64,000 bases of DNA. Source: Vulcanimicrobiales bacterium (GTDB taxonomy: Bacteria > Vulcanimicrobiota > Vulcanimicrobiia > Vulcanimicrobiales > Vulcanimicrobiaceae). The stretch spans positions 32,001 to 96,000 of the forward strand of contig JBBRLI010000002.1 of assembly GCA_038231455.1 (NCBI GenBank), given 5' to 3'. Shown here piece after piece: positions 1 to 64,000 of the stretch (within the stretch, counting starts at the first letter, position 1; each line of letters opens with the position of its first letter). The notes beneath the pieces were generated by a model that worked only from the letters and a program-made list of their open reading frames with translations, had not been told where the DNA came from and did no database searches. The position numbers and the translations under genes were made by a program.

Positions 1-276
1 TTTGATCACTTCGCCGATGATGTCACTTGCGCGCAGCTGCGTGCCCGCGTTTTTTAGAAATCCATTGACGCCGGCGCGATCGCCAACAACGTCGACTTTC
101 ACGGCCTTAGCGAGTTTGATGACGAGAGCGCCGATGATGCCAGCGATGATCCAGCCGATGACCAGCAGTAAGATCGCACCGATGATGTTCGGTATCGCGC
201 TGAAGAGATGGGAAAGTCCGAAGGTAATTCCGGTAATCAGTCCGGCGGTCCAGTCGGTCACGGTTGATACGTTCAC
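1..276 (-). CDS. Membrane protein, TM-helix / small-conductance mechanosensitive channel (CmpX-like) family, N-terminal part (runs off the window start)
   Basis: Not in the ORF track. Hand translation from GTG 276: MNVSTVTDWTAGLITGITFGLSHLFSAIPNIIGAILLLVIGWIIAGIIGALVIKLAKAVKVDVVGDRAGVNGFLKNAG. The 'IPNIIGAILLLVIGWIIA' segment is typical of the family. SD AGGAG at 282-286 (- strand). Confidence 0.75.
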   Translation of the reverse strand, partial: MNVSTVTDWTAGLITGITFGLSHLFSAIPNIIGAILLLVIGWIIAGIIGALVIKLAKAVKVDVVGDRAGVNGFLKNAGTQLRASDIIGEVIK

Positions 277-280
277 AAAA

Positions 281-329
281 GCTCCTAACGTGCGCATTCC
301 GACCGAACCCGGTTCGTGCGGTTAGGAGC
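281..329 (-). promoter_or_regulatory. 5' leader stem-loop occluding the Shine-Dalgarno sequence
   Basis: Perfect 9-bp inverted repeat GCTCCTAAC (281-289) / GTTAGGAGC (321-329), with inner CGCA/TGCG and CGAAC/GTTCG pairings. The 3' arm of the mRNA contains the SD. Confidence 0.55.
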
Positions 330-333
330 GCCT

Positions 334-357
334 ATACCCCAGAGCGATCAACTCAAC
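334..357 (-). promoter_or_regulatory. SigB/SigF-type promoter (GTTG-N14-GGGTAT)
   Basis: Minus strand reads GTTG AGTTGATCGCTCTG GGGTAT, directly upstream of the leader hairpin. Confidence 0.5.
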
Positions 358-396
358 GCAAGCAAGCGTTGGCGATAGTACGAGCCCAGGTTTCGA

Positions 397-1386
397 CTAG
401 ACGGTGCGTGCCTCGATGTGGCCAAACGTCGCACTTCGCGTTGCAAGATCGCTGCGAGCTTCAGCGTACTCGCTTCGCAAACGAGCGACGAGATCTGGCA
501 CCGTCAGCACCGCATCGACCGCACCGATCCCCTGGCCGCTCCCCCAAATGTCGCGCCACGCTTTCGCTGCTGTGTTTCCGCCGAAGTCCATCTTTGAGGG
601 ATCGCTTTCGGGAAGATTCGCCGGATCGAGCCCGGCGCGCTCGATCGACGAGCGCAAATAGTTGCCATGCACGCCCGTGAACAGATTCGTGTAGATGATG
701 TCATTTGCGCTTGAATCGACGATCGAGGCTTTGTAGTCGTCGCTTGCGTTTGCTTCTTGTGTTGCGATAAAAGCCGAACCGAGGTAGGCAAGATCAGCGC
801 CGATCGCTTGCGCGGCAAGGATCGAGCGTCCCGTGGCAATCGAACCCGAGAGCACGAGCGGACCGTCGAACCATTGCCGAATTTCTTGCACGAGCGCAAA
901 CGGCGAGAGCGTGCCGGCATGCCCGCCGGCGCCCGCGGCAACGGCGATTAGGCCATCCGCGCCTTTATCGATTGCCTTATGCGCGTGGACGATGTTGGTG
1001 ATGTCGTGCAGAACGATTCCGCCATACGAATGAACGGCTGCATTGACATCTTCGCGCGCGCCAAGCGACGTGATGACGATCGGCACTTTGTATTTGACGC
1101 ACATGCCCAAATCGTGTTCGAGGCGATCGTTCGACTTATGCACGATTTGGTTCACGGCAAACGGCGCGTCGCTTGGTGTGAGTGATGAGGTCAGTTCGGC
1201 GAGCCATTCATCGAGCTGCGCGGCCGGCCGCGCATTGAGCGCGGGGAACGAACCGACGATGCCTGCGCGGCACTGCGCGAGTACTAGGCGCGGTTGCGAA
1301 ATGATGAACAGTGGCGCGCCGATCGCGGGAAGCGTGAGACGAGCGGCAAGTCCCGTTGGCATACTCATCGGGGGCAGATTCCGCAT
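397..1386 (-). CDS. Nitronate monooxygenase / 2-nitropropane dioxygenase-like flavoprotein
   Basis: Motifs GAPLFIIS, AGAGGHAG, GADLAYLGSAFIAT and WGSGQG. The true start may be a few codons downstream. Confidence 0.9.
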   Translation of the reverse strand: MRNLPPMSMPTGLAARLTLPAIGAPLFIISQPRLVLAQCRAGIVGSFPALNARPAAQLDEWLAELTSSLTPSDAPFAVNQIVHKSNDRLEHDLGMCVKYKVPIVITSLGAREDVNAAVHSYGGIVLHDITNIVHAHKAIDKGADGLIAVAAGAGGHAGTLSPFALVQEIRQWFDGPLVLSGSIATGRSILAAQAIGADLAYLGSAFIATQEANASDDYKASIVDSSANDIIYTNLFTGVHGNYLRSSIERAGLDPANLPESDPSKMDFGGNTAAKAWRDIWGSGQGIGAVDAVLTVPDLVARLRSEYAEARSDLATRSATFGHIEARTV

Positions 1387-1429
1387 CGCCTCCAGGCTTC
1401 CGGCTTCGCGCTAGCGCATGGCTCGAGCG

Positions 1430-2407
1430 ATGGATATTCTGATCATCGGGGGGAGCCGTTTTCTTGGACTGGCCACGGTCGAATCGGCGCATGCACGCGG
1501 ACATCGCGTCGCCACGTTCAATCGCGGCACGCGCCCGATGCCGGAGTTCGTCGAGTCGATCCTCGGCGATCGGTACGGCGATCTTGCGCCGCTGCGCGGA
1601 CGGCGGTTCGATGCGGTGATCGATGTTTGCGGCTATACACCACGTTCCGTCGGAGCGGCTGCAACGCTTCTCGGAGCCCATGCGAAGCACTACGTCTTCG
1701 TGTCGAGCGTGAGTGTCTATCCCTGGCCGATTGCGCCTGACATGACCGAAGACGGTGCTACCCAGGAGATGCCCACTGGCGCGGATCCAGACGTGGACGC
1801 CGTCGATGAAGCTTACGGCGCGCGCAAAGCGCTCTGCGAGGCGGCCGCAGATGCGGCGATGCCCGGTCGTACGTCGAGCGTGCGCGCGGGGATGATCGTC
1901 GGGCCGCACGATTATTTGGACCGGTTAACGTACTGGATCGAGCGCGCTCCCGCCGGAGGAAGGATGATCGCCCCCGGTGCCCCCGATCGGCCGCTCCAAC
2001 TCATCGACGTTGCGGATCTGGGCCACTTTCTTGTCTTGCTGGCCGAATCGGATGCCGCGGGCACGGTGAATGCGACCTCGCCCAACGGCGTCCTGACGAT
2101 GGGCGATCTCATTCTGGCCTGTTGCGCGAGCGCTCAGACGCCCGCGCAGCCGGTGTGGATCGATGATGCAGAACTCAACATGCTGGGGGTGGATGCGAGC
2201 ATCGAGGAACTCCCGTACTGGGTCGAGCGCCAGGAAAACGGCATTTTTCGGATCGACACGAGGAAGGCGATCGAACTCGGCCTGCAAACGCGCCCGCTCG
2301 CCGATTCCATCGCGCGAACCCGGGCCTGGATTGCAACGCGTACCGATCCCGCCCGCGATCGCGGCCTCGACCGCATCCGCGAGCAGACGATGCTCGCGGC
2401 GCGTTAA
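1430..2407 (+). CDS. NAD-dependent epimerase/dehydratase family protein
   Basis: MDILIIGGSRFLG Rossmann motif, YVFVSSVSVY, YGARK (YxxxK). Confidence 0.85.
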   Translation: MDILIIGGSRFLGLATVESAHARGHRVATFNRGTRPMPEFVESILGDRYGDLAPLRGRRFDAVIDVCGYTPRSVGAAATLLGAHAKHYVFVSSVSVYPWPIAPDMTEDGATQEMPTGADPDVDAVDEAYGARKALCEAAADAAMPGRTSSVRAGMIVGPHDYLDRLTYWIERAPAGGRMIAPGAPDRPLQLIDVADLGHFLVLLAESDAAGTVNATSPNGVLTMGDLILACCASAQTPAQPVWIDDAELNMLGVDASIEELPYWVERQENGIFRIDTRKAIELGLQTRPLADSIARTRAWIATRTDPARDRGLDRIREQTMLAAR

Positions 2408-2452
2408 GATGAGCCGCAACCGCTCCTATATCGTGGGGGTCAAAGGCCTGTT

Positions 2453-3076
2453 ATGATTTCGGCTTCGCGCGAACCGTCCGCTGCCGTCGTCGCCCAATTG
2501 GCGGCGATCGGGCGGTTCGCCGCATCGCGCGGCTGGGTTCCCGCGACCAGCGGCAATTTTTCCGCGCGTGTCGATTCGACGCACGCCGCTGTGACGCGCT
2601 CGGGCGTCGACAAAGGTGCACTCACGGCCGCGGATATCGCCGTGCTCGGCATCGACGATGCAATCCCCGCGGGCATGTCGGCGGAGACGCCGCTGCATCT
2701 GGCGCGCTATCGCTCCGACGCGCGAGTCGGTGCCGTCGTTCACGTGCACACCATCGCCTCGACCGTGCTCTCGCGTCTGGACGCTGCACGCGGCTCGATT
2801 TGGCTCTCGGGCTTTGAAATGCATAAGTCGCTGGCCGGATTTACAACCCACGAAAGCGTCGTCGACCTGCCGATTATCGATAACGCGCAAGATACCGTGC
2901 AACTCGCGGACATCATCGAATCGCGTCTCGGAGCGACACCGCTCGTGCCCGCGTATCTGCTCGCCGGCCACGGCCTCTACACATGGGGTGAAACGATGGA
3001 GGATGCTCGCCGCCACCTCGAAGGCCTCGAATTTCTCTTAGCCTGCACCCTCGAAGAACGGAGACTCTCCCGATGA
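2453..3076 (+). CDS. mtnB: Methylthioribulose-1-phosphate dehydratase
   Basis: GWVPATSGNFS, SAETPLH, HVHT and LAGHGLYTWG class II aldolase motifs; adjacent to mtnD/mtnC. Confidence 0.95.
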   Translation: MISASREPSAAVVAQLAAIGRFAASRGWVPATSGNFSARVDSTHAAVTRSGVDKGALTAADIAVLGIDDAIPAGMSAETPLHLARYRSDARVGAVVHVHTIASTVLSRLDAARGSIWLSGFEMHKSLAGFTTHESVVDLPIIDNAQDTVQLADIIESRLGATPLVPAYLLAGHGLYTWGETMEDARRHLEGLEFLLACTLEERRLSR

Positions 3077-3636
3077 CGACCGCAACGTTGCCCGCAACGA
3101 TCTTACGCGTGTTCGATGACACCGATCCGAGCGCACCGCGCATCGACACCACCGATCGCTCGGCAATTGCGCGTGAACTAGCCGCAATCGGTTGCCGGTT
3201 CGAGCGCTGGGAAGCGACGGTCCAATTGCCGGGCGATGCCGATCAGGCAGCGATTCTCGCTGCCTACGCGGGCGACGTGAAACGTTTGATGGATGAATCG
3301 GGCTATCAGAGCGCCGATGTGCTTACGATGAAGAAGGGCACGCCGAACACGCAGCCGATCCGCGCGAAATTCCTAAACGAACACACGCACGATGAAGACG
3401 AAATCCGTTTCTTCGTCGAGGGTTCGGCGTCGTTCTATCTGCGCAAGGGCGGCAAAGTTTATCAAACGATCTGCGTGCGCGGCGATCTCTTAGGCGTTCC
3501 CGCGCAGACGACGCACTGGTTTGACATGGGTTCGGATCCCGAATTCACCGCGATCCGTTTCTTCATGACGCAAGAAGGCTGGGTCGCGAAATTCACCGGC
3601 GATCCCATCGCCGAGCGCTTCCCAAAACTCCCGTGA
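3073..3636 (+). CDS. mtnD: Acireductone dioxygenase
   Basis: FLNEHTHDEDEIRFFVEG...HWFDMG cupin motif; ATGA overlap with mtnB. Confidence 0.95.
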   Translation: MTTATLPATILRVFDDTDPSAPRIDTTDRSAIARELAAIGCRFERWEATVQLPGDADQAAILAAYAGDVKRLMDESGYQSADVLTMKKGTPNTQPIRAKFLNEHTHDEDEIRFFVEGSASFYLRKGGKVYQTICVRGDLLGVPAQTTHWFDMGSDPEFTAIRFFMTQEGWVAKFTGDPIAERFPKLP

Positions 3637-4322
3637 TCGCCGCGCGCGTGCGCGCCGTCCTCACCGACATCGAAGGCACAACCGGCTCGATCGCCTTCGT
3701 GCGCGACGTGCTCTTTCCGTACGCGGACACGCACCTACGCGCATTCGTCGCAACCGAAGGCGGCCGACCCGAGGTGCGGGCGCTACTCGATGAGGCAGCA
3801 GCGATCGCCGAAGTCGACCCGCATGATGACGACGCGATCGTCGGCGCACTCCGCGCGTGGATTGCGGCCGATAAAAAAATCACTCCGCTCAAGGCGCTAC
3901 AGGGCCTGATTTGGGAAAACGGCTATAAGCGCGGTGAATTGCGAGGTCACGTCTATCACGATGCGGCGAACGCGTTAAAACGCTGGTTTGAAAGCGGCAT
4001 TATCCTTGCTGTCTATTCGTCCGGCTCCGTGGCCGCCCAGAAGTTGCTCTTCGGGCACAGTATTGACGGTGATCTCACGCCGCTGTTTTCCGCGTACTTC
4101 GATACGACAATCGGAGCGAAGTCTGATTCGTCATCGTACGAGCGAATCGCGGAGGCGCTTGGGCTCGATCCGGGTGATGGGATCTTTCTCAGCGACGTGG
4201 GTGCCGAGCTTGATGCCGCGCATTTCGCCGGCTGGAAAACAGCGCAGATCGTTCGCCCCGGGACGATCGGCTGCGCACATCATCACCGCGCGGTTGACTT
4301 CGATCAGCTCGATCTGAGCTGA
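3633..4322 (+). CDS. mtnC: Enolase-phosphatase E1 (acireductone synthase)
   Basis: TDIEGTT HAD motif, LKALQGLIW, YSSGSVAAQKLLF, FLSD. Confidence 0.95.
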   Translation: MIAARVRAVLTDIEGTTGSIAFVRDVLFPYADTHLRAFVATEGGRPEVRALLDEAAAIAEVDPHDDDAIVGALRAWIAADKKITPLKALQGLIWENGYKRGELRGHVYHDAANALKRWFESGIILAVYSSGSVAAQKLLFGHSIDGDLTPLFSAYFDTTIGAKSDSSSYERIAEALGLDPGDGIFLSDVGAELDAAHFAGWKTAQIVRPGTIGCAHHHRAVDFDQLDLS

Positions 4323-4358
4323 AGCGGGATCGGCGTCCGGTTTGCCGATGATTACGAA

Positions 4359-5825
4359 GTGGATATGCTTCAACAATCTGAGGAGAAACGCCGCGGCATT
4401 GCTGCTGTGAGCGCGGGGCAGTACGGCGATGCGATTGTGATCTTGACCGGTTGCGTCCAATCCGGGCACGGCGATGCTGAGGTTTGCAATGCGCTCGGAA
4501 TCGCTCTGCGCGCGGTCGGCCGGGTTGATGAGGCCATCGCCCAGTTCCGGGCCGGGCTGGGGTACGGCGACGATGCCGCGCTCCTGACGAACCTTGGGAT
4601 CGCTCTTCAGGAACAGGGCGATCACGCCGGAGCGCTCGCGATTATGGATCGAGCCCTCGGCATCGATGCGACCGCGGCCGAACTTTGGCACGCTCGGGGC
4701 AATACGCTAACGCGTTTGGAACGGCTCCCCGATGCGCTTGCGTCGTACCAGAATGCCGTAGAGCGCAATCCGAACCTTGCAGCGGCGCATCTCGGCATGT
4801 ACGAAGTCGGACAGTTGCTCGGGCAGATCCCGCTTGCGCTCGAACATCAGGCTGCTGCACTTGCGATCTCGCGCGTCGTGAGCATTCCCGCGCAGCAGCA
4901 TCCTCCGAAGCGCTCGATTCTTCGGCTCTGTGCACCCGGAACGTGGCAAACGAATGCGCCGACCGAATTTATCGTCGATCCGCGCACGACGACGGTGCAC
5001 TCGTATTATCTCGCCCAAGACGGGCCGACGCCCGCCCTCCCCACATACGATCTGGTCTATAACGCAATCGCCGAAGGTGAGGATGTGCTGGTCTACCTTC
5101 AGCGCGCGGATGCATTCGTACGCTCGCAATCGCAGCCCGTGCTCAATACGCCCGAACGCGTGATCCGCATGACGCGTACCTGGGGCGCGAAAACGTTTGG
5201 CGCAATTCCCGGAGTGAGCGCGCCGACCACCCAGCGCGTTACGCGCGCCGGACTATCACATGTCAGCCTTCCGTTTCCTTGGATCGTCCGTCCGCTGGCC
5301 TCACATGCGGGGCACGGGCTCGAACGAGTCGATGATGCCGCCGGCATCACGGCGTACCTCACGCGCAATCCCGAAGAAGATTTCTACGTCGGAAAATTTG
5401 TCGACTACGCGAGCGCGGACGGCTACTACCGTAAGTATCGCGTGATCTTTATCGCGGGCCTCCCCTACGCGTATCACCTCGCGATCTCGCGGAAGTGGAT
5501 GATCCACTACTACAATGCCGAGATGGCCGAACAACAGTGGATGCGGGATGAAGAAGGCCGCTTCTTAGCCGATCTCTCCTCGGTGTTCGATGGACCGCGG
5601 ATGGATGCGCTGCACGCGATTGCGGCGGCCGTCGATATCGATTACTTCGGAATCGATTGCGGGATCGCGCCGGATGGTCGCGTGCTTGTGTTCGAGGCGG
5701 ATGCAGCGATGCTCGTGCACTGCAACGATCCAATTGAGGTCTATCCCTACAAGCACGAATATATTCCGCGCGTGATCGCGGCGTTCGATGCGCTCATTGG
5801 GGCGAAGATCGCGGGCCGCGCGTGA
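4359..5825 (+). CDS. TPR-repeat protein with C-terminal ATP-grasp (RimK/GshB-like) domain
   Basis: N-terminal TPR helices (CNALGIAL, LTNLGIAL, WHARGNTL). C-terminal PWIVRPLASHAGHGL, KYRVIF and YFGIDC...LVFEAD resemble ATP-grasp motifs. Confidence 0.7.
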   Translation: MDMLQQSEEKRRGIAAVSAGQYGDAIVILTGCVQSGHGDAEVCNALGIALRAVGRVDEAIAQFRAGLGYGDDAALLTNLGIALQEQGDHAGALAIMDRALGIDATAAELWHARGNTLTRLERLPDALASYQNAVERNPNLAAAHLGMYEVGQLLGQIPLALEHQAAALAISRVVSIPAQQHPPKRSILRLCAPGTWQTNAPTEFIVDPRTTTVHSYYLAQDGPTPALPTYDLVYNAIAEGEDVLVYLQRADAFVRSQSQPVLNTPERVIRMTRTWGAKTFGAIPGVSAPTTQRVTRAGLSHVSLPFPWIVRPLASHAGHGLERVDDAAGITAYLTRNPEEDFYVGKFVDYASADGYYRKYRVIFIAGLPYAYHLAISRKWMIHYYNAEMAEQQWMRDEEGRFLADLSSVFDGPRMDALHAIAAAVDIDYFGIDCGIAPDGRVLVFEADAAMLVHCNDPIEVYPYKHEYIPRVIAAFDALIGAKIAGRA

Positions 5826-7237
5826 GCCTCGACCCGCGCGATTGGCCGGCGTTCCGTAAACTCGCGCACGAGGCACTCGACGAGGCCATCGATTACGTCG
5901 AAAACATTCGCGAGCGTCCGGTATGGCAAGCGATACCCGACGATCTGCGCGCCACGTTTCGCTCGGCACCGATGCCGACTGAACCCACACCGCTTGCGGA
6001 TGTCTATGCGGAATTTCGCGACACGATTCTCCCGTATGCAACGGGCAACGTTCATCCGCGGTTTTACGGCTGGGTACATGGCGGCGGAACAGCAAGTGGC
6101 ATCGTCGCCGACCTGCTGACCTCGGCGATGAATGCGAACGTCGGCGGACGCGACCATGCCGCTGTCGAGATCGAGCGCGAAGTGCTGCGCTGGTGCTACG
6201 GACTCTTCGGCTTCCCCACTGAGGCGAGCGGTTTGCTCGTTACGGGGACCTCGCTTGCCAATGCGCTTGGGATCGCCGTTGCGCGTGGGGCGACGGGTGG
6301 GACGGAACGTCGTGCGGTGTATGCCGCCGAGACGGCACATAATTCCATTGACAAAGCACTACGACTCTGTGGCTATCCGCCGGGAACGCTGCGCCGCATC
6401 CCGGTCGATGCGAACGACCGCATCAATCTCGACGCGCTCGACGCGCAAATCGCAATCGATCGCGCAGCCGGCGTCGTGCCGGCCGTGATTGTGGCCTCGG
6501 CCGGTACCGTCGATGCTGGGGCGTTCGATGATTTGAACGCGCTAGCCGACCGGCGCGACCAACACAACATGTGGCTACACGTCGACGGTGCCTTCGGGGC
6601 TCTCGTCATTCTCGCGCCGACGCTGCGCGATCGACTCGCGGGAATCGAACGCGTCGATTCGCTCGCGTTTGATTTTCATAAATGGCTGCACGTGTCGTAC
6701 GATGCGGGTGCACTGCTCGTTCGGGACGGTGTCAAACACCGCGCCGCCTTTGCGACGGCGGCATCGTATCTCAAATCGACCGCGCGCGGGATCGCCGGTG
6801 GTGCGCCGTGGTTCACGGATTTCGGGATCGATCTTTCGCGCGGCTTCCGCGCGCTCAAAGTGTGGTTTGCGCTCAAAGAATTCGGGACCCAACGCATCGG
6901 CGAGCTCATCGCCGAGAATTGCGCGCAGGCCGCGCGCCTAGGCGATCGCATCGCGGCAAGCGTGAACTGCGAGCTCTCACTTCCCGTGCAACTGAACATC
7001 GTGTGTTTCCGCTACCGTCCCGCCGGGCTCTCTGGAACGCAGCTCGATGAACTCAACGAAGAGATCGCTCTCGACCTAGCGGAAAGCGGGTTCGCCGTCG
7101 TTTCCACGACCAGTGTTGGCGGGCGGCGCGTCTTGCGCATCAACCTCACCAACCATCGCACGACCGACGCTGACCTCAATCAAACGTTCGATGCGATCTG
7201 CGCGGCCGGAGCGCGGCTTAGTGGAGCGCTTCTCTAA
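5822..7237 (+). CDS. Group II pyridoxal-5'-phosphate-dependent decarboxylase
   Basis: HPRFYGW, WLHVDGAFG, DSLAFDFHKW (PLP lysine), SRGFRALKVW; GTGA overlap with the upstream gene. Confidence 0.92.
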   Translation: MSLDPRDWPAFRKLAHEALDEAIDYVENIRERPVWQAIPDDLRATFRSAPMPTEPTPLADVYAEFRDTILPYATGNVHPRFYGWVHGGGTASGIVADLLTSAMNANVGGRDHAAVEIEREVLRWCYGLFGFPTEASGLLVTGTSLANALGIAVARGATGGTERRAVYAAETAHNSIDKALRLCGYPPGTLRRIPVDANDRINLDALDAQIAIDRAAGVVPAVIVASAGTVDAGAFDDLNALADRRDQHNMWLHVDGAFGALVILAPTLRDRLAGIERVDSLAFDFHKWLHVSYDAGALLVRDGVKHRAAFATAASYLKSTARGIAGGAPWFTDFGIDLSRGFRALKVWFALKEFGTQRIGELIAENCAQAARLGDRIAASVNCELSLPVQLNIVCFRYRPAGLSGTQLDELNEEIALDLAESGFAVVSTTSVGGRRVLRINLTNHRTTDADLNQTFDAICAAGARLSGALL

Positions 7238-7955
7238 AAAATCCGACCGCCTCGGCGTACGCACGATCGGTCTCCGAGGCATTCCAGCGCGGACCCGCAT
7301 CGCGCATGAAGGCATGCTCGCCCTCGTACTCCGAGATGCGCGCGCTTACATTGGCCGCGCGTAAGGCGGCGACGACGCGCGCGCGTCCGTCGACCGGAAT
7401 ATGCGGATCGTCGGTCCCGAAGGCCACGAGCAATTTGCCGGTAATCTCGTTTACCCGCGCAAGCGTATCGACGCCGCGCGATCCGCCGAGCGAATCCTCA
7501 TGCAGACCCGTCGGATAAAATGCCACGCCCGCTCGGACGTCGGGCTGGAGCGCCGCGCGCACCGTTAGGTGGCCGCCGATGCAGAAGCCGCTCACGCCGA
7601 TTTGACCTTTGCGGACTTGCGGATGTGCGTGGAGATAATCGAGTACCGTTCGCGTGTCCGCATCGAAATGATGGACGAGCGTCTTCTGCGCGTCAGCGAG
7701 TGCCGTATCGCGATCGGTGTCGAAGTCGAGCACGCGGCCCGGCGGCTCGATCCGGTGATAAATTTCGGGTGAACAAACGATAAAGCCGTAGCTCGCGAAG
7801 CGGACGACGGCCCGAAACGTGGGTTCCGTCAGTTGAAAAATATCAGAGTAGACGAGCAGCCCGGGATACGTTCCCTCGGCCTTCGGCCGCGCCACGAGCG
7901 TACGCATGGGGCCATCAGAGGTCGGTAAGTCGACAAAATCCGTCGTGACGATCAT
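7218..7955 (-). CDS. Dienelactone hydrolase family protein
   Basis: GFCIGG nucleophile motif, DIFQ, DPHIP, HAFMRD. Confidence 0.9.
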   Translation of the reverse strand: MIVTTDFVDLPTSDGPMRTLVARPKAEGTYPGLLVYSDIFQLTEPTFRAVVRFASYGFIVCSPEIYHRIEPPGRVLDFDTDRDTALADAQKTLVHHFDADTRTVLDYLHAHPQVRKGQIGVSGFCIGGHLTVRAALQPDVRAGVAFYPTGLHEDSLGGSRGVDTLARVNEITGKLLVAFGTDDPHIPVDGRARVVAALRAANVSARISEYEGEHAFMRDAGPRWNASETDRAYAEAVGFFREALH

Positions 7956-8090
7956 GCGCCGCTCTTCGCCCGGCTCGCGGCGGCTCCCCGGGGCGCTCGA
8001 CTAGGGGACGAGCGAGTAACGGTCCTCACCAAAGATGCCGATAGGAATTATAGCTGACCGTCCGCATTTATGCGGCGAGGAGTTTTGCAT

Positions 8091-8354
8091 ATGGACATCC
8101 CTGAGAACTTCGATACGTTCTTGCAGGGCTTGCTCAAGGACGACGAGATCATCCAGCTCGACGATGAAGATCGGGCTTTTATCGACCGTATTCTCAAATC
8201 GATCACGACCGGAAGCAAGGGCATTTTCGTCGTACTGCACCCCAACGACCGCATGCAGTACATGTTGCTCAACACGAATCGTGCCGGCGCGCTCGCTTTG
8301 CTTGCGAAAGTGATGCAGCGCACTGCCGAAGCGCTCGAGGCTGACGCCGACTGA
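8091..8354 (+). CDS. Hypothetical acidic protein (87 aa)
   Basis: SD GAGGAG at about 8077-8082, then ATG 8091; its stop overlaps the cidA start. Confidence 0.7.
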   Translation: MDIPENFDTFLQGLLKDDEIIQLDDEDRAFIDRILKSITTGSKGIFVVLHPNDRMQYMLLNTNRAGALALLAKVMQRTAEALEADAD

Positions 8355-8704
8355 TCGCCGCCCTTGCCGCACTCCTCACCGCTCAATTGATCGGTGAGGT
8401 GATCAGCCGCGCGCTGAACCTGCCGATCCCCGGTCCCGTGATCGGTATGGCTCTGCTCTTTATCGTCTTCCTCGTGCGTCGCGACATTCCGGAGCCCCTC
8501 GAGCGCACGGGAAGCGGCCTGCTTGGTGTCCTCTCCTTGCTCTTCGTCCCGGCCGGCGTCGGGGTGATGCAGCATCTGGATTTGATCGCCGCGTCATGGC
8601 TTCCGATCGTCGTGACGATCGTCGCCTCGACTGCGATCACGATGCTCGTGACGGCTGCGGTCATGCACGGCGTCCAGCGGCTCGTCGATTTACGGCCGCG
8701 ATGA
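8351..8704 (+). CDS. cidA: CidA/LrgA family holin-like protein
   Basis: LPIPGPVIGM and LLFVPAGVGVM motifs. Probable start is CTG 8351 (the track starts at TTG 8387). Confidence 0.88.
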   Translation: MIAALAALLTAQLIGEVISRALNLPIPGPVIGMALLFIVFLVRRDIPEPLERTGSGLLGVLSLLFVPAGVGVMQHLDLIAASWLPIVVTIVASTAITMLVTAAVMHGVQRLVDLRPR

Positions 8705-9420
8705 GTCACCCGGTCTCGATTTGGGTGTATCTGAGCGCGTCACCGCTTCTGGGTCTCGCGCTTACGCTCGTGGTCTACGCTGCAGCCGACGTCCTTGCGA
8801 AACGGTTCGGCTCACCCGCCCTGCTCAATCCGGTGCTGCTTGCAATCGTCACGATCGTCATCGTCCTCAAACTTACAAATACGCCGTACGAGCGCTACTT
8901 TGAGGGCGGTCAATTCGTCCATTTCTTGCTCGGACCGGCGACCGTGGCGCTTGCGATCCCGCTCTACCGGAATCTTGCGCTGATCCGAAAATCCGCGCTT
9001 GCGATCATCGTCGCGATCGTTATCGGCTCGGTGACGGCGGCGGTGAGCGGTGCGCTCATCGCGCGCGCTCTTGGCGCACCGCCGATCGTCGTGCATTCGC
9101 TCATTCCAAAAGCGGTCACAACGCCGATCGCGATGGGAATGAGCCAACAGATGGGCGGTCTGCCTTCGCTCACCGCTGCGCTCGTTATCCTCAGCGGCAT
9201 CACGGGTGCGATCTTTGCAACCGTACTCTGGCCGACGGGCGGGCAACCCGACTACGCTTCGCGCGGAGTTGCGATCGGCACCGCAGCGCATGGAATCGGC
9301 ACGGCTCGCGCTTTGATCATCGATCCGACCATGGGAGCATTCGCGGGCCTGGCGATGGGGCTCAATGCGCTGGTTTCATCGCTCCTGGTCCCGATCGTCG
9401 TTGCGCTTTTACGGCTGTAA
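8701..9420 (+). CDS. lrgB: LrgB/CidB family membrane protein
   Basis: LLGPATVALAIPLY, PKAVTTPIAM, GTAAHGIGTARA; ATGA overlap with cidA. Confidence 0.93.
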   Translation: MSHPVSIWVYLSASPLLGLALTLVVYAAADVLAKRFGSPALLNPVLLAIVTIVIVLKLTNTPYERYFEGGQFVHFLLGPATVALAIPLYRNLALIRKSALAIIVAIVIGSVTAAVSGALIARALGAPPIVVHSLIPKAVTTPIAMGMSQQMGGLPSLTAALVILSGITGAIFATVLWPTGGQPDYASRGVAIGTAAHGIGTARALIIDPTMGAFAGLAMGLNALVSSLLVPIVVALLRL

Positions 9421-11158
9421 TATAGGCGTTGACATTGCGCTCGAGGATGTCGAGCGGTACGGCGCCTTGCGCGAGTACGACGTCGTGGAAGTCGCGGATA
9501 TCGTACTGACTGCCGAGTTCGTCCTGCGCCTTTTTGCGTAAGCGCAGAATCGTCAGTTGGCCGATCTTGTAGGCAAGCGCCTGACCGGGTCCGCCGATGT
9601 AGCGGTCGATTTCATTTGTGACATCGAGTTTGGTCTTGGGCGCGTTATCGAGGAAATAGTCGATTGCTTCTTGGCGCGACATCCCGAAGGCGTGCATGCC
9701 GGTATCGACGACCAGACGTACCGCACGCCACATTTCATATGTCAGTGCGCCGAACTTGTCGTACGGATCATCATACATGCCCATGTCGTTGCCGAGCGAC
9801 TCGGCATAAAGACCCCAGCCTTCGGTGTATGCGGTATACGCAAGCGAGGCACGGCGAAAATCGGGAATCGCGCCGAGTTCATGCGCGTATGCAATTTGCA
9901 AGTGGTGGCCCGGCACCGACTCGTGCAGCGTGAGGGGTACCATCTCCCAGATCGGGCGTAGCTCGGGCTTATAGAGGTTCACGTAATAGGTGCCCGCCCG
10001 CGTGCCGTCTTGGGCGCCCGGCTGATAGTAGGCAGTGGTTGTATCGGGGGCGACGGAATCGGGGATCGGCAGTACGCCATACGGCTCGCGCGGCAGCTTC
10101 TTGAAAACTTTGACCAAGTTTGGATCGACGCGCTTGGCCAGCGCCCGGTACGCCGTGAGCAGCTGCTGCGGATCGGTGTAGTGGAATTTGGGATCCTCGC
10201 GCAGATAGGTAAAGAACTCGTGCAGCGTTCCGCGGTAGCCGATCTGCACGAGCAGCGCTTCCATCGCGGTGCGAATGCGCTTGACTTCGCGCAGGCCGAG
10301 GTCGTGAATCTCCTGGGGACTCATGTTCGTTGTCGTGTGCTTGCGCACGAGCGAGGCGTACCACGCCGCGCCGTCGGGTTGGGCGCTCGCCGCAATGGTC
10401 GGCGGGCACGCCGGGAGATACGTGTCGATGAAGAACGCGCGAAACGTTTTGTAACGCGGGATGACATGTTGTGCGATCAGGTCGCGCGCGGTCGTCTGCA
10501 AACGCGTGCGGTTTGCGGCGTCGATCGCCGCCGGGACGTGCAAGAACGGCTTATAAAACGCACTCGCGGTCGGATCGTCAACGATCGCGCGGTCGAGTTG
10601 CGCCGGAACGCGTTCCATGAGGATGTGGGGCGGCAGCACGTGGGCCGCCATGCCCGCGCGCATCAGGGTCGTCGTTTGATCGGCGCGCGTCTCGAAGGCA
10701 CGGATACGTGCCAGCCAATCCTCATAATTTTTGAGCGTCGTGAACGGGAGCAGTTCGGCGATATCGGCCGCCGATTGTAGACCGCCGCTCGAAGCGATCG
10801 GCGTTAGCCAGCGGCGGAAGCGGTATTCGTCGACCGATGTTTCGTAGTCGCGTTGGAAGAGTTCGTAATTGAGTTTGTCCGCAACAGAAAGCTGAGCGAG
10901 CGGAATCGCTTGAAGCTCGGCGAGCACGCCGAGATCGTAGCGATGGCCTTTCTCGATCCCCGCAAGAGAACGGTCGTCCCAGCGGTCCTGGTAGCGCGAA
11001 TCGCCGAGGAACGCCGCGAGCTCCGGACTTTGCTCTTTGCGGGCTTCCCGGTCGCGCGCGAGCAGCGCGTTGAGCCGAGCTCCGGGACTCAGCGGAGCAG
11101 CGGAAGCGATGCTTCCGCAGGCAAGAACGAACGCAAAAAAAGCGGCCACGATACGCAT
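9362..11158 (-). CDS. Secreted DUF885 family protein (zincin-like metallopeptidase motif)
   Basis: Signal peptide; HESVPGHHLQ, EGWGLYAE, RLVVDTGMH, PGQALAYKIG. Confidence 0.9.
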   Translation of the reverse strand: MRIVAAFFAFVLACGSIASAAPLSPGARLNALLARDREARKEQSPELAAFLGDSRYQDRWDDRSLAGIEKGHRYDLGVLAELQAIPLAQLSVADKLNYELFQRDYETSVDEYRFRRWLTPIASSGGLQSAADIAELLPFTTLKNYEDWLARIRAFETRADQTTTLMRAGMAAHVLPPHILMERVPAQLDRAIVDDPTASAFYKPFLHVPAAIDAANRTRLQTTARDLIAQHVIPRYKTFRAFFIDTYLPACPPTIAASAQPDGAAWYASLVRKHTTTNMSPQEIHDLGLREVKRIRTAMEALLVQIGYRGTLHEFFTYLREDPKFHYTDPQQLLTAYRALAKRVDPNLVKVFKKLPREPYGVLPIPDSVAPDTTTAYYQPGAQDGTRAGTYYVNLYKPELRPIWEMVPLTLHESVPGHHLQIAYAHELGAIPDFRRASLAYTAYTEGWGLYAESLGNDMGMYDDPYDKFGALTYEMWRAVRLVVDTGMHAFGMSRQEAIDYFLDNAPKTKLDVTNEIDRYIGGPGQALAYKIGQLTILRLRKKAQDELGSQYDIRDFHDVVLAQGAVPLDILERNVNAYITAVKAQRRSGPGAMKPAH

Positions 11159-11194
11159 CGTGGCCGCTTCAACGAGGAGGGTCGCTTGCCTCTG

Positions 11195-12061
11195 CTACGC
11201 AGCCGGCTCTTGGCGCTGCGGCGTGAGCGTCAGTCGCGCGATCATCGCGGGGGTGGGCAGCTTGACGTCTTTTGCGAGCTTCATCCATGCGAGCACGCGA
11301 ATCATCGCGTAGGTTACGTCGATCTCGAACCACTGCATGCCGTGCTTGGCCGAGAACGGGAAGGCGTGGTGGTTATTGTGCCAGCCTTCGCCCCACGCGA
11401 GTAGCGCGACCCACCAATTGTTGGTCGACCGATCGCCCGTGCGGAACGATTGGTAACCGACGTGGTGCGCCGCCGAGTTAACGAGCCACGTGATGTGGTA
11501 CGTCGCAACGATGCGCACGAAGATGCCCCAGATGACCCAGGACCAGCCGCCGAAGTAAAAGAGCACCGCGCCAAGGACGATCGTCCAGAGCAGGTACGTC
11601 TTTTCGATGAAACGATAGAACGGATCTGCCGCAAGATCCGGCGCGTAGCGTTCTTGCTCGGCGGGCGAGAGGCGTGATTCATTGAAGCGGTAGAGCCAAT
11701 CCATGTGGCTCCAGCGCAGGCCGCGATGCACGTCATGCGGATCGCCTTCGCGGTCGGTATGCGCGTGATGCGCGCGGTGCGTGCCGATCCATTCGATCGG
11801 GCCGCCCTGCAGCGCCAGCGTTCCAAGAATCGCGGCGAAATATTCGACCGGTTTGACGACTTTGAGGCTGCGATGCGTCAGCAGGCGGTGAAAGCCAAAG
11901 GTGATACCGATGGCGCCCGTCGCGTAATAAAGCGCGAAGGCGACTGCAACACCCGACCAGGAGAACATCGCGGGCCAGAATGCGAGGAGTGCGACGAGAT
12001 GGATTGCGGCGAGCGCGATGCCCGTTACGATTCCGCTCGTACGTTTGGAGAGTGCCGTCAT
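11195..12061 (-). CDS. Delta-9 type fatty acid (acyl-lipid/acyl-CoA) desaturase
   Basis: Three His boxes HRLLTH, HRAHH and HNNHH, with TM segments. Confidence 0.93.
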   Translation of the reverse strand: MTALSKRTSGIVTGIALAAIHLVALLAFWPAMFSWSGVAVAFALYYATGAIGITFGFHRLLTHRSLKVVKPVEYFAAILGTLALQGGPIEWIGTHRAHHAHTDREGDPHDVHRGLRWSHMDWLYRFNESRLSPAEQERYAPDLAADPFYRFIEKTYLLWTIVLGAVLFYFGGWSWVIWGIFVRIVATYHITWLVNSAAHHVGYQSFRTGDRSTNNWWVALLAWGEGWHNNHHAFPFSAKHGMQWFEIDVTYAMIRVLAWMKLAKDVKLPTPAMIARLTLTPQRQEPAA

Positions 12062-12135
12062 AACTTTCCGAGAATGCGACCGGCTCGCCTCAATACCTCC
12101 TGCAGGAATGCAAAACTTCGGGTCGGTCTTGGCTG

Positions 12136-13575
12136 TTACTTGAGGGGGAACCCGACCGCATCGGGCCGCGGAGCAAGCTCCACCCGCTCGTGGGCGTAGT
12201 CGAGATAGACGGTAAAGCGCTCGAGGAGTTTTGCCCCCAAATGACCGCGCTCTCGGAGCGTGCGCGTAACGACCGCCGCCACGCTCTCAAAATGAAACGG
12301 ACCCACTTCGACGCCGTGCAGCGTCCCGGAGAAGCGGTCGGTCGCTGCGCCGATTCCCTGGGTCATTCCACGAGATTCGACGGTGAACAGATTTGGACGC
12401 GTGCGAAAGTATGCGTAGCCAAGGTCGATCGCGGCATCATCGCCCGTATCGAGTTCGAGCGACGTGCGCTCGCCCGCTAATTCCACTTCGACGTACGGTC
12501 GCAAATTGCGGAACGCGATTGGAATCGTCTTTTTCACCGGACCTTGCGCGGGTGCAAAGGCGATCGTGCGACGGCCATAGTCGATCGTCGCGCCTAACGC
12601 GGCAAGAGCATCGCCGCCGACGATGATGTCCGCCGCGCGAAAGTCCGGCAGCACGATGAAGCGCGCATCGCGGATTCGCGCGCCGGGAAGCACGAGCGGG
12701 CCGGAGTGGACAAGACCGCTTACGTAGAGTCCGAGGCCCGCGACATCGATCTCGCCTTCGGGTTCGAGATGCAGACGCTCGGCGGCCGCAAGGCTGATCG
12801 CCATGCCGACGGTCCCCGTATCGAGGATGCAACTGAAATCGATTCCGGCCAGGCTACAACGAAACGTCGGCGTCGGCGTCGACGCCGAAAGCGCGGCGGC
12901 CGCAGCCGGTGCCTCCTCAAGTGTGAGTCCCCGCGGCGCTTCCAGCGGCGCGCTGGCGCGCGTCACGCGGTCGTAGGTGATCCGTTCGGGCCCAATCGCG
13001 CGCTCGAATGCAAACGCGATTCCGTCGACGGGGCGATAATCGTGGTACGAAACGAGCCGCCCTTCGCCGTCGTCGATGTGTGTAAGCCGCCCGCTGCGCG
13101 TGTCGATCTCGGCGATGAGCGTACGACCGCCGGACGCGGTCACGCGATAGCGCGTGACCGGTTCTTCGGATGTCGGTTCGAGGGCGACAGTTCCGCCGGA
13201 GCGCGCGAACGCCGGTTCGGCGAACGCGAGCGAATCGATCGCGCGCAACGTGCGCGTCGTTGCGTTGTCGGCCTCATCCTCGGGGAACGCAGCATCGTTA
13301 TAGCTGAGCGAAAACGTGCGCGAGCCATCAAAATAGCTGCCGCGACAGACGTGATGCTGACAGCGATGCGCGAGTCGATGCATCCCTTGCGTGTCCACGG
13401 TGTCGACGTAGGTGCGGCGCTCGATTGTTTGCGTGCGCTGCGCGATGAAATGTTCGCGCGCGGGATGTCCCGCTTGCGCTGCGAGTTGGGCAAGGCGCGC
13501 CTCAAGACCGGCGGGTGCGACGCCGAGTAAAGTGAGGAGCAGGGGGCCAACGATAAGGCGGGACGCGAATCCCAT
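12136..13575 (-). CDS. Secreted aspartyl protease with two retropepsin-like domains
   Basis: Signal peptide MGFASRLIVGPLLLTLLG; two DTG motifs (ILDTGT, ELDTGD) with GGD/LG partner motifs. Confidence 0.75.
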   Translation of the reverse strand: MGFASRLIVGPLLLTLLGVAPAGLEARLAQLAAQAGHPAREHFIAQRTQTIERRTYVDTVDTQGMHRLAHRCQHHVCRGSYFDGSRTFSLSYNDAAFPEDEADNATTRTLRAIDSLAFAEPAFARSGGTVALEPTSEEPVTRYRVTASGGRTLIAEIDTRSGRLTHIDDGEGRLVSYHDYRPVDGIAFAFERAIGPERITYDRVTRASAPLEAPRGLTLEEAPAAAAALSASTPTPTFRCSLAGIDFSCILDTGTVGMAISLAAAERLHLEPEGEIDVAGLGLYVSGLVHSGPLVLPGARIRDARFIVLPDFRAADIIVGGDALAALGATIDYGRRTIAFAPAQGPVKKTIPIAFRNLRPYVEVELAGERTSLELDTGDDAAIDLGYAYFRTRPNLFTVESRGMTQGIGAATDRFSGTLHGVEVGPFHFESVAAVVTRTLRERGHLGAKLLERFTVYLDYAHERVELAPRPDAVGFPLK

Positions 13576-13579
13576 CGAT

Positions 13580-13966
13580 ATGGAGTTCCATGCAATCGAC
13601 ACGTACCTTCTCGACGGCACGCCGGCAAAAGCCGCGGCGATCGATGCTGCGCTCGCAAAACCCATCGACGATCCGCGCGCCGCACCATTTTATCGTGCGC
13701 TCCATGCCGTCGGCGCACGCGCGGCCGACGAGGCCTTAGTCGCCTTGCGGCTCGTACTCGCGGGCAAAGATCCGCACGACGATGCGATCCGGCGTATGCG
13801 GGCGCTCGCGGCACTCGTACGCGCTGCGCACGCCGGCGACACACGTGCAATCGCGGCGACATTTACCAAAGACGGCGAAGCGATTGGGGATTTGGCCGCG
13901 CTCAAAGACGACTCCCAGGTGCTGCTCGGTGCCGCCCGCGAGGCGTACGTCGCCGGCCTGAGTTAG
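13580..13966 (+). CDS. Hypothetical protein (Ala-rich, helical)
   Basis: MEFHAIDTYLLDGT...; fills the gap between the protease and the reductase. Confidence 0.6.
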   Translation: MEFHAIDTYLLDGTPAKAAAIDAALAKPIDDPRAAPFYRALHAVGARAADEALVALRLVLAGKDPHDDAIRRMRALAALVRAAHAGDTRAIAATFTKDGEAIGDLAALKDDSQVLLGAAREAYVAGLS

Positions 13967-14814
13967 CCCACGCCTCGATAATAGGCCAGGCGGCGCGCTC
14001 CCGGCGCAACCCGCGCCTCGAGCGCGCGACGCTGGGTCTCACCCATCGCGACGTTGGCTCGGGCAATCGCGGCGTTTTGCGCTACGTGTTCGGGCGAATC
14101 TGCTCCGACGACGAGTGTGTCGACGTCGGCTGCGAGGGCGTAACGAAGCGCCTCGTCGGCCGTGATATCCGTCGCTTGAAAAAGCAGGCCATGTGCGTAG
14201 ACTTTCATCCCGATTACGGCCATGCCGCGCGCTCGCGCCGCCGGAACTACGCTGTGCTCGAAGCCGTCGCGCAGTGCGCCGTCGGCCGGGTTGATCGGAA
14301 GGAGAACCGCATCGAAGGCGACGCGCTCGAGCGCGGCCCGCAGCACGGCGGGATCGTGGTGCCCGGTGACGCCGATAAAGCGCACGAGTCCGCGCGCTTT
14401 GGCATCGACCAGTGCTGCGTAGGCGCCGCCGGGATCGTCGAGACCCTCGACATCGCCCGGTTCGCGGATGTCGTGGAATTGCCACAAATCCAAGTAGTCA
14501 AGCCGCATCGTCCGCAGGCTGGTTTCGAGCATCGCACGGGCGCCGGCGTAACTGCGATCGTGGACTTTGGTCGCAACGAACACGTCGGCGCGGGGGCCAA
14601 GCCGAGCGCCACCGTAGTATCCCTCACTGCCGTTATAAGCTCGCGCCGACTCCACATAGGTAATACCCGCGTCGCGCGCCGCTTCGATGACGGCGTGCGC
14701 CTCGGTTTCTCGACCGAACGTTCGAAGAACACCCTCACCGCCAAGACCCAGCGCCGAGACGCGCGGACCGCCGTTTCCAAAGGATCTTGTCGGCAGCGCC
14801 GTTTTATGGAACAC
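13963..14814 (-). CDS. Aldo/keto reductase
   Basis: VSALGLGG, ESARAY, VFVATK, DYLDLWQFH, FIGVTGH. Confidence 0.9.
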   Translation of the reverse strand: MFHKTALPTRSFGNGGPRVSALGLGGEGVLRTFGRETEAHAVIEAARDAGITYVESARAYNGSEGYYGGARLGPRADVFVATKVHDRSYAGARAMLETSLRTMRLDYLDLWQFHDIREPGDVEGLDDPGGAYAALVDAKARGLVRFIGVTGHHDPAVLRAALERVAFDAVLLPINPADGALRDGFEHSVVPAARARGMAVIGMKVYAHGLLFQATDITADEALRYALAADVDTLVVGADSPEHVAQNAAIARANVAMGETQRRALEARVAPGARRLAYYRGVG

Positions 14815-14845
14815 CGGTCTTCACTCCATGCGTTATAGAGTAGGT

Positions 14846-15205
14846 ATGTTGCGCCGTACGACGATCCTCGCCATCACGCTTGCTCTGGCCGCCTTCGGGC
14901 CGGTCGCGGTCTTTGCCGCGCCCTCCTCTCCCTCTCCTGCGCCAAGTGCCAGCGCCGAGGCGGCGCATCACGACGCGGGTCGCGTGAGCGGCACGATCAC
15001 GGGCGTCGATTACCAAAACGCGGTCATCACGGTGAATACGGCCGGGCGCGGGAAAATCGATATCGCCGTGCTTCCCTCGACCCAGATTCAAGGGAAAGAT
15101 AGCGGTTATCACGCGATCAGCGACCTGAAGCCCGGCACGCGCGTCGATGTCGACATGAGCGAGTCCGGCGGCCGCTACACCGCCCAGATCATCAAAATCA
15201 AATAA
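14846..15205 (+). CDS. Small secreted OB-fold-like (DUF5666-like) protein
   Basis: Signal peptide, Pro/Ser linker, then SGTITGVD...ISDLKPGTRVDV pattern. Confidence 0.65.
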   Translation: MLRRTTILAITLALAAFGPVAVFAAPSSPSPAPSASAEAAHHDAGRVSGTITGVDYQNAVITVNTAGRGKIDIAVLPSTQIQGKDSGYHAISDLKPGTRVDVDMSESGGRYTAQIIKIK

Positions 15206-15240
15206 CGTAACTCCGACCGCGCGCGCGGGTAGGTGGGCTT

Positions 15241-16209
15241 ATGAAACACGTTCTTGGTCTGGCGATCGGGGCTCTGCTTGTTGTCGCTGCAGCAACTCCC
15301 GCTTTGGCTGCGACGAGCGAAGTCAGCATTGCTACTCCGACCGGCACGGTCTACGGTTCGCTGAATATTCCCGACGGCGCGAAAGGTCCGATGCCCGTAG
15401 CGCTGATCATCGCCGGATCAGGCCCAACCGATCGCGACGGGAATAGCCGGTTAGGCGTCACGGCCGCGACGTATCGACTCCTTGCCGAAGCGCTCGCCGC
15501 TCGCGGTATCGCCACGCTTCGCTATGACAAACGCGGTATTGCCGCGAGCGCCGCGTCGTTGCCAAAGCCCGCAAGCGACCTCGCGTTCACCGATTACGTC
15601 GATGATGCCGTCGCGTTTGCGAAACAATTACATGGTGACAAGCGCTTCTCGCGCGTGGCGCTCGTCGGCCACAGCGAAGGCTCACTCATCGCGCTCCTCG
15701 CTGCGAACCGCACGAATGTCGACGCCGTCGTCTCCATTGCGGGTTCGGGGCGCCCGCTTGGAGATGTGATCGTCGCGCAGATCGCCGCTTCCGGCGCCGC
15801 CGCACAACCGCTTATCGTGTCGGCCGAAGCGGCTATCGCCTCCCTTAAAGCGGGCAAGGCGCCGACCGATGTGCCGCCTGCGCTTCAACCACTCTTCCCG
15901 GCGTATCTCACCAAGTTTTACACGCAGTTCTTGAATGCGGATCCGGTCGCCGCCGCGCACGCGCTCACCGTCCCCCTCGCGATCGTCCAGGGTCAACGAG
16001 ACTTCCAGGTCTCCGAACAAGATGCACGCCTACTCAAAGCTGCCGATCTTAAAGCCGTTCTTACGCTCGTCCCGAACATGACGCACATCCTCAAGGATGC
16101 CGTCGACGACACGCGCGGGTCGAGCTTCGCGACGTATGCCGATTCGGCGTCGCCGATCGATCCGCTCGCGGTCGACGCTATCGCAAGCGGGATCGTCGCA
16201 AAGCGCTAG
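15241..16209 (+). CDS. Secreted alpha/beta hydrolase
   Basis: Signal peptide; IAGSGPTDRDGN, YDKRG, GHSEG, QGQRDFQV, MTHILK. Confidence 0.88.
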   Translation: MKHVLGLAIGALLVVAAATPALAATSEVSIATPTGTVYGSLNIPDGAKGPMPVALIIAGSGPTDRDGNSRLGVTAATYRLLAEALAARGIATLRYDKRGIAASAASLPKPASDLAFTDYVDDAVAFAKQLHGDKRFSRVALVGHSEGSLIALLAANRTNVDAVVSIAGSGRPLGDVIVAQIAASGAAAQPLIVSAEAAIASLKAGKAPTDVPPALQPLFPAYLTKFYTQFLNADPVAAAHALTVPLAIVQGQRDFQVSEQDARLLKAADLKAVLTLVPNMTHILKDAVDDTRGSSFATYADSASPIDPLAVDAIASGIVAKR

Positions 16210-16218
16210 CGCGGGACT

Positions 16219-16241
16219 GCTCTTGGCGCGTAGCCAAGAGC
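16219..16241. promoter_or_regulatory. Perfect 9-bp inverted repeat (operator or hairpin) directly before the recycling operon
   Basis: GCTCTTGGC-GCGTA-GCCAAGAGC, ending 5 nt before ATG 16247. Confidence 0.45.
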
Positions 16242-16246
16242 CCAGG

Positions 16247-17302
16247 ATGACTCGTCTTGCGCTCGTCGGCGTCACGAAGACGTTCGGGCGCACGGTCGCC
16301 TTACGCGACGTCGATCTCGCTGTTGCGGCGGGCGAACTCGTCGCCGTTCTTGGTCCGTCCGGCTCGGGAAAGACGACTTTGCTGCGCGCAATCGCCGGCC
16401 TGGACGTGCTCGATGCCGGAACCGTCGCCTTCGACGGTGATGACGTCACGCGGCGCGATGCTCGTGCGCGCAACGTCGGCATGGTCTTTCAAGACTTCGC
16501 CCTTTTTCCGCACTTGAGCGTGCGCGAGAATATCGCGTTTGGACTGCGCGCGCGACACGTGGCCGGGCGTGATGCGCTCGTCCTCGCTGCCGCGCGGCAA
16601 GCCCGCATCGAACCGTTGCTCGATCGCAAGCCGGCGACGCTCTCGGGCGGTGAGAAACAGCGCGTCGCGATCGCCCGCGCGCTTGCATGCGCGCCGGTTG
16701 CCTATCTCTTCGATGAGCCGTTCGCCTCACTCGATACGCCGCTGCGCGCGACGCTGCGCGTCGAGTTTGCCGAACTGCGCGCACAGCTCGATGCGGCAAT
16801 GCTTTTCGTCACCCACGATCAAAGCGAAGCGCTCGCACTTGGCGACCGCATCGCCGTCATGCGCGGGGGGGCGATCGAGCAAATCGGCACCGCGGATGAG
16901 TTGCTCGCCGCACCCGCCACGCGTTTTGTTGCCGAGTTCGTCGGTTTGCCGCCGCGCTCCGTGATCGACGGCGTCATGGTGCGCGGCGCGTTTTTCGCGC
17001 ACGACTGCGAACTCGCGCGGGTCGACGTGTCCGACGGTCCGGCCGCACTTGCGATTCCGCCGGAAGCCTTCGAACTGCGCGCGGGGGGACGTCTCAGCGG
17101 GACGGTGCGGTTGATCGAAACGATCGGTGCGGGAAAGTACGCTAGCATACTGATCGGGAGCCAGACACTCGTCGTCGCGCTCGGCGAGCATATCCCGCGC
17201 GCCGGAGAACGCGTGGGCGTCGATGTACGTGCGGCGTTTTCCAACGCCTGGCTCTTCGATGCTGCCGGGCGCCGCATTGCGGAGGCCTCGCGTGCCGCCT
17301 GA
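16247..17302 (+). CDS. MalK-family sugar ABC transporter ATP-binding protein
   Basis: GPSGSGKT, LSGGEKQRVA, FDEP, VTHDQ; C-terminal TOBE-like region. Confidence 0.92.
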   Translation: MTRLALVGVTKTFGRTVALRDVDLAVAAGELVAVLGPSGSGKTTLLRAIAGLDVLDAGTVAFDGDDVTRRDARARNVGMVFQDFALFPHLSVRENIAFGLRARHVAGRDALVLAAARQARIEPLLDRKPATLSGGEKQRVAIARALACAPVAYLFDEPFASLDTPLRATLRVEFAELRAQLDAAMLFVTHDQSEALALGDRIAVMRGGAIEQIGTADELLAAPATRFVAEFVGLPPRSVIDGVMVRGAFFAHDCELARVDVSDGPAALAIPPEAFELRAGGRLSGTVRLIETIGAGKYASILIGSQTLVVALGEHIPRAGERVGVDVRAAFSNAWLFDAAGRRIAEASRAA

Positions 17303-18854
17303 TCTTGCAGCCCTCGCGAGTAGCGTTCTTTGTGTCGGTTTCGAAGGCACGACGCCCGAGACTGCACCGCTCGCCGAACTGCGGCAACTCAAACCCGGTG
17401 CGGTGATTCTCTTTGCGCGCAACGTCGGTACGGCCGAGGAGCTACGCGCACTCGTGGCCGCGCTCCGCGCGATCGACGAAGTTCCACCACTGATCGCGAT
17501 CGATCAGGAGGGCGGCCGCGTCGCGCGGATCCGCGTGGACGTCGCAGAGATACCCGCGATGATGGCACTCGGTGCCACGCACGACCCGGAACTTGCCGAG
17601 CGCGCGGGCGCGCTCGTTGGTGCGGATTTGCGTTCGTTTGGAATCACGCTTGATTTTGCCCCCTGCGGCGATCTTGCGCGCGAGGCGCAGAATACCGTGA
17701 TCGGCGCGCGTTCGTTTGGCGAACGGCCCGCAGCGGTTGCCGCGATGGCAAGCGCCTTTGCGCGCGGGCTCGAATCACAGGGCGTCGCGGCCACGATCAA
17801 GCATTTCCCCGGCCACGGTGCGACGGTCACCGATTCGCATCTCGATTTGCCGCGCATCACGCTCGATGCAGCGACGTTACGCGCAAACGATCTCGTTCCG
17901 TTCGCGGCAGCGATTCGCTCGCGCGCCGTGTCGTGCGTGATGAGCGCTCATATCGTCGTTGAGGCCTTCGATGCGACTCGCCCCGCGACGCTCTCACGAG
18001 TCGTGCTCACGGATCTTCTGCGGCACGAACTCGCCTTTACCGGCGTGGCCTTTACCGATTGTCTCGAGATGGATGCGATCGCCCGCGGCGTTGGTACCGT
18101 AAGCGGTGTCGTCGCGGCGCTCGCGGCGGGAGCCGATTGTGCGGTCGTATCGCATCATCTCGCGCTCGCGCAAGAAAGCGCCGCGGCAATCGTGGCAGCC
18201 ATTGAAGACGGTCGATTGACGGAGCAACGCTTACACGAAGCCGCTGCGCGCATCGCTGCCTTGCGCGCAAAACTCGCGGTAGCCGGTGATTCGTACCCGG
18301 CGGTCGATCGCGAAGCCGGCCTCGCGGTCGCGCGTGCGGCGGTCACGGTCGAGGGGACGATCTCACTCGATCCGGCGCATTCGGTCACCGTCATTTCTTT
18401 TGAAGGCGAAACCTACGAAGGCGCCGCGGGCAAACATCACGACCACGCTTCGCTCAACGCAGCGCTGCGCGCGCGCCGAATATCCGCGGAAATCATGCGC
18501 GTACCGCTCGCGCCGGATGCCGATGATATCGACCTCTTACTGTCGCTCATCGATGCACAGCGTCGTCTTGCGCCACGGGCATTTGTTGTGATGATGCGGC
18601 GCGCGCATCTTCATCCGTTACAGGCCGCGGCCGTGCGCGCGATTCTCGCGCGGGTGCCGGAGTCGATCGTCGTCTCTGCGCGCGAACCGTACGACCTCGC
18701 CGTTGCGTGGTCGGCGAAGGCAAAGAACACGGCCTGTATTTATGGGGACGAGCGCGTGAGCATCGAGGGGCTTGCCGATGTGATGACGGGCCGTGCCGTC
18801 GCTTGCGGTCGCCTACCGGTGAGCGTACGCGCGGAGGAGTCGATTGTTCGCTGA
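17292..18854 (+). CDS. nagZ: Beta-N-acetylhexosaminidase (GH3)
   Basis: DQEGGRV and the KHFPGHGATVTDSH NagZ signature; SD GGAGG at 17281 then GTG 17292. Confidence 0.92.
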   Translation: MPPDLAALASSVLCVGFEGTTPETAPLAELRQLKPGAVILFARNVGTAEELRALVAALRAIDEVPPLIAIDQEGGRVARIRVDVAEIPAMMALGATHDPELAERAGALVGADLRSFGITLDFAPCGDLAREAQNTVIGARSFGERPAAVAAMASAFARGLESQGVAATIKHFPGHGATVTDSHLDLPRITLDAATLRANDLVPFAAAIRSRAVSCVMSAHIVVEAFDATRPATLSRVVLTDLLRHELAFTGVAFTDCLEMDAIARGVGTVSGVVAALAAGADCAVVSHHLALAQESAAAIVAAIEDGRLTEQRLHEAAARIAALRAKLAVAGDSYPAVDREAGLAVARAAVTVEGTISLDPAHSVTVISFEGETYEGAAGKHHDHASLNAALRARRISAEIMRVPLAPDADDIDLLLSLIDAQRRLAPRAFVVMMRRAHLHPLQAAAVRAILARVPESIVVSAREPYDLAVAWSAKAKNTACIYGDERVSIEGLADVMTGRAVACGRLPVSVRAEESIVR

Positions 18855-19872
18855 TGTCCGCGCAGCCGTGGAAGCTTCGCTTGGCACGCGCTATAGCGCT
18901 GCCGTCGTGCGTATCGAACGCGGCGGCTCCTGCGTCTATGAGGAAACCTTCGGCGCGACGACGGGCTCCGCAGGTGCGGTGCCGATCGCGTGCGATACGG
19001 TCTTCGACCTTGCCTCGCTGACGAAAGTATTCGTCTCGACGGCGGCTCTTGCGTGCGTGGCACGCGGTGATCTCACACTCGATGGACCGCTTCTCGGTGC
19101 CTTTCCCGATTGGGATGGTACGGCGCACGCCACGATCAGCTTGCGTATGCTGCTGGCGCACACGGCCGGTTTTCAATCCGGAGCAGACTATCGAACCTTA
19201 CTCGATACCAACGTCGAGACGTTCGCGCGCACGCAACCACTCGCGGCAGCGCCGGGAGAACGGGTGATCTACAGCGACCTTGGCTTCATCGTGCTCGGTA
19301 TCTTGCTAGAGCGCGTATCGCGTGCATCACTTGCAACGATCGTCGCCGAGCTGTGCACGCGCTGCGGAATTGCCGATGTACTCTATCGAGCGCCTGCTCG
19401 CATCCGCGGCTCCATTCCGGCAACAGAATCTGACGATTGGCGGGGAAGCGTTCAAGGCTTCGTCCACGACGAGAAAGCGTATTTGATGAACGGTGTCTCC
19501 GGCCACGCGGGCCTGTTCGGTCCGGCAAATGCCATCGCGCGGCTGACGGAGTGCTACCTTGCCGTTCTGTGCGGTCGAACAAGTCCGCTCGATCCTGCGC
19601 TTGCACGCGCAGCGACGGCGCTCGTCGCCGCCGACCCCGTTTTGCGTCGGGGTCTCGGTTGGGCGCTCAAAACGAGCGATCAGAATTCGTGCGGTGCGCG
19701 CATGTCAACGGGGACCTTCGGACATACGGGCTTTACCGGGACCTCGGTGTGGGCCGACCCGACGCGCGACTGTTCGGTGACGTTGCTGACGAATGCCGTT
19801 CATTTCGGGCGCGTCGATATTCGCGATGTCCGCGCCGCCGTCTGCGATGCGGCGATCGAGGCAATCGGATGA
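18844..19872 (+). CDS. Serine hydrolase, beta-lactamase/AmiE-like family
   Basis: SLTK (SxxK), YSD, VHDE, GHTGFTG. Confidence 0.88.
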   Translation: MFADVRAAVEASLGTRYSAAVVRIERGGSCVYEETFGATTGSAGAVPIACDTVFDLASLTKVFVSTAALACVARGDLTLDGPLLGAFPDWDGTAHATISLRMLLAHTAGFQSGADYRTLLDTNVETFARTQPLAAAPGERVIYSDLGFIVLGILLERVSRASLATIVAELCTRCGIADVLYRAPARIRGSIPATESDDWRGSVQGFVHDEKAYLMNGVSGHAGLFGPANAIARLTECYLAVLCGRTSPLDPALARAATALVAADPVLRRGLGWALKTSDQNSCGARMSTGTFGHTGFTGTSVWADPTRDCSVTLLTNAVHFGRVDIRDVRAAVCDAAIEAIG

Positions 19873-21014
19873 TCGCGATCGGACTCATGTCGGGCACGTC
19901 GCTCGATGGAATCGACGCGGTTCGCGTGCGTATCGTGCCTCGCGGCGAACACTATGATATTGCCGTCGAAGCATTCCAGACGGTGCCTTTCGAACCGCAA
20001 CTGCGCGAACGAATCGTCGCAGCACTTCCACCGAGTGCGACCACGGCACTCGAAATCGCGCATTTGCACGCGCTGCTTGGTGAGGCGTTCGCCGATGCCG
20101 CGGCGCGCGTCGCCGGGCGGAACGTCGACTACATCGCATCGCACGGGCTCACGCTCGCGCACGATGGCGATTCCCACGTGACGATGCAGATCGGCGATCC
20201 CTTTCGCATCCGCGAGCGTTTCGATACGACGGTGATCAGCGATTTTCGTAGCGCCGACACGGCGGCTGGCGGACACGGTGCGCCGCTGGTGCCGCACGTC
20301 GACGCGCTGCTTTTCGGCAGCGACGGAGAACCGCGCGTCGCGCTCAATTTGGGCGGTATCGCCAACCTCACGGTGCTGCAGATTGGCGCCCCGCTCGTCG
20401 CGTTCGACACGGGACCCGGGAACATGGCGCTGGATGCGTTCGTGTTGGACCGCACCGCCGGCGCGGAGGCGTTCGACCGCGACGGCAATTATGCACGCGC
20501 CGGTCGCGTCGATGAAGCGCTGCTTGCAAACATGCTGGCCGAGCGGTACTTTGCCGAAGCTCCGCCTAAATCGACCGGACGCGAACGATTTGGTCCGGTA
20601 TTCTTCGAGCGCTATCGCACGGAGTTAGAAAAACTCAGCCTCCCCGATGGCGCCGCGACGCTTACGGCGCTGACGATCCGCACGATTTCGGATGCGATTC
20701 GCATTTACGCACGTTCGACGGCGCGCTTGATCGTCGGCGGCGGTGGATCGCACAACTTCGCGCTCCTGGACGGATTGCGCCGGGCGCTGCCGCGGATCGC
20801 GGTCGTAACGAGCGATGCATTCGGCATCGATCCGGACGCGCGCGAAGCGATCGCGTTTGCCGTGCTGGGCTACGAGTGCCTGCGCGGACGCGCGGCGGGG
20901 ATCCCGAAGGTCACCGGAGCCCGTGGGCCGCGCCTTTTGGGAGCGATTGCGCCGCACGAGCTGGAATCATTGCTTGCGCGCATCGCGCGCGAGATCGAAA
21001 GGGGACCGCGATGA
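19869..21014 (+). CDS. anmK: Anhydro-N-acetylmuramic acid kinase
   Basis: GLMSGTSLDGID, DFRSAD..GGHGAPL, NLGGIAN, FDTGPGN, PPKSTGRE. Confidence 0.95.
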   Translation: MIAIGLMSGTSLDGIDAVRVRIVPRGEHYDIAVEAFQTVPFEPQLRERIVAALPPSATTALEIAHLHALLGEAFADAAARVAGRNVDYIASHGLTLAHDGDSHVTMQIGDPFRIRERFDTTVISDFRSADTAAGGHGAPLVPHVDALLFGSDGEPRVALNLGGIANLTVLQIGAPLVAFDTGPGNMALDAFVLDRTAGAEAFDRDGNYARAGRVDEALLANMLAERYFAEAPPKSTGRERFGPVFFERYRTELEKLSLPDGAATLTALTIRTISDAIRIYARSTARLIVGGGGSHNFALLDGLRRALPRIAVVTSDAFGIDPDAREAIAFAVLGYECLRGRAAGIPKVTGARGPRLLGAIAPHELESLLARIAREIERGPR

Positions 21015-21907
21015 CCCATCTCTACGTCGGCGTCGATGCCGGCGGGACGTCGACCGTTGCCGTCGCCGCTCGCCCAGGTGAGGCCCCGCGTCGCGAGCTT
21101 GGTGGTCCGGCAAACGCAAGCTCGATCGGCGTCGACGATGCCGCAAATGAGATCGTAACGGTCATTCGGAGAGTCTGCGGGCACGACAAACCGCAGGCGA
21201 TCGCAATCGGCGCTGCAGGAACGGGCCGCTCGGAGGTCGCGCGCACGATCGAAGAACTCGTCAGCAGCGCATTCGCCGGTGCGACGGTTGCCGTCGGCGA
21301 TGATGCCGAAATCGCTCTACGCGCCGCGATCCCGGAAGGCCCGGGAATCGTCCTCATCGCCGGGACGGGTTCGATTGCGTTCGCACGCACGGCCAGCGCG
21401 AGCGCGCGCGTCGGCGGTCTGGGCTATCTGCTTGGCGACGAAGGCTCCGCGTTTGCGATCGGATTTGCCGCTGCGAAACTCTACGGCCGCGTCCTCGATG
21501 GCCGAGCCGCACGCGACGAGACGACCGATCTTGTGGGGCGCACGCTGAATGCACCGGATCGCGCCGCTCTCGTCGATTCCATCTACGGACCGCGGCTCGA
21601 CGTCGCCGGCATCGCTGCGATGGCGCCGAGTATCATCGCGTTTGCGAGCAAAGGCAATCGTGTCTCGACGAAAATCGTTCAAGAGGCATCGAAAGAACTT
21701 GGCGAGCTCGTCAAAAGTGTCGCGCGGCAATGTGGACTTATCGAAGCTTCCCCGACCGTTGCGCTCGCGGGCGGTCTGTTGCGCGAGAATAGTCTGCTGA
21801 CATTCTTGCTCGAACAGCGCATCGTCGGCGATTTGCCGGGAGCCGCGATCGTCCGTAGCGCCGATGAAGCTGCGGTCGGAGCGCTCCGACTCGCAATGTT
21901 GCTATGA
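21011..21907 (+). CDS. BadF/BadG/BcrA/BcrD-family N-acetylhexosamine kinase (MurK/NagK-like)
   Basis: GVDAGGTST, IAGTGS, GGLGYLLGDEGS. Confidence 0.88.
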   Translation: MTHLYVGVDAGGTSTVAVAARPGEAPRRELGGPANASSIGVDDAANEIVTVIRRVCGHDKPQAIAIGAAGTGRSEVARTIEELVSSAFAGATVAVGDDAEIALRAAIPEGPGIVLIAGTGSIAFARTASASARVGGLGYLLGDEGSAFAIGFAAAKLYGRVLDGRAARDETTDLVGRTLNAPDRAALVDSIYGPRLDVAGIAAMAPSIIAFASKGNRVSTKIVQEASKELGELVKSVARQCGLIEASPTVALAGGLLRENSLLTFLLEQRIVGDLPGAAIVRSADEAAVGALRLAMLL

Positions 21908-22785
21908 GCGACGAACTTCCGGCAACCGAGGGCATCGACGCGGCGACCGCGCAGCTCGATTCGCTCGGAAGTCGGGACCTCGTCCGTACGTTGATCGCGG
22001 CGAACCATGGCGCCGTCGATGCAGCCGAACGCAGTTCGACGGCGATTGCTGCGGCCGTCGATGCCGTCGTTCGAGCGCTCCGCGCGCATCGTCACGTGCA
22101 CTACGTCGGCGCCGGAACGAGCGGCCGGCTTGCGATACTCGATGCGGCCGAGTTACCGCCGACGTTCGGCGTCTCGCCAAATCTCGTGCGGGCGCACATT
22201 GCGGGCGGCATCCCGGCGATCACGCGTGCGGTCGAAGGAGCTGAAGATGATTCGCACGCGGGTGCGGCGCTCGGCGCGGCCTTCGCGCGCGGCGACGTCG
22301 TGATCGGCATCTCCGCTAGCGGTGGCGCACCCTACGTGCTCGGGGCTCTCGCCGCCGCGCGCGTCGCCGGGGCAACGACGGTCGGGATCGCCAATGCTCC
22401 GGGCTCGCCGCTGGTGCGCGATGCCGCGATCGCGATCGTCCTCGATACCGGCGCAGAACCGATCGCCGGTTCGACCCGCCTCAAAGCCGGGACCGCTCAA
22501 AAAATCGTGCTCAACGCAATCTCGAGTGCCGCCATGATTCAGCTCGGCAAAGTGTACGGCAATCTCATGGTCGATGTCGTTGCGACCAATGTCAAGCTCA
22601 AGCGTCGCGCCGAACGACTCGTGCGCACGATCTTGGGCGAGCACGTTGACGCACCCGCGGTCCTCGCCGCGGCGGGCGGAAACGTCAAACGTGCCGTCGT
22701 GATGCAACGCCTGGGCGTCGATGCAGAAGAAGCGGACCGCCGCCTCGCCGCGCACGGCGAACGCCTCGGCGAAACGATCGCTTAG
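21904..22785 (+). CDS. murQ: N-acetylmuramic acid 6-phosphate etherase
   Basis: GAGTSGRL, AVEGAED, GSTRLKAGTAQK, VYGNLMVD. Confidence 0.96.
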   Translation: MSDELPATEGIDAATAQLDSLGSRDLVRTLIAANHGAVDAAERSSTAIAAAVDAVVRALRAHRHVHYVGAGTSGRLAILDAAELPPTFGVSPNLVRAHIAGGIPAITRAVEGAEDDSHAGAALGAAFARGDVVIGISASGGAPYVLGALAAARVAGATTVGIANAPGSPLVRDAAIAIVLDTGAEPIAGSTRLKAGTAQKIVLNAISSAAMIQLGKVYGNLMVDVVATNVKLKRRAERLVRTILGEHVDAPAVLAAAGGNVKRAVVMQRLGVDAEEADRRLAAHGERLGETIA

Positions 22786-23189
22786 ATCGCGCGCGAAAAG
22801 CCTTCGTCATCGCGGTGCACGAAACCGCAGGCTTTAAAAAAGCGCGCGAGATGTCGCGTACGTGCGACGTTCACGTGCATGCGCACGATATCCATCTTGC
22901 GCAAGTGGTCGGCGAGCGCGTCGAGCATCGCAGTCCCGACTCCCGCGCCGCGCGCGCCGGCTTCGACGAGGATGTCATCGAGCATCGCCACCAGTCCCCC
23001 GGCTTCGGTCGATATCGCGTAGCTGACGAGCGCACAGCTCACGACGCGTTCGTTTTGATCGAATGCGACCCAGACGAAGCCGTAGTCTTCACGCTCGACA
23101 AAGAGCGTGAGCGCCCGGCCGAGCGCGACGTCATCGGTCAGGACCAGGGAGAGCAGCGCGAAGACGTCCAATCGCTCGGTGGCGCTCAT
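22782..23189 (-). CDS. GNAT family N-acetyltransferase
   Basis: LDDILV...RGAGVGTAML acetyl-CoA motif A; start ATG 23189 (the track ORF is over-extended). Confidence 0.8.
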   Translation of the reverse strand: MSATERLDVFALLSLVLTDDVALGRALTLFVEREDYGFVWVAFDQNERVVSCALVSYAISTEAGGLVAMLDDILVEAGARGAGVGTAMLDALADHLRKMDIVRMHVNVARTRHLARFFKACGFVHRDDEGFSRAI

Positions 23190-23285
23190 ACGACGGCAGG
23201 TAATCATGCGTCCCGATTGCCGTTGAAGCATCGTGGGTACCGTTTCACCCGAATCGATTCGGATCGTTTCATAGGAGTTTCGCAC

Positions 23286-23669
23286 ATGATCGCTCACCTT
23301 CGCTTCGCACGTGCCGCCTTCTTCGCATCGGCGCTCGTGGCGATCGGCGCAACCTCGATCGCCTCGGCGACCGAGATGAAAGGCGCACTGCCGGCCGGCG
23401 GCAAGTACAAAGATTGCCACGGCTACATCTTGCACGTCAGTGATGCAAACATCCGCGTTCACTGCGTCGACGGCACACCGGCCGACCTCTCGTTTCTCCA
23501 GTTTCCGAAATACAGCAATGTCAAGGACGGCAAGAGCGTGCAAGTCCGAGATTTGGAGCCGAATACGCCCGTGCACGTCATTTTCACGCAGTCTCTCGGC
23601 ATACGGCACGCCTACAAAATCTATGTTGCCGATCCGAACGGTCACGGTCTGTACGGCTTTAAGAGTTAA
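23286..23669 (+). CDS. Small secreted hypothetical protein
   Basis: SD AGGAG, signal peptide, two Cys, OB-fold-like 'VRDLEPNTPVHV' segment. Confidence 0.7.
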   Translation: MIAHLRFARAAFFASALVAIGATSIASATEMKGALPAGGKYKDCHGYILHVSDANIRVHCVDGTPADLSFLQFPKYSNVKDGKSVQVRDLEPNTPVHVIFTQSLGIRHAYKIYVADPNGHGLYGFKS

Positions 23670-23699
23670 GCCCGAGCTTCGTCGCGAACGAGCGCCGCG

Positions 23700-25265
23700 G
23701 TGAGGATCGCGGCGTTCGTGTGTTGTTTGCTCGCTTTGCTTGGGCCAATTCGTGCGCAGTCGAGTACGATCGTTGTCGTTCCGCTCGACGATCGGCCGGT
23801 CACAGCGCAACTCCCGCGCATGCTCGGTGCGATCGCCGGCGATCGCGTGATCACCCCGCCGCGCGCGTTGCTCGGCACGTATCTCCAGTTCGGCGCTCCG
23901 GCCGGTCTGCTTGCGTGGCTGCGCGATCCGCTGCGGGCCGACGCCGAAGCGTTTGTGATCTCTGCGGATATGATCGCGTACGGTGGACTCGTTGCATCAC
24001 GAACCCCATCAACGCCACTCTTTCTTGCGCGTTCGCGCTTGAACGAACTCGCCGACATTCGCGCCGCACATGCAAAGTCGTCGTTCGCGGTGTTTGGAAC
24101 GGTGATGCGTTTAGCCCCGACCGGCCTTGCGCCCGTCGGTGATGCCGCGTCGTTCTTCGCCGCAGGCGCGCCGACTGAGGCGATCCAGCAGTATGCGAAT
24201 CTTCCCGACCCGCCGCAAACGGCAGAAGACGTTCGGAAAGCTGCGGCGCTGCGCGAGCGAGCGGGCCCTGCCGTGCTCGCAACGTATCTTGCTACGCGCG
24301 CGCGTAATCTCGATCTCGATCGCTGGCTGCTCCGTCAAACGGCCGAAGGTGCGTTCGATCGTGTCGTCCTCGGTCAAGACGATGCGGGGCCTGTTGGCCT
24401 CCACCTCAAGGATCTTGCCGCCTTGCGCGGGGACGTCGCGCGACTCGGCATCGCGCGCCGCGCGTCGATCGAACCGGGCGCTGACGAACTTGGAATGGTT
24501 CTCGTCGCCGCGCAGCTCGCGCGCGAAGGCGGCATCGTTCCGACGGTCTCCGTTACGTATTCACGCGCGGATGGCGGTGCGTACAACGATCCGCTCGAGT
24601 TCGCGCCCTTCGCAACGACCGTTGCAAACATCATCCGTGCGAGCGGTGCACGCGCCGTTTCCGGCCCCGCCGATATTCCGCTCTTCGTCCGCGTCGCCGA
24701 TACATCGAGCGCCGATGAGGCAGCGTTTGAAGCGGCGATTCGTGCGAGGGTCGGCGATGGCAAACCGGTCGCTATCGCCGATCTTACCTTCTTGCAAAAT
24801 GACGAGGCTCAGCGCCGCACGCTCGCAGAGCGTCTCATCGACGGCGGCCTTGCTGGGAAGATCGCCTCGTTTGCGTCGTGGAACACGGTTGCAAACACCA
24901 TCGGAACGGCGCTTCCGGAAGCGATCGCGGTGCTGGTCGGTCAGCGCCGAGGGACGTACGATGCGCGGGCCCACGCGCAGTTCCAACTCGACCGGTACAT
25001 CGACGACTATGCCTTCCACAGTTTTGCTCGCCCGGACATCAATGCGACCCTCGAACGAGCCGGAACGAGCGACCACACGTATCTTTTGCCGGACGTCGGG
25101 GCGGCTACCGACCGTCGTAATCGTCATTTGCTCTGGCCGTACGCCGTCGATCTCTTGGCGCGAATCTATCCACAGTATCGCGACGCCGGATTGACGATCA
25201 CGCTCCCATGGCGGCGCACGTTCGAGACCGAGATCGACGTTCGCCTCGACCAGCGCTCCCCTTAG
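23700..25265 (+). CDS. DUF4127 family protein, secreted
   Basis: VPLDDRP, DMIAYGGLVASR, LGQDD, PGADE, SWNT..NTIG, PWRRTFE. Confidence 0.82.
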   Translation: MRIAAFVCCLLALLGPIRAQSSTIVVVPLDDRPVTAQLPRMLGAIAGDRVITPPRALLGTYLQFGAPAGLLAWLRDPLRADAEAFVISADMIAYGGLVASRTPSTPLFLARSRLNELADIRAAHAKSSFAVFGTVMRLAPTGLAPVGDAASFFAAGAPTEAIQQYANLPDPPQTAEDVRKAAALRERAGPAVLATYLATRARNLDLDRWLLRQTAEGAFDRVVLGQDDAGPVGLHLKDLAALRGDVARLGIARRASIEPGADELGMVLVAAQLAREGGIVPTVSVTYSRADGGAYNDPLEFAPFATTVANIIRASGARAVSGPADIPLFVRVADTSSADEAAFEAAIRARVGDGKPVAIADLTFLQNDEAQRRTLAERLIDGGLAGKIASFASWNTVANTIGTALPEAIAVLVGQRRGTYDARAHAQFQLDRYIDDYAFHSFARPDINATLERAGTSDHTYLLPDVGAATDRRNRHLLWPYAVDLLARIYPQYRDAGLTITLPWRRTFETEIDVRLDQRSP

Positions 25266-27922
25266 TGCGTGCTAAGCACCGCATGATCGTACGTCAAGCG
25301 TAGTTCGCTACTCGGAACCGAGCGCGCGTACAGAAAACCCTGACCGTAACGGCAGCCAAGCCGACGAACGTGCTGCTGCTGCTCGGTCGTCTCGATGCCC
25401 TCGGCGACGATCGTGACCTCGAGCGCGCGACCGAGATCCACGATGAACTTCACGATCGTATCGATCTTTGCGATGTCGCGCGTAAACGCGCGATCGATCT
25501 TGACCGTATCGAACGGGAATTCTTGCAGATACCGCAGTGAAGAATACCCCGTTCCGAAGTCATCGATGACGATGCGGAATCCCGCACTTTTGAGCAGAGC
25601 CAGTTGCGCGAGCGCGATCGAATTGGAATCGAGAAACAGCGACTCGGTGATCTCAAGCGCTAACAGACGCGGGTCGGCGCCGGTTTGGCCGATCAACTCC
25701 ATGACCTCAGCTGCGTACGTTTCACTCAGGATTTCACGAACGGAGACGTTGACGTTGATGACGATATTCGCAAGCGGACTGCACCCCACGCGCCAGGTGA
25801 CTTGCTGTTCGCAGGCACGGCGTAAGACCCAGCGGCCGATTTCGACGATCGCGCCGGTTTCCTCGGCGACGGGGATGAATTCCGCCGGCGAGACCGCACC
25901 GTCGCGCCCGTGCTGCCAACGCACGAGCGATTCGACGGTCGTGAGTTTGCCGCTATCGATATCGACGATCGGCTGATATTCCACGAAGAGTTCGCCGCGT
26001 TCGATTGCCAGCGGCAGGTCGGTTCCGTACCGCAGACGATGGATCGCCGCTTCGCGCATGTCGTCGCTGAAGACACTATGTCGCCCGCGGCCGTTCGATT
26101 TGGCGTAGTACATGGCGGTATCGGACTCACGGATCAGTTCGTGTTCGCGCCCGCGATGTTCGCGGCCGCCGCTGGTGATCCCGATGCTGCATTCGAGTCG
26201 GATGCTGCCGGCTGCCGTTTCGAAAGGGACGCGAAAGGCGCCGAGAATGAGTTCCATCGTACGCTCGATGTCGAGGGTTGCTTCATCATCGACCAGCATT
26301 AAGACGAACTCATCGCCGCCGAAACGCGCGACGGTATGGACGGGTGCCGCATATGTCGATAGGCGGCGTGCCGCGAGGACCAGCACTTCATCGCCGAGCG
26401 CGTGACCGAAACTGTCGTTCACGTACTTGAAGTGGTCGAGGTCGATGAACGCGATGTGCACGAGCGATCGGGCGCTCGGAAGCGCCTCGAGCGTTTCGTG
26501 CAAGAGTGCGAGAAAGCGCGCGCGATTCGGCAGCTTGGTTAGCGAGTCGTGCGTCGCCTCGAATTCCAGTTGCTCGAGCGCCTTGCGTCGTTCGGTTACG
26601 TCGCGCACGATCGCAAGTGCGTAGGCGGGGTCTTCCGTACGTTTGCCGCTTCGAACGATCGAATAACTCGCCTCGATCGAGATCGCCGTGCCGTCTGCGC
26701 GCACGATCGGAGCGGGGGCGATTTCGGCCGGTTTCCCGCGAAAGAGATCGTCGAACGACGGACAGAGCGTCCGAATCGTCTGCGCGCCGTCGGTGCCGAG
26801 CATGCGCGTGAGTTCGCCGTTCGTGCGGAAAATTGCGCCGGAGCGGTCGTAGATCGCAATGCCGACCGACGTTTCATCGAAGATCGCGTCGAACTGCGCT
26901 TCCGTGACGGCGCGGCTTCGTTCGGCTTCGACGAAGAGCGCCCGCCGTACGGCGATGCGTTCGATAATGCGTCCGATCGCAAGTGCCACAAACGGAATGG
27001 CCACAAGGGTGGCCAGCAGTCCGATCAGATCGAGGATCGTACGCCGTCGCTGGGCCTCAAGCCGGCTATGCAATTCGTTCGAGAGAAGATCGGCGACCGT
27101 ATGGATCGTGTTTTCGAGGCTCGCGCGCAATTCATCGGAACGTGCCTGGACAAGGGCAATCGCCGTGGCGCTGACGATTCCATGCGTGATTGGCTGGTCG
27201 ATTGCGCGCCCGAACCGTTCGTTTGTCGCCATGTGTTCGTGTTGGAGGACGTCAAGTGTTTCGGCATCCGCCGGATGCGCCGCACCCGCAGCGATGAGAT
27301 CGCTATCGATGAACGAGAGGGCCGTCGCACCGCGGGCTGCCGCTGCAGCTGCAATCACAAGCGGCTCCGGGCGTTTGCAGCCGCCGTGAAAAGCGAGTCG
27401 CGCGTCTTCGAAGGCGCTCGTTGCAAAGGCGACGCGGTAATCGAGCGCGTCGCTGAGCGGGCCTTCGTATTGCAGACCACCGCGGTCGGCGGTGAGTGCG
27501 ATCTCGGCAAGTAGTTCCGGCACGGCGCGATCGAACGGCTGCGTACGCAGGATCGGCGCGCGCAGCGCGCCTTCAATCGCTTCACGGGTTCGGACGGCAC
27601 TTGGTCCGAGGACGCTGCCTGCCTGCGGCAACGTCTCGATCGTCCGGAGTACGCCGAGGGCTGCGCTAACACGGTGGCGTGCGTCGTTGACGGCAAAATC
27701 CGCCGTACATTCGACGAGTGCTTCACGCATCGACTGAATTGCCGAGAGCGCGTTATGCTGAGCGACAATGATATTCGTCGCGGCCGCCTCGCGGGTGAGG
27801 GCAACTTGCCGGCCGAGCGTATCGCGGAGGTCGCCTCCGAGTACGAGCAGCAGAGGCGCTAGCAAGAGTGCCGCGACGAGCAGGAGCGGAACGGAGACGA
27901 ATTTTGCGTTGCGAGAGTGCAT
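25262..27922 (-). CDS. Membrane-bound sensor PAS-GGDEF-EAL protein
   Basis: Two TM segments flanking an extracytoplasmic helical region; PAS; HDSLTKLPNR; FGGDEF; ESLVRW; DDFGTGYSS; EGIE. Confidence 0.92.
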   Translation of the reverse strand: MHSRNAKFVSVPLLLVAALLLAPLLLVLGGDLRDTLGRQVALTREAAATNIIVAQHNALSAIQSMREALVECTADFAVNDARHRVSAALGVLRTIETLPQAGSVLGPSAVRTREAIEGALRAPILRTQPFDRAVPELLAEIALTADRGGLQYEGPLSDALDYRVAFATSAFEDARLAFHGGCKRPEPLVIAAAAAARGATALSFIDSDLIAAGAAHPADAETLDVLQHEHMATNERFGRAIDQPITHGIVSATAIALVQARSDELRASLENTIHTVADLLSNELHSRLEAQRRRTILDLIGLLATLVAIPFVALAIGRIIERIAVRRALFVEAERSRAVTEAQFDAIFDETSVGIAIYDRSGAIFRTNGELTRMLGTDGAQTIRTLCPSFDDLFRGKPAEIAPAPIVRADGTAISIEASYSIVRSGKRTEDPAYALAIVRDVTERRKALEQLEFEATHDSLTKLPNRARFLALLHETLEALPSARSLVHIAFIDLDHFKYVNDSFGHALGDEVLVLAARRLSTYAAPVHTVARFGGDEFVLMLVDDEATLDIERTMELILGAFRVPFETAAGSIRLECSIGITSGGREHRGREHELIRESDTAMYYAKSNGRGRHSVFSDDMREAAIHRLRYGTDLPLAIERGELFVEYQPIVDIDSGKLTTVESLVRWQHGRDGAVSPAEFIPVAEETGAIVEIGRWVLRRACEQQVTWRVGCSPLANIVINVNVSVREILSETYAAEVMELIGQTGADPRLLALEITESLFLDSNSIALAQLALLKSAGFRIVIDDFGTGYSSLRYLQEFPFDTVKIDRAFTRDIAKIDTIVKFIVDLGRALEVTIVAEGIETTEQQQHVRRLGCRYGQGFLYARSVPSSELRLTYDHAVLSTH

Positions 27923-27956
27923 GCAACCTTAAATTTTACTTAAGCCATGTTCGTAA

Positions 27957-27980
27957 ATACCCGCATGGTATGGCACGAAC
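27957..27980 (-). promoter_or_regulatory. SigB/SigF-type promoter (GTTC-N14-GGGTAT)
   Basis: Minus strand reads GTTC GTGCCATACCATGC GGGTAT, 35 nt upstream of the GGDEF-EAL start. Confidence 0.5.
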
Positions 27981-27999
27981 GCGCTCGAGCGCGAGATGG

Positions 28000-28407
28000 T
28001 CAAACGCTTGGTTGGCAGAGTTCGATCAAGACGCCTGCGGTCGACTTCGGATGCAGGAAGGCGATCGTATTGCCGTGTGCGCCGCGTCGCGGTTCCTCGT
28101 CGATCAGACGCACGCCGAGCGATTTGAGCCGCGCGAGCTCTGCGAATATGTCATCAACGCGGTATGCGGTATGATGTAATTTTGTCTCGGCGTCGCCGCG
28201 AAATTTGGCGATCGGTGAGGCTTCGTCCAAAGGCCGCAGCAATTCGATGATCGCATCGCCCGCGCGCAGGCCGACCGCTTCGATTCCCTGATCGGCAACG
28301 ATCTCGCGGTAGATCTGCGTGAAGCCGAGCGTCTGCGTGTAGAGTGCGATCGTCGCTTCGAGATCGCGAACCACGATTGCGACGTGATCGATCGGTGCAT
28401 CGATCAT
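28000..28407 (-). CDS. mce: Methylmalonyl-CoA epimerase
   Basis: [37 protein letters not shown]-coupled to the mutase. Confidence 0.95.
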
Positions 28408-29975
28408 ACGAAGCTCGCGCGTGCGACGTGCGTCCCGAAGACGCTGCGCAACACGTCGCAAATCTCGCCGAGCGTCGCCCCCGCATCGACGGCCTCGATG
28501 AACGGCGGCATCAGATTAGCGGTACCCTCGGCAGCTCGCCGCACGTCGGCAAGTCGTGCTTCCACTCGCGCGGCATCGCGCGCCGCCTTGAATGCTGCTA
28601 GACGCGCGACCTGGTCGCGTTCGACGCGTGCGTCGACGCGCTGAATGGGGATTTGCACGCCGCCTTCGGCTTCGGTAAATTTGTTGACGCCCACGACGAC
28701 GGCATCCCCTCGCTCGATCGCTTGCTGGGCGCGGTACGAGGATTCGGAAATCTGATCTTGCATCCAGCCGCTCTCGATGACGGCGACCGCCCCGCCGCGT
28801 TCGTCGATCTCGGCAATCAGCGCTTGTGCATCGCGGATGAGGGCATCGGTGAGGGACTCGACATAGTACGATCCCGCGAGCGGATCCACCACGTCGACGA
28901 CGCCGCTCTCGTAGGCAATGATCTGCTGCGTTCGCAGGGCCACGCGGGCCGCCGCGGCCGTTGGCAGTCCCAGCGCTTCGTCGGCACCGTTGGTGTGAAG
29001 GGACTGTGTTCCGCCCAGCACCGCCGCGAGCGCCTGCAACGTCACGCGCACGACGTTGTTGGTCGGCTCTTGCGCCGTCAGCGTCGAGCCGCCGGTTTGG
29101 GTGTGGAACCGCAGCATTTCGGACTTGGGATCGCGCGCGTTGAATTCGACGCGAACGATCTGTGCCCAGAGTGCGCGAGCCGCGCGGAATTTCGCGACTT
29201 CTTCAAAGAGATCGTTGTGCGCATTCCAAAAGAATGAGATCCGCGGCGCGACGACATCGACATCCATCCCGGCCCGGGCGGCCGCATGGAGGTATGCTTT
29301 GGCATTCGCTAGCGTGAAGGCGATCTCTTGAAGCGCCGTCGACCCGGCTTCGCGAATGTGATAACCCGAGATCGAGATCGTGTTCCACTGCGGCACCGAT
29401 TCGGCGCAATACGCCATCACGTCGGTAACCAGGCGCATCGATGGCGTCGGCGGGTAAATGTAGGTGCCGCGGGCGACGTATTCTTTGAGTACGTCGTTTT
29501 GGATCGTACCGCCCAGCTTTGCGAAGTCGATTCCACGCCGGCGGGCGACGGCCAGCACGAAGGCGAGCAGGATCGAGGCCGGAGCGTTAATCGTCATCGA
29601 GACGGTCACGGAGTCGAGGGGGATGTCCGCAAAGAGCGTTTCGACATCGTCGATGGTGTCGATGGCGACGCCGACTTTGCCGACTTCGCCTCGGGCGGCG
29701 GTGGCATCCGAATCGTAACCGAGCTGGGTCGGTAGATCGAAAGCCACCGAGAGTCCGGTCGTTCCGGCGGCGAGTAAATACCGGTATCGTTCGTTCGATT
29801 CAGCCGCGGTGCCAAAGCCCGCGTACTGTCGCATCGTCCACAAACGTCCCCGATACATGTCGCGCCGAATACCACGTGTATATGGGTAGTTTCCGGGCAG
29901 GGGTCGAGTGGGCGCGGGCGTATCGTAGACTGATTCGATAGCGATTCCGCTGGAGTTCGTCGTGCGTGGTCTCAC
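28404..29975 (-). CDS. Methylmalonyl-CoA mutase, substrate-binding (large) subunit of a split enzyme
   Basis: [37 protein letters not shown]; no B12-binding DxHxxG domain. Confidence 0.93.
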
Positions 29976-30038
29976 GATGGGCTCTTCGCTCTATGCGATC
30001 TTCCCACCGTGTGGAATCGCGGTCTTGACGGAGGTTGG

Positions 30039-31817
30039 ATGATCGAGGGTGGTCCGAAGCCCGAACGGCCGGCGCGTGCAAACCGCCGCTTAGCTGCGCT
30101 ATGGACGCTCTCGCTGCAGCCGGGCGTCGACCTGACGGAATTCGGTCACGCCGTTGTCGCCGAGGCGTGCGATCTGCTCGGTTTCAATCGCGGCAGCCTG
30201 GTCGAGGTCGATACCGACGGCGCCGTCATCGCGACACATCCCGGCGACATCACGCTGCCGGATCGAATCCCGGCTCTGATCGTACGTACCGTGACCGTGA
30301 ATCACCCCCTCGTCGCTCCGCAGGATGACGGCGATCTGGCGCTTTGCGCGCCTGGGAAACTCGGCGAGCGCGGGTACGTGCTCGCACTCTGGGGCGCGAT
30401 TGGTGCCACGCAGTGGCTCGATGAATCGGCGCTCGACGAAGCAACGTTCTTAGCGACGATTTTTGCCGAATTCGCCGAGCGCCGCCGCGACGTCGGCGAC
30501 TTTGCGAACCTTGCATTCCACGACGCGCTCACCGGGTTACCAAACCGTCTGGCGCTCCTGAACCGGATCGAACAGACGATCGCCTCGGCCAAACGCAACG
30601 GCCATAACGCGGCGGTGCTCTTCGTTGACATCGACGGCTTCAAACACGTCAACGATACGCTCGGGCATAGCGCCGGCGACCGGGTTCTCTCCGAACTTGG
30701 CGCCCGCTTTCGCAAGGCGCTGCGCCGCGAGGAGTTCATCGGGCGGCTCGGCGGTGACGAATTCACCGCGATCATCCCCGAGACCAAATCGTTTGAAGAA
30801 ACCTATGAGGTCGGCCAACGCCTGCGCGAACTCGCGCGGAAACCGTTCGATGTCGACGGCCATATTTTCGGACTCTCCGCATCCATCGGCGTCGCGCAGT
30901 ATCCGGCTGACGGAAGCACGGCAGAAGAACTGCTCGGCAACGGCGATATTGCCATGTACCGCGCAAAAGAATCCGGCGGCGATGCGGTTTTCTTGTTCGA
31001 TTCGGGCGTACGCCAGCGAATCGAGACGCGCCGCCGGCTAACGCAAGATCTCCAAGGCGCGATGATGAGCCGCGAGTTCCTCGTGTGCTATCAGCCGGTG
31101 ATCGACGCGTTGACCGAGGAGATCGTCGGCGCCGAAGCGCTCGCGCGCTGGCTGCATCCGACGGACGGGTTACTCTCGGCCGAATCGTTTCTGGGCTCTC
31201 TTGGGAGTTCGAACCTCGTCTCGCTTGTCGATGCGTGGGTGCTCGCGGAAACCGCACAGCAGAATGCGCGTTGGACCGCGGAAGGGAACGCCGTCGATAT
31301 CTTCGTCAATATCGCCGTCCCCGATGAAATTGCGCTTGGCGAGCTCGATCGATTGGTGGCCGACCCGCGCTACTCGAGCGCCCGTCTCCACGTTGAAGTG
31401 GGCGAAACAGCCGTCATGAAAGATGTTGACGCGGCGATTGGGTTTTTCGAAGCCGCCAGAGAACGAGGGATAGCAACTGGGCTCGATCGGTTCGGTGGCG
31501 GCGCCTCGTCGCTCAAAGTGCTCGATCGGATGCCGCTGGATTTTGTGAAGCTCGATCACTCGTTGATCGTGGGTGTGGAGCGTCGTGTAAGTTCGAGCGG
31601 CGCGGCCTTAGCTGCGATCGCGATTGCGCGCGCGTTCGAATGGAAGATGATCGCGCAAGGCGTCGCCAACGCGTTCCAAAAGCGTTGGCTCTTGGACAAT
31701 GGAGTGCACTTGATGCAAGGTTACGGTGTCGGTCAGCCGATGACTGCGGCAGATTTCGGACATTGGCGAAAAATCACGGCGGAGCATACGGCTGCGCAGG
31801 CGGCTGACCGGTTGTGA
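30039..31817 (+). CDS. GAF-like/GGDEF/EAL protein (EAL degenerate)
   Basis: HDALTGLPNR, LGGDEF, AEALARW; SD GGAGG before ATG 30039. Confidence 0.9.
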   Translation: MIEGGPKPERPARANRRLAALWTLSLQPGVDLTEFGHAVVAEACDLLGFNRGSLVEVDTDGAVIATHPGDITLPDRIPALIVRTVTVNHPLVAPQDDGDLALCAPGKLGERGYVLALWGAIGATQWLDESALDEATFLATIFAEFAERRRDVGDFANLAFHDALTGLPNRLALLNRIEQTIASAKRNGHNAAVLFVDIDGFKHVNDTLGHSAGDRVLSELGARFRKALRREEFIGRLGGDEFTAIIPETKSFEETYEVGQRLRELARKPFDVDGHIFGLSASIGVAQYPADGSTAEELLGNGDIAMYRAKESGGDAVFLFDSGVRQRIETRRRLTQDLQGAMMSREFLVCYQPVIDALTEEIVGAEALARWLHPTDGLLSAESFLGSLGSSNLVSLVDAWVLAETAQQNARWTAEGNAVDIFVNIAVPDEIALGELDRLVADPRYSSARLHVEVGETAVMKDVDAAIGFFEAARERGIATGLDRFGGGASSLKVLDRMPLDFVKLDHSLIVGVERRVSSSGAALAAIAIARAFEWKMIAQGVANAFQKRWLLDNGVHLMQGYGVGQPMTAADFGHWRKITAEHTAAQAADRL

Positions 31818-32389
31818 TCGATCAACGCGAGAGCGCGCGTCACGGCGAAGTCGTCGGCGCGTTGTTAACCATGCTATCCGCGCGCGATGCCGCGACGTGT
31901 GACCACTCCATCGCTGCCGGTGAGTGGGCGCGACGGTTGGCACTTGCGATTGGCTTGAGCGAAGAAGAGGCCGATGCCATTGAAGTTGCGGCCATGTTGC
32001 ACGATATCGGCAAAATCGCAACGCCCGACCACATCTTGCTCAAGCCCGGCGCCCTCGACGCCCAGGAATGGGTCACGATGCGCGAACACGCCGGTCACGG
32101 CGAGACGATCCTCAACCGCTTCCCCTCGCTGCAAGATTACGCGCACATCGTTGGCGCGCATCACGAGCACTACGACGGCACGGGCTATCCGCGCGGCCTT
32201 GGGGGCGATTCCATTCCGCTCGGCGCGCGCGTCGTCGCCGTGGCCGACGGGTATCACGCCATGATCAGCACGCGTCCGTATCGCTCGGCGATGACCTCGA
32301 ATGAAGCCTTGGTCCATCTGGTGGCCGGAGGCGGGACTGTTTGGGATCCGACGATCGTCAAGCACATGGTGGCGCTGGTCGCCGCTTAG
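31814..32389 (+). CDS. Stand-alone HD-GYP phosphodiesterase
   Basis: LHDIGK, HHEHYDGTGYP, VAVAD; GTGA overlap with the upstream gene. Confidence 0.92.
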   Translation: MIDQRESARHGEVVGALLTMLSARDAATCDHSIAAGEWARRLALAIGLSEEEADAIEVAAMLHDIGKIATPDHILLKPGALDAQEWVTMREHAGHGETILNRFPSLQDYAHIVGAHHEHYDGTGYPRGLGGDSIPLGARVVAVADGYHAMISTRPYRSAMTSNEALVHLVAGGGTVWDPTIVKHMVALVAA

Positions 32390-32766
32390 GCCTCTTCGCT
32401 GCGGCGTGCTCCAAAGATGAAGAGGCCGAGTAAGATCGCGTTGAGCGGCATCGGGCCGAGGGTCTTCCACGAGACGATCGCGTTCCCGCGGCTCATCTCG
32501 AGCAGCGGCAAGACGATTGCGAAAAGCTGGTCGAGGGCGAAGAGCCACAGCAACACCCGATAGCGCGGGAGGTTGCGGTAGGCGACGACGTAGAGCAGCC
32601 CGACGATGAGGTATTCGCCGCCGGCGATCGTGGTATGAGCCGGGTCCTTCGTGGGTACGTCCAGGACGGGTCCTAGGAGGCTCTGGAAGAACCAGCAAAA
32701 AATCGCGATTCCGATATCGCCGACGGCGCCGACAATCAGCGCTACGCGTAAGATCTTCGTTTTCAA
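32386..32766 (-). CDS. Hypothetical membrane protein with about four TM helices
   Basis: TTG start with GAGG SD; four hydrophobic segments. Confidence 0.7.
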   Translation of the reverse strand: MKTKILRVALIVGAVGDIGIAIFCWFFQSLLGPVLDVPTKDPAHTTIAGGEYLIVGLLYVVAYRNLPRYRVLLWLFALDQLFAIVLPLLEMSRGNAIVSWKTLGPMPLNAILLGLFIFGARRSEEA

Positions 32767-32807
32767 ATGGTACCTCGGGGAGTCGTGTTTCGCCAAAAGA
32801 ACGCCGG

Positions 32808-35189
32808 ATTGTTGAACTGCTCGAGAATTCGCCGCTCGTCCTGATCGAATGGGACGGGCAGCTTCGCGTGTCCCGCTGGTCACCGCAAGCCGAAGCGACA
32901 TTTGGTTATGCGGAGTCGGACGTGATCGGTAAACGCGGGGTGGAGTTCGGATTTGTCCACCCGGGCGACCGTGCGGCGATCGACGAGATCGACGACGCGC
33001 TCTTCCACGGACGGACCGAACGCGTCGTAAGTTCCAATCGCAACGTTGCAGCCGACGGCCGCGTGCTGTATTGCGACTGGTATAATTCGGCCGTTTATGA
33101 TGATGCCGGCACGCTCCAAACGGTGCTCTCGCTCATCCACGACGTGACGGATCGCGTGCGCGGAGAGGCCGAACGCGCCGAACTCCTCACGCATTACCGA
33201 TTTCTCGCCGACGCCGTCCCGGAGATTCTGTGGAGTTGCCGCCCCGACGGCTGGCCCGACTATTTCAACCTCACGGCCGAACGCTATACCGGACTCAGCG
33301 ACCAGCAGATTCGTGAAAACGGCTATTACACGCTGGTTCATCCGGACGATGTCGCCGAACTTCAACTGGCCTGGGAAGCGCACGTGGACGAGCCGCGTGC
33401 GTTTGAAAATCATTATCGCTTACGCCGACACGATGGAACGTATCGCTGGCAACTCGCGCGCGCGAAGCCTCTCATCGTCGACGGCGTCGTGGTGAAGTGG
33501 TTCGGCACGTGCACCGATGTCGACGATCAGCGCAAGATCACCGACCGCAGTCTGCTGATCGCCGAGGCTTCAAACGCCCTTGCCTCCTCGCTCAACACCA
33601 AGACGCTCGCGCGCACGATCGCGCGTTTGCCGATTCCGAGTTTTGCCGATTGGTGTAAAGTCGATTTGATCGTCGAGGACGGGCGAATCCGAACGGCCGC
33701 AATCGCACATCGTGACACGATTCGCGAAGCCGGCGCACAGGCGCTTGTCGGCACGACGCATCTCGATCCGCGGGCGACGAGCGGGGTGCCGGCGGTGATG
33801 CGATCCGGTTACGCACATTTGGCCGATACGAACGACAGTGATTTTCTCGGTGAAGTGAGTACGGAGTTACGCGCGGCGTACGATGGCCTCGGGCAGCCGC
33901 ACTCGCTCATCATCGCGCCGCTGCGCGCGCGCGGCCGCACGCTTGGCACGATTTCGTTCGTGCTCGGCGACTCGGGGCGGCTTTTTACGGATGAAGACGT
34001 CTCTTTTGCCGAAGATCTCGCACTGCGTTCCGCCGTCGCGCTCGACAACGCCCAGCTCTTCGAGCGCGAACACCGTGTCGCCGATACGCTTCAGCGCGCA
34101 ATGCTCCCGACGAATTTACCCGTCGTCGACGGGATGAAATTTTCATCGGCCTACTCGCCTGCGGCGGCTGAATCCGAAGTCGGCGGCGATTGGTTCGACG
34201 CATTTCCGCTAGCCGACGGGCGGATCGCGGTCAGTATCGGAGATGTCACCGGGCACGGCCTGACGGCAGCGGTAATCATGGGCGAAGTTCGCCAGTCGAT
34301 TCGCGCATCGGCAATGGTCGATAGCAATCCCGCGCTCGTGTTGCAGCGCGCAAATCAGCTGCTTTTATTGCACGAATCCGCCTCGATCGTCACCGGGATC
34401 TTCGGTGTCGTCGATCCGAAAAAGCAGACGTTTACGTATGCAAGCGCAGGACATCCGCCGCCGCTCGTCACGCGGGACGGCGCAGTGTGGGCGCTCGAGA
34501 CGGCGGGGTTGCCGCTCGGACTCCGCGGGCCGGACGATGAAATTTCATTTACCACATACCTTGGCCCCGGTTGTATGCTCGTGCTTTATACGGATGGGCT
34601 GATCGAATTCAGTCGCGATCTCTACGCCGGTGAAGCAGCGCTGCGCGCAGCGGTCTCGGAAGAATCGCTCATGCAGCGAGACGATCCGGCTGCCTCGATC
34701 GCGCGTCGGGTTCTTGCAAAACACGCACAGTCGGATGACATCGCGATCTTAGCGGTGCGTTTCGATCCGCTTCCGACCGACCTCACGTGGCACTTGGCCA
34801 AAGGCGATATGCCTGCCGCACAGCTGTTGCGCCGGCAGATCGCGAAGCTCGTGCGCACGTATACAAGCGACCTCGAACAGATCGCCGCAAGCGAAGTCGT
34901 GGTCGGCGAATTGCTTGCGAACACCGTGGAACATGCGCCACATGGTGTGGACGTGCATCTCGACTGGCGCGATCGGTATCCGCGCCTGATCATCGGCGAT
35001 CTGGGCGAAGGCGTGCGCGCGCGGCCGATTCTGCCGACGGATCCTTTGAGCGAACGCGGCCGCGGGCAGTTCATCATCGGGCATCTCGCTCGCTCGTTTG
35101 AGATTCGCACCGACGAACATGGTCGAACGATCTACGACGTCGTTCTCAACTGCGAGCGCGAAATCGTTACGGAGTCGGCGCCAGCGTAA
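32808..35189 (+). CDS. PAS-PAS-GAF-SpoIIE (PP2C) phosphatase with C-terminal RsbW-like HATPase domain
   Basis: PAS motifs; VGGDWFD, GDVTGHG, LYTDGL, DDIA; ELLANTVEHA and GRG. Start is uncertain (see findings). Confidence 0.9.
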   Translation: MVELLENSPLVLIEWDGQLRVSRWSPQAEATFGYAESDVIGKRGVEFGFVHPGDRAAIDEIDDALFHGRTERVVSSNRNVAADGRVLYCDWYNSAVYDDAGTLQTVLSLIHDVTDRVRGEAERAELLTHYRFLADAVPEILWSCRPDGWPDYFNLTAERYTGLSDQQIRENGYYTLVHPDDVAELQLAWEAHVDEPRAFENHYRLRRHDGTYRWQLARAKPLIVDGVVVKWFGTCTDVDDQRKITDRSLLIAEASNALASSLNTKTLARTIARLPIPSFADWCKVDLIVEDGRIRTAAIAHRDTIREAGAQALVGTTHLDPRATSGVPAVMRSGYAHLADTNDSDFLGEVSTELRAAYDGLGQPHSLIIAPLRARGRTLGTISFVLGDSGRLFTDEDVSFAEDLALRSAVALDNAQLFEREHRVADTLQRAMLPTNLPVVDGMKFSSAYSPAAAESEVGGDWFDAFPLADGRIAVSIGDVTGHGLTAAVIMGEVRQSIRASAMVDSNPALVLQRANQLLLLHESASIVTGIFGVVDPKKQTFTYASAGHPPPLVTRDGAVWALETAGLPLGLRGPDDEISFTTYLGPGCMLVLYTDGLIEFSRDLYAGEAALRAAVSEESLMQRDDPAASIARRVLAKHAQSDDIAILAVRFDPLPTDLTWHLAKGDMPAAQLLRRQIAKLVRTYTSDLEQIAASEVVVGELLANTVEHAPHGVDVHLDWRDRYPRLIIGDLGEGVRARPILPTDPLSERGRGQFIIGHLARSFEIRTDEHGRTIYDVVLNCEREIVTESAPA

Positions 35190-36936
35190 CGATCGGCGCA
35201 CGCGCCTCGACGGTGTCGCCGGCTTTGACGTGAACGTTTTCGATCGTCCCGGCTTTATGGGCGCGAATTTCGTTCATCATTTTCATCGCCTCGATCACGG
35301 CGACGACCTGACCCTCGGCAACGAGCGCACCGTTTGCGGCGCTAACTTCGACGACGACGCCGTGCATCGGTGATACGACATCGTTCCCTTGCGGGGCTTG
35401 CGCTTTTCGCGTTCCGCCTTTGACGATCGATTTTGCAGCGCCGGTGGGGCGCGCGGTAGCGATGCCGGATGGGAGATCGATGAAGCGCACGCGGAAGAGC
35501 TTGTCGTTGACTTCGACGCGGATCGGTTCGCTCGGCGCGGGCGCGGCCGCGGACTCTTCGGATGGGACGTTGCCGCTAGCCGTCGTGCGCGCTGCCGCGA
35601 ACGGTTCGAGCGTTGCCGTTCCATAGCTCGCATCGAGAACGGGCGCGAAGTCGGCGAGCTCGCGCAAGAGCGAGCGCGTCGTTGGAACGCCTTCGACGAT
35701 GTATTCGTCGATAGCGCGGCGCAGACGTTCGAGCGATTCATCGCGCGTACGTCCCCAAACGATGAGTTTAGCAATCATCGAGTCGTAGTCGGGGGTGATC
35801 GCAAAACCGGTCGACGCGGCGGAGTCGACGCGCACGCCGAAACCCGCAGGCTCGCGATACGCGGTAATCGTACCGGGAGCCGGCCGGAAGTTGTGCGCGG
35901 GATCTTCGGCGTTGATGCGCACTTCGATCGAATGACCGCGAAAGTCGATCTGCGGTTGTGCGAATGTCAGCGGCCGACCGGCAGCGACGAGAATTTGCTC
36001 GCGCACAAGATCGATGCCGGAGATCATTTCGCTCACGGTGTGCTCGACTTGAATGCGCGTGTTCATCTCGAGGAAGAAGAACTCATTACCCGCGACCAGG
36101 CACTCGATCGTGCCGACACTATCGTATGCGATGGCTTTCGCCGCAGCGATGCCCGCCGCGCGTAAACCTTCGCGAACGTGATCGGAGATGAGCGCGGGCG
36201 CCTCTTCCCAAACTTTTTGATGGCGACGCTGCAGCGAACAGTCGCGCTCGCCAATATGCACGACGTTGCCGTATTTGTCGGCGAGGATCTGCAGTTCGAT
36301 GTGCTTGGGATTATCGAGATACCGTTCGGCGTAGATCGTGCCGTTGTTAAAATAGGCGGTCGCCTCACGCTGGGCGGTCGTGAACGCGGATTCGACATCC
36401 TCGAGCGTCCGTGCGACTTTGAGGCCTTTGCCGCCTCCGCCGCCCGAGGCTTTGAGAGCCAGCGGTAAACCGAACTGTGCGGCGGCCTTGCGTGCGCCGG
36501 CGCCATCGAGGATCGGTTCGGTTCCGCCCGGGACGACCGGGACGCCCGCTTTGATCATCGCTTGGCGCGCGCGGACTTTGTCGCCCATCGCATCGATTGC
36601 AGCGGGCGTCGGCCCGATCCACGTCATGCCCGCATCGATCACCGCCTGAGCGAATGACGCGTTTTCGGCGAAAAAACCGTAGCCGGGATGAATGGCATCG
36701 GCGCCGGCGCGCTTGGCGACCTCGAGAATTTTGTCGCGATTGAGATAGCTCTGCGCGGGCGGCGCCGGGCCGAGTAAATAGGCCTCGTCGGCAAGCGAGA
36801 CGTGCCGGGCGTCGCGATCGACTTCCGAGTAGACGGCGACGGTTTTGATGCCGAGTTCGCGCGCGCTGCGCATGATGCGGATCGCGATCTCGCCGCGATT
36901 CGCGACGAGCATTTTGCGAAACGGTGCCTCAGCCAC
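35167..36936 (-). CDS. Acetyl/propionyl-CoA carboxylase alpha subunit (biotin carboxylase + biotin carrier)
   Basis: ANRGEIA, HPGYGF, GGGGKG, RDCSLQRRHQK, EMNTRIQVEH; EAMKM biotinylation site. Confidence 0.95.
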   Translation of the reverse strand: MAEAPFRKMLVANRGEIAIRIMRSARELGIKTVAVYSEVDRDARHVSLADEAYLLGPAPPAQSYLNRDKILEVAKRAGADAIHPGYGFFAENASFAQAVIDAGMTWIGPTPAAIDAMGDKVRARQAMIKAGVPVVPGGTEPILDGAGARKAAAQFGLPLALKASGGGGGKGLKVARTLEDVESAFTTAQREATAYFNNGTIYAERYLDNPKHIELQILADKYGNVVHIGERDCSLQRRHQKVWEEAPALISDHVREGLRAAGIAAAKAIAYDSVGTIECLVAGNEFFFLEMNTRIQVEHTVSEMISGIDLVREQILVAAGRPLTFAQPQIDFRGHSIEVRINAEDPAHNFRPAPGTITAYREPAGFGVRVDSAASTGFAITPDYDSMIAKLIVWGRTRDESLERLRRAIDEYIVEGVPTTRSLLRELADFAPVLDASYGTATLEPFAAARTTASGNVPSEESAAAPAPSEPIRVEVNDKLFRVRFIDLPSGIATARPTGAAKSIVKGGTRKAQAPQGNDVVSPMHGVVVEVSAANGALVAEGQVVAVIEAMKMMNEIRAHKAGTIENVHVKAGDTVEARAPIVTLAPTP

Positions 36937-37123
36937 GAAGACGTCCGTGCATCGCCCAGAGCGATGTCGAGCGCGCGGCCGCACGCGTATTGGCGGCGTC
37001 GCTTGTGTGGATGCGAGCGGCGATGCGCCACGGTGCCATGCTTCGTGTTTCCTCGCGAGCGGATTGCGTTTGGAGGAGTGCGGTTGCTGCTGCGATTACC
37101 GCGGCCAGTTCATCATCGGTCAT
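36929..37123 (-). CDS. Acyl-CoA carboxylase epsilon-like (or OadG/MmdD-like) small subunit
   Basis: MTDDELAAVIAAATALL...PWRIAAR...LWAMHGR; overlaps both neighbours. Confidence 0.7.
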   Translation of the reverse strand: MTDDELAAVIAAATALLQTQSAREETRSMAPWRIAARIHTSDAANTRAAARSTSLWAMHGRLRG

Positions 37124-38532
37124 GCGATTTCGCTTGGGGTCGTGACGGTGCGTGGGGCATGCGTCTCGCGTTTGTCGATGCTGGCGACGAGCCGATCGAA
37201 TGCCGCCCACGCAAACGGCGCTTGCGCTTGCAGCCCGTACCCGAAAGCCGCAAACGTATCGACATGGGTGCCGCCTTGCACGAGGAAGAGTTGGTGAAGC
37301 GCGGATTTTCTCGCGGCGGCGATCGCACGAACGTAGGTGTGTGCGTTGTTCTCCGGGGTGATAAAGGCGTCGTGCGTTCCGGCGATCGAGACAAGTGGTT
37401 TTTCGATCGCGCCGCTATGCGCGAAACGTTTGATCGCCGTGCGTCCGGCCGCTGAGACGATGTAGTTCGCTCGATTCTCCGCAAGCGCCAAGCCGGTACC
37501 CGTGCAAGCAACGGGGAGACGCGGATTTGCATCGGGCGTGCACGGCGCCGGGCCAAACGCCGCGGTAGCCTCGGGGTCGACGAGTTGCGCGTACGCATAG
37601 ACGGTGAGGTCGGCGTAATACGGTGGGACGTTGGAATAGTATTCGCCGTAGAGCGAGCGATGTGCGTGGTCCGCTTGTACGACGTCGCGTGGAAATCCGA
37701 ACTTCACGAGTCGATCGACTAGCGTCGTGTCGCGGTACTCGCTGCGAAGATAGTCGGGCATCAGTTTGAGAAACGGCGGGAAGTAGTCGAGAAAGCTTTG
37801 CTCGGGCGACCAGTAGACGCCGGCCCATTCAACACCGCCGTCGACGAGTTCGGGATGGCGCTCGAGCAACGTGCGCACTTGCGCGCCGCCGTTCGAGAGT
37901 CCAACGGCATACGTGTGTTTTGGCGCAGCGTGATTGGCTTTGAGGACGTCTTTTGCGTGCAACACCAGGCGCCGGTAGCTTTCGTTCCAGTCTTGGATCG
38001 GCACGGGTTTTGGTTCGAGCAGACCGAGGCGAATGACGAGTCCTTTGCTTGCAAGGCCGGCTGCTTCGAAGGGGATCGGATATGCGGCACGGGGTGCGGG
38101 CGTCGCGGCCGCGGCCTCGACGACAGCGTTGTAGGGAACGCCCTTGTTGCCTGAGGCAAACGCGTAGCCGCGGGCGAGTGCGAATTCGCCCCAGATGAGA
38201 TCGTTTGCATACGCACTGCGCGTCGCGGGCGTTCCGGCAACGATGAGCGATCCGTTCCACGCATCGGGAACGCGAATCACGGAGGCGTCAGCCGGAACGT
38301 CGTTTGTGTAAATTCGGCCGGGGATCGGAGTCTTTGCGGGCGTTATCGTCGTCGGCATCAGCAGCGCTTTGGCATCGCCGGCCGGATCGAAACCGGGGCG
38401 TTTTTCCGGCAGCGGTGCATAGCCGAAACGCAGATCGGCGACATGGTCGCTCATGCTAGCAGCGATCGCGCGCGATGCCGTCAGGGTAAGTGCGCTCGCA
38501 GCGAGCGAGGCTGCGAACGTTCGGCGCTGCAC
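37120..38532 (-). CDS. Tat-exported alpha/beta hydrolase (tannase / hydroxybutyrate-oligomer hydrolase-like)
   Basis: MQRRTF twin-arginine signal; GLSNGG nucleophile; GTHDAFI; GGTHVD. Confidence 0.75.
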   Translation of the reverse strand: MQRRTFAASLAASALTLTASRAIAASMSDHVADLRFGYAPLPEKRPGFDPAGDAKALLMPTTITPAKTPIPGRIYTNDVPADASVIRVPDAWNGSLIVAGTPATRSAYANDLIWGEFALARGYAFASGNKGVPYNAVVEAAAATPAPRAAYPIPFEAAGLASKGLVIRLGLLEPKPVPIQDWNESYRRLVLHAKDVLKANHAAPKHTYAVGLSNGGAQVRTLLERHPELVDGGVEWAGVYWSPEQSFLDYFPPFLKLMPDYLRSEYRDTTLVDRLVKFGFPRDVVQADHAHRSLYGEYYSNVPPYYADLTVYAYAQLVDPEATAAFGPAPCTPDANPRLPVACTGTGLALAENRANYIVSAAGRTAIKRFAHSGAIEKPLVSIAGTHDAFITPENNAHTYVRAIAAARKSALHQLFLVQGGTHVDTFAAFGYGLQAQAPFAWAAFDRLVASIDKRETHAPRTVTTPSEIA

Positions 38533-39327
38533 TTACGAGCCGGTCTCCGCGGGTTTGGGGAACATCCCCATCACGTGATACCCGCAGTCGACGAAGTGGA
38601 TGTCGGCGGTAATCGCTTTCGAGAGATTCGAGGCAAGATAGACGGCGAGGTTGCCGATGTCATCGCCCGTGATATTGCGTTTGAGCGGCGCGACGGATTC
38701 AACCATGTCCAGCATATGCTTGAGGTCTTTGACCTGACGCGAGCTTGCGGTTTTGATCGGGCCTGCGGAAATTCCATTGACGCGAATCCCGCGGTCGCCA
38801 AGATCGAAGGCGAGGTAGCGAACGATCGATTCGAGCGCGGCTTTTGCTATGCCGGCAATATTGTAGTTCGGCACGATCGCCGTTGCGCCGTAGTACGTAA
38901 GTGCCATCACGCTAGCGTTATCGCGTAGCTGCTCGCGCAGCGCTCCCACGAGCGCGATGAGCGAGAACGACGAGATGTCCATCGCAAGCGCGAAGCCGGC
39001 GCGCGAGGTATCGTAGACTTTTCCCATCAGGTCTTCTTTGTTGACGAAGGCAATCGAGTGGACGATGCCGTCGAGTCCGCCAAGATCACGCCCGACGTTT
39101 TCCGCCAGCGTCTTGAGCTCTGCATCCGAGGTGACGTCGCACGGATAGCATGGGCCGCCGCCGAGTTCTTTGGCCAGCTTCTCGACTTCGTCTCTGAGGC
39201 GCTCGCCCTGGTAGATGAATCCCAGTTTTGCGCCTTGCTCGGCCATCGCGCGGGCGATGAACGTCGCGATGGACCAGCGATTCGCCACCCCGGTGATGAG
39301 GATGGTCTTGCCTTCTAGTAGCTTCAC
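38533..39327 (-). CDS. fabI: Enoyl-ACP reductase (NADH)
   Basis: GVANRWSIA, VHSIAF, YNIAGIAKAALE, ISAGPIKT. Confidence 0.93.
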   Translation of the reverse strand: MKLLEGKTILITGVANRWSIATFIARAMAEQGAKLGFIYQGERLRDEVEKLAKELGGGPCYPCDVTSDAELKTLAENVGRDLGGLDGIVHSIAFVNKEDLMGKVYDTSRAGFALAMDISSFSLIALVGALREQLRDNASVMALTYYGATAIVPNYNIAGIAKAALESIVRYLAFDLGDRGIRVNGISAGPIKTASSRQVKDLKHMLDMVESVAPLKRNITGDDIGNLAVYLASNLSKAITADIHFVDCGYHVMGMFPKPAETGS

Positions 39328-39337
39328 GAATTGAGTG

Positions 39338-39724
39338 TTAAGGCGTCGCTCCTGGCGATGCCTGCGCCGCACCGGTGAGGGCGCGAACGACGCGGCCCCG
39401 GCCGGTTTGGTCGAGCTCCATCACCTCCGCGACGAGCGCTCCGTCCTCGCGGCGGTAGAGAATCGTCAAGATGCCGATTCCGACGAGGGCGTCGACAAAG
39501 GTGAACCGCAGCCCCGGCGTAGCGAGGCTGCGTTCGATATGCGCGCGGAGCCGGTCGGATCCGACCAGCCAACCCGAGGGGATGCCCCAACGCGTACGCA
39601 CACCCGGTGCGCAATACCGCACATCGTCTGTATAGCAGGCGACGATCGAATTGAGGTCGCCACGATTCCAAGCCGCGCACCAATCTTCGCCGATGCGACG
39701 CGCAGCAGAGGGATCGATGTTCAT
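39338..39724 (-). CDS. SnoaL/NTF2-like family protein
   Basis: WCAAWNRGDLNSIVACYTDDV pattern. Confidence 0.8.
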   Translation of the reverse strand: MNIDPSAARRIGEDWCAAWNRGDLNSIVACYTDDVRYCAPGVRTRWGIPSGWLVGSDRLRAHIERSLATPGLRFTFVDALVGIGILTILYRREDGALVAEVMELDQTGRGRVVRALTGAAQASPGATP

Positions 39725-39946
39725 CGTTTCACGAGTGGAAACGCAACCCGGACATTTTCGAAGATCGCCCGGCGCCGTTCTGTTGGCCGAAGGATCGAAA
39801 CCGTCGTGAGCAAGGCCTTCGTATCGGTAAGAACGTGCGAACGTTCGTTAAGCGTGTAGATTGACATCGAGAACGATCAACGACGACGGAGATTCTGCCG
39901 CGTCGAGGAGGTTCTGGACGTTGTATAGCACAGGCGTTGAAGGCAT
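39721..39946 (-). pseudogene. Probable degraded VapBC toxin-antitoxin remnant
   Basis: Two short overlapping frames give ...YNVQNLLDAAESP, then LIVLDVN / IYTLNERSH...AIFENVRVAFPL, resembling PIN toxin termini. Judged by eye only. Confidence 0.35.
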
Positions 39947-39966
39947 CGTGATGTCAATTTTGCCTC

Positions 39967-41541
39967 CTAGAGCGGAATGTTGCCGTGTTTGCGATGGGGG
40001 CGCTCGACGCGTTTGTTTGCGAGCATCGTAAGGGCGCGGGACACGGCGCGGCGCGTTTGGCTTGCGGCGATCACGTCGTCGACGTATCCGCGCTGCGCTG
40101 CAATGAACGGGTTGGCGAAACGCTCGCTGTACTCGGCGACGAGTTCGTCGGTTTTCGCTTGCGGATCGAGCGCATCGGCGATGTCGCGGCGGAAGATCGT
40201 CTTCACGGCCCCTGCCGCGCCCATGACCGCGATTTCGGCCGTCGGCCAGGCAAGGTTCACGTCGGCCCGGATGTGCTTTGAGGCCATGACGTCATACGCG
40301 CCGCCGTACGCTTTGCGCGTGATGATCGTAATCTTGGGGACGGTCGCCTCGGCGAAGGCGTAGAGCAGCTTTGCACCGTGCTTGATAATGCCGCCGTACT
40401 CTTGCGTCGTGCCGGGTAGGAAGCCGGGGACATCGACGAAGGTCAGCAGCGGGATGTTGAATGCATCGCAAAAGCGCACGAACCGCGCGGCCTTTACGGA
40501 TGAATCGATGTCGAGCACGCCGGCGAGAAACTTCGGCTGATTCGCGACGATGCCGACCGACTTGCCGCCGACGCGACCGAAGCCAATCACGATGTTTTGC
40601 GCGAAAAGCGGCGCAATCTCAAAGAAGTCGCCGTCATCGAGTACGGGGCAGACGGCATCGAGAATATCATAAGGTTTGTTCGGCGAGTCGGGGATCACGC
40701 CGTCGAGTTCGCCCGCAACGCGCAGCGGATCGTCGTCGCTCGGCACTAGCGGCGGATCTTCCAGATTATTCTGCGGAATGAACGAGAGCAAACGTCGTGT
40801 TTGTTCGTTCATGTCGTCTTCGTCGGTTGCGGTGAGATGTGCGACGCCGGACTTGGTGGCGTGCGTCATCGCGCCGCCGAGTTCTTCGAAGCTCACATCC
40901 TCGCCGGTGACCGTCTTGATGATTTCGGGTCCGGTGATGAACATCTGCGAGATTTTCTCGACCATGATCGTAAAGTCGGTAATCGCGGGCGAATAGACCG
41001 CGCCACCCGCACACGGTCCGGCGATCAGCGAAAGCTGCGGAACGACACCGCTGGCCTGCACGTTGCGCCAGAAAATTTCTGCATACCCGCCGAGGCTCAC
41101 GACGCCTTCCTGGATGCGCGCTCCACCCGAATCGTTGATGCCAATCATCGGCGAACCGGTGCGCACGGCTAGGTCCATGACTTTGCAAATTTTCTCAGCG
41201 AAGACTTCGCCCAGCGATCCGCCGAGCACGGTGAAATCTTGCGAGAAGAGGAAGACCTGGCGCCCGTCGATCGTGGCGTGACCGGTGACGACACCGTCGC
41301 CTAAGAACGGCCGTTCATCGAGTCCAAATGCGGTGGATCGGTGGACCGCAAAGCGATCCATCTCAACAAACGAGTCGGGATCGACCAGCGCATCGACACG
41401 CTCGCGCGCCGTCCGCTTCCCACGTTCGCGCTGGCGGTCGTTTGCCGCCTCGCCCGCGGGGGCGAGGGATTCCGTGCGCATGGCGTCCAGGCGCGCGTAG
41501 GCTTTATCGTGCGGCGAGAGCGGCTCGGTTGGCGTCGACAT
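39967..41541 (-). CDS. pccB: Acyl-CoA carboxylase carboxyltransferase (beta) subunit
   Basis: GDGVVTG, DSGGARIQEG, GPCAGGAVY, DVPGFLPG, RKAYGGAY, KHGNIPL. Confidence 0.93.
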   Translation of the reverse strand: MSTPTEPLSPHDKAYARLDAMRTESLAPAGEAANDRQRERGKRTARERVDALVDPDSFVEMDRFAVHRSTAFGLDERPFLGDGVVTGHATIDGRQVFLFSQDFTVLGGSLGEVFAEKICKVMDLAVRTGSPMIGINDSGGARIQEGVVSLGGYAEIFWRNVQASGVVPQLSLIAGPCAGGAVYSPAITDFTIMVEKISQMFITGPEIIKTVTGEDVSFEELGGAMTHATKSGVAHLTATDEDDMNEQTRRLLSFIPQNNLEDPPLVPSDDDPLRVAGELDGVIPDSPNKPYDILDAVCPVLDDGDFFEIAPLFAQNIVIGFGRVGGKSVGIVANQPKFLAGVLDIDSSVKAARFVRFCDAFNIPLLTFVDVPGFLPGTTQEYGGIIKHGAKLLYAFAEATVPKITIITRKAYGGAYDVMASKHIRADVNLAWPTAEIAVMGAAGAVKTIFRRDIADALDPQAKTDELVAEYSERFANPFIAAQRGYVDDVIAASQTRRAVSRALTMLANKRVERPHRKHGNIPL

Positions 41542-41586
41542 GCGATGCGTCTTCGCAAAGGGGATGACGGCGCCCCGCGCCCATCG

Positions 41587-43365
41587 CTACGGTTTGCGCG
41601 CCACTTCGGCCGCCCGTTGGAGTTTCTCAATCTGGTCTTTGCCAATGAACCGGGACATCGTCTGGTAAACCGGTCGCGTCGCGTCGACAAAGGCGGCGCG
41701 CTCGGCCGGAGTAAGCGAGACGATCTCGAGCGATTTACCGAGTTCGGCAAGAGTCGTCTTGTCGAGGGTCTCGGCCTCGCGGCGTTCCCATGCGATCGTC
41801 TCAGCGATGGCGTTGTCGACGAGTGGGCGGTTCTCGCCTAGGGCGTCGTACCAGGCGCCCGACGCTACGACGACCTGCGGGGTGTACATGTGCGCGGTGA
41901 GCGTTAGATATTTTTGAACGTCTTGCAGCTTGAATGCGGCGATCGTCGCTAGGGGATTGTGCTGGCCGTCGATCTCGCCTGCTTGGAGCGCGGCGCGCAA
42001 ACGCGGAAGCGCGATTGGGCGAGCGATCGTATCGAGCGCATCGCCGATAGCAATGTGCACCGGCGACTCGACGACGCGGATGCGAAGGCGACGGATGTCG
42101 GCCGGCGTGCGAATGGCGCGCACGTTGTTCGTCATGTGCCGAAATCCGTTCTCGAAGAAACCAAGACCGACGAGTCCGATGCGGCGCAGCGAGTCGAGCA
42201 GTTCGCGACCATATGGACCATCGAGCAGCGCGGCGACGTGTCGGCGGTCGTCGAGCAAATACGGCATCTCGAGCAGTTGAAAGGCCGGCAACACGTTGCC
42301 GACGATCGCGCAGCCGATCGAGGCCAACGTGGTCTCGCCGCGGCGCACGGCTGAGAGGATGCCGATCTCGCCTTTGCCGCCCGACGAATCGCCCGGGCGC
42401 GCTTCGACACGCGTGCTCGGCAGAGCAGATCCGAGTCGGCGTGCAAGCTCGGTGACGCTACGTCCCGCGAGCGACTCGGCCGCAAGACCCGTCGAAACGA
42501 TAATGGGCCCGGTTGCGATCCGCGAACCGGTGTCCATCTCGATCAAGTGGTAGTCGATCGCGTTGATCGCGAGGATCGCCTCTGCCGCATCGGCCACGTG
42601 CGAGCGCGACGTGCGCATCAGCTCGGCGGCGCTGCGTCCAAACTGATTTGCGCGCGCCGCGTGATCGGACGTCGTATTTCTCACACCGTCGAAGGCTTCT
42701 TCGGTCGACCGGACGGCGGTGCCGATTTCGCCGAGTGCAGCGCGCGCACTCGCCGCTGCGCGATCGCCCGCTGCAACGGCCTCATCGGCCGAATCGGCAA
42801 CGGCCGTTGTTTTCTCGGTGCCGCGTCGCACGTCGGCGAGCAGATTCTCCATCGTCTTGGTTGCATCGCGCGTCGAGTCGGCGAGCTTGCGCACTTCGCT
42901 TGCAACGACCGCGAAGCCGCGACCGTGTTCGCCCGCGCGTGCGGCTTCGATTGCGGCGTTGAGGGCGAGCAAATTCGTGCGCGCGGAGACTTCGCCGACG
43001 AACGCGACGATCTCATCGATGCGCCCGAGCGTTTCGACGAGTTCGAGCATCGTTTCGCGCGCGGAGCGCGAACCCGAGGCGAGCATCTCGACGCTCTCGA
43101 CAAGTTTTTCGATCGACGCGCCGGCGGAATCGACGCGTTCGCGCGCGGCGTGCGCGCGCGTTGCAGCATCGCGAATCTCTTCGAGCGATTTCCCTAAGTC
43201 GTTTGCCATCGATTCGGATACGTCGGCGATCTCTTGCAAGCCGACGCTCTGCGTGGCGGAATTATCGGAGATGCGGCGCGAGGTCTCGCGCAGGCGGGAG
43301 GCAGCAAAACGCATGCTCTCCGTAAGAGCACCGTGTTCAAGAGCGCTATTTCCCGTCGACTCCAT
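41587..43365 (-). CDS. Soluble methyl-accepting chemotaxis protein fused to a TRAP-type DctP solute-binding domain
   Basis: [33 protein letters not shown] (MCP hairpin), then [34 protein letters not shown] and [10 protein letters not shown] (DctP). No TM helix or signal peptide. Confidence 0.88.
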
Positions 43366-43445
43366 CGATGAAATCTTCGGCCAACCCGCCAACACCCCCG
43401 CCAACCGGCGGCATCTCTTTACCATGAGGCGAATAGGCTGGCTCG

Positions 43446-43973
43446 ATGATTGATCCGCAACTTCTGGTTGCTGCACGCGGGGGTGATCCGAATTCAATGG
43501 ACGCACTCCTGCGTGAGTTGTGGCCGGATGCCTTCCGGATCAGTTTTTTGCTGCTTCGCGATCGCGCGGCGGCAGAAGATTCAGCCCAGGATGCTCTCGC
43601 TCGGGTGTGGGCGACCCTCGACGATCTGAATGACCTTGCGGCCTTTCCCGCGTGGTTTTACCGACTCGTTGTGAACGGTGCGAAAATGCAGCAGCGAGGC
43701 GCTGGGCGTCGGCGGGTACGCGAAGAAACGTCCGTATCGATCGAGGTATCCAGAGATGAAGACGACCGTATTGACGTCAACTCCGCGATCCGCTCGCTGC
43801 CGGAGTGGCTCCGCGTTCCGGTCGTGCTGCACTACTAGGCCGGCCTAACGAGTGCCGAAATTGGTCGAATTCTCGACGCGCCAGCGGCAACGATTCGTTT
43901 TCGACTCTCGCTCGCTCGACGTCAACTTCGCCCGAAACTCGACGTTGAATCTACGATTCAGGTGGCTTTATGA
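43446..43973 (+). pseudogene. ECF sigma-70 factor interrupted by an in-frame TAG (43836-43838)
   Basis: Region 2 (AEDSAQD, FPAWFYRL). Past the TAG the same frame gives AGLTSAEIGRILDAPAATIRFRLSLARRQLR (region 4 HTH) and ends at TGA 43971-43973, overlapping the next ATG. Confidence 0.85.
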
Positions 43974-44725
43974 ACGACAACCAAATTGGATCACAAATTT
44001 GTCGCAACGTTGCATCGATCGTGCCCCCAGCATATGCTGCTAGCGAAGTCGCACGCAAGCATCTCGCGATGAAGTCTCTGCCTTTGAGCCCTCAAAAGCG
44101 CGAGCGGAAGCAATTTATTCTGGCGGGGCTGGCTTCGCTCTTGGTCATCGCGCCGGCTGGAGCGTATGCGACGCATGCCCAGAAGGTCGATGACACGTTG
44201 CGCGGCGCGATGCGATCCTTCGGAATCCAAATGGTCGGCCCGATATCATCGAACGACCCGCAGGCGATCAGTCTTGCAGATGCTGAATCGCGAGCTCCAT
44301 TCAAGGTTCTTGTGCCGAAAATGGCAGCGAGCGCGCGGCTCGAGCACATCTACCGGAGCAATGGAGAGCACGTCGGCGATACGGTCGAGCTCCTGTATCG
44401 CCTTAACGGCACACCGGGACGTCCGCTTATTAATTTCCAGGAATCAGCGAAACCGTTGACCGTTCCGAAGCACGATCCGCGGGCTAATCGCGAGTTTGAA
44501 CTCTATGGTGAATACTATTACGCGGAACACCTTATGGACAAACAAAAGCCAGAACTTAAACTCATCCGTCCTGCGATCTGGGAGGCTGGCTCGACAAGTA
44601 TTCGCGTTTTCAATGGTGATAAGATCTCAGCGGCTGAGTTGAACGCTATTCGGCGATCGATGAACGCGCGCGAGATCGTAGCAGCACGTCAAATGCTAAC
44701 GATCGTACCGAAGCACGATCGTTAG
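43970..44725 (+). CDS. Putative anti-sigma factor (single TM, extracytoplasmic C-terminus)
   Basis: Coupled to the ECF gene; short N-terminus, TM FILAGLASLLVIAPAGAYA, and SLADAESRAPFKVLVP segment. Confidence 0.65.
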   Translation: MNDNQIGSQICRNVASIVPPAYAASEVARKHLAMKSLPLSPQKRERKQFILAGLASLLVIAPAGAYATHAQKVDDTLRGAMRSFGIQMVGPISSNDPQAISLADAESRAPFKVLVPKMAASARLEHIYRSNGEHVGDTVELLYRLNGTPGRPLINFQESAKPLTVPKHDPRANREFELYGEYYYAEHLMDKQKPELKLIRPAIWEAGSTSIRVFNGDKISAAELNAIRRSMNAREIVAARQMLTIVPKHDR

Positions 44726-44750
44726 CTAGGCTGTCTAATGAGGCGCCGAC

Positions 44751-45062
44751 CTACCAGATGCCGAGGGTGACCTTCGCATCATCGGAGGCCATCGTCTTCG
44801 GGTCCCAAGGCGGCGTGAACGTGAGTACGACTTCGACTTTTTTTACGTCGTCCATCGACTCGACTTTGGATTGCACGGCCTGCTTGAACATCGGGCCGAC
44901 CGGACACATGGGTGAGGTCAGCGTCATCGTGACCGTGACGTCGTCTTGTTTTTCGCCTTCGACGGCGATGTCATAGACCAGGCCCAAGTCCACGATTCCA
45001 ATATGGAGCTCGGGGTCTTCGACGGTCGCTAAGGCTTCACGGACTTGCTCGGTTGTCGGCAT
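44751..45062 (-). CDS. Metal-sulfur cluster assembly factor (DUF59/SufT-like)
   Basis: DPELHIGIVDLGLVY, TLTSPMCP, PPWDP. Confidence 0.92.
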   Translation of the reverse strand: MPTTEQVREALATVEDPELHIGIVDLGLVYDIAVEGEKQDDVTVTMTLTSPMCPVGPMFKQAVQSKVESMDDVKKVEVVLTFTPPWDPKTMASDDAKVTLGIW

Positions 45063-45091
45063 GTTGGGGATCCTCCGGTCTCAAGACCGAG

Positions 45092-45661
45092 CTAGGTGTT
45101 CGATTGGTTCCAGGCAGCGGCCCGGGCAAGGTCGGCGGGGGAGTCGACGTCCATGATCGCGCCAACGTCGTCGATCGGCATCGCGTGGATCACGAGGCGC
45201 TGGTCGCGGCGCAGTTCGCGTAAGGTATCGCCATCGGCGACGCCGCCGAGTAAAGCGCGTGCGCGCGGCCCGAAGACGACCGGATGGGCCGGGCGGCCGT
45301 TGTGTTCGGGTGAGACGACATCGACGCTCGGGTTATAGCAAGCAACGACCCGGTCGACGAGCGCCTGCGTGACATAGGGTAAGTCGGCTAATAAAACAGC
45401 GATGGCTGCATCCGCGGGGATGCAACCATCGGCGAGTTTGAGCGAGTACGTCATCCCGCGTTCGGGTTCCGTATTGATGATGACGCGGCGCTTGGTCGAC
45501 GCGGCGACGTGTAAGGCGATCTCGTGGCTTGCAACGACGATGCTCGGCGCATCCCCGCACGCATCGAGGGCGCGCGCGATCAGCGTTCGCCCATCGAAGG
45601 TGGCGAGGAGTTTTGCCGAACCGAAGCGTCGCGCTGCGCCCGCGGCGAGCACGACGCGCAC
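45092..45661 (-). CDS. mocA: Molybdenum cofactor cytidylyltransferase-like nucleotidyltransferase
   Basis: [33 protein letters not shown]. Confidence 0.82.
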
Positions 45662-45665
45662 GATC

Positions 45666-47810
45666 TCAGGCAGTGAAGCCGTGCCGCACGAACGGAAGAC
45701 TCCGCACGCGCGTTCCTGTTGCCGCAAAGATGGCGTTGGCAACCGCCGGAGCGATCGGCGGCGTGCCGGGTTCGCCAACGCCGCCGGGGCTTTCGGTATT
45801 CTGGACGATCTGCACGTCCATGTGCGGTGCTTCGGCCAGATGCACCATCGGATAGTCATAGAAGTTGTTCTGCGCGACGCGTCCTTTATCGATTGTGATC
45901 TCGCCGTAGAGCGCGGCGGTCAGACCGTAGATCATCGCGCTCTGCATTTGCGCTTCGACGGTGTTCGGATTGACGTATGTGCCGCAGTCGACGACGCATG
46001 CGATCCGGTGGACGCGAAGCTTTTTCTTGGCATCGACGGAGACCTCGGCGACTTCAGCGACGATGGTGCCGAACGATTCGTGCAGCGCGATCCCGCGTCC
46101 GTGACCTTTGGCAAGCGGCTTGCCCCAATCGCCGAGTTTTGCGGCCATCTCAAGCACGTTGAGATGGCGTGCTTCTTTGGCGAGCAGCGGCCGGCGGAAT
46201 TCGACGGCGTCTTTGCCCGCGGCGTGTGCCATCTCGTCCATGAAGCTCTCGAAGAAGAAGCCGTTCTGCGAATTGCCGACCGAGCGCCAGAAGAAGACCG
46301 GCACGGCGAAATTCTTCATCACGGTATCGACGGTGAAGTTCGGAATCGCGTACTTCTTATCGGCGCAGCCTTCGACCGAGAAACTATCGGGTTTGTCGGG
46401 CGGGGGCGGCGGGAATCCGAGCTGGGGATTTGAGACGAGCAGCGAGGGGGTGACGATGCGCTGTTGCCAAGCAACGAGATTGCCGCTCGCATCGAGTCCG
46501 CCTTTGAGCTGGGTGAGCGAGGTCGGACGGAACGTGTCGTGTTGAATATCTTCTTCGCGGGACCATACCAGTTTGACCGGCTTGCCGATCATCGTCGAGA
46601 TTTGGATCGCTTCGGCCGCAAAGTCGAGGTTGAAGCGCCGACCGAAACCGCCGCCCAAATAGGTCGTGTGAATTTTGATCGCGCTCGGCGGTAAACCGGT
46701 CATTTTCGCCGCGAGGCCCGCGAGGGGGCCCGGAGCTTGCGAGGGTGCCCAGACTTCGCACGATGTTTTCGTGACCGACGCCGTGCAGTTCATCGGTTCC
46801 ATCGTTGCGTGCGCGAGATACGGCGCGTAATATTCCGCAGTCACGACTTTGCTGGCCGTTTTAAGCGTGCCGTCGGCATCGCCGACGGTCGTTGCTATGA
46901 CGGGTTTTTCGTTCATACCGGCGCGCAGGGTCGTTTCGATTTTCGCGCTACTCAGGGTCGCGTCGCCGCCGGTGTAGCTGATTTTCAGCGCTTCGACCGC
47001 TTTTTTGGCACGGTAATAGCGGTCGGAAACGACAACGGCAGCCGTCTTCATGTTCAGCACCTGATGCGGGCCTTTGAAACCCTTGATCGGGGTGTCATCG
47101 ATGCTCGCGATCGTCGAACCGAACACCGGCGCGTGGCGAATCGCCGCATACACCATCCCCGGCACTTTGACGTCGATCCCAAATCCGGCTTTGCCCTGGA
47201 CTTTGGCGGAGGTGTCAACGCGTGGGACGGACTTTCCGATGATCGTCCACGCTTCACGCGGTTTGAGTTCGACTTTTTCCGGCGGCGGAATCGTCGCCGC
47301 CGCACCCGCAAGCGAACCGTATGTAGCGCTGCGTTTACTCGCGTCGTGATAGACCATCGACTTTGCCGTGCGCAGTTCGTTTGCGGGCACGTTCCACTGC
47401 GTGGCGGCGGCGCCGACGAGCATGGCACGGGCACTTGCGCCGGCTTGACGCAGCGGCATGAAGAAGCCGCGAATTGCCGATGACCCACCCGTTGCCATCG
47501 TCTGGAACGGCGGGTTGTTGTAGGCCTTATCGACCTGCGGTGCATCGACGATGACGCGAGCCCAGTCGGCGTCGAGTTCTTCTGCGACCAGCATTGGCAG
47601 CGAGGTCATGACGCCTTGACCCATTTCCGACTGCGGTGCGTATATGGAGATCGTGTTGTCGGGCGAGATCTTGATCCATGCGCCGATCGGCGTGGACGTC
47701 ATTGCGGCTTCGGCGCGGCGTGCGGTAAATGGAAGCGAGACATCGAGGAGTAGGCCGCCGCCGGCGATAGCCGTTGCGCGTAAAAAAGACGATCGATCCA
47801 TCATCTTCAT
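45666..47810 (-). CDS. Xanthine dehydrogenase family molybdopterin-binding subunit (isoquinoline 1-oxidoreductase beta-like)
   Basis: Tat-like leader [37 protein letters not shown]. Confidence 0.92.
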
Positions 47811-48259
47811 GCGTTCGCCGCCCGATGGATCGCCTTGCGAATGCGGCTATAGGTGCCGCAGCGGCACACGTTGGTGACGTTCTCATCGATCTGTGCATCG
47901 GTTGGTTTGGGATGTTTTTTCAAAAGTGCCGCCGTTGCCATGATGAAGCCGGGCTGGCAGTAACCGCACTGCGGTACTTCTTCAGCGATCCAGGCTTCTT
48001 GAATCTTTGTGAGATGCCCATCCGCAGGCGGCAGACCCTCGATCGTGGTGATCGATTTGCCTTTGACTTGATCGAGCGTCACGGAGCACGAACGCACGGC
48101 CTCGCCGTTGACGTGCACGGTGCACGCGCCGCAAAGTGCAACGCCGCAACCGAATTTCGTTCCGGTGTAGCCAACGGTATCGCGAATCACCCACAGCAGC
48201 GGGGTGTCGCCCTCATCATCGACGCTGAATTTTTTCTTATTGACGGTCAGTTCGGTCAT
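47807..48259 (-). CDS. (2Fe-2S)-binding small subunit
   Basis: [30 protein letters not shown]. Confidence 0.95.
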
Positions 48260-48278
48260 AACGCCCCCTTGGCTAAAC

Positions 48279-49394
48279 CTACGAGGTGCTCCGCTGCACG
48301 AGCGGGGTTTCTTCCTGTCGGTGGAGCGCGCGCGATCCGCCGGTGAGACGCCCGCCGCTACGATCGTGGCGCAAGGCGATGATTTCGGCTGCGATCGAGA
48401 TCGCGGTTTCTTCGGGTGTGCGTCCGCCAAGATCTAATCCCACGGGTGATGCGAGTCGTGCGAGTTCGGTTTGGGTAAGGCCCGCTGCGCGGAGTTGCGC
48501 GACGCGTTTTGCCTGCGTTGACCGGCTGCCCATCGCACCGACGTAGATCGCTGGCGAGCGGAGCGCGTTGACGAGCAGTGGGATATCGAATTTTTCTTCG
48601 TGCGTGAGGACCACGCAAATCGAATCCGAACCGAGTGGGTTCGCCTCAAGATAGGAGTCGGGCCACTGCACGATGATTTCATCGGCATCGGGGAAACGCT
48701 CGCGCGTGGCAAACGCCGGACGCGCATCGACGACCGTCACTCGGTAACCGAGCATCGTGCCAAGACGCGCGAGTGGGCGCGCGAAATCGACGGCGCCTGC
48801 CAGCACCATGCGCGCGCGCGGACCGAAGGTACGAACGAAGATCGCGGCCTCGGTGCCGAGCGGTTCGCCACGATCGCCGTAGTGACGGCGTTCCACGTTG
48901 CCGCTTTCCGTTCGCGCATCGAGTTCGGCGGCGACGGCGTAATCCAGCCCCGGCGAGCCGAGCGTTCCACGCCGGGCACCCGCATCGATGATGAGCCGGT
49001 TGCCGATCCCCGCCGGATCCAGACGGATCGCAACGGCAAGAGGCGTCTCGTTTTCCAGCGCGCGCGCAACGTCGTCGAAAAAGCCGTCCACGCGCTCGAT
49101 GTAGACTTCGAGTTCACCACCACACGTGAGACCGACGGAGAACGGATCGCCGTCGTTTGCCGTATAGCGCAGTAGTTTGGCCGCGCCGCTTGCGATCACG
49201 CCCATTGCCTCATCGACGACGGCCCCGTCGACGCAGCCGCCCGAGAGCGACCCCGCAAATTCACCGTGTTCGTTGACGGCGAGTAATGCACCAAGTTCGC
49301 GTGGCGACGAACCACCGATGCCCACGATCGTCGCGGTAGCAACGGCATCGCCGCGCGAACGCCAGCGCGCGATGTGCGGAATGACCTCACGCAT
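48279..49394 (-). CDS. xdhC: XdhC/CoxI family Moco insertion chaperone
   Basis: [40 protein letters not shown]. Confidence 0.92.
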
Positions 49395-50019
49395 CGGCGA
49401 GTCCGCGAACACCGAAGTCCGGCACCTTACGCGCGAGGCGTTTGGCGAGAATCGAGAAGACCGGAAAGAGCATGTAGGGGACAAAGAGGAAGCGGACGTC
49501 TATTCCCGCGACGATCGCCGCGCTAAAGAACACCCCGGCGAAAAAGACAACCTGCAAGAAACGTCCCCACGCGCGCTGACGGAATGCGACATCAAAGCTG
49601 TCCCAGCGCAGGCGGAGTCCGCGATACATCGTGATGGCATTCGCGGCGGAGATCAGCCCCGAGGCTGTCGCGTACAAGCTATTCGCGAACGGGTCGGTCA
49701 TGAACTTAAACCAGATCTGCAGCAGATACGGGAAGAGCGCGACGAGTGCGAGCTTCACGAACGTCAGCACGATGTTGAAACGGTCGGGAAAGAAATAGTA
49801 GGCGAAGATGTTGTGCTGATAGCCCCAAAACATCGAGACGAGTGCAAAAGCAAAGGCGAATCCGATCAGCCCAAGCGGACTCGTGAAAATTTCCGAGGCA
49901 TGGTCTTTGGGTATGACGAGCTGAACGCCCGTAATCGACAAGCTCAAGCCAAAGACGATGTCGCTGAATGATTCGAGTCGTCGCGTGAAATGCGCGTCCG
50001 ATTCTTTTTTGGTCAGCAT
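49387..50019 (-). CDS. TMEM175 family potassium channel
   Basis: RLESFSD (RxxxFSD) motif and about six TM helices. Confidence 0.8.
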   Translation of the reverse strand: MLTKKESDAHFTRRLESFSDIVFGLSLSITGVQLVIPKDHASEIFTSPLGLIGFAFAFALVSMFWGYQHNIFAYYFFPDRFNIVLTFVKLALVALFPYLLQIWFKFMTDPFANSLYATASGLISAANAITMYRGLRLRWDSFDVAFRQRAWGRFLQVVFFAGVFFSAAIVAGIDVRFLFVPYMLFPVFSILAKRLARKVPDFGVRGLADA

Positions 50020-50051
50020 CCCCAAAGGTTCGGCGCCGTGGAGCGGTTCCC

Positions 50052-50747
50052 CTAAACGGCCAGATACCGCTGCATCATGTCCTCATCGGCCTTGAGGACG
50101 TCGATCGTGCCTTCGCCCATGACGCGTCCGCTGGCCAGCACGTAGCCGCGGTCGGAGAGGCTCATCGCAACTTGCGCGTTTTGCTCGACGAGCAAAATCG
50201 TATTCCCCTCGGCCTTGATGTTCTTGACGACTTCCTCGACGTTCCGGGCGATCAAGGGGGCGAGCCCCTCCATCGGTTCGTCGAGCAAGATGATCTCGGG
50301 GTTGGCGATGAGCGCACGTGCGATCGCGAGCATCTGCTGTTCGCCGCCGGAGAGTTTGGCGGGCTTGTCTTTGCGCTCGCCGAGCACTTGAAAGTATTCG
50401 TAGATACGCTTCTCGTTCCAGAGGCCTTTGCGTCCGGCAAGCGCGGCCAGACGGAGATTCTCGCCAACCGTGAGGTTCGGGAAAATGCGACGGTCTTCGG
50501 GAACGAATGCGATGCCCGCTTGCGCGAGCGAAAACGGCGTGTGATTGGTGATGTCTTTGCCGTGGAATTTAATCGTGCCGGATTTCGCCATGACGAGTCC
50601 CATGATCGTCTTAAGCGTTGTCGACCGGCCGCTGCCGTTGCGGCCCAAGAGCGCCACGACCTCGCCTTTCTCGACGTTGATCGAGACGTTTTGTAGAACG
50701 TGGCTCTTATCGTAGTACGCGTTGATTCCGGTCAGCTCGAGCAGCAT
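50052..50747 (-). CDS. livF: Branched-chain amino acid ABC transporter ATPase
   Basis: GRNGSGRS, VPEDRRIF, LSGGEQQM, VEQN. Confidence 0.9.
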   Translation of the reverse strand: MLLELTGINAYYDKSHVLQNVSINVEKGEVVALLGRNGSGRSTTLKTIMGLVMAKSGTIKFHGKDITNHTPFSLAQAGIAFVPEDRRIFPNLTVGENLRLAALAGRKGLWNEKRIYEYFQVLGERKDKPAKLSGGEQQMLAIARALIANPEIILLDEPMEGLAPLIARNVEEVVKNIKAEGNTILLVEQNAQVAMSLSDRGYVLASGRVMGEGTIDVLKADEDMMQRYLAV

Positions 50748-51493
50748 TACGCGAGTTCTCCCAAGTACGCGCGCTGAACGGCTTCGTTCCCGCGGATTTC
50801 TTGCGGCGTGCCGGTGGCGAGAACGCCTCCGGACTGAAAGACGGTGATGGTCTCGGAGATCGCCATCACGACGTCGATGTCGTGTTCGACGAGCATGACC
50901 GTGCGGCCGGGAGCGATACGTTGAATGAGTTCGACCGTCTCGTGCGTCTCGGTCGGCGACATGCCGGCGAGCGGTTCGTCGAGCAGCAACACCTGCGGAT
51001 CGCGTGCGAGCACGAGCGCGATTTCGAGTCGCCGCTGATCGCCGTGCGAGAGATTTTCCGCCCGGCTCTCGCAGACTTCATAGAGGCCGACGTCGTGCAG
51101 CAGTTGATTCGTCTTCACCGAAAGATCGCCCATCCGTGAGGCCGGTAAGAAGAAGTTGGCTTTGCCGTCGTGCACGGCTTGCACCGCAAGACGGACGTTC
51201 TCATACACGGTGAGTTTCGCGAAGATATTCGTGATCTGAAACGAGCGCGAGATGCCCAGGCGTGCGCGTTCGTACGGCTGGAGCGACGTGATGTCCCGAT
51301 CGTTGAAGAATATCTTGCCTTCGCTTGGCGGAATGCGTCCGCTGAGCAGATTGAAAAACGTCGTTTTCCCCGCACCGTTGGGGCCGATGATCGTACGCAC
51401 GCCGCCGGTCGGAATTTCGATCGTGACATTGTTCACGGCGGTGAACCCGGAGAAACGCCGCGTGAGGCCTTCGGTTTTGAACGCGTAGTTCAC
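50747..51493 (-). CDS. livG: Branched-chain amino acid ABC transporter ATPase
   Basis: GPNGAGKT, RSFQ, LSHGDQRRLE, VEHD, AYLG. Confidence 0.9.
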   Translation of the reverse strand: MNYAFKTEGLTRRFSGFTAVNNVTIEIPTGGVRTIIGPNGAGKTTFFNLLSGRIPPSEGKIFFNDRDITSLQPYERARLGISRSFQITNIFAKLTVYENVRLAVQAVHDGKANFFLPASRMGDLSVKTNQLLHDVGLYEVCESRAENLSHGDQRRLEIALVLARDPQVLLLDEPLAGMSPTETHETVELIQRIAPGRTVMLVEHDIDVVMAISETITVFQSGGVLATGTPQEIRGNEAVQRAYLGELA

Positions 51494-52590
51494 CGGATCA
51501 CCGTCGTTCCGGGAGCGTGTTCTTCGAGCGGTGGGAGTTCTTCTGAGATCTCGGCTTGCAGACGCGCCTTCCTATTGAAGGCGCTTGCAAAGCCGTAGTG
51601 CCGGATGTCGTCGATGATGCCCATGATGCCGCGCGGTCCGACGATAACGAAGAAGCCAAACACGACGCCAATCCAGGCTTCCCAGAACTTCGTGCCCTGC
51701 GAGATATTGTTTTGTAGCTCCCAGTAGATGATCGCGCCGAGAATCGGGCCAAAAAATGTTTGAATGCCGCCGAGTAGTGACATCATGACGACGTTTCCGC
51801 TGTACTCGATCGAACCGGCATCGGGATTGATCGCCGTTTGATAGTAGGCCCAAAGCCAGCCCGCGATCGCCGGAAAGATCGTTGAGATCACGAACGCGTT
51901 GACGCGGTATTTGTTGACGTCATAGCCAAGAAATCGCGCGCGCTCTTTGTTCTCGCGAATCGCGTGAAGCACGCTGCCGAACGGCGAGTTGATCAACCAG
52001 TACACAACGCACGCAAACAAGAAAACCACGGTCGCCGCAAAAATGTAATAGTGGAGCGAGTCCGAGAGCCAACCGGGTGGCAAACCCGGCAGCGTTGGGC
52101 GCGCGACACCTTGGATGCCGTCCTCACCGCCGGTGAAATCGCCAAACTTGTACGTCACGAAGAACACGACTTGCGCGAAGGCAAGCGTGATCATCGAATA
52201 ATAAATGCCGCTCGAACGCGGCACGACCAAACGTGCCAGTAAGAACGCGAGAAGGAGCGCAAGGCCGAGGCCAATCGCAAGCGCGACGAGCGCGTTTCCG
52301 GCCGGGGCGTGATGCATCGACCACGAGCCGATCGTCAGGTTGAAGCCCTTCGTATACAGCGCGGTTGAATACGCGCCGATCGTGAAGAACATCGCGTGAC
52401 CGAACGAGAGTTCACCCAGATGCCCGAAGAGCAAATTGAAGCCGAGGGCAAAGAGTCCGAAGATCACCATCGTCGTTGCGATGTCGATGAAACCGCCTTT
52501 GCCGACGAACGGATTGGCGCCCGCGACGAAGGGCAGAATGATGAAGACCACTGCCGTCCAGAGCAGTGGATGTTGCAACAGTTTTTTCAC
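51490..52590 (-). CDS. livM: Branched-chain amino acid ABC transporter permease
   Basis: LSFGHAMFF, TGGEDG, AIRENKERA; GTG 52590 overlaps the livH stop. Confidence 0.9.
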   Translation of the reverse strand: MKKLLQHPLLWTAVVFIILPFVAGANPFVGKGGFIDIATTMVIFGLFALGFNLLFGHLGELSFGHAMFFTIGAYSTALYTKGFNLTIGSWSMHHAPAGNALVALAIGLGLALLLAFLLARLVVPRSSGIYYSMITLAFAQVVFFVTYKFGDFTGGEDGIQGVARPTLPGLPPGWLSDSLHYYIFAATVVFLFACVVYWLINSPFGSVLHAIRENKERARFLGYDVNKYRVNAFVISTIFPAIAGWLWAYYQTAINPDAGSIEYSGNVVMMSLLGGIQTFFGPILGAIIYWELQNNISQGTKFWEAWIGVVFGFFVIVGPRGIMGIIDDIRHYGFASAFNRKARLQAEISEELPPLEEHAPGTTVIR

Positions 52591-53474
52591 TCGAAGAGAC
52601 CTTCGACGCCGAAGAGGCCGCGCGGGCGAATCAAGAGCACGATGCCCATGATAACAAAGCCGGTCAGCTCGACGGCCGGCGGCCAGACGAGTTCCATCAT
52701 GCTCGAGAGGATGCCGATGGCAAGTCCGCCGACGATCGCGCCCCAGAACGAGCCGATGCCGCCGACGATCACGATCACGAACGTGAGGATGATCCACTGC
52801 GAGGCAAGAGCCGGCTGCACGGCATAGATCGGCGCTGCAAGCGCTCCGGCGAGCCCCGCCATAAGCGAGCCGATCCCGAAGACCAGCGTGAACATCGCGG
52901 GCATATTGATTCCGAGGATCTTGACCATCTCGGCATCGCGCGTGCCGGCCCGAATGATGATGCCGATGTTCGTCTTATTCAGGAGCAGCCAAACGAGCGC
53001 TAGGACGACGATCGTCACGATGACGAGAAACACGTCGCGGTAGAATGGCAGCTGCAGTCCGAGGATGTTGATTGGGTTGCTGAGGTAGTCAGGCATCGTC
53101 ACGCGAACCGCGTCGTCGCCCCAGACCGCTCGTACGATATCTTTAAAGATGAGCGCCGTACCGAAGGTCAGCAAGAGGGTGTATTCGGGGAGCCGTTTAT
53201 AGAGCCGCCGCACGAGCAGAAACTCGAATGCCATGCCGATCACGCCGACGAGCAAGGCCGCAAGGACGATCGAGGGCCAGAAGCCCACGTGCGGCGCGAG
53301 CGTGAACGTCAGGTACGCCCCGAGCATGAAAAAAGCGCCATGGGAATAGTTAATCACCCCCATCAGTCCCAGGATGATGTTGAGTCCGAGGGCGACGAGG
53401 ATATAGAGCATCCCCAAGGTCACGCCGTTAACGAACTGGTCCGTCAAGAGGCCGGCATTGATATCGATAAGCAA
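52587..53474 (-). CDS. livH: Branched-chain amino acid ABC transporter permease
   Basis: GVINYSHG, VGGIGS, RPRGLFG. Confidence 0.9.
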   Translation of the reverse strand: MLIDINAGLLTDQFVNGVTLGMLYILVALGLNIILGLMGVINYSHGAFFMLGAYLTFTLAPHVGFWPSIVLAALLVGVIGMAFEFLLVRRLYKRLPEYTLLLTFGTALIFKDIVRAVWGDDAVRVTMPDYLSNPINILGLQLPFYRDVFLVIVTIVVLALVWLLLNKTNIGIIIRAGTRDAEMVKILGINMPAMFTLVFGIGSLMAGLAGALAAPIYAVQPALASQWIILTFVIVIVGGIGSFWGAIVGGLAIGILSSMMELVWPPAVELTGFVIMGIVLLIRPRGLFGVEGLFE

Positions 53475-53690
53475 GAAAGTCTCTTACCTGGGTGGCGCAG
53501 GGCGAAAGTCGGTTCCAAATTCTCAGATACGGGGCGACCCCCTCTCAAGTCACCGCGGTATTTTCATGAACTCGTCAACATCGCTAGGACAAGCCGCCTC
53601 GGGTTTGAAACTGTCGCGATTCGCCGATGGTTAAAGAGACAACCAAATCCGATTTAACGCGGTGAGGGACACTCAGGGAGTCTAACCGTC

Positions 53691-56192
53691 ATGTCAATGT
53701 GGGAACCGTTCACCGAGCGCGCACGGCGCAGCATCGTTCTAGCGCAAGAAGAAGCGCAACGACTCGGCAATAATTATATCGGCACCGAGCATATTTTGCT
53801 CGGGATTATTTCGGAGGGCGAGAGCCTGGCCGCGAAAGTCCTCGAGACCCTTGGTGTGAACCTTGCGAAGGTACGCCAAGAAGTCGAGGCGATCGTGGGC
53901 CGCGGCGGACAAACCGTCCAGCAAGAAATGGTCTTCACGCCGCGTGCCAAGCGCGTGATCGAGCTTGCGTTTGAAGAAGCGCGTCAGCTCAATCACAACT
54001 ATATCGGCACCGAGCACTTGCTGCTTGGATTGATTCGCGAAGGCGAAGGGGTCGCCGCGCGCGTCCTCACCAACCTCGGCGTCGATCCGGCCAAAGTGCG
54101 CGTGCAAACGACCTCGCTGCTTGGAGCCGAAGGCCAGCCGCCGGCACCCAAGGGCAAGTCGAAGACGCCGACGCTCGATGCGTATGGTCGCGACCTTACC
54201 ACGCTGGCGCGCGAGAACAAGCTTGACCCGGTTATCGGCCGCGCAAGCGAAATCGAACGCGTGATTCAAATTCTCTCGCGTCGCACGAAGAATAACCCCG
54301 CGCTCATCGGCGAACCCGGCGTCGGCAAGACGGCGATCGCTGAGGGCCTCGCGCAGCGCGTCATCAAAGGCGAAGTCCCCGAGCCCCTGCGCGATCGTCG
54401 CGTCATTACGCTCGACCTCGCCGGACTCGTTGCGGGCACGAAGTACCGCGGCGAATTTGAAGAGCGCATGAAACGCGTAATGGATGAAATCCGCGGCGCG
54501 GCCGGCGAGATCATTCTCTTCATCGACGAACTGCACACGCTCGTCGGTGCGGGCGCTGCCGAAGGCGCGATCGACGCATCGAACATCATCAAACCGGCGC
54601 TTGCGCGCGGTGAACTACAATGCATCGGCGCGACAACGCTCAACGAGTTCCGCAAGCACATCGAGAAAGACTCGGCCCTCGAGCGCCGGTTCCAGCCGAT
54701 CATGGTTGGCGAACCGTCGGTCGATGAAACGGTCGAGATTCTCAAAGGCCTGCGCGACCGCTATGAAGCGCATCACAAAGTCACGATCACCGATGAAGCC
54801 CTCGTTGCCGCAGCCAAGCTCGGCGACCGCTATATCGCCGACCGCTTCTTGCCCGATAAGGCCGTCGATCTCGTCGACGAAGCCGCATCGCGCGTGCGCC
54901 TGCAAGCATCGCTTCCGCCAAAAGAAATCCGCGACGTCGAGACCGAGATCCGCAAGATCAAGGCCGAAAAAGAATCCGTCGTAAAGTCGCAAGAATTCGA
55001 GAAAGCCGCCGCCATTCGCGATCGCGAAGAGAAGCTGCGTCTCGAGAAAACGCGCCTTGAAACCGAGTGGAACGACAAAAAATCGAAGTCGGATGCGGTT
55101 ATAAAAGTAACCGAGGAAGACATCGCCTACATCGTTTCCGCCTGGACGAAGATTCCCGTTGCGAAACTCGCGCAAGCCGAGACGCTCAAACTGCTCGGCA
55201 TGAAAGAGCAGCTTCACAAACGCGTCATCGGTCAAGATCAGGCCGTCGAAGTCATCACGCGTGCGATCCGTCGCTCGCGTGCGGGTCTCAAAAATCCCAA
55301 ACGCCCGATCGGCTCGTTCATTTTCCTTGGCCCAACGGGCGTCGGCAAGACCGAAGTCGCGCGCAGCGTGGCGGAATTCTTGTTCGATGATTCCGAGTCG
55401 ATGATCCGCATCGATATGTCGGAGTACATGGAGAAGTACGCGGTCTCGCGTCTTGTCGGTGCACCTCCGGGATACGTCGGATACGAAGAAGGCGGACAGC
55501 TCACGGAAGCCGTGCGTCGCCGTCCGTACTGCGTCGTGCTCCTCGATGAAATCGAGAAGGCACATCCGGATGTCTTCAACCTCTTACTGCAAGTGCTCGA
55601 AGACGGTCGCCTGACCGATTCGCAAGGGCGCGTCGTCGACTTCAAAAATTCGGTGATCATCATGACTTCGAACGTCGGGGCCACCGGAATTACGTCGTCG
55701 ACCGATATCGGCTTCCGTCCGCAAAAAGACGGCGGTAATACCGACGAACAGCAGTACGAGAAGATGAAGAACAAAGTGCTCGACGAGGTCAAGCACACGT
55801 TCCGACCGGAATTCATTAACCGCGTTGACGAAATCGTTGTCTTCCACCAGCTCTCGCGCGGACAGATCGAAGAGATCGTCGGCCTGGAACTGGAGAAAGT
55901 CATCCGCGAAGTCAAAGCGCAAGAAATGCACCTCGAAGTCACGGAAGACGCGAAAGCGCTGCTTGCCAAGAAGGGCTGGGATCCCCAATTCGGAGCGCGT
56001 CCGTTACGTCGAGCAATTCAGCGCGAAGTCGAGGACGAGCTTGCCGAGGAGATGCTCCGCGGCCGGTTCGGATCGGGCGACCGCATCCTTGCCGAAGTCG
56101 ATCAGGACAATCCGGAGAAGCTGAAATTCAGCAAAATCCCGTCGTTCGAACCACCTGCGGCAATGCCGCCGGAAGTAGCGCAACCGACGTAG
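53691..56192 (+). CDS. clpC: ATP-dependent Clp protease ATP-binding subunit ClpC
   Basis: Two Clp-N repeats, [11 protein letters not shown] coiled coil, [11 protein letters not shown] loop, GARPLRR. Confidence 0.96.
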
Positions 56193-56205
56193 AAGTACGT
56201 CCGGC

Positions 56206-59200
56206 TTGACCCCATTCGCTACATGGCGATCGCGCTTACCGGCGTCGATCGGCAACTGGTTCGCCCGCGACCTCACGCGCGTCGCGCTCGCTCTCGCAGA
56301 GAGCGGGCGCGTCGTGCTTCGTGTAGTCGAAGAAGCCAAAATTGAATCGACCGTCAAAGACAAGACGGCCGCTAGCGTTCTCATTGAGTGGTCGACGGGT
56401 ACCGGCCCGCAGGCACTGCGAAGCATTTGCAGCTGTGGCGGGAGCGGCATCTGCGAACATATCGTGGCGACGCTCGAAGCCGTCCGCACGCAGAGTGCCA
56501 CCGTCCCGGTCGCGGCCGGTGCTGTCGGCGCGGAACCCGGCGAGGAACACGACTATACGTGGCTGCCGACGCTCGATGTCGAGCCGCCTCGCGCCCGCGC
56601 GCGCAGCGTGTGGCCGGTTCTCTCGAGCGCCGATGGCAAGACCCTCACCGGCTCGCTCTACTTAGATACGCCACGTTTACGCGGCGTGATTCGGGATGCC
56701 GAATCGATTCTTACGATGATGGACGGGACGCCTGGCGATGACTGGGATGAGTCCGACCGTGAGTTGATCCATGATGAAGCAACGCAAGAAGCCTTCGGTC
56801 CGCGCACGGCGCCCAAGGCCCTTGCGCGCGCCCTCTTCCGCCTCGCGCGTCACCCGCGCTTGCGCTTCGACGATGCGCCCGGTGAGAATCGCCATCCCTC
56901 CGAACTAACCCCTTTCGCAATTGATTTGCGTGGCTTGCGCCTGCGCGCGACGCGCCGCGGCACGCGCTTCGTACCGACACTCGAAGACGGTGACGGCCGT
57001 CGGCACGATCCGGCCAAGGCGTTCGTCCTCGACGGCCCGCCCGCGTGGCTGATCGTCGATCGCATTGCGTACTTGCTCGATGCGAGTTTCGATCCGCGCA
57101 AGATCGTCGCTGCGGCGCAAGACGCCGCTGCCGAGGGTCAAGCCGCAACGAACGGCACGGCACCCTCGACGGCGACGATCGCGCGTGTCGCGGCGTTCTT
57201 ACCGCCCGATGAGCGCAGGTCACTTGGCGTAAGTGACGCGTTGGAACCGGCGCTGCTCGCGCGCATGATGTGGCGCGACGGCGCGCTGCTCGCGCGGCTT
57301 GCGTTTGTCGACCGCTCGACCGATGCGCGTACCACGTTCTCGATTCACGGCGCGATCGCGCAGGTCGACGGAAAGTTCGTGCGCTTCGGCGCGCACGTCG
57401 CGCACCGGCTCTCCAAGCGCTTTATCGATTCCGGTTTCGTGCCGCGCGGCAACGACGGATTCGCGTTGCACTCGGCCGACCGCGCCGCAACCGTCATTAA
57501 AGAACTGCTGCCGACGTGGGACGACGTCGAAGTGCGGCTCGACGATAGCCTCTCGGCGCTCGGTGGTGAGGGCGGCAAGATCGATATCGCGATCTCGACG
57601 CGGCCTTCCGAACCCGACGCCGATGGCGGCCCGCGTCAAGACTGGTTCGAACTGAATGTCGACGTGTTCATCGGCGACGGCGAAGCGCTGACCCAAAAAG
57701 AACTAGCCGCGCTGCTGAGCACGACCGGCCGTTTTGCCGAAGTCCGCGGCAAGCTCGTCGACGTGAGTCAACTGCGTTCGCGCGGTCAACTCATCAACGA
57801 AATCTCCGAACGAAAACAAAACGGCCTTGCCGCCCTCGTTGCGCTGCGAGACGAATTGCACGAATCGTTCGCCTCGGTCACTCTTCCCGAAGAAGTCGAA
57901 CGTCTGCGCGAGCGCTTGCGCGATTTCCAAGGGATCGAAGAAGTCGCGCCGCCTGCGGAACTTGCCGACATTTTGCGCGGCTACCAGCGCAAAGGCCTGG
58001 ATTTTCTCGCGTATCTCTCATCGTTCGAATTCGGCGGCGTGCTCGCCGACGACATGGGCACCGGCAAGACGATCCAGGTGATCTCGTATCTCTTGCGGCG
58101 CAAACAAACCGAAGGCCAGGCGCCCTCGCTCGTTATCGCGCCGACGTCGGTTACGCACACCTGGGAAACCGAGATCGCGCGTTTCGCCCCCGACTTGAAG
58201 ACGCTCCGTCTTCAATCCGGCAGCGACCGGGCGCAGCGCTTCGAACAAGTGAACGATGCCGACGTCGTCATCACGTCGTACGCGCTCGCGCGCTTGGATG
58301 CAGCGATCCTCGAGAAGTTCAACTTCCGCACCTTGATCCTCGATGAGGCGCAGAACGCGAAGAATCCGAGTTCGCAAATTGCGCGCGTCGTGCGTAACTT
58401 GCGGGCCGATCACCGCTTAGCGCTTACCGGTACGCCGGTCGAAAATTCACTTCGCGATCTATGGGCGATCTTTGCCTTCGTCGAGCCCGGTTTGCTCGGC
58501 AGCGAATCCTCATTCCGTCGCCGCTTCGAGAATCCGATCGCGGACGGCGATGAAAAAGCCGTTCGGGCGCTGCGCTCGCGTCTCGAGCCGTTCGTGCTTC
58601 GCCGCACCAAAGAAGATGTCGCAAAAGAACTTCCGGCGCGCACGGAGGCCGTCATCGAATGCGACCTCTCGCCGCTGCAGCGGCGACTCTATCGCGGTAT
58701 CGCTGAAGCCGCGCGCCGGGACGTGCTCGCGCAGCTCGACGGTGAAGGCGGAATGGAAGGCGCAACGGTGCACGTGCTCGCAGCGCTCACGCGTTTGCGG
58801 CAGGTCTGCGCGCACCCGGGTCTGCTCGTCCCGGCGTACATCGACGAACCCGAAGCGAGCGCCAAGTTCGATGCGTTCATCGAGACGATCGAGGAAGTGC
58901 TCTCGGGCGGCCACCGCGTACTCGTGTTCTCGGCGTTCGCCTCGATGCTTAAGATCATGCGCTCGGCTCTCGAGAAACGGAATATCAGTTTCAACTATCT
59001 TGATGGCTCGACCAAAGACCGCGACCGTCAGACCGAAGTCGAGAATTTCATGAAACCCGACGGCGCTCCGGTGTTCCTCTGCTCGCTCAAAGCCGGCGGC
59101 GTCGGCCTCACGCTCACCGCCGCCGACTATGTCGTCCTCTACGATCCGTGGTGGAATCCGGCCGTCGAACGTCAGGCGATCGACCGCACGCATCGCATCG

Positions 59201-59379
59201 GACAGCATCGACCGGTGACGGCGTACCGCATGGTCACGCGCGGCTCGGTTGAAGAAAAAATCCGGGCGCTTGCCGAGCGCAAGAGCGAGCTTTCAAAAAC
59301 CGTCATCAAAGCCGATAGCGCGGTTGCAAAGTCGCTCACGCGCGAAGACCTCGAAATGCTGTTCGCCGACCCCGACTAG
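56206..59379 (+). CDS. SWIM zinc finger-SNF2 family DEAD/H ATPase
   Basis: CSC...CEH (SWIM), LADDMGTGKT, DEAQ, LTGTPVEN, DPWWNP, DRTHRIGQ. Confidence 0.93.
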   Translation: MTPFATWRSRLPASIGNWFARDLTRVALALAESGRVVLRVVEEAKIESTVKDKTAASVLIEWSTGTGPQALRSICSCGGSGICEHIVATLEAVRTQSATVPVAAGAVGAEPGEEHDYTWLPTLDVEPPRARARSVWPVLSSADGKTLTGSLYLDTPRLRGVIRDAESILTMMDGTPGDDWDESDRELIHDEATQEAFGPRTAPKALARALFRLARHPRLRFDDAPGENRHPSELTPFAIDLRGLRLRATRRGTRFVPTLEDGDGRRHDPAKAFVLDGPPAWLIVDRIAYLLDASFDPRKIVAAAQDAAAEGQAATNGTAPSTATIARVAAFLPPDERRSLGVSDALEPALLARMMWRDGALLARLAFVDRSTDARTTFSIHGAIAQVDGKFVRFGAHVAHRLSKRFIDSGFVPRGNDGFALHSADRAATVIKELLPTWDDVEVRLDDSLSALGGEGGKIDIAISTRPSEPDADGGPRQDWFELNVDVFIGDGEALTQKELAALLSTTGRFAEVRGKLVDVSQLRSRGQLINEISERKQNGLAALVALRDELHESFASVTLPEEVERLRERLRDFQGIEEVAPPAELADILRGYQRKGLDFLAYLSSFEFGGVLADDMGTGKTIQVISYLLRRKQTEGQAPSLVIAPTSVTHTWETEIARFAPDLKTLRLQSGSDRAQRFEQVNDADVVITSYALARLDAAILEKFNFRTLILDEAQNAKNPSSQIARVVRNLRADHRLALTGTPVENSLRDLWAIFAFVEPGLLGSESSFRRRFENPIADGDEKAVRALRSRLEPFVLRRTKEDVAKELPARTEAVIECDLSPLQRRLYRGIAEAARRDVLAQLDGEGGMEGATVHVLAALTRLRQVCAHPGLLVPAYIDEPEASAKFDAFIETIEEVLSGGHRVLVFSAFASMLKIMRSALEKRNISFNYLDGSTKDRDRQTEVENFMKPDGAPVFLCSLKAGGVGLTLTAADYVVLYDPWWNPAVERQAIDRTHRIGQHRPVTAYRMVTRGSVEEKIRALAERKSELSKTVIKADSAVAKSLTREDLEMLFADPD

Positions 59380-59381
59380 GG

Positions 59382-59693
59382 TTAGGACGTGGAGAAGGTC
59401 GCCTCGCGAAGATGCGTCGCTACGTCCGCCGCCGCTTCTTCAAGCGTCGCATCCGTCAGCGCGTAGACTAGCGCATCGCTATGTTCGACGCGGCTGTCGA
59501 TCCGGTCGCCAATCGTCGTGCCGCGCGAAACCGATGGAGCCATCACTACGCGTTGCCCCACGGCATGTAAGACGACCCCACGCCGTCCGAGCATCATCGT
59601 CGTAAGATCCGCATCGGGTGTCGAGACCTCGACATCCGGAAGATGTTGACGGACGCGTTCTGCGACCGCGGCGAGCCACTGCGTACCATCCAT
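59382..59693 (-). CDS. Hypothetical protein
   Basis: ATG with GGAG SD; 103 aa; no motif recognised. Confidence 0.6.
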   Translation of the reverse strand: MDGTQWLAAVAERVRQHLPDVEVSTPDADLTTMMLGRRGVVLHAVGQRVVMAPSVSRGTTIGDRIDSRVEHSDALVYALTDATLEEAAADVATHLREATFSTS

Positions 59694-59870
59694 GGTGTAT
59701 TTTTCTCCGGACGTGCGCCGCGTCCTCGGAGCGCTTGCTCGCCCGCCCAGAGAGTCTAGCTGAAAATTAATGATTGACTGCTAACGAGTTGAGCAAGGGC
59801 CTCGTTCACAGACCGGCACGAACTCTCGAGGTTCGTGGATTTTGCGGACCCTTTTCTTGGAGGATCCCCG

Positions 59871-60305
59871 ATGAAGACGTTATGTCTTGCCGCAATTGCG
59901 GGCTTCTTGCTCGCGAGCGTTCCGTTTGCCCCAAGCGCGGCACTAGCCGCCTACCACGTCGTGGCTCCCGCCGATGAATATTTCGGTCATCAGCGTCTCA
60001 GTATCTTGGGCATGCGCAACATGCTGCATGACCTGCAGCGCGATTCGCAAAACGGTGCCCGGGGCGATGAGAGTGTCGTCAACAGTGCTCGCGCCGTTGA
60101 AGACGCGATGCACGATTGGCAGTCGCGCTATCCCCTCGATCCGTGGCTACCGCGCTATATCTACCAGCTCGACGGACTCTACCACCGCGTCGATTCTGAC
60201 GAAGCGCACGAGCGCGCCGAACGCGTCCACGCGTGGCTCATCGCCTCGTATCCGAATTCGGTCTACGCGCGGCACGCGCGCGAGAACGACTTTAACCGCA
60301 GTTAA
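59871..60305 (+). CDS. Secreted helical hypothetical protein
   Basis: SD GGAGG, signal peptide, APADEYFG...LSILGMRN and YPLDPWL motifs. Confidence 0.72.
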   Translation: MKTLCLAAIAGFLLASVPFAPSAALAAYHVVAPADEYFGHQRLSILGMRNMLHDLQRDSQNGARGDESVVNSARAVEDAMHDWQSRYPLDPWLPRYIYQLDGLYHRVDSDEAHERAERVHAWLIASYPNSVYARHARENDFNRS

Positions 60306-62377
60306 GTCCCTTTGTCCGCTCCGATGTAGCGGATGTATTTTATCGTTGCGGAGGGACGCGTGATGAACGCACTCGCGTCACCGTAGACGAAGTAGAGTTC
60401 ATCGTGCTTGCGGCGCTGCGAGAATGCGAACGACACGTTCGTCCCAAGGACGAACTGCGGTAGCGTGCCGACCGGCGGCGGGGCGCCGACGATTTTTCGC
60501 GCTCCGACCGAGAACGAACCGTTCGCCCCAAGCGTATAGGTGAGACTCGCGCGTTCGAGTCACTGCGTCGCTCGTGTGTGGTTATCGCCAAACCAGTCGG
60601 TGGTATCGGCGCGCAACGTCACCGTCGTGCGCGGCCCACCGAGGTGGAACGATGCCAAGCGCTGCGTCGAGACCAGATTTCCATCGGCAAATCGACCTTT
60701 CTGAATACCGATCGAATCTTGCGTTGCCGTGCCGAGCAGATAATCTACGTTGATTCCGTTTTGGTTGAAGGGCCGCAGCAGGTCGCCGGGGAGCCGCACG
60801 TAGGACGAGCCCGTGGAGATAACGGCCGAGAGCTTTTTCTTCGTAAATGCATTCATGTAGACGTTGTAGTCGGCGAGATTCGTGCCCCCGGTCGATGCCA
60901 CGTAGTGATCGACGAAGGCGCCGTATCCCATTTGCGTGATCGGCTTTTCCGGTCCGAATTTTTGAGTGTGATTGGCTTGCGCGCTGTACCCCGCAAGATC
61001 CGTTAATTGCACGAAGCCATCGTAGGGACTAAAGTATTTCCCGACCTTGCGCGCGCTAACCGAGTAGAAATCGCGTTTGCTCGACCAGCCGAGCCCCGCG
61101 TCGAGGCGCTCTGCGCTTGCGTTATCGAGGACGAGCGTCCCGCGGTCGGCGCTGTAGTTGACGTAGGCCAACAGGTTCTTGTTGCTGTTGTAAAAGAGAT
61201 CCATCGTCTGCGTGACATCGTGGATATCGCCCTGACTTCGACCGAGGTCCGCACTCTCGCGAGAAAATGAGACCGCATAGTGGCGATCGTCGGTCCGCCA
61301 CGTCAGACCCTGCGCCGTATCGATTCGGCCGTTGCCGACGGCATCGAATGCACCGAAATTGAAGCGGCCTTGCGTCCCTTCAATTTGGTAGCCATCACGC
61401 GGCGTTGGAATCGCCGGCGTATAGAGTTCGCTGATCCCCGGACAACCGAAGCAATCCGTATTGTCATAAAAGTGCGCCCCTTGCGTAAAAAACGGGCGTA
61501 CCTCATTGAACGAACGGCGGAACGCGGTCGGCGAGATCGTTTCTTGATCGCGCTCGACGTTGGAATAGTCGGGATGGATCGTGCTCACAAAAGAGGCGGT
61601 CGACGTAATCGGTATGGCAATGTCGGCACCGGCTCGCGACGTCGATCCGCCGACGTCCGCTGTTGCGCGTTCACCTAAGGTATAGAAACCGATGCGCGGT
61701 TTGGTTTTGGCCGCCGTACTGACGAGCCCCGCGAGCGTGCCGGCGTATTGCGACTCCGCGACACTCTGCTGGCTTGGGTTATGCGACCACTCGAAGGTCT
61801 CGTTGTCGTGCTGTTTTCGGCGAGCAAACTGCACGAGCCATTGCGTGCGGCCGTCTCCGCGAATCGCGGCGAGCGGAATCTTCATTGTAACGGAGTAGCC
61901 ATCGCCGCGCACGATCCCCGCCGACTGCCACTCGGGTGAATACGCGGAATTCTCGGATGAGGTCTGATAGTGAATTCCGCGCGGCGTAGCCGCAAAGCTG
62001 TAGAAAAATCCGTTCTTCCCGCTCGGCCAGAGGAACACGTCGACCTCGTCGTCTGTTCCTTGCCCGACGTTGTTGGTCTGCTGCGTCGCGACGATGTCGT
62101 TTTTCTGTTGCGCGTCGAAGGCGACGTACAGATACGCCTTGTCTGCGGCGACGTAGACGTCGGTCGATTCCGGCGCCAGCCGATTGAGCGTGTAATCCCA
62201 CGCGAGCGTGAGATGCGTCCCGGCCTTCCATCCCTCGCGGATCGTGCCGTCGATCGGCAATGGCGCTTTGCTTTCGGCGGCTTGCAGCGCGAACGTTTGC
62301 GAGCTAAGCTCGTCTGCACTTGCAGCAAGCGGTACGCACGCGACGATCGCCGCCAGAAGAAGAATCGATCGGTTCAC
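60302..62377 (-). pseudogene. Secreted carbohydrate-binding (CBM9-like) / beta-barrel-like protein interrupted by an in-frame TGA (60560-60562)
   Basis: Signal peptide, PIDG..YLYVAF CBM9-like N-terminus, HPDYSNVE, RPFF. The frame continues past TGA as LERASLTYTL...ELYFVYGD...KYIRYIGADKGT to TAA 60302. Confidence 0.75.
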
Positions 62378-62829
62378 GGCAACTCCGGCGTCGGCAGCAG
62401 AAGGTTGGTTCCGGAAATCGTCGCGCCGCTGAGGTTCACTCCGCTCAGACGCGCGCCGGTCAAATTCGCATCGGTGAGATCGGCACCTTGGAGATTTGCG
62501 CCGGTCAACCGTGCGCCGTGCAAATCGGCGTGTCGCAGGTTCGCCTGCGAAAGATCGCTGCCGGTGAGATTCGCATCGTGGAGATCCGCGCCCTCAAGAT
62601 TCGCGTGCGTCAGGTTCGCGCCGCTGAGCGAGATTCCGTGAACGTCGGCGCCGCGCAAATCGATGCCGTGCAGATCGCAGCCCGTGCAGCGAAAGAAATT
62701 CGGCAGCCGCATGTGCACCGAGATGAAGGCCGGCGGTTCGGGTGGGATCGGTTGCGGTGCGTCGTGATGATGGGGCGCGAGAAGCAGTCCCGCAAGAAAA
62801 GCGCCAAGGCCGATTGCGATTCCATCCAT
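62374..62829 (-). CDS. Pentapeptide-repeat protein, exported/membrane-anchored
   Basis: Hydrophobic N-terminus, CTGCDL, then A(D/N)LxG repeats. Confidence 0.88.
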   Translation of the reverse strand: MDGIAIGLGAFLAGLLLAPHHHDAPQPIPPEPPAFISVHMRLPNFFRCTGCDLHGIDLRGADVHGISLSGANLTHANLEGADLHDANLTGSDLSQANLRHADLHGARLTGANLQGADLTDANLTGARLSGVNLSGATISGTNLLLPTPELP

Positions 62830-62867
62830 ACAACTATATCCTTAAGAGTCGAGTGCAGAAAAATAGA

Positions 62868-64000
62868 CTAGAACGTCGCGCGGCTCATGTCCGAGCCGGT
62901 GAAGCTGGCACCGGTCACGTTTGCGCCTTTGAGGTTGGTGCCGTTCATATCGCAGCCGATTAGCTGCGCGCCGCGCAAATCGGCGCCCGCAAGGTTCACA
63001 GAGCGAAGGTCGGCGCCGCTTAGGTGAGCGTCGCGTAAATCGGCGTGCCCGAGGTCCGCACCGCGAAAGTCCGCTCCGCTCAACCGGATACCGTGAAGGT
63101 CGGCGTTGCGCAGATTCGCGTTGCGTAGATCGCAGCCGGAGCAATCGTGTAAGAGGTCACGCGTGTATTGACCTTCGCTCAAGTGAACCCGTCCGATCTC
63201 GGAGCCGGAGAGTTTGACGCCGCCAAGCTGCGCGCCCTCGAGGTTCACATCGATGAGCGACGTCCCAAAGAGGCGAGCGTTGCGTAAATCGGCACCTTGC
63301 AAAGCGGCTCCCCGTAAATCGACTCCTGTGAGCGTAGAGCCGTTCAGATTCGCTCCGCTCAAATCCGCGCCGCGTAAGTTGATGCCGGTGAGTGATTTGC
63401 CGGCGAGATTGATTCCGGAGAGGTCGCGACCGTGAAAATCGCACCCGAGGCACCGGATGACGACCTCGGCCGGAATGGGTCCACCCAGCGGAGCCGATTT
63501 ATGCAAGCGGAGCTGGCGCAGTGGTCCGTTGCCATCGGGAAGTTCGACGCGGAGTTCCGGAATCGACGGACGGATCACAATCGTACGGGAGCGCGGAGCG
63601 AGGCTCGCACTTGGAGCCGGTTCGGGGACGGGCGCGACACCGAGGGGCGGTATCGTCGGCGTAGCGGCCATCGCTTCCGCTGCTGCGGCGAGCGCTGCGC
63701 TGGCAACGCTCGTATCGACGAGCGCCTTCTGTTGCAGCTTGCGGATGGATTGCTCGAGCTCGATTTTGTCGGGATGTTGTCCGCGCAAGATGACGATCTT
63801 GCGTTCGAGGATGCGCGTGTCGGCGCCGCGATGTTCGCGCGCAACATCTTGAATGTGCTGGAGCGCTTGGCGCTGTCCGGGCGTCAGCGGCGTTGGGGCA
63901 CTGCGCGGTTCGGCCACGACGAGTGGGGTCGTCGGCAGCTCTTGAAGTGCGATCGATTTTCGCGTATCGCCGACGATGAAGTTGGGAGCGGGAATCGTGG
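62868..64000 (-). CDS. Pentapeptide-repeat protein, C-terminal part (frame open to the window end)
   Basis: Two repeat blocks, starting CLGCDF and CSGCDL; Pro-rich linker; no stop between 63917 and 64000. Confidence 0.88.
   Translation of the reverse strand, partial: TIPAPNFIVGDTRKSIALQELPTTPLVVAEPRSAPTPLTPGQRQALQHIQDVAREHRGADTRILERKIVILRGQHPDKIELEQSIRKLQQKALVDTSVASAALAAAAEAMAATPTIPPLGVAPVPEPAPSASLAPRSRTIVIRPSIPELRVELPDGNGPLRQLRLHKSAPLGGPIPAEVVIRCLGCDFHGRDLSGINLAGKSLTGINLRGADLSGANLNGSTLTGVDLRGAALQGADLRNARLFGTSLIDVNLEGAQLGGVKLSGSEIGRVHLSEGQYTRDLLHDCSGCDLRNANLRNADLHGIRLSGADFRGADLGHADLRDAHLSGADLRSVNLAGADLRGAQLIGCDMNGTNLKGANVTGASFTGSDMSRATF

Follow-up and report, generated by a model that had tools for sequence, protein, structure and literature searches.

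What role might the binding protein of a TRAP transporter play at the C-terminus of a chemoreceptor, and on which side of the membrane would it work? The question is raised by a gene in the 64-kb stretch of DNA analysed here (the window), in which one reading frame joins an MCP signalling hairpin to a DctP-type solute-binding domain. We consider it probable that the product is a cytoplasmic chemoreceptor that responds to an intracellular carboxylate, acting by the mechanism proposed below, and that its host probably steers by an internal organic acid. A preliminary description of the locus had suggested a binding protein repurposed as an intracellular organic-acid chemosensor, with a tie to acyl-CoA carboxylation. 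The first part remains the best reading, in view of the soluble MCP, the full binding fold, the retained arginine, the conservation of the fusion and the Che and flagellar genes of the host; the second part falls away.

The reading frame and the domain junction

The gene and the segment that joins its two domains are located in the window as follows.

41587..43365, minus strand: whole gene of 592 codons and a TAG stop, coding for the MCP hairpin and then the DctP domain
42505..42528, minus strand: 8-residue linker, residues 280–287, from the C-terminal helix of the hairpin to the first DctP strand (AlphaFold2)

Translation of 41587..43365 on the plus strand gives stops, and this reading was ruled out. 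On the minus strand the frame runs from an ATG at 43365 to a TAG at 41587–41589, with no internal stop, so that the uninterrupted 592-residue frame first described is borne out with its strand corrected. The open frame reaches further in the 5' direction, to a GTG at 43506 (639 aa), with an additional ATG at 43425; homologues start at the 592-residue ATG or 12–13 residues earlier. The order of the domains, hairpin first and DctP second, is as had been described, both in Pfam (residues 104–249, then 322–570) and in the AlphaFold2 model.

The draft genome from which the window is taken consists of 106 contigs and is 93.7% complete, and the fusion might in principle be an artefact, with two genes run together through a misassembly or a frameshift error, or with an exported DctP mis-called. 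We regard this reading as effectively refuted. The same fusion is seen in 47 database clusters and recurs across many independent genomes, and the AlphaFold2 model passes through the junction as a continuous helix, linker and strand. In addition, one public run, assembled independently, yields a contig that matches positions 42262–42804 with no differences and no gaps and therefore bridges the junction, with neither a stop nor a frameshift between the domains, although the support it gives is weak since the run is probably the source sample. This was the one DNA run found to contain the locus among public sequencing runs, and no RNA run was found to do so.

The signalling hairpin

The N-terminal half of the protein comprises two features.

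42529..43350, minus strand: MCP signalling hairpin, residues 6–279 (AlphaFold2, Pfam MCPsignal, collinearity with TM1143)
42880..42975, minus strand: hairpin tip, residues 131–162 (32 residues), presumed CheA/CheW contact region (column conservation)

The Pfam match to MCPsignal (PF00015) has an E-value of 6.9e-33 and scores 114.3 bits (cut-off 34.6). In the AlphaFold2 model of the 592-residue protein, which has a pLDDT of 85.7 and consists of the hairpin and the DctP fold, a helix spanning residues 6–143 is followed by a turn (144–148) and a second helix (149–279), forming a single antiparallel hairpin. Residues 32–250 align without gaps with residues 41–259 of Thermotoga maritima TM1143 (2ch7/3ja6). 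The tip is canonical and near-invariant, with a mean column conservation of 0.89–0.96 across 34 sequences. There is one MCPsignal match only, as opposed to the double signalling domain of DosM-type receptors. The genome encodes CheA (a 741-aa frame) and CheW (170 aa), both on contig C9 and each the only one found at 93.7% completeness, together with CheR and CheB, and has five flagellin-N matches above the cut-off. The profile match, the helical hairpin with its conserved tip and the availability of CheA and CheW as partners uphold the original assignment of this domain.

The gene lies outside any che cluster, and its hairpin, with about 143 residues beyond the tip motif as against 202–230 in the nine transmembrane MCPs of the genome, is shorter than theirs. 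Recognisable methylation sites were not found either: the consensus [ASTG]xx[EQ][EQ]xx[ASTG], an E. coli-type pattern that may not suit this lineage, has no match in the hairpin, which contains only EE or QE pairs, at residues 44, 62 and 222. The hairpin length and the lack of recognised methylation sites count against the favoured reading, and together with the position of the gene they would be compatible with an MCP-like regulator that acts outside the flagellar CheA pathway, on gene expression or some other output, or with a decaying, non-functional fusion. Such a reading is nevertheless very unlikely, as the tip is canonical and near-invariant, the full-length frame is kept among homologues down to 38% identity, and a single, complete Che set is encoded in the genome alongside flagellins.

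The DctP domain and its location

The C-terminal domain occupies nearly all of the remaining frame.

41596..42504, minus strand: complete TRAP DctP-type solute-binding fold, residues 288–590 (Foldseek, VIA, phmmer)

The DctP match in Pfam (PF03480, residues 322–570) has an E-value of 5.1e-57 and a score of 193.8 bits (cut-off 23.4). Among the NCBIfam models, TRAP_S1 scores above its cut-off (136 bits; cut-off 50) and TIGR00787 below (151.6; cut-off 175). As had been anticipated, the domain models as a complete DctP fold. Foldseek gives TM-scores, normalised to the target, of 0.90–0.93 with TRAP binding proteins, whose structures superimpose on it with Z-scores of 38–40 and an rmsd of 1.6–1.9 Å over some 300 residues at 29–32% identity. 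For 7bbr the values are Z 40.4 and 1.6 Å over 302 of 310 residues, and phmmer matches the domain to 4p47 at 1.6e-46.

No transmembrane segment, signal peptide or lipobox was found in the 592-residue protein (Kyte–Doolittle, 19-residue window), in keeping with the initial account; the highest window mean, 1.74, falls within the DctP fold. Because the protein has no membrane segment, and because the DctP domain follows by eight residues a signalling domain that is itself necessarily cytoplasmic, we conclude from sequence and model that the DctP domain lies in the cytoplasm. The 64-kb window has no DctQM, as had been noted; the sole DctM match in the genome lies on another contig (C5), beside a canonical 364-aa DctP, one of three DctP matches in all. 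Nor did DctQM adjoin an MCP–DctP gene at any locus examined. The domain thus belongs to the family of the TRAP binding proteins (SiaP, DctPAm 7bbr, 4pdh, 4nq8, 4p47) and shares their conserved carboxylate-binding arginine, but differs from them in lacking both a signal peptide and adjacent DctQM genes and in not being extracytoplasmic. Fused behind a cytoplasmic signalling domain, it cannot feed a transporter with substrate from the periplasm.

A soluble MCP with a C-terminal sensor has precedents in Helicobacter pylori TlpD and further CZB receptors, which are likewise membrane-free and carry their sensing domain, a CZB domain, C-terminal to the signalling hairpin (PMC13001251). The sensors themselves differ: that of TlpD is a four-helix, zinc-binding module of about 65 residues responding to zinc or redox state, whereas here a TRAP DctP Venus-flytrap of about 300 residues would respond to what is presumably an organic acid. 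Pfam finds no CZB domain C-terminal of the present hairpin, the DctP domain standing in its place. There is also a resemblance to indirect chemotaxis, in which a binding protein of the transporter type supplies the ligand specificity of a chemoreceptor. In that arrangement a separate periplasmic protein docks onto the periplasmic domain of the receptor, whereas here the connection is covalent and cytoplasmic; the DctP/TRAP proteins SiaP and TarP are given as free binding proteins only in the part of PMC8050422 that covers them.

The putative ligand-binding site

Two residues of the putative pocket could be placed by alignment to relatives in the PDB.

42076..42078, minus strand: codon of Arg430 (LRIRV), at the position of the carboxylate-binding arginine of TRAP binding proteins
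41956..41958, minus strand: codon of Asn470 (QHNP), 40 residues past Arg430, aligned with the asparagine of QENP

In what follows, hairpin–DctP proteins are called the short form and hairpin–DctP–hairpin proteins the long form. Arg430 aligns with the arginine of the lkiR or lkmR motif in TRAP binding proteins of the PDB; it is invariant in all 34 short forms, and the equivalent arginine is present in 15 of 15 long forms. According to PMC4646407, 96.8% of DctP-family binding proteins have this residue (Arg-147 of SiaP), which determines their selectivity for carboxylates. The preliminary description had both the arginine and the asparagine retained, and both are indeed kept in this protein; across the family, however, only the arginine is invariant. 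The asparagine of QENP varies among the short forms, and the glutamate of the motif is a histidine here, so that the pocket is not a standard one. The closest solved relatives, at about 30% identity to this domain, bind small hydroxy-monocarboxylates or sugar acids; pantoate, erythronate or 2-keto-3-deoxy-D-gluconate are given as ligands of relatives, and the PDB entry for DctPAm (7bbr) is titled 'sugar acid binding protein DctPAm'. These observations suggest an intracellular carboxylate as the ligand class of the receptor.

The neighbouring genes

Downstream of the receptor gene lies a set of genes of carboxylation and fatty-acid type.

39967..41541, minus strand: acyl-CoA carboxyltransferase (PccB/AccD type), co-directional, 45 nt 3' of the receptor gene
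38533–39372: FabI, beyond the carboxyltransferase gene
37120–38532: alpha/beta hydrolase, beyond FabI
35167–36984: biotin carboxylase and BCCP, beyond the alpha/beta hydrolase

The 45-nt gap to a co-directional pccB reported earlier is confirmed, the carboxyltransferase gene starting at 41541. A special case of the carboxylate-receptor reading would have the gene co-transcribed with the carboxyltransferase and its product sensing a carboxylation-linked acid such as malonate, methylmalonate or propionate. The short gap between co-directional genes, the lack of a terminator-like site between them and the retention of the arrangement in a genome of the same genus (G201) would fit this proposal. 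That synteny is expected, though, from recent common descent, the G201 orthologue being 91% identical. At all seven other short-form loci examined, in five genomes, pccB, fabI, accA and the hydrolase are absent within about 8 kb, and the carboxyltransferase, FabI and biotin carboxylase–BCCP set resembles housekeeping fatty-acid synthesis. Since only the one genome of the same genus preserves the adjacency to pccB, fabI and accA, the suggested link to acyl-CoA carboxylation is unsupported, and we judge the special case improbable. Conserved neighbours that might serve as a clue to the ligand were not found, the surroundings of seven short-form and three long-form loci all being different.

Distribution, relatives and a possible structural role

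Homologues with the MCPsignal plus DctP architecture, which a search across genomes had been expected to reveal, are readily found: PF00015 and PF03480 occur together in 50 of the best 120 database clusters, comprising 33 short forms, 14 long forms and 3 proteins with HAMP. Of 201 sampled genomes from the phylum, six carry the short form, at eight loci, and about 19 the long form. To judge from this conserved architecture, the fusion appears to be under selection, which we count in favour of the carboxylate-receptor reading, and a soluble MCP with an internal DctP sensor would seem to be a conserved design. Our search of the literature on chemoreceptor–DctP fusions, cytoplasmic chemoreceptors and Eremiobacterota chemotaxis found no description of either form. 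MCP-then-DctP fusions with N-terminal transmembrane anchors occur in Pelosinus (HAMP–MCP–DctP) and Sulfuricaulis and arose independently; that of Pelosinus falls in a separate clade with a support of 100.

Six MarR-type regulators of the phylum carry a C-terminal DctP domain from the same cytoplasmic clade as the receptor (SH-aLRT 98). Their output is a winged-helix DNA-binding domain rather than an MCP hairpin, and they point to a transport-independent sensor role of the clade. No MarR–DctP regulator was found among the DctP matches of the host genome.

The host genome does encode a long form, an 898-aa paralogue with two MCPsignal matches (contig C2, 119475–121736, about 46 kb away), as well as an 866-aa tandem-hairpin MCP. 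The long paralogue has a DctP domain of the same clade and a hairpin of the same length as the short form. Its AlphaFold2 model has a pLDDT of 71.5, with parts of the DctP domain below 50. We considered whether the short form depends on the long form and rejected the idea, since just one of the five other genomes that carry the short form has the long form as well.

The presence of these two proteins beside the short form, and the equal length of short- and long-form hairpins, raise the alternative that the DctP domain is a structural or protein-interaction module, which spaces, cross-links or localises soluble receptors in a cytoplasmic array or docks another protein. There is a precedent in Vibrio cholerae, where DosM scaffolds the sandwiched F9 array and receptors of its type reach across two baseplates and require partners with a single hairpin (PMC7534058). 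The short form has a single hairpin, unlike the long form and DosM, and therefore cannot itself span two baseplates in the DosM manner described there. We think a structural role unlikely: that the arginine never varies in 34 short and 15 long forms would be difficult to account for if no ligand were bound, a scaffold would make no sense for DctP domains of the same clade on MarR DNA-binding domains, and four of the five other short-form genomes are without the long form.

A wider proposal, which we offer tentatively, is that the cytoplasmic DctP domains constitute an unrecognised family of metabolite sensors, derived from a periplasmic TRAP binding protein through a single recruitment in the Vulcanimicrobiota (Eremiobacterota) and then shuffled among single- and double-hairpin chemoreceptors and MarR regulators. 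In this host, the single- and double-hairpin DctP receptors, whose hairpins are of equal length, might then co-assemble in a DosM-like sandwiched cytoplasmic array with their flytraps at mid-plane, one array thereby reading several internal organic acids.

Proposed mechanism

For the carboxylate receptor favoured here, we envisage that the hairpin (residues 6–279) dimerises into a four-helix bundle, by analogy with all MCPs, and that CheW and CheA are docked by its conserved tip. From the C-terminal helix of the hairpin the chain passes through the 8-residue linker into the flytrap (residues 288–590), which places the DctP domain at the tip-distal end of the bundle. Other receptors have their sensor or their HAMP domain at this end. 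When Arg430 binds an intracellular carboxylate, the two lobes would close, and their closure would affect how the conserved distal helices (residues 21–40 and 241–279) pack. The change in packing would pass down the bundle and modulate CheA and hence flagellar rotation, the outcome being a metabolism-linked, or 'internal', taxis.

How bacterial taxis is coupled to internal metabolite pools is a standing question, and to our knowledge very few ligands of cytoplasmic chemoreceptors have been established. If the protein is indeed a carboxylate sensor, a soluble MCP bearing a well-understood, crystallisable flytrap would offer a tractable model for internal metabolite taxis, and prospectively also for the entry of a signal through the C-terminal helix of the hairpin. 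It would add to the scant knowledge of behaviour in a widespread and almost uncultured phylum. The MCP and MarR fusions further show a cytoplasmic signalling branch within a family annotated everywhere as 'TRAP transporter substrate-binding protein'. Of the MCP–DctP and MarR–DctP proteins that we saw in the databases, nearly all are named as TRAP/DctP transporter proteins, and MCP is mentioned in the name of one.

Gene and domain organisation of the receptor

41587–43365, minus strand: receptor gene, ATG at 43365, TAG at 41587–41589, 592 aa

The preliminary description of this DNA had proposed a chemoreceptor with an MCP signalling hairpin first, a DctP domain second and no transmembrane helix, all in one uninterrupted 592-residue frame. 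The frame is confirmed on the minus strand; a plus-strand reading of the same coordinates was rejected, its translation being full of stops. The open frame extends from a GTG at 43506 to the TAG, 639 codons, and because homologues in the short-form (hairpin–DctP) alignment start at the Met of ATG 43365 or 12–13 residues before it, the 592-residue start call is reasonable. The order of the domains is as described, with Pfam matches far over cut-off to MCPsignal at residues 104–249 (E = 6.9e-33) and DctP at 322–570 (E = 5.1e-57). NCBIfam agrees, with 136 bits for TRAP_S1 (cut-off 50) and partial hits to numerous MCP equivalogs. Outside the DctP fold, all 19-residue windows fall below membrane-helix hydrophobicity, and the maximum of 1.74 lies inside that fold, in keeping with the absence of a transmembrane helix.

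Distribution of the fusion

Two of the checks that had been suggested, a search for the architecture elsewhere and an inspection of the junction, bear on the fusion. PF00015 and PF03480 occur together in 50 of the 120 best clusters from a search of 5.8 billion proteins: 33 short forms (581–617 aa, 38–92% identical to the receptor), 14 long forms with a hairpin on either side of DctP (839–898 aa), and three with an additional HAMP domain (709–725 aa). An independently assembled contig from a public run, which probably represents the source sample of this genome, spans 42262–42804 with no differences or gaps and bridges the junction at 42505–42528. We conclude that the MCP–DctP fusion is real; homologous fusions in many genomes and the bridging contig effectively exclude an artefact.

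Among 201 sampled genomes of the phylum, the full-length short form is present at no fewer than eight loci in at least six genomes and long-form matches occur in at least about 19, counts that are lower bounds because six candidates per genome were scored. Pfam confirmed the long-form architecture in four sampled genomes. All genomes with matches belong to the family of the host, bar one in the same order, and the sole other genome of the genus carries an orthologue 91% identical to the receptor. The source names of homologues (Candidatus Velthaea, Baltobacteraceae, Eremiobacteraeota) point to Vulcanimicrobiota, NCBI's present name for what was formerly Eremiobacterota or WPS-2. The sole cultured member of this phylum is described as lacking flagella (PMC9758169). 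One short-form homologue, P0012, apparently of genome G164, is labelled Candidatus Sulfotelmatobacter, an acidobacterial name, although G164 is placed in the host's family; the label is probably inconsistent. Nearly all the database names seen for the fused DctP proteins are TRAP/DctP transporter names, and just a single one mentions MCP as well.

Predicted structure and location

An AlphaFold2 model, calculated from an alignment of the receptor with 33 short-form homologues, has a mean pLDDT of 85.7. It consists of a helix (residues 6–143), a turn (144–148), a second helix (149–279), an eight-residue linker and an alpha/beta domain (288–590). The amino-terminal 285 residues align without gaps to Thermotoga maritima TM1143 (2ch7/3ja6), residues 32–250 against 41–259, and a 32-residue segment at the hairpin tip is nearly invariant across the family. 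As the preliminary description had expected, the C-terminal domain models as DctP: it superposes along its entire length on TRAP substrate-binding proteins, with Foldseek target TM-scores of 0.90–0.93, and in VIA-align the match to 7bbr has Z = 40.4 with an rmsd of 1.6 Å (302 of 310 residues), while some 50 further structure entries have Z values of 36–40. By sequence, the top solved relatives are 4p47 (1.6e-46), 4pdh and 4nq8. Since the hairpin must be cytoplasmic to contact CheA and CheW, and eight residues only separate it from the DctP domain, we conclude from the model that the latter is cytoplasmic as well.

Putative ligand site

Arg430, in the motif LRIRV, aligns with the arginine of the lkiR/lkmR motif in solved relatives. 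The retention of this residue, noted in the preliminary description, holds throughout: all 34 short forms have it, and all 15 long forms have its equivalent. The asparagine of QHNP, also said to be retained, is present in the receptor, where it aligns with the N of QENP, but varies among short forms (HNP, SNS, SMP, HSP, ASP, QNP, DNP and others). It follows Arg430 by 40 residues, presumably the same spacing as between Arg-147 and Asn-187 in SiaP. Some sampled genomes carry two short-form paralogues, and this, together with the variation in the Asn motif, suggests that ligand specificities have diversified among short forms. According to Fischer et al. (PMC4646407), an arginine occupies the position of Arg430 in 96.8% of DctP-family proteins and acts as a carboxylate selectivity filter. 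The nearest solved relatives are described as binders of a sugar acid (in the title of a structure entry) or of pantoate or erythronate (in PMC11668362); at about 30% identity, these ligands are only a hint of the class bound here.

Related DctP fusions

Among the representatives, Pfam resolves four architectures in which DctP lies behind or between signalling modules.

Architectures with a DctP domain
Short form: hairpin–DctP; the receptor studied
Long form: hairpin–DctP–hairpin; also in the host genome, 898 aa, about 46 kb from the receptor gene
Membrane-anchored form: two N-terminal TM helices, (HAMP-)MCP–DctP; Pelosinus, and Sulfuricaulis-named proteins of 677–684 aa
MarR–DctP: one-component regulators of 463–516 aa

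Loci of the long-form paralogue and of MarR–DctP genes
G000:C2:119475-121736 (host contig C2; L012:538-3234), minus strand: long-form paralogue, 898 aa, outside the window
L056:971-2401 (genome G164), minus strand: MarR–DctP regulator
L057:980-2530 (genome G011), minus strand: MarR–DctP regulator

The paralogue is soluble, with DctP at residues 301–578 between two complete hairpins. Across 15 long forms, mean column identity is 74%, and the arginine and the QENP motif are invariant. The MarR–DctP proteins, named TRAP binding proteins in databases, have an N-terminal winged-helix domain and a C-terminal DctP; P0131, P0133, P0134 and P0147 are further examples. In the Pelosinus proteins P0052 and P0053 and the Sulfuricaulis-named P0185 and P0218, the two N-terminal TM helices are joined by a near-zero periplasmic loop and DctP forms the cytoplasmic end.

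With the DctP domain as sole query, a search of 1.84 billion representatives gave 10,952 matches at E ≤ 0.001; the nearest are fused forms throughout, followed by ordinary periplasmic proteins of 320–350 aa at 30–40% identity. A midpoint-rooted tree was built from 142 DctP domains (all 71 non-canonical, the 70 best-scoring canonical and the host's own canonical DctP, leaving out 46 further canonical rows). A single clade (SH-aLRT 98) unites the short, long and MarR forms, and the Sulfuricaulis group is sister to it. The clade also holds two rows of canonical length, both fragments: the first carries the label partial, and the second clusters with a 492-aa member. The Pelosinus proteins are nested elsewhere, within the periplasmic DctPs (support 100). 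This topology would fit one recruitment of DctP in the phylum, followed by domain shuffling, and at least one independent fusion elsewhere, that of Pelosinus.

Host chemoreceptors and a proposed mechanism

The host genome (3.71 Mb, 93.7% complete) encodes one CheA, one CheW, CheR and CheB, has five flagellin-N matches over cut-off, and carries one canonical TRAP system (DctP and DctQM) on another contig than the receptor gene. Nine of its 12 MCP genes have predicted TM segments, with 202–230 residues past the tip motif. The remaining three are soluble: the receptor, the long form and a tandem-hairpin MCP.

G000:C1:63817-66417 (host contig C1; L059:1060-3660), plus strand: tandem-hairpin MCP, 866 aa, soluble

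In the soluble DctP receptors, the hairpins are shorter and of matching length, with about 143–146 helical residues past the tip motif. No match to the E. coli methylation consensus, which may not apply to this lineage, was found in the receptor hairpin. The tip motifs of the 866-aa protein lie at residues 187 and 498, and the last ~200 residues of the protein have no Pfam match; its two hairpins recall DosM.

In the proposed mechanism, the protein is a soluble chemoreceptor. By analogy with other MCPs, its hairpin should dimerise and bind CheW and CheA through the tip, and the DctP flytrap is suspended from the C-terminal helix, at the end of the hairpin farthest from the tip. Residues 241–279, which close the C-terminal helix, and 21–40, near the start of the N-terminal helix, are more conserved than the mid-arm regions, which fits a coupling element; ligand-driven closure of the lobes may shift the packing there and so bias kinase control. 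Beyond the DctP fold and the retained arginine, these steps are what we infer.

DosM, as presented in PMC7534058, reaches from one baseplate of a cytoplasmic array to the other and requires single-hairpin partners, and the DctP receptors might likewise serve as an array scaffold. That reading is weakened by the invariance of the arginine in short and long forms, by the fusion of the same DctP clade to MarR, and by the fact that four of the five other genomes bearing a short form lack the long form. A receptor with a non-chemotactic output is less likely.

Soluble MCPs with a C-terminal sensor are known, for example TlpD (PMC13001251); the C-terminal domain is CZB in TlpD and DctP here. PMC8050422 describes separate periplasmic binding proteins as signalling partners of chemoreceptors; the binding domain here is fused and intracellular. 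Our literature searches on chemoreceptor–DctP combinations found no account of a TRAP DctP as a fused intracellular sensor.

Genomic neighbourhood

The receptor gene ends 45 nt ahead of a co-directional acyl-CoA carboxyltransferase gene (Carboxyl_trans, E = 3e-193), followed by FabI, a hydrolase and a biotin carboxylase–BCCP gene. The gap contains no terminator-like site, so co-transcription of the first two is possible. From this proximity to pccB, a ligand linked to acyl-CoA carboxylation had been suggested, which the comparison does not support. The arrangement is kept in the same-genus genome only, and none of these four genes lies within about 8 kb of the seven other short-form loci (five genomes), where the neighbours, with no overlap, are an ABC binding protein, purine permease, aldehyde dehydrogenase, FAD oxidoreductase, GGDEF, malate synthase and acyl-CoA synthetase. 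The linkage is thus taken to be lineage-specific and uninformative on the ligand.

Upstream of the receptor gene lie two further features.

43970–44725, plus strand: divergent 251-aa ORF, no Pfam or NCBIfam match
45092–49484, minus strand: gene run for an enzyme of the molybdenum hydroxylase type and the maturation of that enzyme (MobA-like NTP transferase, MoCoBD large subunit, 2Fe-2S subunit, XdhC)
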